Positions 1 through 64,000 of a stretch of DNA of 64,000 nucleotides are shown here, in pieces (the stretch's first letter is position 1; each line of letters opens with the position of its first letter). The notes under the pieces are model-generated. The model made no database searches, was not told the origin of the DNA, and saw only the letters and a list, made by a program, of their open reading frames with translations. This DNA comes from Tubiluchus corallicola (Eukaryota > Animalia > Priapulida): contig JAQGDQ010000145.1 of the NCBI GenBank assembly GCA_030141605.1, positions 372,001-436,000 on the forward strand. The letters are read 5' to 3'. Made by a program: the position numbers and the translations under genes.

Positions 1-211
1 AGGAAGAAGGGTGTGTTCCCGCAAAATTTTACAAAACCCCTGTAAACTCCGTACTATGTAGCAGTATTTAGAAATGCACATTAACCAAGCAAAAGTGTAA
101 ATTGCTGAAAACACTCTACTAATAAAATTGCCTCGTAGGTTTGTTCATAATGTTTTGTAAGAACTAAAGTTCAGGATGAATAAACTCTTCATTACAAAAA
201 AAGTCTATGTA

Positions 212-685
212 CAGTAAGTCCTCTCTTAACGATGTTAATGCATTTCAGCAAAACGCGTTTTTAAGTAAAACGTCGCTAAACGAAAATACGCTTCACACGA
301 GAAATAATGTAAAAGCATTCAATTACGTTACAGGAGCAAAATTGAGTAGTGCTTGGCTATGTAAAACTCTTTGAGTTTTATCAAGAAGAATTTTATCTAA
401 ATGTGAGAAAGCAATGAATCGTAGCCTGCCTAACTATATCTGACTACGTACTGTCAGCTTAGTTGGGCAAATTATTATCCAATATCCTACGGGTTAAGTA
501 GGATTATGGGTGATTTGGCTTAAGTAGTGGGCTGATCTGTAGAGTACGAGCTCAGTAAATGAGATTTTTGGCAGAAAATCATAGTTAAAATGAAACATGC
601 AATGTTAATTGGAAAAGGGTATCAAAAAGTTAATTTCGTTAAAATAAAACGAAAAGCTGTGGAGTCGTTAAGCGAGGACTTACTG
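212..685. mobile_element. Tigger/pogo-type (Tc1-mariner) MITE, 474 bp
   Basis: TIR CAGTAAGTCCTCTCTTAACGA at 212 matches the reverse complement of the right end (CAGTAAGTCCTCGCTTAACGA, ending 685) at 20/21. TA on both sides (210-211, 686-687). No ORF. Confidence 0.85.
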
Positions 686-1202
686 TAAACAGAAATTTTA
701 TATTGAAATTGTTTTTTTTTGTGGAAAATACGTGTGTACTCATCTTCCGGCATTGAAGGAAAAAGAAAATCCCCTTTGCATTCCCTGCCTGAAGGTGGTT
801 GAATTCTAATATCTAGCTACCGCACTGCATTTTCGATAATAAAATTGTTCTGTGACTTTTGTGCAGCTGCGGTCTTTTGTTGTTCAGTTCTGACATATTC
901 AAAAGTCACTTAACACCAACGTGTAAGCATTCATTCTTAAATCATCAGAACGTTTCTGTTTGTTGCATTTGTGTCTTGTTTTACAATTTTGGCAGTTCTG
1001 TAACAAATTAGGAAATGAGGTGAAATTTTGCATATGTATATGTACCACACCAGCATATGTATAATTAAAATCGTTTATATTTTCTTTTTAACTTGTTGAG
1101 ATATTCTAAACAGTTCTTATTAACTATGTTTGTACACTGCAGTCCTGTACTGCCAATTGTTATCAAGTTAATAACATTCTAATATTTACTGAAATGACTA
1201 CT

Positions 1203-1410
1203 AGATGTACGAAGTCATTTGTGTACTGGATTTTTTCAAGATAACAAGCAAAGAGATTCTTTTTGAAAGAATCTTTAATGTAAGAGGAAATATAATATAA
1301 AGATGTACGAATTCATTTGTGTATTGGCATTTTACAAGGTAACGAGCGAAAAGATTCTTTTTGAGCGAATCTTTTATGTAAGATGAAGTATAATATAAAA
1401 TTGTATGCAA
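1203..1410. repeat. Diverged tandem duplication, about 98-bp unit x2
   Basis: AGATGTACGAAGTCATTTGTGTACTGG... at 1203 recurs as AGATGTACGAATTCATTTGTGTATTGG... at 1301, colinear over the unit. Confidence 0.75.
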
Positions 1411-4341
1411 ATTACGAACATAATCATGAATCTCATTTATATTAGTGTATGAATCAAACTGTACGCGATTATTGTGAAGCAGTGTACAGTTTGTTCTACA
1501 TCTTGCCCTTTACGATCTTGCCTTTTCTGTTACATCCCAGAAATAACTATTTAACTGTTTGTAAATTTGTCGATCAGTGCTGTTGTCATACTTTGCCCAT
1601 TTTAGATTATTTACAAGTGTTAAATTTCCATTGTTTAATTGCCTTTGCTTTTAGCGTCAAGTTTATGAAGTTGATTTAAATTTGAATAACACTGACAGAA
1701 AATGAATTCTGATTATCCTGACATATCCAGATTGGCCAACATTATTGAAAGTTTTATTGTCACGTACTTGAATATCACAGAGGCCACAAAATTTTGTATT
1801 TCCTATATTATCATTAAGCAGTCTTACAACTTGTTTTGTTATATTTTTCTAGATTATATTAATAACTTATGGGATTGTTTGCCCATTTTTCTGCATTTTG
1901 TTATAAAGATGTCTGGATATAATTACTTTATATTAATGATGTTACTATAGTTGGCTAGTACGACAAACATCTCTGAAACAGTCATGTTAATATTTGTATT
2001 TATAAGCTGTAATTTGTATATGGGTTGCGGCAATCGTAAACTTTGTTGGGTATCTACAAATTTTATACATATTTAGAACTCTTGTATTGCTATTATACAC
2101 TGAATATATATAAAAATAACAAATGTACTTAAAGTCGGAGATCCTTATTAATATTAGCATACTAAACGTAATTTTTATATGATTTTCTTATAAGATTGTG
2201 TATGCAAAGGCAGTGATTTACGTGTGTAATTTTTTTAATGTACATTTCATATTTATCCATGTTGCAAATCTTGTATACACTGACAATGAACAAATATAGA
2301 TATCTACTAACTGGTTACGATTAACCTCAAAATTTGCTTGAAGAGGTAGTTTTAGGTTGCTAGTAGCAGCAAGACACTGAAAACCAGCTCTTTTGCAGGT
2401 TTCTTAAATTTATTGGTATAATTATTTTGAATTCTGTTTGCAATTTAATTTATGACCACCTGATTTACTTTAATAGACTATAGAACTGAAACTGATTAGC
2501 AATTTAACATGTTGTGTGAAATAACCCCTGGTGTGTTATAGTATTTTTTCTGTGACGGTAATGTTTATCTTAACCATTCCACTACATTTGAATCCGGTTA
2601 GCCGTAAATTTACATTTAACATAATTTTTATTGTTGATTGTGTATTGTTAACTTTTTTAAGAATTGTTCTTTTTCATGTGCCTTGATTGTTTTGATACAT
2701 CTGGAGCTAATATTGTTTTGTTTCTAACAATGAATTCTTGCATTGAAAACTGCAAATAACTCTGCCATCTGATGTTCACTGTTGCTGGTGTGTGTCAGTG
2801 TAGAATAAAAGTGGCTGATGTTTTTTGAGTCAGGAATTGGAAATTAAATAAGGTATTAATGCAGGTTGCAGAGTAATTTTTCACCGTTTTGATGTAAGGA
2901 ATTGTTAGTCTCATTAGCATAATTATCAAGTAATGACACATTTTTCACATTAAGGAAATGTAGTGTTGCAGATTGTACCACTTTTGGTACACTCGTGGCA
3001 TACATTTTCAAGTCTTTGTACCTGTCGAAATTAGTTTTCTAGTACTTACACCAAAATTCTTACTAAAACTAGTGCAGTTTCTCCCTATAGTGCAACATTC
3101 TCAGTATTTAGCATTTTCATCATTGTTTTTGTTTTTCATGACCCCCTATGCTTCGATTGCAGCAGAATGATTGAAAGCAATTTCATATAAGCGTAAAAAT
3201 ATGTACAAGGCAAGATTTAATACAGATAATAAAAAGAAGTGGAATGCATAAAATAAATTAGTATTAATCATTATTAGCTGTGTTACTTCCTTAAAAGAGT
3301 GCCTTGTCAGTCTATTTTTGAATAAATTCTAAATATTTTTGTAATCATGTGAGGGATGTTCTCAAGGTTTGGGTTGTGAAAAATAAACTAAAAATTATCT
3401 TTAAAATTTCAGAGTTTGTGTGCTTTAATTATCTTAACTCTCTATGTACAAATAGAAATAGATCCAAACAATTCCACTGCTTCCATTTCTGGCTACGTAG
3501 TACATTAAAATCTGTTGATTATAAAGCTGACAAACTCAGATTTCGTGTCTGATCTCATTTCTGAAGACTATTCTGCATTTATAAATCATCAGTCATAAAT
3601 CATAGCTTCTTTGAATAACAGAGATCATTTATATAGATCCCAGGTTAAACAGAAAGTCAAATATACTACATGACTGTTCGTTGCTAGTACTACTTTGTTT
3701 CGGATGGGCTGCATGGCTGACTCACTGACATTAAGGGGATATAATGCAAAATGCTCAGATTAACGTCCAAGCTGAATAATAATTTACGAAGTTTGACGAG
3801 ATACATAAATACAAAATTTCATGTGATATTATATAAAAGCTTTATTTTTGACTATAATGGCCATTTAAAAGTACCAATAGACATAATACAAGGCAATCTA
3901 GCTGATAAAATATAACACCATGAGACACAAGTATATTAGTAAGTGAATTTAAAAAGCTACTGAAAGTGAAAACTCAAGTAAATATCTGAAAAGAGAGTTG
4001 TGAAAATTATAATAATTATAGTGATAAGAAAAATATACTTTTGACTGTGTTGCTAACACAGTCTACAGTTTGCTCAGCATCTTTAAACTATGGGATAAAA
4101 ACATCAGCTAGTTAAAATACAATGGGTTTCATGTCTCTACTACTCCATTAACCAAACGATCTATCACTAGGCTGTTTCACAAAAACGAAACACTTTGCAA
4201 AAGTATACTAAAAAATTATTAGCAAGCGATTATTAGCAACCCCAAACAGTTTGCGAAAAAACAGGCAAAACTCCATTCTGCCGCCCAGATTTGTCTCTTT
4301 TGTTCACTGGTGTCTGTCCACCTGGTCATTCTTGAAAAAAT

Positions 4342-7300
4342 TCAGTTACGAGATCGCCTGGAAATAAACAAATCAGAAAAAATTATTCGACTGCTGTACC
4401 AAAAAAACATTTCCGTACTTTGATTTCAGACATTTTCAACTAGCTAATAATCTTTACTTGCTAACCAAAATTTAAATCTGTAGAAAAAGTTAGAAATAAT
4501 TAATGAAATTTCCTTCAAACAATCATCTCGTTGAACAGCCGTTTCACACGACAAATTGTGGAAGCCATTGGTCATATCAATGATTTTCATTTTGCCATGA
4601 CTAGTACTGATAATGTCTCTGAATTTGTAACCAAAGCAGTTATTATTATATATTTGAAGTCACAAAACCATGTTTCATCAGTTTTGCTTGTCTAAATACC
4701 AGGTATTTACTCAATCAAAACTAAACTATATTTCACTAAAATAATTGTGCAGTGTGATACGCTAGCTAGAAAGTGATTGTTCAAAAATAAAACATATACT
4801 TGTACTTACTTTGCACCAGTGCCTTCAATAGCTTTTGAACACTGCAAAACAAAAATCAAGTCCCTTCTAGATTCAACAAAACAAAACACATTGTGTTCTA
4901 GTTGCAGACATGAATTTAAGCCATTTGAAGATTTAATAATCCAGACTGACAATTTTCCAAAGCAAAAATAACATGTTATAATTGGTCTTTGCATAAAGTA
5001 CAATTAATTTCTAAATAAGCTATGCTACATTGAATCGAGCACGAATCATTTTGTTTTCATAAACTATTTTTAAATATTAATTTACTGTATGCCTACATAT
5101 GTAGTAATACTCATATATTTTTCCCACTACTATGTAACTACTCAATTATTGGTTTCATTTCTGCTTTAACATAAAAGTAGTATTCTGACTTCATAACATA
5201 TCATGTAAAATTGAATAAATGTATAAAATTATTCAGAAACGAGAACTCACTCTAGTCTCTACATCAGTCCAGTCACCATCTACGCCGTTAATTGGGTCAC
5301 GCTGGCATTGTTCAGCTGATCGTTTTCTTGAAGTCGCAGTCGGCGAAACTTGACGCAATACTTCTATGTCGTCAAACACAACAGCAGTGCCACCACTCCT
5401 GGTTCGATGAACATCGCCCTTAAAACACCAAAGTGATTCACAGTCAAAAAGATGTAAGAATGACCTTTATTTCAATACTGAAGCCATGCAGACGAATAGC
5501 AAAATGAGTCTTACAGCCTAGGAACTGCCTTTGATCTTACTATTTTACGAAAAATTTCCCCAAAGAACTATCATGTTATTGAGGAGTATTACCTTAATTA
5601 ACTATAACAAACGGAGAAAAATATGTATGCAGTTTCAAATAGGACCACTGGGCTAGTAATGTCCAACTGACCTTCTTACATTCTGTCTTGTAATAATACC
5701 AAACTACATTAATGAAAGCTTTTGACATAGCACTTGATCTATAATTCCTACTGCCAGGAATTTTATGAATAAAGGAAAGGTACCATACAAATATCTAGCT
5801 TACCTTAACTAATTTTGTTTCAATTTCTCCATCTGATTTCTGTTCTTGATGTGTAAGAACATACTTATTCACATCTTTTGTATCTTTCTTATTCAGCTTC
5901 GAAACAGATTTCTTTCTTAGTCGCCGCTGCTGGAAAACCGTATCTGTAACAAATGTGAACAGTTTTTAACAAAGTTTTCTTGACCCTTCTACATCGTGGA
6001 GGTCAAGACTCTTTTTCATTTACAAATGAAAATTACGGTGCAACTGTGATGAACTTTATATAGAAATGCTAGGCTGGTTGTGGCTGTATTCAGTTAAAGA
6101 GTTAGGCAAACTATAATTAATTCAATACAGCCGCAGTCACAGAAATTTATTAGCACGTTGACTGCCAACTATTGAGTATGCTCATATTAGGCAACCTTGT
6201 ACCAAATGCAACTGTGAGTATACATATAGTTGATTAAATGGCACAATACAGCAGCACACACAAAAAGCTTGGTAGCCCACCAATGCATGTAAAAGATTCA
6301 CATGTAATTGGCTGAGTGCTCTCACATGCACTAGAATGTTATGTGAGGATTTTATGCCATAGAGGAATTCATATGCAAACAGCCATTTTAGACGTCAAAT
6401 GCAATCTACATGTTATCTCGTACTTGGCAATTAAAAAGCACTAAGACAACGGCTTGGCAATTAACACATTAATTACATTTGTTTTTTCATCAATATATAA
6501 AAATGTTATCATAGTGAACCAGTGAAGATGTAGTAATGAATAGCGAATACCAACCTAATTCCAGATTACCAAGGGGCTTGTGATCTAGCCACCTGTCCCC
6601 AACTGATCTGGAACGCCTGTGACGAGATCTTACATTCACAACTGGAACATTCTGAAAGAAACAAAACCTAGTAATAAGAAAAATGAACCAATGCATAGCA
6701 CTTTAATCATTCATTCGATGGTGCTAGCTTATCAAAATCCAATAAATTGTTGCAAAGATATAAACAGTAAAGGTCTAAAAAATGGTCGTATCTTAGCATT
6801 TTTGGTAATTATTGTCAAGTATCGGTTGTTGATTATACATTGACTGGCTGTTTCTTGCTCAATATTAACTCTCTGCATCCAATTGTTAGATTGGTTTAAT
6901 GATTTATTAATAGACAATTAATACCCACAATTGTTCACAATATACTTTACTAATAGCAGCTAGCAGTGTAAATTTTTTTGCTTTAATGACGTATTTGTTG
7001 ACGATGGTAAATTTAGAGAAATAACATCTTCACTTAAATAAGAACTGTAAGAAAGCCTATTTGAACAAATAGAACGACAGCAAACTGAAGGATATAATGG
7101 GGGTGGAAACACATTTTTCACACCAGATCTATTCATACTCGATGCAAAAATTTAGGAAACCACGGTGTAAACAATGCAACCACTACTCCATTTGATGCTG
7201 GCTGGTATCAAAAATATCTTAGTAGAAGCCCATTATTTTTCTTTTACTTTTAAGAACATTTTTATGACATACTCGTCTAGGTGGCGGTGACTGAGATCTT

Positions 7301-10300
7301 GGTACACGATTTACACCCTCCCTCGCAGTGCGGCTGTTGATTTCCTTGATTCTAGTACCAACCAAGTTCAGCCGCGACTCTGATTTAGCTGGTTGTACAG
7401 GAGCTAGCAAAAAATTCAAAAATTAAACATTATACAAAATCACACTCACCTGCTAGAGGCAAGAACTAAAAACGATTTTTACTACACAAAAATTGGCAAT
7501 CGTAACCTTGATTTAACCCCCACAAGTTTAATTTAATTTGCAGATTTTTTCTTAGAATTTTTAATTACGCAGCTGTTCTCTAAACATCAGCAAGCTCAGA
7601 TGTCCGATTGTCAGTACTACCTCGATGTGCTCTCACTTGTACCGGAGCAGGACGGCGAGCTGAAGGACCCGGAGTGTCAGTCTCTAAAATCTCTTTTACA
7701 ATACGCAGCTTCTCTTCCTTCTCCCACATTTTATTGGTAAGCTGGGCTTCTGTCATCCGAACTTTCTCCTAGAAATTGATTGGTAAATCTATAGCAAAAC
7801 TTGAATTTTTGACTGTTTCTTAATAGTTGCATACAGCCTTACTTTATAACAAAATTCAGTTCCTCGTCAAAGACTTTAGAAAAAACAATATTTATAATTT
7901 CAGTCATTTAGACAGACAGATTGTTTATTAAAATTGCAGTCGAAATGATTGAAAATTACACAAAAGATGGTCACATAAATTTAAAAACAATAAAATGACA
8001 GCAATAATACGTAAAATAAAACTACAATTGCTTCATTACATAGACAAGAATTTCATTAAACAACTAAGCCAAAAGACAAATATAAATAGTGTGAAACAGA
8101 TAAAATAGTGAATTATATCAGATTACATTTGCAGCAAGTATAAAACTATTTTTATAGCAGGAAGTTTTGCAATGTGGTAAAACAAATGGCATTGACTGCC
8201 AAATTTACGAATGTTCATTCTCTTTTCAGGACTTGGAGATGTTTATATGCATCAACTTTCATGGCAACAAAGCTCTGATGCCTAGACTCTATAGTGCTGG
8301 AATAGAGAAAAAAATTAATGGTTCCTCATAAGACAATGATGGGGATATAATGCGATATGCATGCTTTTTCATTCATATTAGGGCATGAGATTGTTCTTTT
8401 GTGGTGCAACGAATCCCAATAACCGTACCATTACTCTAACAAGCATATACATACTAGCTCTTTCTGTTGCTTTTCCTTTACATTTTCGATCTTGTGCATG
8501 TACTTGTGCTTAAGACGATCTTTAGCAAATGCTTCCTGAGAAATCTTCATATCTTTCTCTTCAAGCTGAAAATTTTTAAAGATAAAATAAGTCCATGTTT
8601 AATGACTCCTCAGTGGCATTTCGTTTGAACGACGTTAAAAATTTGACACCCTTTTCTCACTTAACAATTCATGCTTCATTTTAAAGATGCTTTTTGTTTT
8701 GATCAAAGCCATTTTTATGATAAACAATTTTTTTACGTAATTTGAAGCATTAAAATAGTACATATTGTGGTATTCCATTCTAAAAATGCACTAGTACTGT
8801 AAAATGGTAGAATCATTATACGTTTTCGTTTCCTGGCTGACTACTAAATGCAGCTGTTTGAATTAAGTGAGATCTACTCCCAATTTATAAGTCTCCAGGC
8901 ACGTGAGTGCAAACTTCAATGTGATTGAATTTTCCCCGCAACCTGTTCCTATAGTAACCAGACTAAGGATCTAGATAAATGTTAGCTGCCTAGGGCTGCT
9001 TCAATGTTAACTAAAGACAACCCGCTAGCTAGATACTGGTAATAGACTTATGTGACTTCGGTCAAACAGAAAGAAATTAATTAGTAGAAACATGAATAAA
9101 ATTATTCACAAAACGTTTAATTTATATGTCCAAAGCAGCAATGATTCTCGCCTCTGGAGCATAACTCACGTCTTTTACATTAATTTCTATGGAAGTCTTG
9201 CTTTCGCTTAACATCAGGTTTTGCTGGAATGTTAAGCGAGGACTTACTCTAATGCTTTGCATTGTCTAGCATTATAGATGAGAACTGTTTAACCATATAT
9301 CAAAGGTGGTCAGGTTAGAGTAGCGTAAAGAATTTCACAGAAAAAATATGAACAAACTGAGAGTGATGGTTTTAACTCTAAAACTCCATGTAGACATTCA
9401 GATGTTTAATGTGTTTACATTTATCGAATCCCTAAAAAAACTAATTGTTAAGCAAATAAAAGAAATAGCAAGTGCCCAAGAAATTAGTGACATCTTCTTT
9501 CTTATGCCGACATTTCAACAACATCATTTACTGCTGAAACATCAGCAGAAAAAAGATGCTACTGTTGTCAATCTTGGGTGCTTGTTCTTGTTATTGGCTT
9601 TATTTGGAAACTAAGATTCCATTCTTACAAGCCTAACTTTCAAGCATTTCATTCTTCATTATCTATAGTCCTATTACTTAATACTTACTAAATTTACGCT
9701 CAAGGTATCAAAGTAAACAATATCTGGCCCATAAAGTCAAATAGGCAAAATTCAACATTACCTCATTTTGTAACATGGCCCTATCTTGCTCATATCGCAG
9801 ATTAGCTCCCTGTAATTCAGTATTTCGTTTTTCATACTGCTTCAGTGTTTTCTGCAGCCTATCTGTTTTCTGTCGTTCTGCTTCAAGTTCAGCCTGTAGA
9901 AACTCAACTTGCTAGAAAAAATAACAAACAGTAATTAGCATAGTATTAGCATAGAACATGACGAGATGAAAAATAAAAACACTGTTACCTAGCAGCATGA
10001 CGAAAAGTAACAACACTGTTACCTGGCAGCATGATGAAAAGTAACATCACTGTTACCTGGCAACACGATGAAAAGTAACATCACCGTTACTTAGCAGCGT
10101 GATGAAAAGTAACATCACTGTTACCTGGCAGCACAATGAAAAGTAACATCACTGTTACCTGGCAGCACGATGAAACGTAACATCACTGTTACCTGGCAGC
10201 ACGATGAAAAGTAACATCGCTGTTACTTGGCAACATGATGAAAAGTAACATCACTGTTACCTGGCAGCACAATGAAACGTAACATCACTGTTACCTGGCA

Positions 10301-13300
10301 GCGTGATGAAAAGTAACATCACTGTTACCTGGCAGCACGATGAAAAGTAACATCGCTGTTACTTGGCAACATGATGAAAAGTAACATCACTGTTACCTGG
10401 CAGCACAATGAAACGTAACATCACTGTTACCTGGCAGCGTGATGAAAAGTAACATCACTGTTACCTGGCAGCATGATGAAAAGTAACATCGCTGTTACTT
10501 GGCAGCGTGATGAAAAGTAACATCACTGTTACCTGGCAGCACAATGAAACGTAACATCACTGTTACCTGGCAGCATGATGAAAAGTAACATCACTGTTAC
10601 CTGGCAGCACAATGAAACGTAACATCACTGTTACCTGGCAGCATGATGAAAAGTAACATCACTGTTACCTGGCAGCACGACAAAAAGTAACAGTAACCTT
10701 ACCTGGCAACCTGATGAAAGTAAAAGCTACGTTAGCATAACAATAACAGCTTTGTAGCTACATGTATTAAAATTGAAATCCTGCATTACATCAACATATC
10801 ACTTACATCACGTAGACTATTCCTCTCATTCTCCAAATTAATGAGATCATTCCGGAACTGTGTTTCTGTAAAAATAAACACCAACAAAGATTATTATATG
10901 AGCCTATTATTACCAAATGCAGGTTTTTTGTATGCGTGTAACGACAAAAGAAAAAACCACCTAATAAATTTCAGAGCCAAATTTTAACATGGTTGTTTTG
11001 AAAGTGTTCCAAGTCACAGTGACACAAAAATTTGTGAAGTTGTTTTTAAAGTGTTCCAGGTTTTCGAGGTCCCAGTTCCCAGTGACACATAAAAATTTGG
11101 ACGTTTAAATCTTTTCTTGGTATAAACTTCACTTGTTATAAACTTGGTTATGATATTGTAATGGATCTGGGGTCCAGCGCGGACCCGTCTCAGGATGTAT
11201 AGAGCGGCATACAAGTTAAAGGTCCGGAATGCGAATGTAGAATAAACTTTAATGCATAACCAGTAGCTCCATGACATGTGAATAGACTTTTGTATAAAAA
11301 TAAGCAAGCCTACAGTATTCGCCATTACAGACAGAAAGGTCAAGTAGGAATCGTCAAATTACGGCATGCATTCTGCTTTATAGGTACATTTGCATTACGG
11401 GGCTTCTCAACCATACACATTACTAACGTTAGGGGGTTGGTCAAAATCTGCCTTCGTAACAATATCAATAATTTCTCATTTTTTACAATTAGAGTACTCA
11501 GTAACATACGTTTATGTGCGAGATCGCGAAGTAAAGTATTCCTGCGATTCTGACGGTCCACCAAAAATTGCACAAGTGGCAGAAGCACACTTTCGTCCGA
11601 CGCATCAGTGATCTAAAGGAAAATTCTAAGTAATGACTAAAAGCTATGAGAATTGACCAAGAAGCATAAAATATTTAAGAACTATCAACACTGCAAATAT
11701 AGACTCATACGCAACCGTACTAATACACTTACACTTTCAAGTACAGCTCACAGAAGAAAAGCACCAAACACATTGAAGCAATACTTACAAGACTCATGAA
11801 ATAAAATTATATTCATTTTTTATGAAAAAAAGATTAAAGAGCCGTTTAGATTTTTCTATAACAGTAGCTCAGTTACATTACAAAATTAATGTTACATTAC
11901 ATTACATTCATAAATTAATATGATTACTACTCTACTATTATCCATAACTAGTCTAGTAAGACAAAACAGCCTTACCTCCAATGTTGGAAATGGTGGTCCA
12001 AGGCTGTAAGTGAGAGGTATCGGTAACAAACGTAGAGCCTCGTCACCTACAAATAGATAATAATAATTTCAGTCACTGTGCAGTTTGGCCAGTTGCTTCC
12101 AATTACAACAAATTAATTTATTAAAGAGATGAAGATTAAATTTAAAAATTTATAATCTCGATATCATCATTATGTTTGTTTCACTGTGCTACAAACTCAC
12201 AATTAATTGAATAAAAAGAAATAAAATTAGTTACGTCTTTGCTAATAATCTTAATATTAAGATTACTGGTTTAAGTAATTTACTAATAACACATGGGAAT
12301 TTCAGGTTTTTAAAATCACAAAATCAGACTTTAAAAGGAAATGAACGAAAATTTGGAAAAATAGCGACAATACACGAAAACCAACAGCGACAGACTTATA
12401 TTAAACAGTTTGCAAATACCAAAACTTAGAATAGTTTCTTATCGACTCTACCAGCTGAAAGATGTCAAGATTTTATCTAATCTTAAGGGGTTTTGAAACC
12501 AGATGTACGCAGACATGTACGTAGTCAGAGATGTCTTCGCACATGCAATGGCATAGTCAGCCGAAACATTTACAAAACTTTACATTGTACAATAAAGGAG
12601 CTAACAGAGTTTATTAATGATTTACTCACTGTGTAGATGAAAATAGATGTAGATACATGTAGAAGCAGAAGAAAGTAGAAGATACATACATGTAGATGTA
12701 GATTAAAGGTAGATGAGAAAAAGTAGCTGTTCCAAACACTGGGATGATCTAATATTGGAATTGCTAAACTAATTGACCTGCTACATGGGATGAACTTGGA
12801 CTGTCAAGACCGCTATGAAGCATAGTAGTCTAGCGGTAATAGCATCTACTTGCAAGCAGAAAATCCCTGGCTTAAATTGAGACTGCTCATTGCATCTTTT
12901 TCAAATTTCTAGATTTTCATGCTTGATTTCGAAATTCAATTGTGGGTTGTACCATCAGGGTATATTCTCTTTCTAACTACATCTAAGTTACTTTATAGCA
13001 ACTGTAATAAAATTTTGCTGAATAGCTAAAACCTACTTCCTTCTGATTCAGCTTTTTTAATAGCTTCTTTGTACATTTGGTTAGCACGGCGCCGACCGGG
13101 TGTGAATCCAACGTCAAATCTGTGATCCATGGGCCGAGTTATGACAACCTCCTGAGTCAATTCAGCAAACTTCATCACATGCTAAACAACAAAAATGTAT
13201 GTGTTCATGTGAGATAAATTAATATTGCTCAAGTTGCATGTATGTAAAATGACAAGCCAACTTGCTTTTTATTTTTCTCCACAGTAAAAGATTAACGAGA

Positions 13301-15694
13301 ATTTTAACAAAATTACATTGATTTAAAAAACTCTAAGTTAGAAACGCGAAACTATTTGGTTTTGATATTTGAATCACAATAAATGCAGTACAAAATTAAA
13401 ATTGCATTGAAATTAGTTGAAATTATGTAGCAAAATGGTTCCTATACCAAATAAAATTTTCCTTGTTTTTGCTGAAAAACAGTTACTACTGAGATATTAA
13501 CACACTATCCACATATCATTTTTTTCATAATGGTTGTACAATGACCTCAAATACACAAGAAAATCAACAAGTAAAATAACATAAATTTAAATAACGTTAA
13601 GACAAAGAAACTTACCACAGTCTCTTCATAGTTAGATGCCCCAGGATTAACACAGACAATCATTTTCACCTTTCCTTCTCCATCAAAATAATTCTTAAAC
13701 AGGTGAGTAAGTTTGCTGTCCCTGTACGGCACCATCTTAAAGAATATTAACACAAATTACATTAAATTAGTAAAACATGCATCCTTATATCAATTTATCC
13801 AAGTGTTACACGGTTTTTTTAGACTAACTTACTTTACTTCTTTAATTCACAAACGTCATTAATAAGTAAACGTAAAGGCCCACTCCATTTACAGAGAAGC
13901 ACTAGTGCAAATCATAACAGATTTTATAGAAATCTAAGGTATTAAAATCGAAAGAAATGCGCCAAATTATACAAAATGCAAAACAGAAATTTATAAGACA
14001 ATGACTTCTTCATAGTGATATGATACTAAAGTGAAAAGGAAAGTTAAAGTGAGAAACCAGCATATTGGTTTCATTTGATAGACAGGCGGTACAAGTGTTA
14101 GTGATCGGTTAATGAAAGCGCACCACCTTTATTATTATGTCGCTTCTCAATAGTAATGGTTTGGTGATTAAAAAGGAAAAAAACGGAATTTCAAAGTATA
14201 TCCCGAACAACTTTACAAAGTTTAATTACTTAACATTACGCTTACCTGCTTGACAGACTTATGTAATAGGAAAAGAAAAATTTTAACAATTCAAAATATT
14301 TATGCCAACTGGTAAAACTTCACTGACTCACCTTTCATTCCCAAGTGTGCACTACTGATTCACAAAAAACGCATTATTGACTTTATTGATAGTACAATGT
14401 AATTTAAACTTTTGCTTAGTTAGCGAAGAGTTTCTAATGAATGCTCTGATGATTTAGGCAAACTTTAGGCAATGTTATTTAAACGTGTTTCAAACTACAT
14501 ATTGTTAAAATGACTGCGTTTAACAGTTATCGTGGGAGTATAAATACACAAGTTTTAAAAAGCATTACTGCTAATGCAAGTTACTACTACGACAGCAAGT
14601 AAGGGATATAAAATTTCAAAATGAATTTTTCCAGTTTATTTATGAAAAGTGTTTTCTTGTGCTTTTAAACATCGTTTGAAGTTACAATTGTAAATGCAAA
14701 TGCAGAGAAATGCTGAAAACGAGTTGTCATCATTTGGCTTAAATAATGGTTCCAGACAGTTTATTGCATTTACAGTTGCATAATTTAATAACAACTTCAT
14801 GTCAGGTGCCCAGGTGCTTGCCAATATGCCTTATTATACTGTAGCATGTCTTACAAAAATGTCTTTTCCCAAACAAAACTTTGAAGCTTAATTCGCAAAA
14901 GTTTAGTTTGCACTTTTTTCCGGTTTACAGTATTCTGCACAATAGTTTCCTAATAAACTATAATATATAATGTACCTGGTCTGTATTATTTTTTTGATTC
15001 TCCCTCAGAATCTCAATGCATGTGCGTAACGTCATTAATGAATTATTGATGTTACCTGTAATTTAAAAGATATGCAACATTTAATGAAATGCTAACTCTC
15101 TAAACCGAAAACTAAGAAAGCTAGTTAGCAAAATAAATGTCATGTATCTTATTTAATGTTGAAATGGCTAACCTGCTTCTCTGAGACGAGCTCCGGCATT
15201 ATTAGTTCGATAAGTTCTTTCACTCCCAGCTAAATCAACCAGAGAAAGCTGGCTAATTGATATCATTTCTCTGTCCTAGTCAGAAACAAAATATGTCATA
15301 ACATTTTATATAACACAAAATTAATCCTCTGTAATCACCTCTGTTAAGAAATGAATAAGTCAGAAAGAGGCTTGGTATGATTTTACGTTCTGTTCACAAG
15401 ACATTTCACAAAGAATTTTGAAGAAATTTGACACAGGTATTGCAAAAAGCTAAAGACTAAAGCTCAGAATTTCATAAGAATCAATTGAGCAAAAGAAAAA
15501 ATTGTATTTTTGTATTAACTAAGTGATGGCTTACACAAATTCAATGTGATTTTATAAAACGTAACGAAAAAATGCAAAGTTAAAGCTTCACTCCATTATA
15601 AACAAAATGATATCAGACAAACCGAAGATGCAGGACATATAAGAAACTCATGACATTCAAATTTTCCGATGAATTAGATACTATATACCAGTTG

Positions 15695-15738
<44 letters not shown>

Positions 15739-18700
15739 ATAAATCTACAAAGTGCAATTTGTAATATATACTACAAATAGTGTAAGAATTACTGTAAGAA
15801 AATTTATTATCATCTATAAGTGAACTTATAAGCTTGCCTGTAAAACCTCCTCTCCTTGAGGATCAAGAGGTGCTGTGGCAAGCCTGATGTTAAACACACT
15901 ATGACTACGACTAGATTCCGTGTTAAGTACAGTGTGAGCCATCCGACGTTTTTTCTGACCTAGAAATGAAATGGAGTCAGAAACAATCAAAATGCAGTTT
16001 CCCTTGCAAAGATATAATATAGAAGACAACAATAAAGCACTTTACAGACACTTGCACAAAGCATTAGTATCTAAAACCCTTTATTGCATAAAAATTAATC
16101 TGGCAGACATTTATGGCGAGTTCAGAGGTAGAGACCTCTTTCCCAACTTATTGCAAACTCAGCGAGAGTTGCTGAAAGTTAACAATTTGGGCAATAAGTT
16201 GCGAGAGAAGTTGCCAAGCCTTTCACACATGCAACTTTACTCTCAGAGAGAAGTTGCACAGCAAGTTGCGAGAGAAGTCTGAGAATGCAATTGTCTCTGC
16301 AAACATTTGAAACGATAATCAAATTGGAAACGAATTAACAGAATCCACCTCAAAAGTGATGAAAACATTTAATCTAGCTTGAGAATACCACTAAATTCAT
16401 GTTTATAATGACCTTGACAAGATAGCAGCTAAAACTGTCACATCTGAAAACATACCTCTAAGAAGAACATCAAATGCTTCATCTGTGTTTTTGACTTCCA
16501 CTTCAACTGCACCGCTAACGTACATGTTACGATTTTCATCCTCTCGCATTACTTTAGATGTTGGTGGCCTGAATTAGTTTACAAAAGGAACCTCAGCGCT
16601 ACTTTAGACATGACAATACAATAAAATGTTGACATTTCAATTGTAAGAAAAATTCAAAGCCATATGTTTTCATGATTAACTAATGAAATAACAGAAAATC
16701 GTAATTAGTTAGAAATTACTCAAGTAGACCTGAGTAAACTAACACATGGATAATTGGATTGGTTATTGAGCTGATAGGTTTGATTTAACATCTGCCTAGA
16801 TTATAAGAGGATGTGTGGTCTACGGTCATGGTTTTGGAATGGTAATCTACAGTTCCTTGGTTCAATCCAGGCTCTGCCAAGACTTTTTCAGGCAAATTTG
16901 GTTTAAAAAATTCAAGAATCGAGTGCTTTTTGAGTAAAGCAATTTTTGGTAATTACAGCAATTAATTTTTTCGTAACAAAAATACGAAAATCGGGCCGTT
17001 ATCAGGCAACAAATTTTCATTAATAATTTCCTAAATGAGCAATTTTTGCTACCAAACTGCAATACCTTTGTTTGATAGCATCTGATGGCATTTCTTCCAA
17101 CAAGTCATAAATATAGTTATTGTAAATCTCACAGTACGAGATAAAAACTGAATAGACGAAATCGTCATCTAAGCCAGTGACACGCGTCTGGTCTGGTACA
17201 CGCTGTCCATATTCAAAGTCAACACCCTTTCCCCTGCAACAACGTAGAATGCAATTCAATTAACCACAGCAAATATTGCAGCTATGGTTCAATGATTTTA
17301 AGCAGAAAGAGCATAACTATAAACACACATACTATAAACATAGTTTTATAAATTACCACGATTATAATTATTATAGTTTTATAATACAATTTATAATATC
17401 ACAGAACCTGCGGGGTGTTGTTGGTACTTTGGGTATATGGTTGGTTGCGATATCTTTCTGTTGTCGTTCCAACATTGCATCGGCTTCAGTCTGCACGTCA
17501 AACATGTTAGCATGGTCTGGCTTAAGCACCTGAATGAAGAGCAAGCAGTTTTGTAGTCTCATTTTATTCGATTAAACAACAGGAACAACATAACTTACAA
17601 AAAGTTATGTAAGTTATATAGTTACGTAACTTATGTTCCAAGGAAAAATGGTTGTAATTCGGCAGTGAAGTCACCAACAATTCTACACGATTTTGACTTA
17701 TAATTTCTAGAAAACACCACTCTTCAGTATTCATGCAGTCGGTTTTATCAACTGGGGACTTTCTCAATTAACCACAGCGTGTAGGATAATACTACACCAC
17801 CTGACTACAAACTAGCAAACCAAGTCTGCGAAAATAATTTAAAGGAAGTTAGTCAGTTTTAGTTTCTTTACTGAAAACTAGTTTCCATCATTTTCATCAA
17901 CTCTGTTGTAAGATATAGAGCCATAAAAGAAGACATGTTAACTTAAATATTATTAACAACATTTTATTTCATACATACTTTGCATAAGTATTTCATTAAA
18001 AAGTGTTATTAGTCAAGATCATTTACATGATTAGTAATAAAAACGTAATTTTGTAGTAATAATCACCATACAGGATCTAGTTTTTATGACATGCAATTGC
18101 CAGAAAAATGTTTGGCAGTTACACGCGTGCATAGTACACAATCAGATGCATCATGACTTACATATTTTCGTGCTTGCAATTCTGATATACTGTTGAAGAT
18201 GACATCAAGTGTACGAGGAAGAATGCCGCCGTCCTGAGGAGTTCCAGTCATTGTGTATGTTTTTCCAGATCCAGTGATGCCATAGGTGAACAATAAACCT
18301 GTTTCAAGGCAATGTTGCAAATATCTGTTAAGCTTTGCTTCTACCAATACACTCACTTATATGAAAAGACAATACAAATGCAGCAAAAAACAATTTTTTG
18401 TTTTTGTTTGTGTTAAGTTACTTTGGAAAGTGAAAAGAAAAGGAATCGTATTGAAACCACATGTATGCACAAACTAAGAGTTTCAGCTCTTTCACACATC
18501 TTTGATAATCGCATAATAATTTTTATTGACAAAGCAGAAAAGGTTTCTGCAAGATATTAGTTTTTTTCTGTTTGCATATGTAAAGACCGACAAATACACG
18601 CATTCTACAATGACCATTATTAATATGACATTTCATTGTTTGAATTCTGTTATACTTAAACCGTATACCATTTTTACAATGCAGCAAGTCATCCACAAGA

Positions 18701-21700
18701 GGAAGGGCTACATGATCAAATACAGCTTTCTGCGATGTGCGTTCATCCAAGAGAAACTTGAAAGTGTACTCTTGCTGAAAATAAATTTAAAACATTTAAT
18801 TAGCAGACAGAAAAGTTTTAAAAACACATCAATATAAGATTAGAAGAAAAACAATTGCTGGTGGAAATTAAATTTAAACTTGAAGCAAATAAGATGGATG
18901 GAAAGCTGCAAAATTTCTGCCTGCTGGTTATTTTAACTAGTGTTTGCAAAGGTTGGCAAAAAATCAGACTCAGGTATCGTTCTCCTTACACCCTTCGGGT
19001 ACCCAAATTGTTAAGATAAAGCGGCAGTGAAGAAACTGTAATCATTTATATTCACAAATAAAAATAACCACTGCTGCATTTTAACTAACTGCACTGATAT
19101 ATTAACAACCAACACTCAATTATTACACCCTGAGAGCTTGAAGAAACGAGCTGTTAGTCGCGAAAGTTAGTGTTTTTGCCAAAAGGCATCTGACTGATTT
19201 CTTATCTGCCAGACTTCTTAATTACTTAACTGCACACTTTATCAATGAGTCAGCTACGTCAGCCTAGGTAGTACCGCACTGAGCACTATTAATACAGCAT
19301 AGGGATTAGGAGAATAAAATAATCTATATTTTCCTTTCTGTTCGTCCTCCTAGTAAAGAAATCATAGTTTGTTTTTTGTAAGTCATCCCTATGTTTGATC
19401 TGGTTTATCATCAAAATGGTTTGATTTGTCATCTTCCTACTGGCTGTTATCCTGATGCACTGCCAATGCAGCATTTAATAGTCTGCTAGTAAGTACCCAC
19501 TGTAGAAGTGCACAGCAGAAGGTGGCATTTAAAGTTTGAATTCTCTAAACAGTGGACATCGTATTGGACAACAATGGACAAAATTAAATAATGTCAGCAT
19601 TTTCACTACTGGAACAGGATAGAAACATTAGGCTCAGGTAATAAACAATGCGGGTAATTACTCGGTTACCCAATGGAAACACTAACTTTACCCTATGCTA
19701 GTCATAGTCAGCAAAATCTGTTGATGTACATCATGAAGCATTGGTCCCTTACACTTTGAATTATAAACAGACATTTATTTCGCATTAAGAAAGACACACG
19801 CATTTTTAAAATAAGAAATGGATGCCAGCATGCAAAATTTAATTTGTGATGATTGTTTTATAGCTAAAACGCCACAACTTTATTAAAACTTTTAATTTAC
19901 TTGGTTAAAAATCACGTCAAAACATTTTAACAAAGCTGCTGCTGTCATCATCAGTACTAAATTTTTACAAACATACAACCAGTTTATATAGGTAGAGCCT
20001 ACATTGTGCACTAATTACGTATTTAACAGAAGCCAGATAGGTAATGACCAAACACCAAGAAAAGATCAGTAGAAAAGAAATTGATACAGTAAATTATGCA
20101 CTAAATATGTATTTACAAAAGCCAAATAGGTAAGGATTAATCGTTGCCTATTTGGCTTTTTGTAAAAACATACTTCGTACATCATCTATTGTATCAATTT
20201 CTTTTCTACTGGTCTGCTTATCATAATCTATTTGGCATCTGTTAAATACATAATTAGTGCATAATGTTCTATACTGTAGGCTCTGCCTATAAAAACTGGT
20301 TATATGCTTGTAAAAATTTACCACTAATGATGACAGCATTAGCTCTGTCGAAATGTTTGACATGATTTTTAACCAAGTAGATTAAAAGTTTTAATAAAGT
20401 TGTAGTGCCTAAACTATAAAAGTTTTTAAGTGCCTGAAAAATAAAAAAAATTGATAGTTTTATAACGTAAAACAGGTAGTCCCTCATAATAGGCAGACAA
20501 CGTCAAAATGTTCAAGTCTGTATTTTAATTAACTTTTAATATCAACAATAAACCACACTTTCTGAAAATATACTATGGCTTAATTAAATGTGTAGTATAT
20601 TATTGGAAGAACTGCACTGCACATAAGTTAACAGAACTTAAATTACAATTTTGCACAATGCAATAAATAACAATCAATATGTGACTTAATCATTCTTTTT
20701 AGAAAAATATTTCATTTGACTGAACAATCAACCATAATTTTCAATCTTACTGAAAAGAATGGTGTATTAAAAATACAGCCCTGGCAATTAAACTGATACA
20801 AAAACCCCAAATAAAATGTTCCCAAGTGTAGATACCCAAAAATAAAATTTAGAAAAACCTCTTTATAATTTCCTGATTTGTAGGCTGCAGACGATTGCGG
20901 TGGCCATAATCGTATTGTCTGAGGTGATTTTGGTTCGCAACACTTCTCAGTTTCATGTTCTTCTAGAGGACGCAGTCTACAGTAAACCTAAAATAACGAA
21001 TGAAAACAAATGGTTGATAAAATGAATAGTAGAAATTATACAGTAGCTACAATATGATAACTCTGCTATAGTAAATGATTCCTGTCAAAACGCTCTAGCT
21101 GATATCAAAAAGTAGTACCAAAAATCAAAATACTAGAGACAAAAAAAACTGCATTGACATTTTAAAGTAGGATACAGAATTTCAAAAACTTTATTCTTAT
21201 TTTGCTATTTACTTTATTTTCTTTTGGCGTGAACTATGTTTTGCCTTCACTATTCACATTTGAAGATACACTTACTGTTTTGATAGTTTACGTGAAAGTC
21301 TTAGTAGTTGGAAGCTCTGCTGAGCAGTCATGTGTAAACAATGTACAAAGAAATTGCAATTAACTAATGCATTTATTGCACTATAAATAAACTTACAAAC
21401 GTTGTGGCAAAACTTCTGGCTGTTGTGAAAAGGCAAAAATGTTGGCAAAGTTAAAAAACCAGAAGATCAAGTTGAATGAAAAACGCTCTCCACTAATAAA
21501 ATATTGTATTGAACAATTGTGTAATTAAATTTGAATTTACCTCAACTGGATCTTTTGGGGCAGACCTCGGAGGACGCTTTGGAGTTCTTCTCGGTGTCTT
21601 GCCTCTACTGAAATTAGTAAAAATAATCAAGCATATATGAGCACGTTAGCCTAAGCTAAAAAGATTCATATATGTATTAAAAATACCCAAACATATCCTG

Positions 21701-24700
21701 CTTTTAAGTGCTTTAAAAGGTCTATGAGGCAGCACCCATGGTTAGTGTTTCTATGAAGAAACAGAAAATGTTTTCTTTTTTTAAAAGGGACTGATCTGCA
21801 AAAATGGAAACTATGATGCCTTGACAATCTTTTTTGGCATTATTTAGAGATGAAAATTTATCCACCGATCAAACATACTTGGTGTTATCCAAAAACAATT
21901 AAAAAAGTCATTCAAGTAAGTCAGCATTTCTGTTATTGCGCTTCTCCTTTTAGTTTCGAAATACTTGCAAATAATGTTTTGTTTCATTTTTTGCTGAAGT
22001 TCTTCCTTCTTTGTTTTGCTTTTCCTTTGCAGCACATGCTAAAACAAAGCTTGTCTTCATAAAGCCGTTTTGGTGCTATTTCAGAAATGAAGAGAAGTTA
22101 AAGAACACCCCTTCAACAAATAATTACGTGCAAAATAACTGTCACTAGTGTCAGTGTCAGCGAAAACTTGCCCTATAGATAGAGATCACTGCTTTGAAGG
22201 ACTGTGTGGACTAGGTATAATGAAGCTAATGTCAGCTACGTTTTTATATAGTGAAACTACGCAAAAATCTGTTAGGTATATTCAAGTTGTTACGAGGTGA
22301 TTAATCAAAATATTAATAACAAGGCAGTGACTAAAGGTACGGATCTGAATCCGGAACTGCAGCAACTAAAAATACGGATCCGTGTCTCAAAAGCATTCAC
22401 TAGAAAATACGGATCGCCGTACCGCGAAAGATATTGATGAGAAATACGGTTCACCATCAGAGAGGGGCAATATATCACTTTCTTGTTTATCCACAACCCC
22501 AAAATGCACAATTGTAAATATCCGCATCTGCTAGATACACAGATTGAGTGAAATTGAATATCCCCATAGATATCTATATTACATAATCCCTAGATAGGAC
22601 AAGCGGTGAATGCGCGCAATACTCCGTCATATTATGGTGAGCAAGTCATGCTTTATTACTATAGTGTCTGCCTATTTTTTGTATGAAAGAAGCGTGTATC
22701 CCCCATTTGCATACGAAAAATAACAGGATTACATTAAAAAACTTTTTTCTTATATTATGCTGAACTTTTAATTTTTTCTTATATAAATATGTTTATATTG
22801 TCAATTGAATACATATGCGTCTTTCCATTCCAACAGTTTTATCTCACTAATTAGCATTGTTAGTGCTTGAACATTTAATAATGTAATAGATTACATAAGT
22901 TTTAAGGTACTTGATTGACGTTAGTTAATATTTCTACTGATAAATACTTTTAAAAAGAATATCCTATTACTGTACATGCCCATTTTAATTTCTAATAATT
23001 ATAAATGTTTTCTGTTGCTTTACATGTAACTCTAAGGAAATTGCAACAACAGTGAACCATTGTCTGCATAGTGGCAAAAGTATTAGAATATAATTATTCA
23101 GTTAGAACATTTTTTACAAAATGCAAAATTCTGAAAGATTATTTTTGAAGTATCAAAGCGATTTACTGCATTACTTAAATGAGCATTCCACACTTACAGT
23201 GTACACTATTTTTTTGACAGGGTCATCGGTCAAAAACTCTTCAAACAAACACTTTACGTACAGCAAATTAAACACATAATTACAGCAATAAATGGTCCTT
23301 ACACTGGGGCAATAGGCATTTGAGGCCTTTAAGTGGTCGAAATAGTTCAGTTAGGAGTTTTGTAACTCTTTTCGGCATTAAGGATACAAAATTTTAATTC
23401 ACAAACAGAAATTATTGCTTTCTAATCAGCGAATTAACTAGTTTTCATAGACTAGCTTTATACATTACACATTATAAGTCGTGGCCAATTCAAACCTTTA
23501 ATCCTGAGGATTGTCAAAATCCGCATTTTTTATAAATGTCACAAAAAGGACGGATCCGTATTTGTTACAAAAATAGCTATGAATACGGATCCGTAGGATC
23601 AGCCACTGCCTAATAACAAATTAGGTTTAGTAAATTACCAGAAAATATGCAAGAACTCTTTATAAATTGTAGAGCAGAAGTGGTTAATGACAAGTAAATT
23701 ATTAAACCACCGGCCAACTACAGGGCCAGGAAGCAAGTGATCATGTTATATACTTAATTTTATTTTTAATCAATATCGCTCCTAAGTAGTAGTTTATTCT
23801 AGCTTTCAGAATAGCAGCTTTTAAGCTTCCGGGTTTCACTATTACAATATTCTTTACAATGATATCAGGACCTAGAGTTCAACTCGTGCATGGTCTCTTC
23901 TGATATTCATTTTGAATTTATCGATAGATGGTGCATTGACAGTATATACTGAGTTCGAGTTCCACACGAGAGGCAAAAAAATGAGAACGGATACTGGTTT
24001 GCCTATACTCGAAGAAGAGCTTGGAATCATGGCTTCGTAGTTCTCTGCATGGTCTTGAGAAAAAATCTTGTTCTTGTAAAACTGAGAGTCTTTTCATAAT
24101 TTTATAACAATTGAAAAGATCAGCAGTGCATCGGCATTGTTCCAAAGTGGACATCACTGCAGGATATGCATCATGGACTAGCCTCATACATCAGTCTTGC
24201 GTTTTCTCCAAAGCATCTTTGAGAGTCACTTACTGCGGTGGCCACACTACTGATGCAAATTCCACAATAGGACGAACGGCTGCTTTGTATTGAGGGACTA
24301 TAACATTAGCAGATCTTAAACGACATAATGTTTGATCAATTCGACGATTTGCCTGAACTATTATATGATTAACATTGGAATTCTACTTTCGGTCATTAGA
24401 TACATAGATGCCTAAATCACGTACTACAGGTTTCTCTTCTATGACTCCATCACTGATAATATATATAATATGGTGTGAGATTTATTCCGCACACGTAATA
24501 AACAACATTTGCTTCTCTTAAGTTGCATCAACCAGTCATTGCATAATTTTCAATTTCATTAAGATCATTTTGTAAAATAAATTGGTCTAAGTCACCCCAG
24601 ATTGGGCGATAAGGCTTAAGATCATCTACAAATAAAGGGATAAATTAATATTATTGACAAGAAAGCGACGGTTGCGTGTGTAATTGAGCAACATAAAATT

Positions 24701-24765
24701 TTCAGCTTCTGCACTTCTTGATAAATTCGTTATTATCATAATAGATACACTTACGTTGGCTTCAT
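4342..24765 (-). CDS. KIF23: Kinesin-like protein KIF23/MKLP1 (kinesin-6, centralspindlin subunit), 25 coding exons, about 882 aa
   Basis: Exons (minus): 24755-24765, 21541-21607, 20859-20987, 18669-18774, 18162-18298, 17408-17529, 17066-17233, 16456-16568, 15838-15959, 15173-15275, 14976-15055, 13616-13735, 13037-13181, 11976-12046, 11510-11612, 10807-10865, 9762-9911, 8455-8565, 7621-7768, 7273-7403, 6555-6651, 5804-5943, 5251-5418, 4810-4841, 4342-4357. Total 2649 nt, phases consistent. Motifs: MKPTRGKTPR, VYCRLRP, P-loop [33 protein letters not shown], coiled coil, [17 protein letters not shown] and the MKLP1 tail [23 protein letters not shown]...WTDVETRCS. Confidence 0.96.
7905..8420 (-). 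mobile_element. Degenerate 3' fragment of a CR1/L2/Rex-group LINE in a KIF23 intron
   Basis: Minus strand translates to [15 protein letters not shown], resembling the '..RTxRYKNSFIP' C-terminus of this group. It is followed by AATAAA and a short (TCTG)n tail. Boundaries approximate. Confidence 0.4.
9965..10720. repeat. 34-bp minisatellite, about 22 copies, with a 136-bp higher-order repeat
   Basis: Unit AAAAGTAACATCACTGTTACCTGGCAGCA(C/T)GATG. The GTTAC core recurs every 34 bp from 9984 to about 10698. A four-unit block at 10201-10336 is repeated at 10337-10472. Confidence 0.95.
11157..11461 (-). mobile_element. Solo LTR (Gypsy-like), 305 bp
   Basis: Minus strand begins TGTTAC and ends ATTACA. 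4-bp TSD ATAT (11153-11156, 11462-11465). Homologous along its length to 37707-38056. Confidence 0.75.
15697..15741. repeat. (TA)n microsatellite
   Basis: Direct TA run with one interruption. Confidence 0.9.
18938..19684. mobile_element. Old hAT-like MITE
   Basis: Termini TAGTGTTTGCA and (reverse complement) TAGTGTTTCCA. Flanking 8-mers ATTTTAAC and ACTTTACC match 6/8. Subterminal CGGGTA motifs. Confidence 0.5.
19856..20421. repeat. Long imperfect palindrome (about 280-bp arms, almost no spacer) in KIF23 intron 3
   Basis: ACAACTTTATTAAAACTTTTAAT, GCTGTCATCAT, AGAGCCTACA and CAGTAGAAAAGAAATTGATACA on the left arm are all matched in reverse complement and in order on the right arm. Centre near 20138. 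Confidence 0.9.
22077..22220 (+). repeat. Dispersed repeat, second copy at about 25635-25780
   Basis: TATTTCAGAAATGAA..AAGTTA.AGAACACCCC.TCAACAA...TGTGGACTAG shared by both copies in the same orientation. Confidence 0.7.
22323..23610. mobile_element. Non-autonomous DNA transposon with 9-bp TSD (Mutator- or Merlin-like)
   Basis: Ends GGCAGTGACT...TACGGATC and (reverse complement) GGCAGTGGCT...TACGGATC. Perfect 9-bp direct repeat TAATAACAA at 22314-22322 and 23611-23619. Repeated subterminal ACGGATC motifs. Confidence 0.8.
23790..24655 (-). mobile_element. Degenerate 3' part of a CR1-like LINE
   Basis: Broken frames give [39 protein letters not shown] and RSHFFASRV, the typical CR1 RT C-terminal motifs. 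Confidence 0.75.
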
Positions 24766-24817
24766 CACGGAAACAAAATAATTTTCATTAAGAACCGATC
24801 ACAAAATGTTTATAAAT

Positions 24818-24970
24818 GTTTTAAAATTGGTGTTCTCACAACTGCGATCTGATTGGTTGAGTCGCTAATCTTGCTCTCATGAAAAACAGGTCTAAAGACG
24901 CACTGTGGAAATGCTTTCAGGACTCCAATGATAAGGCTTGAGAGAAACAAAAGCCCACAGGCCTCCAATG
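24818..24970 (-). promoter_or_regulatory. Putative KIF23 promoter: CCAAT boxes and CHR-like TTTAAA
   Basis: CCAAT on the minus strand at 24852-24856 and 24826-24830, TTTAAA at 24820-24825, and further CCAAT copies on the plus strand near 24924 and 24965. All lie within 200 bp upstream of the ATG. Motif match only. Confidence 0.4.
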
Positions 24971-26029
24971 AATAACTGAAACTGAAATCTGAAATCTTTG
25001 TAAGGAATAAAGCATGGCTCTAGAATTATCCACAACACAAGACTAAATACGTTGTTTGAATTGTAATGAAACTTTCATAAAAAGGAATAATGCGGCTCAT
25101 TCTCTTTAGCTGAAAGAAGAAAATCATATATGTCTATATAATTATAGTTTTCTACAAATATATAACCTTAATTGCCTATTTTACAATGTTCTCCATTTTG
25201 ATTGTATAAGAGGTAATGACGTTAGTTTCAGTTCATACTCACACATATAACGTACATCCAATATTAAAGTTTGTACTTCTACAACAAAAACAGCTACGTG
25301 ATGCCCGAGCATTATGTACCACAACATAAAATTATACGATTATAGGCTTATTACACCTACAACAGTCATACAATGCCAGTGTTGCACGTGAATATGAAAA
25401 CCTTATATACCTTATCCAGAGAAACAAGGAACCTAGATGTGAATACCTGTGAATGGTCCTCTCTCAAACGCCTTTTGAAACTGTCACTATCATTTGGAAT
25501 TAGAGTTTGGGTTGAAATTGCAAGAAGATAGTGCACCTCAAGTAGAGCCGTAACTAAGCTTGTGAAATCAAAATCTCATGACTTTCTTAAGTAGGTCAGA
25601 GCAACCTGGAGAGAGATTGTATGCCTCTTTCCACTATTTCAGAAATGAATACAAGTTAGAGAACACCCCATCAACAATTAAATAGTTATGTGCAAATTAA
25701 CTATCAGTGAAAACTGATCGTGTGGACAAGGCTCAGAGATTTGAATATCATTTTAATGAAGAACCATGTGGACTAGACATAACATGCATGCTCTTTTGTG
25801 AGACTGCTTTTTATTAATGATTCGAAAATTTATTTGAAAACTTTTAAAGCTGCATGTATTTAGATTAAAAAATATTCTTGTTCAATTTGATTTGAGTTTG
25901 AAAGTCACATTTGAACTCGTTTTCTGATAAAAAATGCTTACTCCATCTGTGATTTCAATGTCATCTTTGGTGCTTCTGTTATGCAACAATAAGATTTAAA
26001 AAAAATTTTGTGTGAAAAAAACCCGCTTT

Positions 26030-26285
26030 CTTCTTCTTTTCCTTCAAAGTCTCATTCCAACTATCGTAGGCATTGAGGTATCAACATTTATCATAGTATT
26101 CCACCCACTTCTATCTGCAGCTAACATCGTGTTCTTTTACTCCTAAAGATAGATTTGGTTGAAGTGGTTGAAATTCTTTATTTATTTTAGCTATTCAATT
26201 TGTTTTAGGTTTGGCAGGTGGTTTTTTGCAAGATTTTAAGGCTTCCTTTTAGGCGATTCTTACTGGTGCTTCATTCGTAATCTTA
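26030..26285 (-). mobile_element. 3' end of an older RTE-like LINE, split by the younger RTE insertion
   Basis: Translates EAPVRIA*KEALKSCKKPPAKPKTN*, continuing the RWLGHLLRL fragment that ends at about 29960. (GAA)n-like tail near 26030. Confidence 0.65.
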
Positions 26286-26332
26286 TCGTACATCGTACAA
26301 CGTCGAAGCCGATACGGCTAAATCAGTGCGAG

Positions 26333-28489
26333 TCAGATGTCCATGAAACCATCTCTTATCCACGACTTGAACCTTCTTGCGTATCCAAGCATCCATCTTT
26401 CTTCATCGAGTTTTTCGGCACAGTTGTTGACTAGGGATCTCCATGCAGGACGGTCGTGAACTGCGAAAGGCAGCTTGTCCAACTTTCCACCTTTCCTCAG
26501 AGAGAACTTCACCTTGCCCTTGAAGCGAAGGAGAGGACGACCAACACTGCGAGAGCCACTGGTTAGTTCTCCATGGAGAAGGGCCTTTGTCGGTCTCTTA
26601 TCGTTCATTCTGACCACATGCCCAAACCATCGAAGTTGAGCCTTAGTAAGCGTAACCTCGATATCTTCCATCTTGGCACGAGCCAGCACGTCTTCGTTTG
26701 GCACATAGTCGTCCCAGCGAATACGAAGGATGTGATGCAGATGTCTCTGCTGAACCGCACAAAGAGACCTGACCTGATCTTGATAGAGCGTCCACGTTAC
26801 CTGACCATAGGTAAGCTGCGGAATGATGCATTGCTTGTACACCTGCAGTTTAGTGGCGATGGTAAGGTCATGGTTATCGAAGACGCGTTTCCTGATACGG
26901 CCGAAAGAGCTGGCTGCAGCATTAATTCTTGCATGAAGCTCAGTATCCAATCGAGTATCTGAGCAGATGTAACTTCCGAGATATTTGAACCGTTGCACAC
27001 TTCCAAGCTGTTCTCCGTCAATGGTAAAATTGACACTGCCGCTAGAGCCGACACTCATTGTCTCAGTCTTCCTTTTGTTAATGCGCAGTCCCATTCTCTT
27101 TGCAGTTTCATTGTAAATGTCGATGAGATCCTGAAGGTCTTCCGGGTTGTCAGAGAAGATAGCTATGTCATCGGCATATTGCGCTTCACGCAGGAACATC
27201 ATTCGTGTCTTCGTCCTTGCTTTGAGTCGACGTAGGTCAAAAATGTCTCCATCATATCTGAATCGAACATGAATGCTCTTCGTCGAGCCAAGTCTGCCGA
27301 AGGCTACCTGCAAAAGGGCTGCAGCAAAAAGTCCGAAAAGAGATGGAGCTAACTTGCAGCCTTGTTTCACACCACTGTTGTATTCTACAGGATCACTAAG
27401 CTGGCCATTGACAGAGAGATGCGCTAGCATATCAGTGTGCAGAGCTTTTACCATACTTGTAAATCGATCTGGGCATCCACACTTTGAAAGCATCTTGTAC
27501 AGCAGTTCGCGATTGACACTGTCAAATGCCTTTGTAAAGTCGATAAAGGCAATATGCATTGATGTTCTATGCTCTCTCGTTTTCTCCATCAGCTGACGAA
27601 TCGTAAAAATACCATCAATGGTACTGCGATCCTGTCGATACCTTGACTGAGACTCTGGGTAGATACGCTCGAAAATCTTGTCCAGCCTAACGAGAAGAAT
27701 GTCTGCAAAAAGCTTTCCGACAACACTGAGTAAGGAAATGCCTCGATAGTTACCGCAATCACTGCGATCACCCTTTTTGAACAAAATGGTGATGTTAGCA
27801 TTGACAAAGTCACGAGGCATATCACCAGTCCTCCAAATAACGTTGAAGAGCTCCAAAAGATGATTCTGGAGAGAAGCACCGCCATGGATGAGAACCTCTG
27901 GTGGGACACCATCAGGTCCAGGGCTTTTCCGTCGCTTGATATGGTGAATAGAGTACTTGAGTTCCTCGAGGGTGACTAGTCCATCCACCTCGTCGATGGC
28001 TGGTAACTCAGGTATTTCATCCAAGATAGTAAAGTCAGCATCGGTAGTTTGATTCAGTAAAGTGCTGAAGTGCTCCATCCAACGATTCTGGATATCATTG
28101 GATGAGTTGAGAGTGTCACCAGCAATAGATTTGATAGGATGGTTACAACGCGATGTCGGACCATAAACGGCATTGAGAGAAGCGTAGAATTCCCGGAAAT
28201 TCTTCATTTGGGCGAGTCTTTCAACTTCATTGGCTCGGTCCTGGAACCACTGATTCTTCATAAGTCGGATATGATTTCTGAGCTCACGCCTGTTTTTCTT
28301 GTCCTTGACTAGTGCACCGATTTCAAGCTCGTTGAACCAGTCTCGGTTGCGATTTCCTTGTTTACCGAACACAGCATCTGCACTGTTGAGTAAGATTTCC
28401 TTGGTTTCATCCCAAGATGGTCTACAATCACTCAAAACATTGGCAAGATAAACTTGCAGTTTGGATTCTTTGCCTTCGAACTTCGACAT
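26333..28489 (-). CDS. RTE ORF, C-terminal part: reverse transcriptase, offset by one frameshift from the endonuclease
   Basis: Motifs KSPGPDG, NYRGISLL, FIDFTKAFDSV, GVKQGCKLAP, YADD, FKYLGS and LRWFGHVVRM. Confidence 0.93.
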   Translation of the reverse strand: MSKFEGKESKLQVYLANVLSDCRPSWDETKEILLNSADAVFGKQGNRNRDWFNELEIGALVKDKKNRRELRNHIRLMKNQWFQDRANEVERLAQMKNFREFYASLNAVYGPTSRCNHPIKSIAGDTLNSSNDIQNRWMEHFSTLLNQTTDADFTILDEIPELPAIDEVDGLVTLEELKYSIHHIKRRKSPGPDGVPPEVLIHGGASLQNHLLELFNVIWRTGDMPRDFVNANITILFKKGDRSDCGNYRGISLLSVVGKLFADILLVRLDKIFERIYPESQSRYRQDRSTIDGIFTIRQLMEKTREHRTSMHIAFIDFTKAFDSVNRELLYKMLSKCGCPDRFTSMVKALHTDMLAHLSVNGQLSDPVEYNSGVKQGCKLAPSLFGLFAAALLQVAFGRLGSTKSIHVRFRYDGDIFDLRRLKARTKTRMMFLREAQYADDIAIFSDNPEDLQDLIDIYNETAKRMGLRINKRKTETMSVGSSGSVNFTIDGEQLGSVQRFKYLGSYICSDTRLDTELHARINAAASSFGRIRKRVFDNHDLTIATKLQVYKQCIIPQLTYGQVTWTLYQDQVRSLCAVQQRHLHHILRIRWDDYVPNEDVLARAKMEDIEVTLTKAQLRWFGHVVRMNDKRPTKALLHGELTSGSRSVGRPLLRFKGKVKFSLRKGGKLDKLPFAVHDRPAWRSLVNNCAEKLDEERWMLGYARRFKSWIRDGFMDI

Positions 28490-29648
28490 TGAACCTCTTT
28501 GGTGGACGCTGAGGGCGAGCAGGTTTCTGTAGCATGAATGAACATTTGCACACCAACAATCTGTGATCCGTGAAACAGTCTGCAGTTAGACTTGCTTTGG
28601 TCACACGGATGTTGTTGTCACTCATGGTTTTCTTACAAGCCAAGATGTGATCAAGTTGATGCCAGTGCTTGGACCGTGCATGCTGCCATGTAGTCTTCAT
28701 CCTATCGTGAAGCCTGAAGAAGCTTCCAGTCACAGAGAACTCCATCCTGGCACAAAATTCTAGCAGTAGAAGTCCGTTTGAGTTCATGTTCCCTGTTCCA
28801 TGTTTGCCAAGCACACCTGGCCAAGTCATAGAATCTCTTCCTACTCTTGCATTCATGTCCCCTAGGATAATCACCTTGCCATCATTTGCAGCTTGCCTAG
28901 CATGAGCAGTGAGATTATCGTAGAAAGATTCTTTTTCATGATTGGAGCACTGCAAAGTGGGGCCATACACGCTAAAGAGAGTAAGAAAGGATCTGTCCTG
29001 TAGCCGAAGTTCCAACATCATGAGACGATCATTGATAGCTAAGGGCTGTGACTCCAATTGTAACTGGTTAGACACTGCGAAGCCAACTCCTGCAACCTGG
29101 TGTACACCTCCGCTCCAATAAATGGTATGGGTCTTCCCTACCACATTGCCTTCACCAGGGTGTCGGACTTCAGAAAGTGCGCAGATATCAATGTTGACGT
29201 CGTTTAGAGCTTCACAGATAATCACAGTGGCCCTCTCCGGCCGTAAATTTCCATTATTATCATTTGTGATTCTGACATTCCAACATCCTAAACTAAGGAG
29301 ATTCTTGGGTTGTGGGCTTCGCAAATTTCTCACCGTTGCCACTGGACGGCACGTCGGCTCCCCCGGACGCGGCAGCATAGTGTTGTCATCATTTGTCGTA
29401 GTCATCATCATGGAGAAAGAATTAGCACTGAGACGCTTGCGCGCGAGAAGAGATGGCCGCGCAAAGTCCACCTCCACTTGGCAGATAGAGTGTAGATCGG
29501 CGGCATGAAGAGACACGACGGCCGCACTCATAATCTGTTGCACCACAGTGAAAACAACCAGAAAACAGGCCGAATCGGCAAAATGAACTGCTAGCTTCTC
29601 GATGAGCCATGCCATGCCAGAAGACGAGTTGCCAGCCTTGCAAGCCAT
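28428..29648 (-). CDS. RTE ORF, N-terminal part: APE-type endonuclease
   Basis: Motifs GCWNVR, DICALSEVR, GVGFAV, SVYGPT, ILGDMNARVG, TTWQHARSKHWHQLDHIL and TDHRLL. The true start may be downstream of 29648. Confidence 0.9.
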   Translation of the reverse strand: MACKAGNSSSGMAWLIEKLAVHFADSACFLVVFTVVQQIMSAAVVSLHAADLHSICQVEVDFARPSLLARKRLSANSFSMMMTTTNDDNTMLPRPGEPTCRPVATVRNLRSPQPKNLLSLGCWNVRITNDNNGNLRPERATVIICEALNDVNIDICALSEVRHPGEGNVVGKTHTIYWSGGVHQVAGVGFAVSNQLQLESQPLAINDRLMMLELRLQDRSFLTLFSVYGPTLQCSNHEKESFYDNLTAHARQAANDGKVIILGDMNARVGRDSMTWPGVLGKHGTGNMNSNGLLLLEFCARMEFSVTGSFFRLHDRMKTTWQHARSKHWHQLDHILACKKTMSDNNIRVTKASLTADCFTDHRLLVCKCSFMLQKPARPQRPPKRFNVEVRRQRIQTASLSCQCFE

Positions 29649-29809
29649 GAACCATCATCCACACAAGCTGCTGCCCTTGTGCTTGGGTGCCTTCATCCGC
29701 TTTTACAGCCGTTGGGAGTGGAAGATTCCTCGTCCGCCTGTCAAACCGTTGAGGACTTCAGTCGTATCCCTGACCAAGGGTGGCGCGCTATACCCCGCAC
29801 CACTGGGTC

Positions 29810-29956
29810 CTTGCCTGAACTTAGTTACTGCTCCCGCAGCATCCACCCCCGCGACTAGGACGCGCCAGACAAGAGTTGCCCAAGTGCATCTAGAGAAGAG
29901 GGCTCTAGATACCAGAGGCCGCGTTAACTCCTCTGTGTGAAGCCAGAAGAGAAGGC
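29810..29956 (-). ncRNA. Predicted HDV-like self-cleaving ribozyme at the RTE 5' end
   Basis: P1 GCCUUC (29956-29951) with GGGGGU (29850-29845). P2 CUUGUCUGGC with GUUCAGGCAAG. P3 GCG/CGC. L3 UCCUAGU. GG available for P1.1. P4 UGCUGC-GGGA-GCAGUA. J4/2 ACUAA with the catalytic C at 29824. Folded by hand. Confidence 0.8.
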
Positions 29957-30250
29957 TCGTAATCTTAGAAGATGTCCTAACCATCTTAATTTTTGTATCT
30001 TGACTTTTGAACTCCAAGAAATTACTTTCGCTCTGATGTATAAATCTTCATTTTTGATTATGTATGGCCATCTTATCTTTAAAACTTTCCTAAGAAGATT
30101 TTTATAAAATATGTCAATTTGCTTTTCTTGAATAACTGTTAAATCCCAAGTTTCACTGTTGTACATAAATATGCTGGCAACGTGAGCATTAAATAATCGA
30201 AGTCTTACGTTAAGACTTAATTTCTTGCTAGTTAATACATTCTTGTGCTG
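29957..30250 (-). mobile_element. Upstream piece of the older RTE-like LINE (RT C-terminal region)
   Basis: YNSETWDLT...LLRKVLKIRWP..IKNEDLY...KLRWLGHLLRL. Confidence 0.8.
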
Positions 30251-30374
30251 TAGAAAAGCATGCGTTTGTTATATAATTATACTTTATTTATATTATTTAC
30301 ATATACACAAAACATGTTTTACGGTTTCATTTTGCGTGTTAGTACAAATGAAGATTGTGCATACTGCTTGCTGC

Positions 30375-30501
30375 ATGAGCGATTGGCCGGCGCATGCAAA
30401 CTTGCAAGGACATTATACGGTGGCTGCATCTCGTTTGGATTGAAGTTTCGACTCGAAGTTTCTCCAAGAACTAGCGTTTGTAATCCGGGCGTTGTTGCCA
30501 C
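30375..30501 (+). promoter_or_regulatory. Putative ETNK promoter and non-coding first exon
   Basis: CpG-richer patch with GATTGG (inverted CCAAT, 30381) and GCGCATGC (NRF1-like). It ends in a strong donor AC|GTAAGT at 30501/30502, with a matching acceptor before 31742. Confidence 0.5.
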
Positions 30502-30569
30502 GTAAGTTTGTTTTAATTCACCTTATAAAATTTAGTGTTATCGTGAAAAAGAAAAATTATATATATAAA

Positions 30570-31400
30570 ATCTTTATTCGTCTTATAAAAAATTTTGAAC
30601 ATCACAAATATTAATAATAAAAAAGATTACAACTGCATATGACATTCGTTAGAGTTATCACTATAGACACAGTGAGCATTGACATTTGCAACATACAGAT
30701 ACTAAATAAATCATTTTACATTTATAATATGTACAGATATTACATTAAAACATTTTGATTTTGCAAGATTACGGACGGGGGAAAATGTATCCACTGTGCA
30801 TATTATAAATATCGTCGTTTTGGTATACCACATATTCAATTCTAGTTAAAACGCATTTTTTAAATTCTGTTTTACAGTTAGATAAAGTTGTTAAATCCTT
30901 AACTTTTTTCGGTTAAAGTATTCTATAATGAGATAGCTTGCTTTGATAAAGAAGTATTTCCGTATTTGTTGTAATAGTTTATCAGTACGAGAGTTTAGTG
31001 TAGGTTTAGACTTTGTAAATTGGTGACTTGGTATTTAGTTGAGTTGGCCTCAAATTTGCCTTAAATAAGATGTACTAGCTGACATTTTAGAAAAATGTTG
31101 GTAAATTGTTTATTCCATGATAAAGTATTTTCTACGTGGATTCCAAAAATTTGGTTGTTTTCATTTGTGTAATTTCCATTTTTCCTACTTGTAAAGTTGT
31201 GTTGTTAGTATCATAAGTAAATGGAGATAAAACCATAAATTCTGTTTTACTCTCATTCATTTCTAAATTGAAGTAGTTAAAGCAACGTCAATATTTTCAA
31301 TGTCTTGCTGTAAATAGTGTTTTGCTATATTTTAAAGAAAACCGGATGATTCTGAAGACTACAATAGCTTTTTTTAAATCATAGTTTAGATTAAATAATA
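30570..31400 (-). mobile_element. Highly degenerate 3' fragment of a CR1/L2-group LINE
   Basis: Minus strand gives NKYGNTSLSKQAISL*NTL, resembling the C-terminus of the 43700-45945 element. AATAAA near 30572. Boundaries approximate. Confidence 0.45.
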
Positions 31401-31793
31401 ATTACCTCGGATACTCAAATTTTGTTAAACTTTCAAAGCTACGCGAAGCTCAGTGAATCTACTAAGATTGGTAACGGTGCCTTTTGTCACATGCGCCTGG
31501 CCGACAAATAGAAGGCGGCGCCGTGATGACCATGATCATTAACTGTTGTGTTAGTTTCTGACGTCATATGATGTAGAGCCCATTTTCGTGACATCATGTG
31601 TTTAAGTAGTACTGTAAAACTTACGCAAACGTGCTGGACGTGCAAGGAAAGAGCCCTGTTATTGCACAAATTGTGGCATACAATAAAGAAGAATCACTGT
31701 TGACATACACCTGCTTGATTTTTTTACTTAATTTTTTTCAGGATATTAGCACTAACCAGTAACCACTACCTCAGGTAACAAGATCAAATAGTG

Positions 31794-34492
31794 ATGTATA
31801 CAAAACTTGATGTAACGGTTGATCCGAAGAATTTTGAAAGTGGCGCTACTGAGGTTGCAAGGAAAGTAAGGCCAGCATGGGATGTTAACAAGCTGCAGTT
31901 CAAAGTAATATAAAACAAAACTAGTATTATATTTTTGTTTAAAAAACTGCCAGTTTAGGAGTTTTGCATGTTTCAGTTAACATGTTAGTGTAAATTCCTG
32001 AGTTAACTCATTTCTTAATTATTATTAATCTTAATGCCAAGATTGTTGTTTATGATGGAAAAATTAATTAAAGTTAAACTAAACCCTCACTATAATATAA
32101 ACTTTTATAATTTAAAATCCTATTCTCATTACGAATATTCAATTTATTTTTTTAACAATTTAACTTACTGTAAAACTTGTTTCTTTTGATTTTTTATCAC
32201 TTTGTTGTTAGCGATATTAAATTTGAAGAAAAGCCATATTGATTGAGCAAGATAAATGATGTTAATAAGTACTGGCATGAGGTCCCCAAAGATTGGTAAA
32301 GCAAGCATCGGTAACCAAAGACGTACGTCATTCTCGCAAACTCGCACTAAAAACGTGAAACATGGCGATCTGTACGGCAATGCATGCATTCAAAATTCGC
32401 CAGAAAAAGATAAGTTATTTAATTTATAAGTTTCTTTTGTTTAATAATAACTATGTATTCTTTGTGTAATCATGATAATGTGCTAAAAAAAGTTCAGCAT
32501 CTGTTGGGGTTATATAGGCCTTTAAATTTTCATATGAAACTTGAAAGATGGAAAATGTGAAAAAGTTGGAATTGGTTGGCAAGAAAATAGATAGATGAGT
32601 TTGAATTAGTAACTCTTTGCTTGAAGATTTTTTAATTGATATGTCTGATGGTTTTGGGGATATACTAATCACCTACATGATAGTTATCTCTTCATTTTTT
32701 ACTTATCTAACTTGATTGACATTTAATTTGACAAACCCTTTTTGGTGGGGGTGGGCGAAAGAAGTGTCTCAGAGATTTGTCGACATCAAACCAAGAGTTT
32801 ACAAAGCATTCAAGGTCTAAAAATGACAAGTGGAGATTGGTTTGTCGTAATGACTCATTAACAAAACGGCATACTCGTAAATTAGGCGAGGTTTCCTGAA
32901 CATGTTCATTTTCCTCACATTGTTGCTGCAGTTGAAAACACTGCTGTCATAGTTGTTTTTTTGAACATGCTGGGTTTCCTGAACATGTTCACTTGCCTCA
33001 CATTGTTGCTGCAGTTACAAACACTGCTGTCGTAGTCGTTTTTTTGAACATGCTGGGTCTCCTGAACATGCTTATTTTCCTCACATTGTTGCTGCAGTTA
33101 CAAACACTGCTGTCGTAGTCGTTTTTTTGAACATGCTGGGTCTCCTGAACATGCTTAGTTTTCTTATATTGTTGCTGCAGCTGAAACACTGCTGTCAATG
33201 TTGTTTTTTTAATAGGTTGGGTCTCCTGAACATGCTCAATTTCCTCACTTTGTTACTGCAGCTGAAAACACTGATGTCAATGTTGTTTTTTAATAGGCTG
33301 GGTCTCCTGAACATGCTTAGTTTCCTTATATTGTTGTTGCAGCTGAAACACTGCTGTCAATGTTTTTTTTAATAGTTTGGGTCTCGTGAACATGCTCAAT
33401 TTCCTCACATTGTTGCTCTAGCTGAAAATACTGCTGTCATTGTTGGTGTTTTAACGTACCTGACAAAAGAGAGCCTTTGAGAAAGAAATTAAGAAAACAG
33501 AAATTTCACTGTTTTTCTTTTAAAAAGGACGCACTGCCATACAGTATAGCACTTTCATAAACCGTAGATATAGCTAAATAATTATTCTAAATACTAAATT
33601 TACTAAATATAGCACAGTCAAAATATGTGTAAATGACAGCTGACCGGCGCGATTTTGCTAGTATAGATGGTAACTTTATATTTCATTTGGACTGTGCTAA
33701 TTTAATGCATTTAGAATTTTTAGATAATGCAACTGGTCAACCTTTGGTAAGTCTGAATCATTTTCTTTATTTTCATCCCATCACATTTCATATTAGGAAA
33801 CAAACTTGTTTTTTGTAGGTGTTCACCGATGGATTTACCAACAAGCTTATTGGTGTTTATACGGATGACTTTAACAAGTTAATATTGATCAGAATTTTTG
33901 GTGCTAAGACAGAAGAGCTCATTGATAGAGATATGGAATTACATTACATGATGTTACTACATGAGCATGGGTTTTGTCCACCAGTCTATGCTAAATTCAA
34001 TAATGGACTTTGTTACGGCTTTGTACCCGGTCGCTGCTTGACGACGGAGACTGTACGATCTGATCCGATATATAAGTATGCTGCTACTTTTTCTTTTGAT
34101 TTTCTGGTTGTTTCTGACTGGTTATTTGCCATTTCAGTTTTTTCACTTCTCAGGTATGCTTCCAAGTTCACATCAGTAGGATTGCAGCTTTACACTTCAG
34201 TGTACATTGCTCTAGCTCCATAGATCTGAGATGCAAACCACCCTAATTTGACTGAGAATTTTTCGTTACTGCTAAGTTAAGATTTGAACTTGAGAGTAAG
34301 GAAACCAATTCAAAGGCATGGTAAGAAACTAGGTCTACGTTTTTGCATTGAGTCATTTCTTCAACAAGACAGGCATTATGATAATTGTTATCCCGTATTT
34401 TAAGTCATTAAACTTGTCCATTCCAGTGTATCCCCTTCACAGACTACATTTCAAAGTTATGTGTGAGGCTGGGTGCACGTGTGACGACAAAA

Positions 34493-34527
<35 letters not shown>

Positions 34528-37500
34528 GTGTGTGTGTGTGCGTGTGCGTGTGTGCATGCAAACTAAGGGTGCAGAACCATTGGTATTACAGTTTATCCAA
34601 AAATTTTGGCACTAGGCTGTTTGCCAAAAATTTAGCACTGTCTAATCTTTACCTGTGCCCACGACCTAAGTATGCCTAACAATGTTAACCAAAATGAACG
34701 ATGTTTTGAAGATACATTTATTGCAAGATTTGTTGTTGAATATTGACCAAGTTGCAAATTTGTTACTCTGAAACTTCTAAAGGAAGTATGCTAATTTTAA
34801 TTCACTTTTGTGTTCAGTAATCATTTGATCTTGCTAAAAGAAAAGATACTACAACATAACTGCAGTAAAAGATGTTCATTGGCATACACCGTAACTAAAG
34901 TAAGTAAACAGCAACTACGAAGGTCTGCATATAAAACAAATTACAGGTGGAAAACTTACAGGCTTAAATTTACTGTGCAGGCTCAGAGTAATAAAATTAA
35001 TGTACGTAGAAAGGCAAAGTTGCATTATTCACTTATAACAATAGAAGCCTCTTGCTTTATTGGCATTCTATGTTTTGATAGGTGGTCTTTGATTGATTAG
35101 TAGATTCAGGACCTTGCAGACATGTTCTACAGGATTATTCAATTCATAAATTTAACCATTCATTATTATTGTCTTTCAATATTAATTTCCGGTTTTAGGC
35201 TTTTAAGCGTTAAGTTGCTGCAGCCCTCTTAAGGATTTTACCAAAGCATAAGTAGCTTCAGTGGTAATAATGGTTTTGTTTACTTTACATATTATCAGTA
35301 AAATTTGTCTACGTTCAAAGCATTATACATATGTTATGTTTGCTTTAATGTCTAGTTAGTTTTACTTAAAGGTAGCCACTGATCTACTGGTGCAAAGGCT
35401 GTGATAATCATTCATGTGTGATTAAAGTTCATGGCAACCCGAACAAAATTCAAATAGCTTTTGCTAAAGCATAGTTTATTAGCCAGCACATTTTATAGAA
35501 ACATAACCCAGGGGCGCAGCAAAGGCTTACGCCTAGGAAAAAACTTCTGGTGCCCAACCCTTTTAATGATTTGCTCATTTGTTTTGTGTTTGCATGTTTT
35601 TTGTGTCCCTGGGCCCCTCTTTCCTTTTTCGACATGATGGGATAAACGAATTTTTTTTCTAAGAATCATCCTGAGTTTGATTTGTGGTACTGCAACTAGA
35701 ATAACTCTTCTATGCATTGGTCTAGGAAAGTTGTTTGTAAGATGACAGTCATTAAACATTCAGCTTCAGCATTAACTTTTGTTAATTGTTAATGCCGGAT
35801 TAGTAATAAATAACAGCTATTAAACTCTGGAAGAAACCCAGGAAAAAACTTCTGGTACCCAACCCTTTTAATGATTTGCTCATTTGTTTTGTGTTTGCAT
35901 GTTTTTTTGTGTCCCTGGGCCCCTCTTTCCTTTTTCGACATGATGGGATAAACGAATTTTTTTCTAAGAATCATCCTGAGTTTGATTTGTGGTACTGCAA
36001 CTAGAATAACTCTTCTATGCATTGGTCTAGGAAAGTTGTTTGTAAGATGACAGTCATTAAACATTCAGCTTCAGCATTAACTTTTGTTAATTGTTAATGC
36101 CGGATTAGTAATAAATAACAGCTATTAAACTCTGGAAGAAACCCAGGAAAAAACTTCTGGTACCCAACCCTTTTAATGATTTGCTCATTTGTTTTGTGTT
36201 TGCATGTTTTTTTGTGTCCCTGGGCCCCTCTTTCCTTTTTCGACATGATGGGATAAACGAATTTTTTTCTAAGAATCATCCTGAGTTTGATTTGTGGTAC
36301 TGCAACTAGAATAACTCTTCTATGCATTGGTCTAGGAAAGTTGTTTGTAAGATGACAGTCATTAAACATTCAGCTTCAGCATTAACTTTTGTTAATTGTT
36401 AATGCCGGATTAGTAATAAATAACAGTTATTAAACTCTGGAAGAAATTTGTGCCCTCTCACCCTTGCTACGCCTCTGACATAACCCGCAGATGACATATA
36501 TTGGAGAATTAGACATGTTATAAGCCATTGATCTCTCTGTATAGTTTATATGGTTTTAAGTTGCCTTTCAAATATTTTTGTGGCAGAAAAATGTACAAAA
36601 GCAATTCCTGGGGAGATTATAAAACACCCATTCTACTATGCCGTTTGTTAAGTGAAGGTTATTTGAATGTACACTCCAGGCATTTTGTTTGCAATTCAAA
36701 TAAATGTTTGTTTAAGCTTTCCTGGATGAAAACAAACTTTAGAATTTGAATTAATGCATAAGCTACTTAAGTCTTAGAGGTAAACTGACTAGACGTCTGA
36801 ATGAACAGAAATTTTTCCATTGACAACATCACTTCTGAGCATGAAAATGTTTTTCGTATTAGTCTGAATCTGAGGCCTTTTTGCATTAACGTTTTTGTCC
36901 AGTTTGTATTTTCTTCATTTTTATACACATAATAGCGTTTCTGGTTACTTTTCAACAGCATGTGCAAAAGTAATGCTTGAAATATGCGTCATTATGCAAA
37001 CCAGAGAACTCTTTGTATGTCTTTTTTATATAATACACAAAGACGTCATGTAGAAAGTCATGTTCGAAAAAAAATGTGAGCTGTAAAGCAGTCTTTGAGC
37101 ATTATTTCCATATCTTAATTGTTTTGAGTAATGCCCAATACATCTTAGTCCTATTTTGTCAGTGATGGTGTCATAAGACAGGCTTCATAAATTTGATTAA
37201 TGTGCAATTTAGCGATATATGAATTTACTAATTACCACTAATCGATTTTAATTTTTACGTCATAATTAATCTGTCTTGTTTTTGTATTATTGTCGAAACC
37301 AATTTTCATTGTGTGAAAAATAAATTGTATTTGTTCCTGTGTTTCTTCAGCTACATTTATCTTAAAAACTATTTACCATGCTTAGATGAAACTAATAACT
37401 TGACAATGAATGCTGAAGTTAACAGTACTTTATTAAAACCTTATTTAAGGACCAGCACCACTTGGCACATATATTATTAAAATCACATTACATGAATATG

Positions 37501-40500
37501 CAGCATTGTGTCAGTATTTAATCTGTTCCAGATTAATAGCAGCAAAAATGGCACAACTGCATGCCTTCCAGATTGAAGATGATAATCCAAGAAAAGCTGA
37601 GGTATTCCAAAAGTGTCACGATTGGCTCAAGCTAGTTCCAGAAAATTTCAGCGAACCTGAAAAAAACAAACGGTAGTAATATATATTTATATATACATAT
37701 ACATAGTGTTACGAACGCAAATTTTGACCAAACCCCTAGTGTTAATAATGGGTGCGATCAAGAAGCCCAGTAATGCAAATATACCTGTATAAAGTAGAAT
37801 GCATGCTATAATTCTGTGACTCAAACCTGGCCTTTCTGTCTGTAAGGGTGAATGCTGAAAGGTGAAAGGTTTGCTAACAAAGTCTGTTCACATGTACTCC
37901 TTTTTGAAGATTTGGAGCTATTAGTTATGCAGTAAAGTTTATTTTACACTCGTATTATCAGATTTTAACTCTTCTCAGCTGCTGGAAAATTTCATCACTC
38001 GTATGCTGATCTGTACATCCTGAGACAGATCCATACTGGACCCTGGATTCATTACATTATATATGTGATAATTACGACTGCGATATATTGAATTTACGGC
38101 ATGTTGGTTTCTGGGGTTTTGATATTTCTTCTCATAAAAATAAATGCCGAGAATGTGATTTTCTGAAACACCGGGACATTAAAAGTTAGCAGCAAATCTT
38201 GAATTTTCTGTCTTGTAGAAAGTATGCAGTGGCATCCTATTCATTGCTATGCTATTCAGGGATTCTTCCACAAGATTGTTTGTCTTTTGAAATTGACATT
38301 TTCTAGTTTTTCTTGTAATGTAAAAAAGTTTCTAAATGACAAATTTTTTGCAGAGTCATATCAATAAATCATTACTGTATAGAAGTGTTATTGTACAAAA
38401 GATCAAGGTTTCCCATTTTTTTCAGTCTTGGGGTGTCAGAAAAAAGAGTATCAGAGGAGTTTTGGGTAGGAGCATATTGGCTCGGTCCACTTTTGATACA
38501 TCAAAAATCGCAAAGTTTGTGTTAAAATGAACAAGGATCAGCAAATTTAAATTTGCTCCAAACAAAAGCTTTTGTTTGGATTTTACACTATTCAGCTAAA
38601 TTTACTTTTGAACATGTTAACTATAATACAGTACTCAAGTGGAACAGTAGTGGGCAAATTCTAAATGAAAGGACTTGATGAACATAATATGGATGAGATG
38701 GACGTAAATTGGACGTCTATTAATAATTTAATGGACATGATTAAAATAAAAATCCTGTGGCAAAAACTAATCAAATTTGTACATGTGATATAGAGTTCAC
38801 CATGTTTAAGCTAATCTCCAGCTGTTGCACAACATTATACCCACACATCAAGAATCACGTTGTCAATTTACTTTAAATTGTTAGTGAATGGACGAAATTA
38901 CACCATCGCATTCAGATATACATACCAAATGTATGTCCACTTCGTTCAAATACATAGTAAATTGGCATAAAACAGGCCCATCAAAATAGGTCTAAATTTA
39001 GCGAAATGATGCTTGAAGTTACGTGCATCTGGTCCAAGATTACATAGGTCCATCAATTTCGTAAATGGGCGCTCAACTTATGTCCATTACGTCTAAAATT
39101 ACTTCCATTAGGTCCATACTACTCCCATCAAATTAAGGAGATCCTCAAAAGTGTAATACACCAACCAAATATACATGGTATGTGATACTTGTACGGTACC
39201 ATTGCTCAGCAGCCACAGCATTGTTTGAAACTGTATTCATGATTTGAAAACAAATTTATATTAATAGATGTTGTTCTTTGATGTGCCAATATTTTTGCCT
39301 GTTTGAACTGAATAATGTTTGTAGAATCCTGTGAAATTTTTTAGTTGTGTAAGTAACCCAAAACATCTTATTTTAAATATTTTATTTTACTTTAGGTATC
39401 ACGAGTGTATTCCTTCGAAAGCAGAGCTAGCCTTAGAGTTATCAGAACTTGAGCAGCACCTAGCAACAATTGGTTCACCAATTGTTCTGTGCCACAATGA
39501 CCTTTTGCTCAACAATGTCGTTTACAATGAAGATGAAAGTATTTTGCTTTAGTAGATATCTCTTATCTCAGTATTTTTCACTTTTGATCTTGCTTCATGT
39601 TAATTAATGGCTAAGTGAACTGCACTGATATAAAATTTGCTGATGTATGCATGTACATCAAAATATGCTGCTTATCAAATAAAATACGCTCATATTTCGG
39701 TTTGCCGGATAAAGCGGGGAGACGTCGGTCTGAATTTGCCGATTGCCTGCATTTACCGATACTAAGCTAATACCGTAGGTGCCGTGTATTAGACTCATGA
39801 TCATGTAGAATCAGTCACCTAATTGTCTCAAAAATGTCTATTATGGGTCGCTCCTATATTTTTTTTGCACATGCTTAAATAAGATACTTTTGTGTGACCA
39901 ATGAGCTTTTACTATTTTTGTATCGTCTTACTTTGCTTTTGTGCACTATAATATACATAATAATATAAATCACATCAAGTATAGTTTGTTTGTAAGTAAG
40001 GTTTACCAAAGTGACGGCCCGCCAGCTAGTGGTCAACTCGCAAAACAACAGACTGTGTCTGTAGTATGGCAGACTTTTTAACAGTCCAAATTTTGTCTGA
40101 TTCTTCCGAGGTCCGGCAATCCGAGATAGAGTGTAATGCTAAATAGTTTGGCACAGCTTATCAGTATATCATATTAATACTGTGTCATTTTTCGGGTTGT
40201 TGAAAATTTGCAAATATCAAGATTTTTTAATAATTGAGCTTTATAGTCAATACCTTTCTATGTATTTTCTTTTTAGATTCAGTGGCATTCATTGACTACG
40301 AATATTGTATGTACAACTACCAAGCTTTCGAAATTGGTGACCACTTTGCTGAATTTGCAGGTATATTTGTTTTGTACGTTTTAGTAAATGTTACTGTATC
40401 TTTTTATGTGACATATTATGAAATATCATACATGTTTTACATGACATTTTTTGTAATATTGCTGATATTGCTTCTATTTGCTACGACAATTTATATGATA

Positions 40501-43500
40501 AATGTCTGTTAGCAGGTGTGTGGTAGAATTTTTCAAGAAATCCACATAAAAACCTGTACTGTATTAAAATGTAACATGGAGCACATCTAATGTCATTGCT
40601 GATGTATTTAAAAAAATTCTAAAGCACACATAGTTTGGCCTTTGTTATATATGTTAGCGTGTTTCCGTATTTCTGTATAATTGATATACATAGTTATGCT
40701 AAATGTTTTCATAGTTTAAGATTCTCGATGATACTAGTGCACTTGTGTGGTGGCTTAAATGTCACTAAATATAGAAACAATTGTTAATTTTTATCAGTGA
40801 TTTTACATTTTTTAGGATTAGAAAATTTAGATTTTAGTTTATATCCAGAGAAGGATTTCCAATTGCCTTGGCTTCGAGAATATCTAACTCACTGGTTCCG
40901 ATGCAATGGAAAGGATCCATCTTCCGTAACTGATAAAGACGTGGAAGTCTTGTATGTGCAGACAAACAAGTGTGCAGTGGTAAGTTGGAATAGCAGCAGT
41001 GCTTAAACTGTGTCGGATCTGTTAGCATCGCAAAACCTGAACCTAAAATGACAGACCCTGCACCTAAAAAAACAGTGTCTCGCCGGGTCCTAGTTTCTCA
41101 TCATTTAGTTAGCTATAAGGCTATCAGTAACACATGTTAGTAGCGCAATTTCCATGTTTCAGTTAGTAAAACTGAACTGTAGATGATAACAATTGACACA
41201 AGTAGTTTATTATACTGAGCTGCTTCTACTCCTTCGTGAATGCATGCTGCAACTCATTTTTCTTGCAACTTTTCTGGAAGAAACGAAAAAAAGTTCTTGA
41301 GAAGTTGTGCACAAAAATGATGACTTATTTTGCTTAAGGCTTGTGAAAGGTGGACTATGGTGCAACAAACTTTAACTGTAATCAATTGGCGTAATTGTCT
41401 TTGGCAGAGGTATGTCAACATGTAAATTGGAGCTAGTGCACCTTGCTGTATTTCATTTGCTCAGTGATTTCTCAGTGTTAAATAGTTTTGATGGCTCAAA
41501 ACTTATACCAGATAATGTATGAAACCTAGCTGATGAAAACTAGCTAATTCAGTGATTAAAAAGCAATTGCCGTTTTCGAATTAAGACCTAAATTTTGTGT
41601 CCTTAACAGTTGGTGGTAAACAGTTGAAAAACTGCTTACTGAACTGACCTTTTTGCGACCGTTAAAGGCCTGAAATACCTAAAATTGAGAAAAATGCATT
41701 GTTTTTCCTTATTGTAAGCCCCGGACCCCAATGAGTGCAGCTTACAGCGTTCCCCCAGACCTCCTCGCTGTTTCTTGCTTTTTGTGCCACGATACTCCTT
41801 ACCTGAACAAATACCCTTCAATAACTGAACAACGAACTTGTTGCACTTGTACAGTACAAAGTTGGAAAAGATGATTCACATCTACATTTGACCAGTAGTA
41901 ATGCAATGTAAACTTGTTACTTGCCAAGCTGAGTCACAGTCGCATTTTAGAAAAATATTGCTGAGCTAACACAAGTGGAGCATAAAATTTATTAAGCCAT
42001 TGCCAAATTTAATCAAGGCCAAAAATGACTGTATTTCAGTCGACTTACTGAAGGAACCTCTGCTTCAAAATCAGAAATAATTTCTAGTAACAAGAACTGG
42101 AGCATCAAATAAATCCAACAATGAAAAAAAAGAAAAAAGCATGATGAACCTCAGGTGAAGCAGGAAGAAATAAAAATTTGCAGATTATAATTAATTAATT
42201 CCTTGGAATTTATAATAATAATAGTACACTAGCAAAGGCCCCGCAAAAGATTTTGCGTAAAAAACCACGTGTAATCAATAATACGCGAACATCCTACCTA
42301 GTCCTCATTTATAACACAAAGCCCGTAACATCATGCCTACTGTTTGTTTACTTACCTAACGCAAAGCAGCTTTTACTGAATTAAAGCTATAAGCAGAGTA
42401 GAGTACAATGGATGACGTCACAACAATGGATTTGTGGGTGAATCGGGCTATCTATCCATGCCTTTGCGTCAGCAATTTTCTAAGCGAAAATTGCCGAAAA
42501 TAGAACTCCTAATTAACTCGTCGATACTCCTCTCGGTGGACCTGCCCTAACATATAGCCCACCTCATCGTGTAACCCCGTTCTTCCTCTTTCTAAAGAGC
42601 CCCATATCTCCTTCCTAGAGTCCCACCGGGCGATGCTAGAACGTTTTTCCCGCAGGCTGTTTGGTCCAAATTTCGAAAAAATCGCGAGTTGGGTCCGGGA
42701 AAACGCCCGTTACGGGACGCCGTGGCCCTCTCGCGAATTCTAAATAGGCCTATGACACCCACCGCTGAACGGGCTATCTATCCATACCCAGCATCACCCT
42801 CGACCCGTTCCCGTTCTCTACATCTCAGCCGTATAACTTTTGCAAAAAACGGCCGAAAAATGGCCATTTTTGGAGGTTTTTCGCCCTCCATTCCTCCCGG
42901 TGGGCCCGATTTGAAAAATAAACCCCCAATGAGACGACACTAGATCGAGACCTTTCGTTTGATATATAGATCGCCGCAAATGGTGCCGTCATCGGAGCTG
43001 TAGCCTCGAATCTTATATATATATATATATACCAATATTAATATAAGAGTATAGATAATAATAATAATAATAATAATAATCTTTTATTTATCTTTTAACA
43101 CACACAGTTACAATACAATTAATTTAGCAACAAAAATGTGAAGAAAGGGCAGCGAAAGACCAATTGGTCATCTAGTCAGCTGCCCTTTGGTTAGTGATGA
43201 ACATTTTTTAAAGGCGCTATGCTACAGTGTATTAGTGTTAGTACTGCTTATAATAAAAATTAAATTGTTAGGAATGACATAAAATTGATAATGATATGCT
43301 TATAATGTGTTAGTACAATTCATACACAGTAATAATAAGTGCATAATAATAATAATAAAAAAATCAAACTGAAGATAACTGAAATAAGGACTGAAACAAG
43401 AACTGAAATAAAAATCTGACATCAGGAACATAATAACAATGGCAACTGAAATTTACTTTATAACGCAAGCATAATGTAAAAAAAAAAAAATACAGAGCGA

Positions 43501-46500
43501 TTTTTGATGATCTGATGTAAAATAAATTGGCAGATAGTTAGAGCACAAAAAATTACCTGTATGACTGCATGAGGAGATTGACAATTGGAGTACAGACTTT
43601 GAAATTGATCTACAGAAGTTAGACAATAAACAATTAAATATGGAAGTTAATTGATCCTGCTATAACAGTAACTGCTCTTGCAAAAGGAATAAAAGTTGTT
43701 CAGTAATAAGTTTGCAAGAGTTGACATTTATATAATTTACTTAAGTGACAGATACTAGTTGATTGCTTAAGATCATCTGAAAGAGTATTCCATAGAACTG
43801 TACCATTATGTTTTAAAGTTTGTAAACCTTTTGTTGTGTTAAATCTTTCTTGAAAATAGTTTTGTTTGGTAGCTGCTCTCGTAGAATACTGGTGAACGTC
43901 ACTAATCTTTTTGAAATAATTGCCGTATAATTTAGGTAGAATGCCCTTTTTATAGTTGAACATGAATTTCGCTAACTCAAGCTTATAAATTTCATTAATT
44001 TTTAATAATTGCAAAGCATAATAGGAGGGGGTAGCATGATCTCGGAACCCAGCAAAAGTCATTGTTTTGATAATTTTGTTATGTGCTGCTGTAAGTGGTT
44101 TCAAAACAGATTTTTTTGCTGTGCCCCACGATAAGATACAATAGTTAATGTGTGGGTACACAATGGCAAAGTAAATCATTTTTAGTATATCCGTGCTCAA
44201 GTAATGCCTCAATTTAAAAAATATACCTGTAACTTTGCTTACTTTGTAGGTAATATTTTTTATGTGTGTTGACCAATTAAGGGTGTCATCTATGTAGACG
44301 CCCAGATATTTTATGTCTGATACTTGTTCTAATAAACAGTCTTGCATGGATACTGTTATAATGGAGTTTTCATTGTTTTCAAATTTATTTCTTATGATCA
44401 TAAATTTTGTTTTATTATAGTTTACTGTTAACTTATTTGTACGCATCCATGTGTTAATTTTGATCAGTTCTTCATTACTTTTAAGCTCAAGATTTTGCGT
44501 ATCGTTGTCTGCTAAGAAGAGGTTAGTGTCATCAGCAAAAAGTCGTGTTTGCATGTTAGTACAAAGAGGGAGGTCATTTATATATATGAGGAAAAGAAGT
44601 GGACCCAAGGTGGATCCTTGAGGTACACCACATTGTATTGAGCATAAGTCAGAGGCAAAATTGTCAACTACCGTAAATTGGTGTCTGTTCGTAAGATATG
44701 ACTGGAATAGTTTTTGCGTGATTCCACGGATACCATAATAGTCCATTTTGTTGAGTAGAATGTCGTGTTGAACGGTGTCAAAAGCTTTTGTTAAATCAAG
44801 AAAGATGCCGCAGGTAAGTAATTTATTGTCTAGGTTTGTCAGAAGATTGTCTATGATTTCAGCAGTTGCTAATATTGTGGAATGATTTTTGCGGAAACCG
44901 AATTGAAAACACGATATTGTATCATTTTTGATTAAATATGTCATCAGGCGTTTATATAAAATTGACTCAAAAATATTGGCAATGGGTGATATGAGTGAGA
45001 TAGGTCGGTAGTTGTTCAGCTCGTTTGGATCATCTTTTTTATATATGGGGATTACTTTTGCCAGTTTTAAAGTGTCGGGGAATGTCCCAGTCAGAATTGA
45101 CGCATTAAACAGATTTGTAAGCGGAGCTAAGATTATGTTTTTTGACATTTTGAAATATGTAATTGGGATGTCATAAGGGCCTTTTGCTTTATTGGGATCT
45201 AGTCTATCAATAGCTTGGGAAATCTCGATTTCGCTAACTGGTGTGATATAGAAAGAATTTTCTTGGGGATGCATTAAATAGTCTGTATACTTACAGTTTT
45301 GGGGTTGTGTTATGCGTGATGCCAGTGATATACCAATGTTTGCAAAAAAACTGTTAAAAGCATTAGCTTTATGGTGCGGGTCGCATGAGGTTGTGCCTTG
45401 GTAACGAACTTTAGTTGGCATTATACTTGCTGTCTTTTTTTTAATTTTGAGAAGTTCATTGATACTGCTCCAAGTTTGTTTCATGTTATTTTTGTTTGCA
45501 AGCAAGATCTGGGAGTAATACTTCTTTTTGGATGCATGTTTGATGTGATTAAGTTTGTTAGAATATGTTTTATATAAATTTTGCTTATACAGTGAGTTGG
45601 ATAACTTGTATGTTGTATACATACGGCTTCTTGTTTTAATAGAATTGAGAATGCCGGGAGTGATCCATGGTTTAGCTATAGTTTTTGAGTTTTTCCTTGA
45701 TAACGTTTTGAGTGGGGCATGTTTGTCAAGTAATGTTTTAAACGAGTCCATGAATTGTGAGCAGTAAGAGTGTATGTCTGCTTCGCCATCATTCAGTGTT
45801 AGGTTACTTATATTAACTTGAAGCTCGCTTAAAAAGTTACCTTGATTGAATGATCTCGTACATCTGACTGTTTTTTTAATGTTGTTGTGCAGGAGATTAG
45901 TATTTCTTATAATGGCAAATACTGGCAAGTGGTCCGCAATAATACTGATTAAGCACAAAGTATACAGTACAGACAAAAAAGATGCTAATGACTAAATACA
46001 GAATGCACAGCACTGTAGTAACAAGCCGAGAACTTAGTAATAATACCACCAAGAGGAAGTGCGATTGTTAAATAGGTATGTGAAATAGGAAAAGATGGAC
46101 AAAGACAGTAAAAGACTGCTTGTGGTCTGTTATGCTAAAGAGCGAGATTTACAATAATCTATTACGAGCTGTGAAGCAAAATGCAGTTACAAAATCACAA
46201 CTTAGGCTATTAAATATAGAGAGTTTAATAGTTTAACGTTTGACTTAGATATTTTAGATAATATTTGTGCCTGTGCTGTGACTTCAGTTACTATCCATTT
46301 AAACTGAACCGATTCTCTATTTCAGTACTTACGTCCCTATGAACTCATACATTTATGTTAACATTTACGTTTAGCTGTGCTTTTGTGTCTTTATATTAAA
46401 CGGTTTGGTGCTCATAGTTGTGTCATTCTTAATTTAGAAGAGACTTTTAGTTACTAAACTGATAACTTATATTTGTTACAGGCAGCCCATTTCTTTTGGG

Positions 46501-46760
46501 GACTCTGGGGCATACTTCAGGCAGAGAAATCAACATTTGATTTTGATTATCTAGGGTGAGTGTTAGCTTATCAATATAATGATTTTCCTTGAAGGGTTAC
46601 AACATGTTCATTATTGTTGTAATTTGTTAGATTTTATGAGGTATTTTTGTATTAAAATAAGTCCTTATCATTGTTTTTTTATTTTAGGTATGCAATCGAT
46701 AAACTGAATGAGTACTTTTCCACAAAAAAGAAGTTCTTTCCTTTAAAAATGCCTTCTTGA
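31794..46760 (+). CDS. ETNK1: Ethanolamine kinase (ETNK1/2-like), 8 coding exons, about 348 aa
   Basis: Exons 31794-31904, 33819-34075, 37532-37672, 39396-39538, 40277-40360, 40816-40979, 46482-46555 and 46688-46760. Total 1047 nt, all GT-AG. Motifs FTDGFTNKL, RIFGAKTEELIDRD, FNNGLCY, Brenner motif LCHNDLL, FIDYEY..YNYQAFEIGDHFAEFAG and AHFFWGLW...FDYLGYA. In-frame stop just upstream of the ATG. Confidence 0.95.
32890..33455. repeat. 79-83-bp minisatellite, about 7 copies
   Basis: C(C/G)TGAACATG anchor at 32895, 32978, 33061, 33144, 33225, 33306 and 33385. Two unit subtypes. Confidence 0.92.
34494..34556. repeat. (GT)n microsatellite
   Basis: Direct GT run with small interruptions. Confidence 0.95.
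35509..36477. mobile_element. hAT-like MITE carrying an internal 305-bp tandem triplication
   Basis: TIR CAGGGGCGCAGCAAAGG and (reverse complement) CAGAGGCGTAGCAAGGG. Perfect 8-bp TSD ACATAACC (35501-35508, 36478-36485). Near-identical units start at about 35535, 35840 and 36145. Confidence 0.88.
37707..38056 (+). mobile_element. Solo LTR, same family as 11157-11461
   Basis: TGTTAC...ATTACA termini and colinear similarity to the reverse complement of 11157-11461. TSD degenerate. Confidence 0.7.
38660..39125. mobile_element. Degenerate foldback/MITE-like element
   Basis: Left arm rich in ATGGAC subrepeats and right arm rich in the complementary GTCCAT. The arms align loosely over about 80 bp. 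Confidence 0.4.
39687..40133. mobile_element. TA-flanked MITE (Tc1/mariner-like)
   Basis: Left CGCTCATATTTCGGTTTGCCGGA versus reverse complement of right CACTCTATCTCGGATTGCCGGA. TA at both flanks. Confidence 0.6.
42229..43055 (-). mobile_element. Non-autonomous Helitron, 827 bp
   Basis: Minus strand starts TC and ends CTAG. Hairpin CGCAAAA-TC-TTTTGCG lies just before the end. Inserted between A and T with no TSD. (TA)n near the 5' end. Confidence 0.8.
43056..45945 (-). mobile_element. 5'-truncated CR1/L2-group LINE (Crack/Daphne-like) in an ETNK intron
   Basis: Intact RT ORF followed by a 3' UTR of about 620 nt, with hairpin AAGGGCAGC...GCTGCCCTT (about 43145-43187), AATAAA and an (ATT)n tail. 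Confidence 0.9.
43700..45945 (-). CDS. LINE ORF2: last endonuclease motif plus complete reverse transcriptase
   Basis: Motifs DHLPVF, PWIT, NYRPISLI, QFGFR, FLDLTKAFDTV, GVPQGSTLGPLLFLIYINDL, FADD and KYLGV. No stops over about 745 codons. The first residues of the called ORF are flanking DNA. Confidence 0.9.
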
Positions 46761-49304
46761 TCACCAAATGGATTCAATTTTCTATTTCAAATATTGTGAA
46801 ATGTTCAATTGAGGCCTTTAATTTTCACCTAGTGAATAGATATTTTTATTTTATAAAACTTACGATTATATCATGTACTCCAGAAAAATTCAGATTAATA
46901 ACTTCGTCAGCATAAACTTGAATACATTTGAAAGTTAGCCTCACATTTGAAGTTTGGATGTTATTTGCTAATGTGCTATAGTTCTGATATAAACTAATAA
47001 GCTTAAAAACTTCTCTAACTCTGTTATGTACCTGGCATTAGCAGAAGTCTGCTAGAATTGATGTTACTATCAATGTTAGACTATTATGTACATTATTTTC
47101 TCAATCTTGGCTCCTAATTTTGGTGGAAGTTGGTGGAGCATTGCTGGATGGGTAGAAACAGTGGTAGTACAAAGGAGATTTTGATTTTGCTCACAAAAAG
47201 AAAATTCAAATTTAGCTGTACTGCATTGTACAATCAACTATATTAATTTGCGACAGTACTGTAGGTGTGTTACAGGTGTTGGTTGGTTACAATAAATAGT
47301 TAAACATTGCAGGTGTGATATATGCGTATGAAAAGTCGTGCAACACCTCAGTGCTTGAATCTTTGAAAATCAGGCTATTACGGCCTGTTTCAATTTTCTG
47401 CACAACCTATTTTTTCATCCAAGCTTTTCCAACTCTTTCTTTTTCAATTTGTCCTTTTTTAATCATTCAAGCTGGCCCAATAGGCAACAAAGCACATCTG
47501 CATATTTGGCTATATATATTTAAGTAACACCCTTGCCGAATAGTTATTACCAGAGCTTGCTGGAGTAAAGTTTGATGTCGTCTAAATGCGCGTCGGTTTT
47601 TTAGTTTGACAGTTTAAAAACTGATTGTATAAAGGGACCATTAAGTAAGATTTTTGTAACGGCACTAGCCATTCGTTCGGATTGAGGTGGGTTATTACGC
47701 CTACAACGGGTGAAAATAATTTTAATGCACAGCACAGTGAATCGAATTACACAAACGTCTTTATTGCTACAATACAGATGAAGACATACGATGTCAATCG
47801 TAAATATGGCGCAATCATATCACCGTCCAAACGTTTCGTAATTACATACAGCATCCACTATATTTACTACATGAGTTCATCGTATTACTAACGTCTTCAC
47901 CGCATTATTAACGTGTTTCACTGTAAAGGCAGGTGACTTGACCCACCTCCGACCATCTGCTTTTAACAATGCAAACTGGAAACAATGCCAGGGAAACTAT
48001 GCAGCCTGCTGCCCATGCGCGCACGATCCGAAAGTGACAGCACCTTCCAAAGACATATTAGGAAAGTTAGGCAATGATGCATAGACAGCAGTTACAATTA
48101 GAAAGAGTTATCTTCTTGTGTAGGAAGCATTTGAGGACAGTTTGTTAACAGAGAAGTGACTGTTTTATGTGATATATCATCATTTTTTAATAAAATCTTA
48201 AAAAACTGCAACATTTGTGAGTCTTGGAAACTGTAGATCATTGTAGACCATTAAATACTCTCATAAATATGTCATAATATGATAAAATAAGAGTAGGCTA
48301 ATTTAAATAAGGTTTTTAGTGGGGCACATGATATACACTGTATAATTGATTATAGCAAATTTTATCTTTCAACACGTTTTCTGATTGCATGTTTATTATA
48401 AGCAAAATCACTGTCTTAGTAAATGTGGTATTGTTGTGATTTTTATCATCCAGATACAGTAGTATTATCATGTAATATCACAATTCTGCTTTAAAAACTA
48501 CCACCATTTGACTTGGGCATTGTTATTATCGACATAAAATCTAGAATACGCAGAAGGTGCATGTAATGTTCATTTACAGGACTCCTAGCTTTGTGACAAA
48601 TTTGACAAAATTGTAATAACAATTAACCAGCGATTATAAATAAAGGTATGGAGATGTAAATAAAACACTGAAGCATCTTAAAAGCTGCATAAATGTGTAT
48701 TAAAAATTTAATATTTTAATGTAACAAACTATATTATATGCTACAAGTTACATAAGATTTTATCAAAATTCCTTTTACTTTCGTACTTTTGCTACATTCG
48801 ATTTTGTATTTTGTAACTTCACTTTTGCTACTTCCATTGTTATTTGAAGTATATTTTGTCTAAGACTTGCACGTTTTTCTCAAGTATTTAATGTTATTGT
48901 TTTTTTATCCAGCTTGTGTACATAAGATTCGTTAACTAAGGCTGTGCAAATATTTAATATGAAAGAGGCATTTGACTATCAATTTGTGTTAATATATTGC
49001 ATGTATCAAGATATTGCATGTTTAAGTAGAAGGAATAACATGTCGCCCTGCCATTAAATGGTTGTTGTCACACTTGGATAATTAGTTCTGTTCCTGATGT
49101 AATATGTGTACCCATCTAAAATACCCTGTTAGCTACCTATAACAGAATTAGTGCCAACATGCCATCTGTTTTTTGTACAGTTAAGTGAAGTTGGCACGTT
49201 GCTAGTTTAAGTACTAAGTTATATTTGTCAAGTCTAATTTACTAAAATTACAGAAGTACCTATATTCTTCTGTGTTTCCCCAAATAAGAAACGTATAGAA
49301 AGAA

Positions 49305-49500
49305 TGGATTTTGGCGCCATGTAAACAACTTGCGGAAAACTTGATATTATTTTCTACGTGCACATGATGATAAGAATTCCTTTGTTGTTGTACATTTGAA
49401 GAAGCTATTGGCCATTAGCACTTTAATTATCCTTTCCTCTAATGATCAATTCTGTTCAAAATAGAGAGGCTGCTGAATATTTTGAATGGTACAACTTATT
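49305..49500 (+). promoter_or_regulatory. Possible MBD5 promoter and 5' non-coding exon
   Basis: TTTTGGCGCCATGTAAACAA combines E2F-, YY1- and FOX-like motifs. It is followed by a GTGAGT donor at 49501, and an acceptor lies at 52942 upstream of the ATG. Confidence 0.3.
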
Positions 49501-50737
49501 GTGAGTGTTCTTATAGAAAGATAAAAAATTTATGATTCTTACAAAAAGAGTTAAAATGAGATCAAAATGTTCACACTGTGTAATTACATTTTTGTTATTT
49601 ATTTCTTCATTTTACACAATTCTATAGCATTTACATAATCATCTTAATCAACTAGAGAGAGAACTATAGTGTTTACACTATTATTAAAGCACAATGTCCT
49701 CAATGTTTGAATATAATAAGAGTTCCTAACTATTAGTCCTCTATTGTTACCATTGCAGTTTTGGCCCATAAAAATATCTAGCAATAGCTATATTAACTGT
49801 TATTGTAATAAATTTGTTTGGACAGACATTTTGTATTTTTGTTCTGTACTATGTAACTATTTTTATTGTGGCTGTTAAATTAATGAATGTTTTTATAATT
49901 TTGGCACAAGGCATTTGGAGCCATTGTCATTGTTCTGTTGATGATAGCTGTATCTCGCAGAAAGTGCAAGAAATATCAATATTACTACTCATGATCGAAC
50001 TTTTATCAACACGAATTTTATTAAAAACCCAAAACCACCTCTCATAGTGTTTGTCAATAATTATTGGTTGTACCAATACATTAAAATTATATGCTGATAC
50101 AAAGTCGTTAAATTCTCTCACACTTCTTATCAGAGCGAATACAATTGTGAGAGAGAAAATCTCCGAAACACAATCAAATCACCTGTCTAAATAAATTTTA
50201 TGGTACCTGAGATAGTAAAATACATGTAATAAGCTAGGTTAAAACGATTATTCAATTCAGTTTTATTTTCACAAATAGATATAATGACCATTGGCAAAGC
50301 AATACATGTCAAGTACCACATAAACAGAAAAAATAAATTGTAATAGGCTGTATGCAAAGTTATTTATACATTAAATATTAAGATATACTGATACAAAAAC
50401 CACAATTACATATTGTATAATTCAGTAATGAAAGGAAAAAAATGACTCAGAGTAGTTCTGCTTCAGCTTTTTAAAGTGAAGATTATAAAAAATAAAATAA
50501 TAAGAATTGAAAATAATTGTGGTTAGTGTCTGCTGCCAAAGTACTGTTTTCTTCTTCCCTGGGGATCGGAGTTGATGCCAAATTAAGTTTCTTGCATTGA
50601 TGTCATAAATTTATAAATTGTAACCTTTCTGCAAAGCCTGTAGAAAGCAAAAAACAGTTGTAAAAAATCCTAACAACTGCACAATACGCAATATAAAATT
50701 ATACCAAAATATTAAAATGCCTCAACTCTTGAGTAGT

Positions 50738-51217
50738 TCAACAAGTACAACTCTTGAAAAGGTTGAACAAGGTGTAGCCTGTGTTAGGTAAGTTTTTAAA
50801 TATATATTCGCCAAAAAGAATTACATCTTGTTGAACATTACTAGTAAACAGCCACATGAAAGACGTGGTATTTCTATAGAAAACAGTTAGGCTGTAAAGT
50901 TTATCTTCATAATTTCTTCCATTTTCAGCAAAAAGTGGGCAGTCATAAAGAAAGTACATTTCATCTTCTGTTTCATGTTTTTTAAGGGAGGAATTGCACA
51001 ATAACAGCATATATTCGTTCTTGTTCTGGTGCTTTGGTATAAGAACACGTTCAGTTTCCAAATCATGATCACTCACTGGGAGTTCTGTGATAGCTTGTCT
51101 ATGATGTTTGTCCTTAATAATATTTAGGTATGGAGGATCCATTTTGCATTTGCATTTTTTAAAACCCTCTATAACCATCAATATAATTTTAACTGTTGTT
51201 TTACTATAAGCAGTCAA
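50738..51217 (-). pseudogene. Degenerate C-terminal CCHC region of a LINE ORF2 (RTEX-like)
   Basis: YLNIIKDKHHRQAITEL.VSDHDLETER...LCN...EDEMYFLYDCPLF resembles 'R.S.H.L.IE.GR...C..C...EDE.HFL..CP.Y'. Confidence 0.6.
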
Positions 51218-53056
51218 ACAAGCAACTATTTTTCTGTTGTTTTACTTAATTATTAGTAGGCGCTGTTTGTCGAAATTTTTATAACTGTATTGAAGTAGAA
51301 TCTAAATAATTTAATTATTATTACATTTTCTGGCAATAGAATGTGGGGCATTATTTGGACAATAAACGTAAGCTAAATTTAATTGAACAAGAGATCACGT
51401 GGATCTCGTATAATGCGCATGCTCTGTAAAAAATCTATCCAGGTCAAAATGAATTGCAATGTTTTGCAAAATTTTAAGATTAGGTCAATTAAACTTTAAG
51501 TGTTTATTGTACGCAGCGATGGGTAAGCCAAATTGATTTATCTTCGATTTTTCATGTACGTATGATAATTTAAAGAAAAATTATTTTAAATGCTTTGATA
51601 ATCAAGATATTTTAACCATTTAATGTCATATTTTTGAGAGTTGAAATAGCTCACTCGGCTGTGATTGCGTTTAGTTCCTGGTTAGATTGCAAGCAAAAAA
51701 TTCGGGTAACTTGACGGAAAACAGCACCTTATTATTTGCGGTTTTAGATAATCTAGTTTATGAAACACAAGCTGGTTTCGGTTTATTTGTGATTTTAATG
51801 TTTTAATCTTTGAAATAAAAGAGCAAAATAATAAAAAGTGTATCTCCTGTCAGGGAATATAGAACAAAAGTCACACTAGCTATCAACTTGGGACATTAAC
51901 GTCTTGCTGAAAACAATAGGGAATGTATAATGCCTTCATAAATTAGGTGTAAAAGCCTTGCATGTTTTGCACAGGAGGAGCATGCTAGAAGCAGTAACTT
52001 GAAAACTCAAGTATTAATTTTTTTTCTACTGAATTGAATGGCCTGGGAATTCACGAGATCTCAATCATGCCAAACACAGTGGAGCTATCCTAAAAGAAAG
52101 AATGGATGCTAAAATGTTAAAAATGTTTAAACTCATGATAGATTCACTGTTGTTTGAGCAATATTTTGGTGCAATAAATTGTTTCATTAGTGTTATCACT
52201 CGATCATTTGAAGCTGAGGAATCTTTGTCACAAGCGTGTGTACAAATGTGTCGCAAACGTCACAGAATTTCACAGTTGGTTATTGTAACGTTAACACTTA
52301 ATTTTAGCAACAAAATAAACACTAACCTGTGTGGTGAGTCAGGTTGGCAAGTTCAATTGTACTGATATTGGCTGTATGGACCATAAAATTTAGCCAGACT
52401 GGGACTTCGAAGGCATTTATTGATGGAGCCTCAACTATCTAAACTGATAGATTGTTTCCATCAAGCGCATTAGTAACCCTGGTTTATATTGTTCAAATCA
52501 TATTATCTCATTTTTTAATAGTTCCTTATTGTGGCCCCTTAGATTCCTCATGATTCATTTGTCCATGATATGAGGCAGCAGTAGATTATTTACTGAATTT
52601 GTCGATGCTGCGTATATTTGTTTTCTTTTTCTTAAAGTCTAAGGATGGGATCTTGAGTGGCAATGGTCTTTCTGTATATTCCGTGTCTGGAAGCCACTTA
52701 ATTCAGATATTTTATTTGAAATCATAGAGTACTTAGATAATTAATTTTTATGCTTGAATGTTGAAGTTAAGATTTTATTCTTAAGTAAGTACTACAACTA
52801 CTATTAGAACAGAATATCTAGTGTGCAGCTTGGTGTTCCTGACAAACTGATAATTTTCGGGTGTATCTGGTAAGTTGTTGTATCATGACAAATACACAAT
52901 TGTTTAATGCACTTAAATAAAAAAAAAATACTCATTTTTTAGGGAGGCTAATATCTAGTTATGGTGTGCAATAGCCTAAAAAGTTGTTGAAGAATTGGAT
53001 GCCATGAGACATCTGTTTGTTGATGCTGAGAGCTAGTATTATGTTTGCTCACAAAG

Positions 53057-56000
53057 ATGGCATCATTAAGTGACGGGTCACATACAGTTCATCATGTGGC
53101 AAGTAATGCTGGCCGAGAGCAAATCTTATCACATACTGAAGTCAAGCGTTCTGTGCAAGCAAAACCGCAGATGGTTGTCATGCCAACATTGCATCAAGAT
53201 GCTGCAAAATTGCCAAATACTGATCAGACGCCTAATGTAACATCCAGCATTTGTGAGGGAGGTAGAATGGAAAGTGGAATTGCGCAGTGCGCTTATGAGC
53301 AGAATATTATGCTTCAGAATGCCACACATCACAGAGCTGTCACAAACTTGAACAAATCTTCGTCTGGTACAATCCAACACTATAAACCAGTTCTACAAAA
53401 GCCACCAGATATATGTCAGTCTTCTCATCGGAGTGGCATACGTCCGCCTCCGCCTTTGCTGCCGAGGATCATTGATAATTTCGGTGGTCAGCAGCAGCTC
53501 AGTCCCCGTCCACCAGTCTTTCAGCATCGTGTGATAGCACCATACACTCAACAGTTTAATCGTGGTCCAGTCCCGCCTCAGCAACAGTGCTTTTCACTAG
53601 GACAAATGGGTTTCAATATAAATGGACAAGCAGGGTTTGCCTTACCTGTGTCCCAAGTACAGGCGCCATATTTTAACACTTCCTTTGTAGATGCTTCTGC
53701 AGTTGGCAGGCCAATAGCGCCAGCAATAGTGCAAAGTAATTTTCCAAATGTTGGCTATATTCATAGTAACTGTGGTGCACCTTGCCAAGGACCCAACATT
53801 ATTCCAAATAATTTCAATGCCATTGCAGCATTAGGTATGGATCCACATGCAAGTCCAATGGTGTTGCAGACTGTTCCGTCTTCAGTGGGTGTTTTTCTGC
53901 CTCAAGGTAGTCTGATGGTGGCTCCAAATCCTCTTGTATTAAACAATGAATGTTTACCAACTTCAAATGTGCCACCTAATCGCATTGCTTCTGTTATTCC
54001 AAATAATACGGTGATAAATGACTTGCAAAAGCCAGTTCTTCCTAGTTTTGAAGGTTTGTCTGCTGCAGCTTGTTTGACCAATTCACAAAGGGATGCTACT
54101 TCTAAGCACAGTATTAATTATTCTTCTACGTGTGCTTCGTCACTCAATTTACCACTTGTACTAGAGGGAATGTCAGTAACATCAATGAAACAACTAACAA
54201 AACCACCAGTATCTATTAGCACTGCATCAATTGCTCCCCAGCCACCTTTAGTCACAGTACCGTTTGGGTGGAAAAGAATGTTGATCGACAATTCTATTGT
54301 CTACTGTAGGTAAGTGAGAATCCTAAAAAAATTCCTTTAGTTACTAGCCTTATTTTAAATTGATCTATTATAATTACAAAAATTGCTTACAATTTTGTAT
54401 AGTTTAGCTTTATAGTCAATTTGTGTGACACATTTTCATGTGCATTGTAGTTTCTGTGGTTTCAACTAATTATAAAAGCTAATTATGCCAATTATTATTT
54501 TCAGTCCAAGTGGAGTGTTCTTAACTTCAGTGGAGCAAGTTAAACAATACCTTCAGACAGCTGGAACTTGCAAATGTGGTCTAGAATGCCCTATGATCAT
54601 GAACAAATGTTTTAACTTTAATCCACATGTGCTCTCTGTACCATGGTGTCCTGGTGATTCGGCAACTAATGACGATTTAACAAAACTGTGCAACCACAAA
54701 CGAAAGCTGATCATTATGGCTAGTCTGCAGAATTCTGTGACTAACACACAGGTGCAATGTCAGTCAGTGTCATTGCAGGACACTAGTGTACACACATTGG
54801 GTAATGCCACACAGCAGCATTGTTCTACATATTCACATTCAGCTCAGTCAAAGAACAAAGGTATCAAGTCAGTATGTTAATATAAAAGTAGTATTGATGG
54901 TTCTAAAATAATTAGTTTCCATTTGGTTTCCGAGTGGGATATTTCTACCGAGTTTCAACTTGAAAATGGAGGCATTATTTATAATACGATATCCATCGTT
55001 GGAATATTTAAAATTTAAATGACACTGTCTGTTATGGGCTTCTACTGTAGATACCTGCTAGCAGACTATTTAGTATTAACTGCTGCATTGGCAGTGCACC
55101 AGGCCAACAGCCAGTAGGGATATAGCAGATCAAATCATATTTGCTGTAGGGGTGACTTACAAAAACAAACTATGATTTCTTTTCCAAGCAGTTAATTATC
55201 CAAATGAAATTGTTTATTATCCTTTAAAAACCTATTTCAGGCCACTAACAAAGATACGAATAAATGGATTGTTAAGTTTAACAGCACACAGAAAGGATAA
55301 TATAGATTATTTTATTGCCGTAATCCCTGTGCTGAATTAATAGTGCTCAGCCAAGTTTGCAATGAAGTACATGACATTACATGTATACATATATTATTTT
55401 GACTAGTGAATTCCTGTGTGTAAATTAATTTTAAATAATTTGTCAACATTTGTTTATCTTAAAATTTAAGTCATGTTTTTTCCTTATAGCCAAAACTAAG
55501 AAAGCAAGACAGAAACAGTCAAACCCCTATGACGGCATGCTGGTGTCAAAGTTATTAGAACAACGTGAAAAGATGGCAAAAGTTGCGGCAGCAGCTGCAG
55601 CAAGCCAAGTTGCCAGTAAAGCACAAGTTGACAGTGCAACAAGTATTGTGCCATCTTTCAGTACAAGTCCACTTAACACATCTTTAACATCAGATGTAAG
55701 TAAAAATATTATTGTCCAAAAAAGTTGAATTGTCTTTCATTTATAACTCTTATTTCTAATTTAGTAATTTGTTTTCAATAAATTTCTTCATTTTTGTCAA
55801 TGCAGTAATCGCCAATTGATAAAACCACTACAGGATCAGCAATTATTATGTGGTTACATGTTGTAAGCATGTGTATTTGGCGAAATACATAAGCAATATA
55901 TGCCGCACACATATGCTCAAGATGTTCACCTTAACTGATGTTAACTACATGCATCACTTTTATATTTTAACTGCACTACCAATTTTATGTGCATCTAGTT

Positions 56001-59000
56001 AGTTTTATCATTTATTTTTGTAACCAAGGAATACATGCAAACTTATTCATTTACTCAAATTCATTTTATTTAATCCCTATTTTTGGTTTTGCTTTTACGT
56101 ATTTAAAAATACGTTCTGTTGATTTGCACTGTTAGTAATTGTTAGAATTTGCACTGTTAGAATTCTCTTAGGAATTCACGTATTTTACACTGACACAATT
56201 CATTGTTTTCCATTAAATTTTCTTAACATCCTGGCCCTTGTAAACTTGTTTGCAAGTGGTGTAGGCAAGCCCGCATTTCTCAGACAGTGTCTTCTTTCGA
56301 AACCCAATGTTTTTTTAAAGTTCCATTTAGTATTCAAACTAGTCCTGGTTCAGCCATAACTGGTTCAGATTCAACAGCAATAGCCCTGCCTTCCAAATCC
56401 AAGTTAAATCATCCCTTTTTCCAACAAGTGACAATTGTGCTTGAAGAGACCTTTGTCCAAGCTCCAGATAACGTGAGCATAGTGTCAAGTAGACTGAGTT
56501 TTTAAGTGACATTCTTTCCAATTATTTAACTGTTCAGTCCAGTTTGCACCAGTCATCCACTGGTGTTACTGGAATTTTTTCATAAAACAGAAAAGTTTTA
56601 ACATTTTTGAAACACTGTAGATTCTGTGGTTTACCAATGATTATTAACATTTTTTCGCATTGTCCATACTACGACAAACAAGTACAGTCAAATGGTGCTT
56701 TGGCTGTTTTAAATCCATGACCATGTCAGTATTGTTCTCTGGCGACATCAGGTAAAGCTCTACAGTAAATCCTCGTTTTATCAACCTTAAAAATTTGAGA
56801 AGGCTGGTACAGTTTGAATATGTCATAGAGGTGCTCTGGTTTCCACCGATTTGCAATATCAACATCTGCTTCTGCAGCTTCTTAAACATCAGGTTATTCT
56901 GTTTTTTCCAACGTGTAAACCAACCGTCTTTTGCTTTAAAATCTTTTTTTGTCGTCGTGTAAACTGTAAACCAACCGTCTGTTGCTTTAAAATCTTTTTT
57001 GTCGTCGTGTAAACTGTAAACCAACCGTCTGTTGCTTTAAAATCTTTTCTGTCTATGTTTGTGCATTTTTTACTTTTTAGCACAAAATGGTTTGTTGGCA
57101 GGTGTATGTTTTGTTCTCACGCAGTCAAACCACTGTAGTAATCCAGTTTCTACATCCTTGTACTTTCCAGAATGATTTAATTTCTTTGTTTTTCCTCTTT
57201 CTCCCAAACGTTTCATTTTCCAGTAAACTTCCAGTTCAATAGGATGCGAGACCCCTCTAAAGTCTCAACTGCTTCCTGCTGGCTACAGGGTTGCAGCCCC
57301 TTAAATTTATCTAGGAACTCTAATTTCCACTGTCTGTACGTTTCTGTTCGCCTGGTGTAATTTTTAAGGGTTGTTCTACATTAATGAAGCAGTGAGCTAA
57401 TTTGCATGCCTTCTGAAGGACTTAGTTGCACAACAGCGATTCAGAAAACAGACTAAAATGTACTTCAGCATCTGCACACATGAAGTGGGTATGATGAAAC
57501 TATTGACTTGAGTTTTCAGTTTGACTTTGGCTAAAAAGCGAATCTAGGAAATGCAACAAATTTCGACGTAGCAAACGGACCGTGCCTGAAGGGTTCTAAA
57601 ATGCTGCTGGTTTTATTATCTGTGGTTTTATTAAGCGGCTACTACTGTATAAATAATTGTTTACTTAATACAAGGATAGAATAACAAATGCACTTGAAAT
57701 TGTCTGATCTTAATTATTAATAATTAATTTGTTTGCTGAGGTGGTATTTGTTAATTGATATATTGCTTTATGTTTAGATTATATCGGAGAAATCGCTCTT
57801 GGAAAATGTGTCAAGTTTTGCACAGCCTAGGTCTGCATTACCCACCGTGTCTTTTAGTACCAACACGTCATTCTCTGCTTCGGAAGCAACGTCTTTTCGT
57901 AATTCTTCAATTTCACATACTGGCAATCATGCATTAAACCGAGTGAATGGTGACAGCGCTGCTATACAGAATTTACAATCAAGCGTAAATCCTTCTCATG
58001 TTGATGAATCTAGTTTGTGTAAGGATAAAATCTCCGAAGAATCAGGAGCCAAAGTTGTGACAGAACTTGTTTCTAAGTCAAAGAGAGGGCGTAAGAAGCG
58101 AAAGGCAAAGCTACAGGCAAAAGTTCAAAGAAAGCAACAATGTCCTAATGTAGATGTTCGTCAGCTTTTACAGGAAACAATGCCAATAGTTCATACTACA
58201 GTGTCTTTCTTAGAAAACCCAACAGCTTACCTTGCCCAACAGACAGCTTTGTTGAACCAGTCGATGTCTTCTCAACAACAAAGACCTTTCACGCCCAGCT
58301 GTGATACAAAGCCAAGTGCACATGTATCATCTCCTACTTCTCTGCCTGCTGTACTACACCCACATAGACAATCACACACGAATGTCATGACATACACTGA
58401 TAATGTCTGTTCAGAAAATGACAGCAAAACAAATTTTACTGGTAATTCTTCTTCTGTGACTCTGGTATCAACCGAATGTAGTGTCAGCTTTCCGGCAAGT
58501 AGTTTGTTGACCGCAGCTGCGCGAGGAGCAAAATTAGCGCATGCACACGGTGCTGTGAAACAGTCGTCTCTGAAGAGTATAGTGACAAGATTACCTGAAA
58601 CTAATATGAATGAACTACATCCTGTGATTAACCCTAGAGTTTTATTGAATCCGGATATTTCAAAATACTGTGATTGTGAGTTGAGTAACTGTAGAGATGA
58701 AATAGGCTTCTTATGTGATCAGGAGAGCCTAACGTGTAAAGTTGAATGTGCCTCAAAGACCAAAACTTCGTCATCTTTAGACTTGGCACCTCCTGTCATA
58801 GTTACGTTAGAGTCTAAATGTTCCCGAGCATCTCAAAATCAAGCAAGTTTTTTTGCTTCTTCTTGCACAACCTCTGCTACAAATATTAAAAATTTTGTCA
58901 GTGTAACCACTGCTTCTGCAATGTCATCGCCAATAATCTCTACTAATTTGACGACATTAGCTGCTACACTGTCAACAACGACTGTTGTTACAAATAGCAT

Positions 59001-62000
59001 ACCGAGAGTCATACCAGCTTTGGAAGAATCACAAACAAAAAACCTTCCCGTGGGTACAACAAATAACACTAAGCATGCTTTTAGATCTAATGCAATGTTT
59101 GTGCAAGATTTACAGCCTACTGAAATGCAAAGCTTTGCCAGTGATGGACCTGTACCTCAATCTCTGAACATGTTGGCACAACCTAATTCTTTAACAATGC
59201 CTAATAACATAAATTATCCAAATGCTGATTATGATGCTATTAATATGTCAGGAAATGAATTGTCGCACACACTTCATCAGAATTTTTCTTTGCCTGCAAG
59301 TGGTCATCTTTCGGGAAACTTGACTTTTAATGGTAGCCAGGAAAACATTCTTTCTGAAGAGTCGTTCATTCAGCAAGGTATGTGTGGTCAGCAGATGGAA
59401 GGAATGATACCTCATCTAATGCCTTCTCAACATCTATCTAGTCATAATTTTGTTCCCATGGACTGCCAGAATTTTATGTCAGAACAATACCTTTCTGATA
59501 CACAACAACGTGGTACTAAAAGGAAGCAAATGAATAATCAGATGGCAGACAGCATAGCTGGAGTTTTACAAGCAAACTCCGTACCATCTCAGCAGGTAAT
59601 GTTGGTAACTCCTCAACAACCAGCTCCACAGCCACAGCTGGGTGTTGTGCAGCATGGTTTGGTGTTGTCAGGTACTGTTACTCAGCAGCAAAGTCAGTTG
59701 TTGCCTCATAATATTCTAATACCTAATCCGGATTCAATGGTTCAGCAGCAACAGCAGCAGGTTGTCCTGTGTCAGCCAACGCTTGCTCCTGATATGCAGG
59801 GAATGATGGCTAATATTCAAGGGACACCTTTGCCGCAGTTCTCACAAAATCAATCTCAAATACCCGGAAGTGACCCAGTAGCTCAGCAAAACATGATGAT
59901 ACAAATGTTACTGCAGGCACTGCTGAATGCAAATCCTAATTTGGATATTCAGAGTGTTCTTCCTAGTCTACAGAATATTGTTACTCAAACACTCGGACAA
60001 AATTCTCAATTTGGCCAGCAGTTAATAAGCAATGCTGGAAATTTCATTAGTGGCATGCAGGTTAATTCAGCTGCCCCATTGATAGCTCAACAGCAGCCAC
60101 TCATGTATGGTAGCATGCAACTTCTTCAAGGTGGTACAGTTGTTCCTCAAGTTGATCCGCAACAATTCCTGCAACAACAACAGCAACAACACTTTATGCA
60201 GCAGCAACAACAACAGAATGTTATGTACAACACTGGTCAGTTTATGTCTGAAGATTATTGTCTGCTTGGTGCCGGGAAGGATGGACCACAATTGACTCCA
60301 CAAGCTATGTTAAGGCAGCTGATGATAGGAGGAAGCCAGGATCCAAGTGGCCCTACAGGAACTATGCCTCCATCCACTCAAGTAAGACTTGTTAAATTTT
60401 TAATGATTCTGAAAAAAATTGATGATGTTAAAGCTTGTGTTGTTAGTATATGTAAGAGAGTAGCTGTCATTTTTTCTTTTTAACTCTCACCTAGAAATGA
60501 TTTGCACTTGCTTTGCTAGGACATATCATGTTTTATTAGGTTTTGACCAGCTGGACATTGTGTTAGTTTCATCAGCTTTTTTATTAAAGGAAAACAGGAT
60601 AATTTTTCATATTCTACCTAGTTTTGAAGTACTGTAAAAAGTATACATTTTAAAATCTATAATAATAGCAAAGCATTTCTGATAATTAAATAATAGGTTA
60701 AAAACTTAATTAATGGTTGGTGAACCCAACTAGTGATGATGTCACAACTGAATGTAATTATCAATAGCACAAGCATTCCATGAGCGTGTTGCACGTGTTT
60801 ACAAAAGGGAAAATTGAAGTACAGTGATACTGTATAACAACATTCGGTGCGATATACAAAAAGTTGGCAAATTTTAAGTTTAAAATTTAAATTTCAAGTT
60901 TACAGCTGTGCTCACGTATGAGATTTCAAACGTGTGTACTATGTCACAATCGAACGCCTTTAAACTGAGAGGTACCACACCTGTTTTCCATGCAACATGT
61001 TGCATAGATTCAGATGCTAGTGCCCATCTATCTAGCAAAATTACTCTTGTGCGGCAATAATTCTTTCAGGTAAGCCTTTCTTGAAAAAATAGCTTGTTCT
61101 CTTTCCATATTTTATATATTTCGCTGTTTTGAGCTATAGTTTAAGTTTTTCTTTATAAGAGTAACATTTTCGTTGTAACACATTTCACACTTCATGTTTT
61201 TTTTACCGCAGGTGATCTTAGCGAATGGTGCAGCTCAACCAGTAAATGCACTTAATCCTATTCCTGCACAGAACAGTTTCACCTCCAACACATTTCTTGT
61301 GAGTCATCAAACAGTTATTCAGAATATTCAGCAACCGTTACACAATGTAGTCGTCGACCAAGGTGTCACTGCCAGTTTATTGTCAGGTAGTACTTCTGGA
61401 TTTATTCCGCAGCCAAGTAATATTGGAGTCGTAGGAGTGTGTCCAAGTACGGAAACTCCTGTCATGACTACTCCAGCGGCCACCTTATCTGAATCTATTA
61501 AAAATGACAAAGATGTAGTACCAAACCGTGAATCTGTTTCCAGTTCGCTTAGTTCTGATTTTTCCGAGAGTGGGGAGGTTGTAGCTTGTGATCGACAGTC
61601 AACTAGCCGAGATTCAGGTACCTCGTCTCAAGGCGATGATGCAGGAGAAATTGGAAACAAAGTCCTAGATGGCAAAAGCCAAAGTTCTGATTCTGGGCTA
61701 GAAACAACTCCTCAACATATCCAAGATGATGACATGCTACAGGACAATGAATCAGTAGTCTCTCTTAACAACAATGTGCCCACTGACATAAAACTGAAGA
61801 AAGTTCATCGTAAGGGATGGAGTGGTGTTATTGTTGCTGGTATAACTGAGGTGGGTGGTAGGAATGATGATGATGAGGATGATGATGATGATGATGCTAA
61901 TCACACAAGCGACGACGGAGAATCACAAAGTGAAGGTATAGCATTATTTTTTTAATTTAGTTTGGCATTTTGCAAGTCACCATTTATGACTCTATAGTAT

Positions 62001-63937
62001 AACCTTTTTATTATATTGATGGTTGTGGCAGGACTGTGATCTAGCTAATTAATAAGAATGACCATCTGAGGTGAGATGTACCGAAAGAGCAGAGGTGCTT
62101 TACTTTTGTTCTAATTTACTTGTGTTTATGTCACCTTCCTCAAAGGGATAGATATGGCAGACGATATAGTAGATGAAACGCCTTCGCAGATGTAAGTGTG
62201 GTAGATGTAAGGAGTTTCCGTGGTAGTCCCCTAACCATCACTAACCAAGCCTGCTGTTGCTAATCTTTTGCTTAACAACGGTATTAAGTGCACACTATGG
62301 TTATTATTTAATTTGCTGGCCTTATTAATTTTAAAATGTTTAATACATTGTATTGTTCCTTCAGCAAATGCCATTATAAAGTTTATATATTTGTTTATTT
62401 GATTCTTGGCATATAGATGTTTGCATTTATGTAACACCTTTATTGAGACATGCACTTTCTGAAAGTATTCGTAAAGCCATTTGGTAGTCAAGCATGAGTC
62501 CTGTCACTGTCTTTATTTTCTGTATTTTATTACAGGCTTTATTGAAAAGCTTTGTGTTCATAATAATAGCCATTTACCAATGGCCTAGTTCAAGTGAATA
62601 ATTTTTAATCTGTGGGCAGTGGATTCAGCAAGTCAATATACACATTGATTTTTCATTATGTTGCGCACCGAATTTTAGGCATTTGCCCTAGACGGGAGCC
62701 AAAATGTGGAAATTGGGCAAACTGCTCAATCGCACTGGGTCAGGCATAGTCAAGTGATAATTAGTCACATTCACCATGCATACTGGTCAATCTGACATGA
62801 GCGTAATAATTTACAGTTTTTGATGTGAGTAAATCACACTAGACCAGGTATAATCAAGTCTTTAACATTGTCAAAGAACTGGATCCGATTTCATTCATTC
62901 ACATTTGAAGAAATGATGTCGTAAAACAATTGAAATACACTGTTTTCTCATTGAGCTATTCATTTTTTCTTAACTTTTATACTACTGCTCAGTTAAATTT
63001 GTTAAAATCGAGCTTACATTCATTTCAGATGATAAAGAAGATGAAGATCATATTTCCAGAGCTTTCTCAGTGGGAGACGTAGTGTGGGGACAGTCTCACG
63101 GATTTCCGTCATGGCCAGGAAAGCTTGTTGCAAAGGAGGATGTTAACTTAAACCACGTGAAAGAATGGCAGACTGGGAATAAGATGGTAAGCCTAGAATT
63201 GCCAAAAATCATTCCTCTTTCTTTTTGACTAGGTATAAATAAATGGTCTTGTTGTGACTTGAAAAAAATGGTTGCCAAGGTATATTATGTAAAAAATTTT
63301 CACATGTAAGATTCTGTTGTTGCCAATGGGATGCTAGAGTTTAACTAGTTGATCTTGGTGGCTTAATCATATTTATGGTATATTTAATCCTGAAAATTTA
63401 TATAAAGTTGATTCCAACACTTGATTTTTTATTGTTTCTCCCATTACTCTTACTAGAATTAATATTGATAGGTTGGTGACATACTGCTAAAACATTGTAT
63501 TTTAGTTCTGCTGCTGACAAAGTTTGTAATTTTTGAACTTCTGACTGTTTCTGTATCATCCCATCTGCGTAAGTGCACAAGAAGAATGAAAATATTGAAT
63601 TTGTTTAGTTGATTCTGAAATTATTGTTTTGCTAGCAGTGATAATTGTTATAAATTCCCATGGTAAATGTGATGGCAGTCAGTATCTGACTGAAATATTT
63701 TGTGAGTTTTAACTGAAAAAGCCTTAATTGATGTTATAATGTGAAGTGACATAAACAACTTTACAACAACCTGCTTAGCAGATTGGATACTTGTATTTAG
63801 TGCAAATTGTCTGTTTTTCTGCAGGTGTGGGTTAAATGGTTTGGAATGAATTCTTACACTCAGGTAAATCCAGAACAGCTGAAATCTCTTTCAGATGGAC
63901 TAGAAGCTCATCATCGAGCTTGGCAAAAACAAAGAAG
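53057..63937 (+). CDS. MBD5: MBD5/MBD6-like protein (MBD + PWWP), 3'-incomplete, more than 1800 aa
   Basis: Exons 53057-54309, 54505-54860, 55490-55695, 57778-60381, 61212-61935, 63029-63186 and 63825-63937, phases consistent. MBD5-type MBD: VPFGWKR...SPSG...[17 protein letters not shown]...FNFNP and LCNHKRK. Also [11 protein letters not shown] and [26 protein letters not shown]...WFG...[11 protein letters not shown]. The start codon is the first in-frame ATG. Confidence 0.92.
55803..57647 (-). mobile_element. Degenerate Tigger/pogo DNA transposon in an MBD5 intron
   Basis: TIRs CAGTAATCGCCAATTGATAAAACCAC and (reverse complement) CAGTAGTAGCCGCTTAATAAAACCAC. Transposase remnants: [26 protein letters not shown] (CENP-B HTH) and LTVLVC. 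Internal tandem duplication of about 51 bp at about 56915-57048. Confidence 0.8.
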
Positions 63938-64000
63938 GTAACAGTCTGCATTTGCTAGGCCTGAACATTTTCAAGTAAATGTCAGTACGATGCACTGGTT

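What the first reader, a model, noticed from the sequence alone, without database searches (positions are those of the whole stretch)
29810..29956. HDV-like ribozyme whose predicted cleavage site is exactly the first base of the RTE element
Seen: all elements of the nested double pseudoknot occur in the correct order on the minus strand. These are G1 pairing with U at the base of P1, a long J1/2 insert with its own hairpin (AUCUAGAG/CUCUAGAU), a roughly 10-bp P2, P3 GCG/CGC, L3 UCCUAGU (HDV has UCCUCGC; the U20/G25 pair and CC are kept), GG for P1.1, a P4 capped by a GGGA tetraloop, and J4/2 ACUAA. G1 (29956) directly abuts the 11-bp TSD, which defines the element's 5' end independently. Established: R2, L1Tc and some RTE elements use HDV-like ribozymes to process their 5' ends. 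Inference: this is an unannotated member of that class. Caveat: P1 is only 6 bp with three G-U pairs.
Basis: partly seen in the sequence, partly recalled or inferred. Interest (0 to 1): 0.8.

Follow-up and report, generated by a model that had tools for sequence, protein, structure and literature searches.

The report
Self-cutting RNA heads an RTE retrotransposon
A jumping gene in this animal genome begins with a hepatitis-delta-type RNA fold that is backed by matched base changes in a relative and likely cuts the element's RNA free at its first base, a known trick, although the same RNA head turns up on a distantly related element and may have been swapped between lineages.

Summary
Confirmed. 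The minus strand at 29956-29809 holds every HDV-like element in order. It is the only such core on either strand of the window, and 0 of 5000 shuffles reproduce it. An 11-bp target duplication abuts G29956, and other copies of the family start at 29956/29957 behind different flanks. One metagenomic RTE relative (L002) carries a homologous head: of 50 predicted pairs, 12 change on both sides, 5 on one side and none break, and its P1 starts at the aligned G. A 6-bp P1 is normal for the family. Cleavage is untested and Rfam gives no hit. HDV-like heads on RTE elements are published, and this scan has noted them before on other DNA (155 findings), so this is a new member of a known kind. One extra: L002's reverse transcriptase lies in another clade (AU p 3e-10), and only its first ~280 nt resemble the window. 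That hints at ribozyme heads swapped between RTE lineages, but rests on one contig.

The parts
29809..29956 (-). HDV-like ribozyme fold (P1, structured J1/2, P2, P3/L3, P1.1, P4, J4/2); predicted cleavage between 29957 and 29956
29951..29956 (-). P1 5' strand; G29956 is G1 and the first base of the element
   Evidence: L002: one double and two single changes, all still paired
29929..29950 (-). J1/2 hairpin 1 (7 bp)
   Evidence: 3 double and 1 single change in L002; register set by hand
29875..29928 (-). J1/2 domain 2: short closing helix 29928-26/29877-75 around hairpin 2 (29918-29879). Its loop and closing G (29903-29898) can also pair with the P1 3' strand.
29864..29874 (-). P2 5' strand (partner 29820-29809), 11 bp with a 1-nt bulge
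   Evidence: 4 of 11 pairs change on both sides, none break
29843..29863 (-). P3, L3 (UCCUAGU), P1 3' strand and P1.1 GG
   Evidence: no differences listed here in the second same-species family
29821..29841 (-). P4 hairpin and J4/2 with the putative catalytic C29824
   Evidence: C kept in the window, the second family and L002 while the next base varies
29780..29803 (-). conserved hairpin just 3' of the ribozyme, with a GGUAUA-type loop
29957..29967 (-). 5' copy of the 11-bp target-site duplication
26275..26285 (-). 3' copy of the target-site duplication
26286..29956 (-). full-length RTE-type non-LTR retrotransposon, 3671 nt, ending in two TGTACGA repeats (26299-26286)
28500..29411 (-). ORF part 1: AP-type endonuclease (Pfam PF03372); start at 29411 inferred
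26333..28471 (-). ORF part 2: reverse transcriptase (PF00078), in another frame; one frameshift near 28500-28471 in this copy
29957..30238 (-). host sequence: decayed C-terminal piece of another, abundant non-LTR retrotransposon, which resumes after 26275
   Evidence: (empty-site loose ends at 29959)

Best explanation
The first 148 nt of this RTE-type retrotransposon match an HDV-like nested double pseudoknot that likely cleaves itself between 29957 and G29956, releasing the element's RNA from a read-through host transcript, which would explain why full-length copies start at this G. Shown here: the sequence elements, their covariation, the target duplication and the shared 5' end of copies. 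Inferred from HDV-family chemistry (recalled, and PMC4908430): C29824 and a Mg2+ ion promote attack of the 2'-OH of base -1, and the two-hairpin J1/2 domain together with the 11-bp P2 holds P1 and P2 side by side, as the structured J1/2 of Agam-2-1 does. Also inferred, by analogy with R2 and L1Tc (PMC6765202): the cut RNA is uncapped, the fold protects its end and may help translation of the ORF about 545 nt downstream, and target-primed reverse transcription copies it to G1. This copy has a frameshift between endonuclease and RT, so it likely could not make its own full protein.
For: (1) Only one descriptor core in the window; 0 of 5000 shuffles. (2) L002 head: nhmmer E 4.7e-25. Of 50 window pairs, 33 are the same, 5 change on one side, 12 on both sides and 0 break, and 3 window mismatches become pairs; in the 28 core pairs, 5 double and 3 single changes, 0 broken. 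On the MAFFT alignment without P1: 97.6% of cells paired, 8 double changes, 2 of 500 shuffles as high, slid controls 25-46% paired. (3) A second family in the same runs shares 29777-29880. Its 7 listed differences fall in the P4 loop (4), one P4 pair that stays paired (U-A to G-U), and the base after the catalytic C (read by hand). (4) Copies begin at 29956 or 29957 behind different flanks (X1 records 6, 7; X2 record 10; X3 records 12, 15, 16, 17). One X1 contig joins an inverted piece that ends at 29956 to the element's own interior. (5) Empty-site contigs of the host repeat leave the window at 29959 and continue with the sequence found after the 3' duplication. (6) A looser core plus P2 occurs upstream of 5 of 29 RTE relatives, against 0 of 29 on the reverse strand, 0 of 29 inside ORFs and 2 of 290 shuffles. 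In L058 a 10-11-nt duplication abuts the predicted G1.
Against: No cleavage or RNA data. No HDV-family Rfam match for the window or for 8 related loci. Covariation rests on one full homolog, and some registers were set by hand with both sequences in view. P1 is weak (-5.3 kcal/mol), and two internal hexamers pair more strongly with the same 3' strand (-6.4 and -8.1). The nested fold alone is no more stable than shuffles (z -0.58). 7 of the second family's 14 differences are not listed, so part of P2 5' is unchecked there. One contig (X4, depth 22) lacks a G in the P1 3' run, though X2 and X3 of the same sample do not. No duplication was found at L002's G1 or in 3 other loci, and L028 was uninformative. 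The strict descriptor hit only 1 of 34 relatives.
Confidence: 0.85

Rival explanations
1. The fold is real but no longer cuts, or cuts too slowly to matter. The 5' end is set by an internal promoter that starts at the first base, and the pseudoknot serves only as an end-protecting or translation element.
For: Weak P1 with three G-U pairs. Some non-LTR elements use internal promoters (PMC3774820 introduction passage). Some R2 folds did not cleave in vitro (same paper).
Against: The active-site letters (G1-U, L3 U/C/G, J4/2 C and A) are kept in the window and in L002 while stems change; a purely structural role would not require that. G1 coincides with the element end here and in L058.
Confidence: 0.08
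2. The working P1 uses the internal hexamer at 29903 (or 29919), so the RNA is cut inside the 5' UTR or is trapped in a misfold.
For: The 29903 duplex is the strongest (-8.1 against -5.3 kcal/mol), and five of its six bases lie in an open loop. The 30 upstream letters seen for the second family hold a similar hairpin with a pyrimidine loop.
Against: G29903 is paired in hairpin 2 (unpaired probability 0.02). Neither internal site is kept in L002, while the 29956 register covaries. No copy start at 29903 or 29919 is listed.
Confidence: 0.06
3. A chance arrangement in a GC-rich 5' UTR.
For: No Rfam hit. The 21-nt core pattern alone matches 36 prokaryote genomes, apparently by chance.
Against: 0 of 5000 shuffles; 17 of 17 changed pairs stay paired. 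None of the 36 prokaryote loci gave an nhmmer match to the head at E<=1.
Confidence: 0.01

Closest known systems
[quoted passage not shown] 2011: not held; seen only as cited in passages of PMC5786205 and PMC6765202)
   Same: Same topology, same place at the first base of an RTE-type element, same proposed job of releasing the element from a co-transcript.
   Different: This family's sequence has no Rfam match. I could not read the 2011 paper to see whether a homologous head is listed there.
Agam-2-1 large HDV-like ribozyme of Anopheles gambiae (PMC4908430: outline with abstract, results section, figure legends)
   Same: Structured J1/2 domain and an extended P2 (12 bp there, 11 bp here); 6-7-bp P1.
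   Different: J1/2 here has two hairpins and only a 3-4-bp closing helix. No Rfam match. I saw no figure or supplement for a direct comparison.
R2 ribozymes (PMC3774820: passages and section 16) and the L1Tc ribozyme (passages in PMC6765202)
   Same: 6-7-bp P1, variable J1/2 and P4, conserved catalytic C.
   Different: R2 inserts site-specifically in 28S rDNA and often takes P1 from the target. Here P1 is wholly element-encoded and copies have different flanks.
RTE-clade LINEs such as AdLINE3 (PMC5850137: passages)
   Same: One ORF of about 1000 aa with AP endonuclease and RT, 3' tandem repeats instead of poly(A), duplication within 8-20 bp.
   Different: No named RTE reference was available for a tree. 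The named relatives seen are uncharacterised proteins of a jellyfish, a sea anemone, a coral and a lancelet.

Membership tests
HDV-like ribozymes | Five helices P1, P1.1, P2, P3, P4 in nested double-pseudoknot order | tested here: met
HDV-like ribozymes | P1 of 6-7 bp that starts at the cleavage-site G (G-U wobble, recalled) | tested here: met
   6 bp, G-U in window and L002; length range from PMC4908430 and PMC3774820
HDV-like ribozymes | L3 with U, C and G at the active-site positions (consensus recalled) and P1.1 | tested here: met
   UCCUAGU in the window, UCCACGA in L002; two C-G pairs in P1.1
HDV-like ribozymes | Catalytic C and constrained A in J4/2 | tested here: met
   C-N-A-A kept in 3 of 3 lineages seen, N = U, C, G
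HDV-like ribozymes | Stems supported by covariation | tested here: met
   12 double, 5 single, 0 broken of 50 pairs; one full homolog only
HDV-like ribozymes | Mg2+-dependent self-cleavage 5' of G1, lost on C-to-U | not testable with these tools
   needs an in vitro assay
Rfam-curated HDV-type families (by covariance model) | Match to a curated model | tested here: not met
   no such hit at E<=10 for window 28500-31000 or E<=1 for 8 loci; so not filed under any specific Rfam family
Agam-2-type large HDV-like ribozymes | Structured J1/2 (P1.2) with extended P2 | tested here: inconclusive
   structured, covarying J1/2 and an 11-bp P2, but two hairpins and a short closing helix; no direct comparison with Agam-2
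RTE-clade non-LTR retrotransposons | Single ORF with AP endonuclease and RT, about 1000-1060 aa | tested here: met
   Pfam; relatives are single ORFs of 987-1079 aa; this copy has one frameshift
RTE-clade non-LTR retrotransposons | 3' tandem repeats, no poly(A), target duplication of 8-20 bp | tested here: met
   two TGTACGA units and an 11-bp duplication
RTE-clade non-LTR retrotransposons | RT groups with named RTE references in a tree | not tested
   no named RTE sequence among the hits; trees hold unnamed relatives only

The most novel reading that the evidence does not exclude
The ribozyme and the hairpins after it form a portable head of about 280 nt that has moved between RTE lineages whose proteins are only about 41% identical. 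L002 carries this head (104 of 160 aligned ribozyme columns identical), but the rest of its UTR, its endonuclease and its RT belong to another clade whose sampled members show no match to this head. Self-cleaving heads would then be swappable parts that reset an element's 5' end, much as L1 lineages replace their promoters (recalled).
Probability: 0.35. Interest if true: 0.6.

Novelty: new member of a known kind. Interest (0 to 1): 0.35.

Why it matters
It adds a well-supported, Rfam-invisible family of large HDV-like ribozymes with a two-hairpin J1/2, ready for a simple cleavage assay. It also gives genomic evidence that RTE 5' ends are set at G1. RTE UTRs are being engineered for gene insertion, and HDV-type 5' modules are used in R2-based tools (PMC13708176, passages), so natural variants are of practical use. 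If the head swap holds, it would show how promoter-less LINE lineages gain and exchange their 5' processing module.

Tried and rejected
No whole genome is held for this window, so copies were seen only through Logan contigs of 4 runs from at most 2 samples; contig depth was not used as a copy number. No RNA holder was listed. Rfam gave only chance hits. Viral contigs gave 0 pattern hits and 0 protein relatives. The 36 pattern hits in prokaryote genomes were rejected as chance: none matched the head by nhmmer, and 11 of 36 passed a very loose P2 test, which shows that this test alone is weak. A two-sequence covariance model found only its own two training sequences among the window and 59 loci. 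Pairing of the element's 3' end with its 5' region, a lead from earlier notes, was not significant: 24 of 40 shuffled tails did as well in the window, and 4 of 30 in L002. Insertion at one fixed site in the host repeat was not supported: the one long alternative flank seen (X1 record 7, X2 record 10) differs from the window's. I first read the variant contig as a subfamily of this element; one search shows a separate element that shares the ribozyme core and the next stretch. The careful tree search did not finish, so quick trees were used; L058 was left out because its match was short. A sequence look-up in earlier findings returned nothing. Five paper searches showed no paper on this family or on ribozyme-head exchange in RTE elements; the library lacks most subscription papers, and no supplements were read.

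Full report
Observation. A descriptor written after seeing the sequence finds this one core on the two strands of the window. It finds none in 5000 shuffles of the first 300 nt, 300 shuffles of the element or 20 shuffled windows. The same call shows three G-started hexamers able to serve as the P1 5' strand (29956, 29919, 29903). Rfam gives no HDV-type hit, and the nested fold alone is not unusually stable (z -0.58), as expected for a pseudoknot.

The element. TAAGATTACGA occurs twice, at 29967-29957 and 26285-26275, flanking 3671 nt that end in two TGTACGA repeats. The element encodes an AP-type endonuclease and an RT in two frames, with a shift near 28500-28471. Its closest relatives are single ORFs of about 1000-1080 aa at 50-56% identity. 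This architecture matches the description of RTE elements in PMC5850137 (passages); no named RTE reference was at hand for a tree. The element sits inside a decayed piece of another abundant retrotransposon. Contigs of that repeat leave the window at 29959 and continue with the sequence that follows the 3' duplication, which confirms the empty site. The organism is an AT-rich eukaryote; the named relatives seen come from marine invertebrates.

The 5' end in other copies. In four runs from at most two samples, contigs of this family stop or branch at 29956 or 29957. X3 record 12 starts at 29956; X3 records 15-17 and X1 records 6-7 end at 29956 or 29957; X1 record 7 and X2 record 10 carry a 78-nt flank unlike the window's. 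Some copies share A at -1 and others do not, so the common start is G29956. One 65-nt contig (X1 record 3) joins an inverted piece ending at 29956 to the element's interior at 29805. This looks like a 5' inversion whose cDNA ran to the RNA's end, but it is a single low-depth contig.

Covariation. One of them, L002, passed the strict descriptor and matches the head at E 4.7e-25. Its G509 aligns with G29956. Of 50 window pairs, 33 are unchanged, 5 change on one side, 12 on both and none break, and 3 window mismatches become pairs. P1 shows one double and two single changes; P2 shows four double changes. The registers of P1 and hairpin 1 were set by hand. On the unedited alignment without P1, 97.6% of cells pair, with 8 double changes; 2 of 500 shuffles reach this and slid controls pair 25-46%. 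Neither internal P1 candidate is kept in L002, and G29903 is locked in a hairpin, although its duplex would be the strongest. A second family in the same runs shares 29777-29880 with 14 differences, 7 of them listed. Four are in the P4 loop, two turn a U-A pair into G-U, and one is the base after the catalytic C. One X4 contig lacks a G of the P1 3' run; X2 and X3 of the same sample do not show this.

Generality. Among the 29 loci with at least 300 nt upstream, a looser core occurs in 7, and with P2 in 5. Controls give 0 of 29 on the reverse strand, 0 of 29 inside ORFs, and 9 and 2 of 290 shuffles. In L058 a 10-11-nt duplication abuts the predicted G1; L002 and three others showed none, and L028 lies in a microsatellite.

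Mechanism. Most likely the element is read through from host transcription, and the ribozyme cuts 5' of G1, giving an uncapped RNA whose end is the element's end. The chemistry and the role of C29824 are inferred from the family. PMC4908430 (results and legends) shows that a structured J1/2 plus an extended P2 speeds Agam-2-1 by up to three orders of magnitude; the two covarying hairpins and the 11-bp P2 here would plausibly act the same way. A 6-bp P1 is within the norm. A role in translation is proposed for R2 and L1Tc (PMC6765202 passages) and is untested here.

What is known. RTE, R1, R2, R4, Ingi and LOA elements are reported to carry 5' self-cleaving ribozymes (PMC5786205 passage; PMC6765202 passage). 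The primary paper is not held. The scan's own index lists 155 earlier notes with these words in at least 35 genomes, none with a look-alike sequence. This is therefore a new member of a known kind.

An unexpected side result. L002's RT is 41% identical to the window's and falls in a different clade. Holding it with the window's clade is rejected (AU p 2.9e-10, 24 rows, quick tree; the group was named after the first tree was seen). Among 34 upstream regions, L002's ribozyme part matches only the window, and its next 125 nt match the window, L052 and L054. Its two later UTR blocks match 13 and 21 other loci but not the window, and its endonuclease is up to 59% identical to other loci against 42% to the window. 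The window's later UTR matches no locus. This mosaic suggests that the head moved between lineages. Against it: one contig, which could be an assembly chimera joined at a conserved motif; some clade-mates are too short to show their heads; deep conservation is not excluded; and the heads of the window's own RT clade were not available. I put it at 0.35.

Verdict. Observation confirmed, interpretation supported, cleavage untested. Interest 0.35.

Noticed in passing
window 29803-29780 (-); L002, L004, L014, L015, L025, L043, L058: A hairpin with a GGUAUA/GCUAUA-type loop follows the ribozyme in the window and L002, with covarying stems. The loop motif recurs upstream of several distant RTE relatives (10 motif hits in the upstream regions of 34 loci, some by chance). 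It may be a protein-binding or translation element.
   Followed up: partly
window 29804-29805: Two copies break just 3' of P2: a 5'-truncated copy at 29804 (X3 record 13) and an inversion junction at 29805 (X1 record 3). This hints that reverse transcription stalls at the folded ribozyme.
   Followed up: no
L002 509-790 against 791-1290: Mosaic 5' UTR: the head resembles the window, the rest resembles another RT clade.
   Followed up: yes
runs X1-X4, contigs matching window 29777-29880: A second element (4081-nt contig in X1) shares the ribozyme core but has a different J1/2 with an analogous hairpin.
   Followed up: partly
window 29922: The other copies that cover this place, and L002, have C here (minus strand), so this copy carries a private change in the J1/2 linker.
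   Followed up: yes
window 29380-29345 (-): An N-terminal motif seen in relatives (ATASG.TD.P) appears in a different frame from the open ORF start, suggesting a compensated frame change or constraint at the RNA level.
   Followed up: partly
window 43700-45991 (-): A second, unrelated non-LTR RT ORF of 763 aa (PF00078); L2/CR1-like by recall.
   Followed up: partly
window 53030-61955 (+): Three long exon-like ORFs of a host gene with no Pfam hit above cut-off. Motifs recall MBD5/6-type proteins (from memory, untested).
   Followed up: partly
L010, L012, L028, L058 upstream regions: Other HDV-like cores 720-810 nt upstream of RTE endonuclease matches, several with a one-pair P1.1; none has an HDV-type Rfam hit.
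   Followed up: partly
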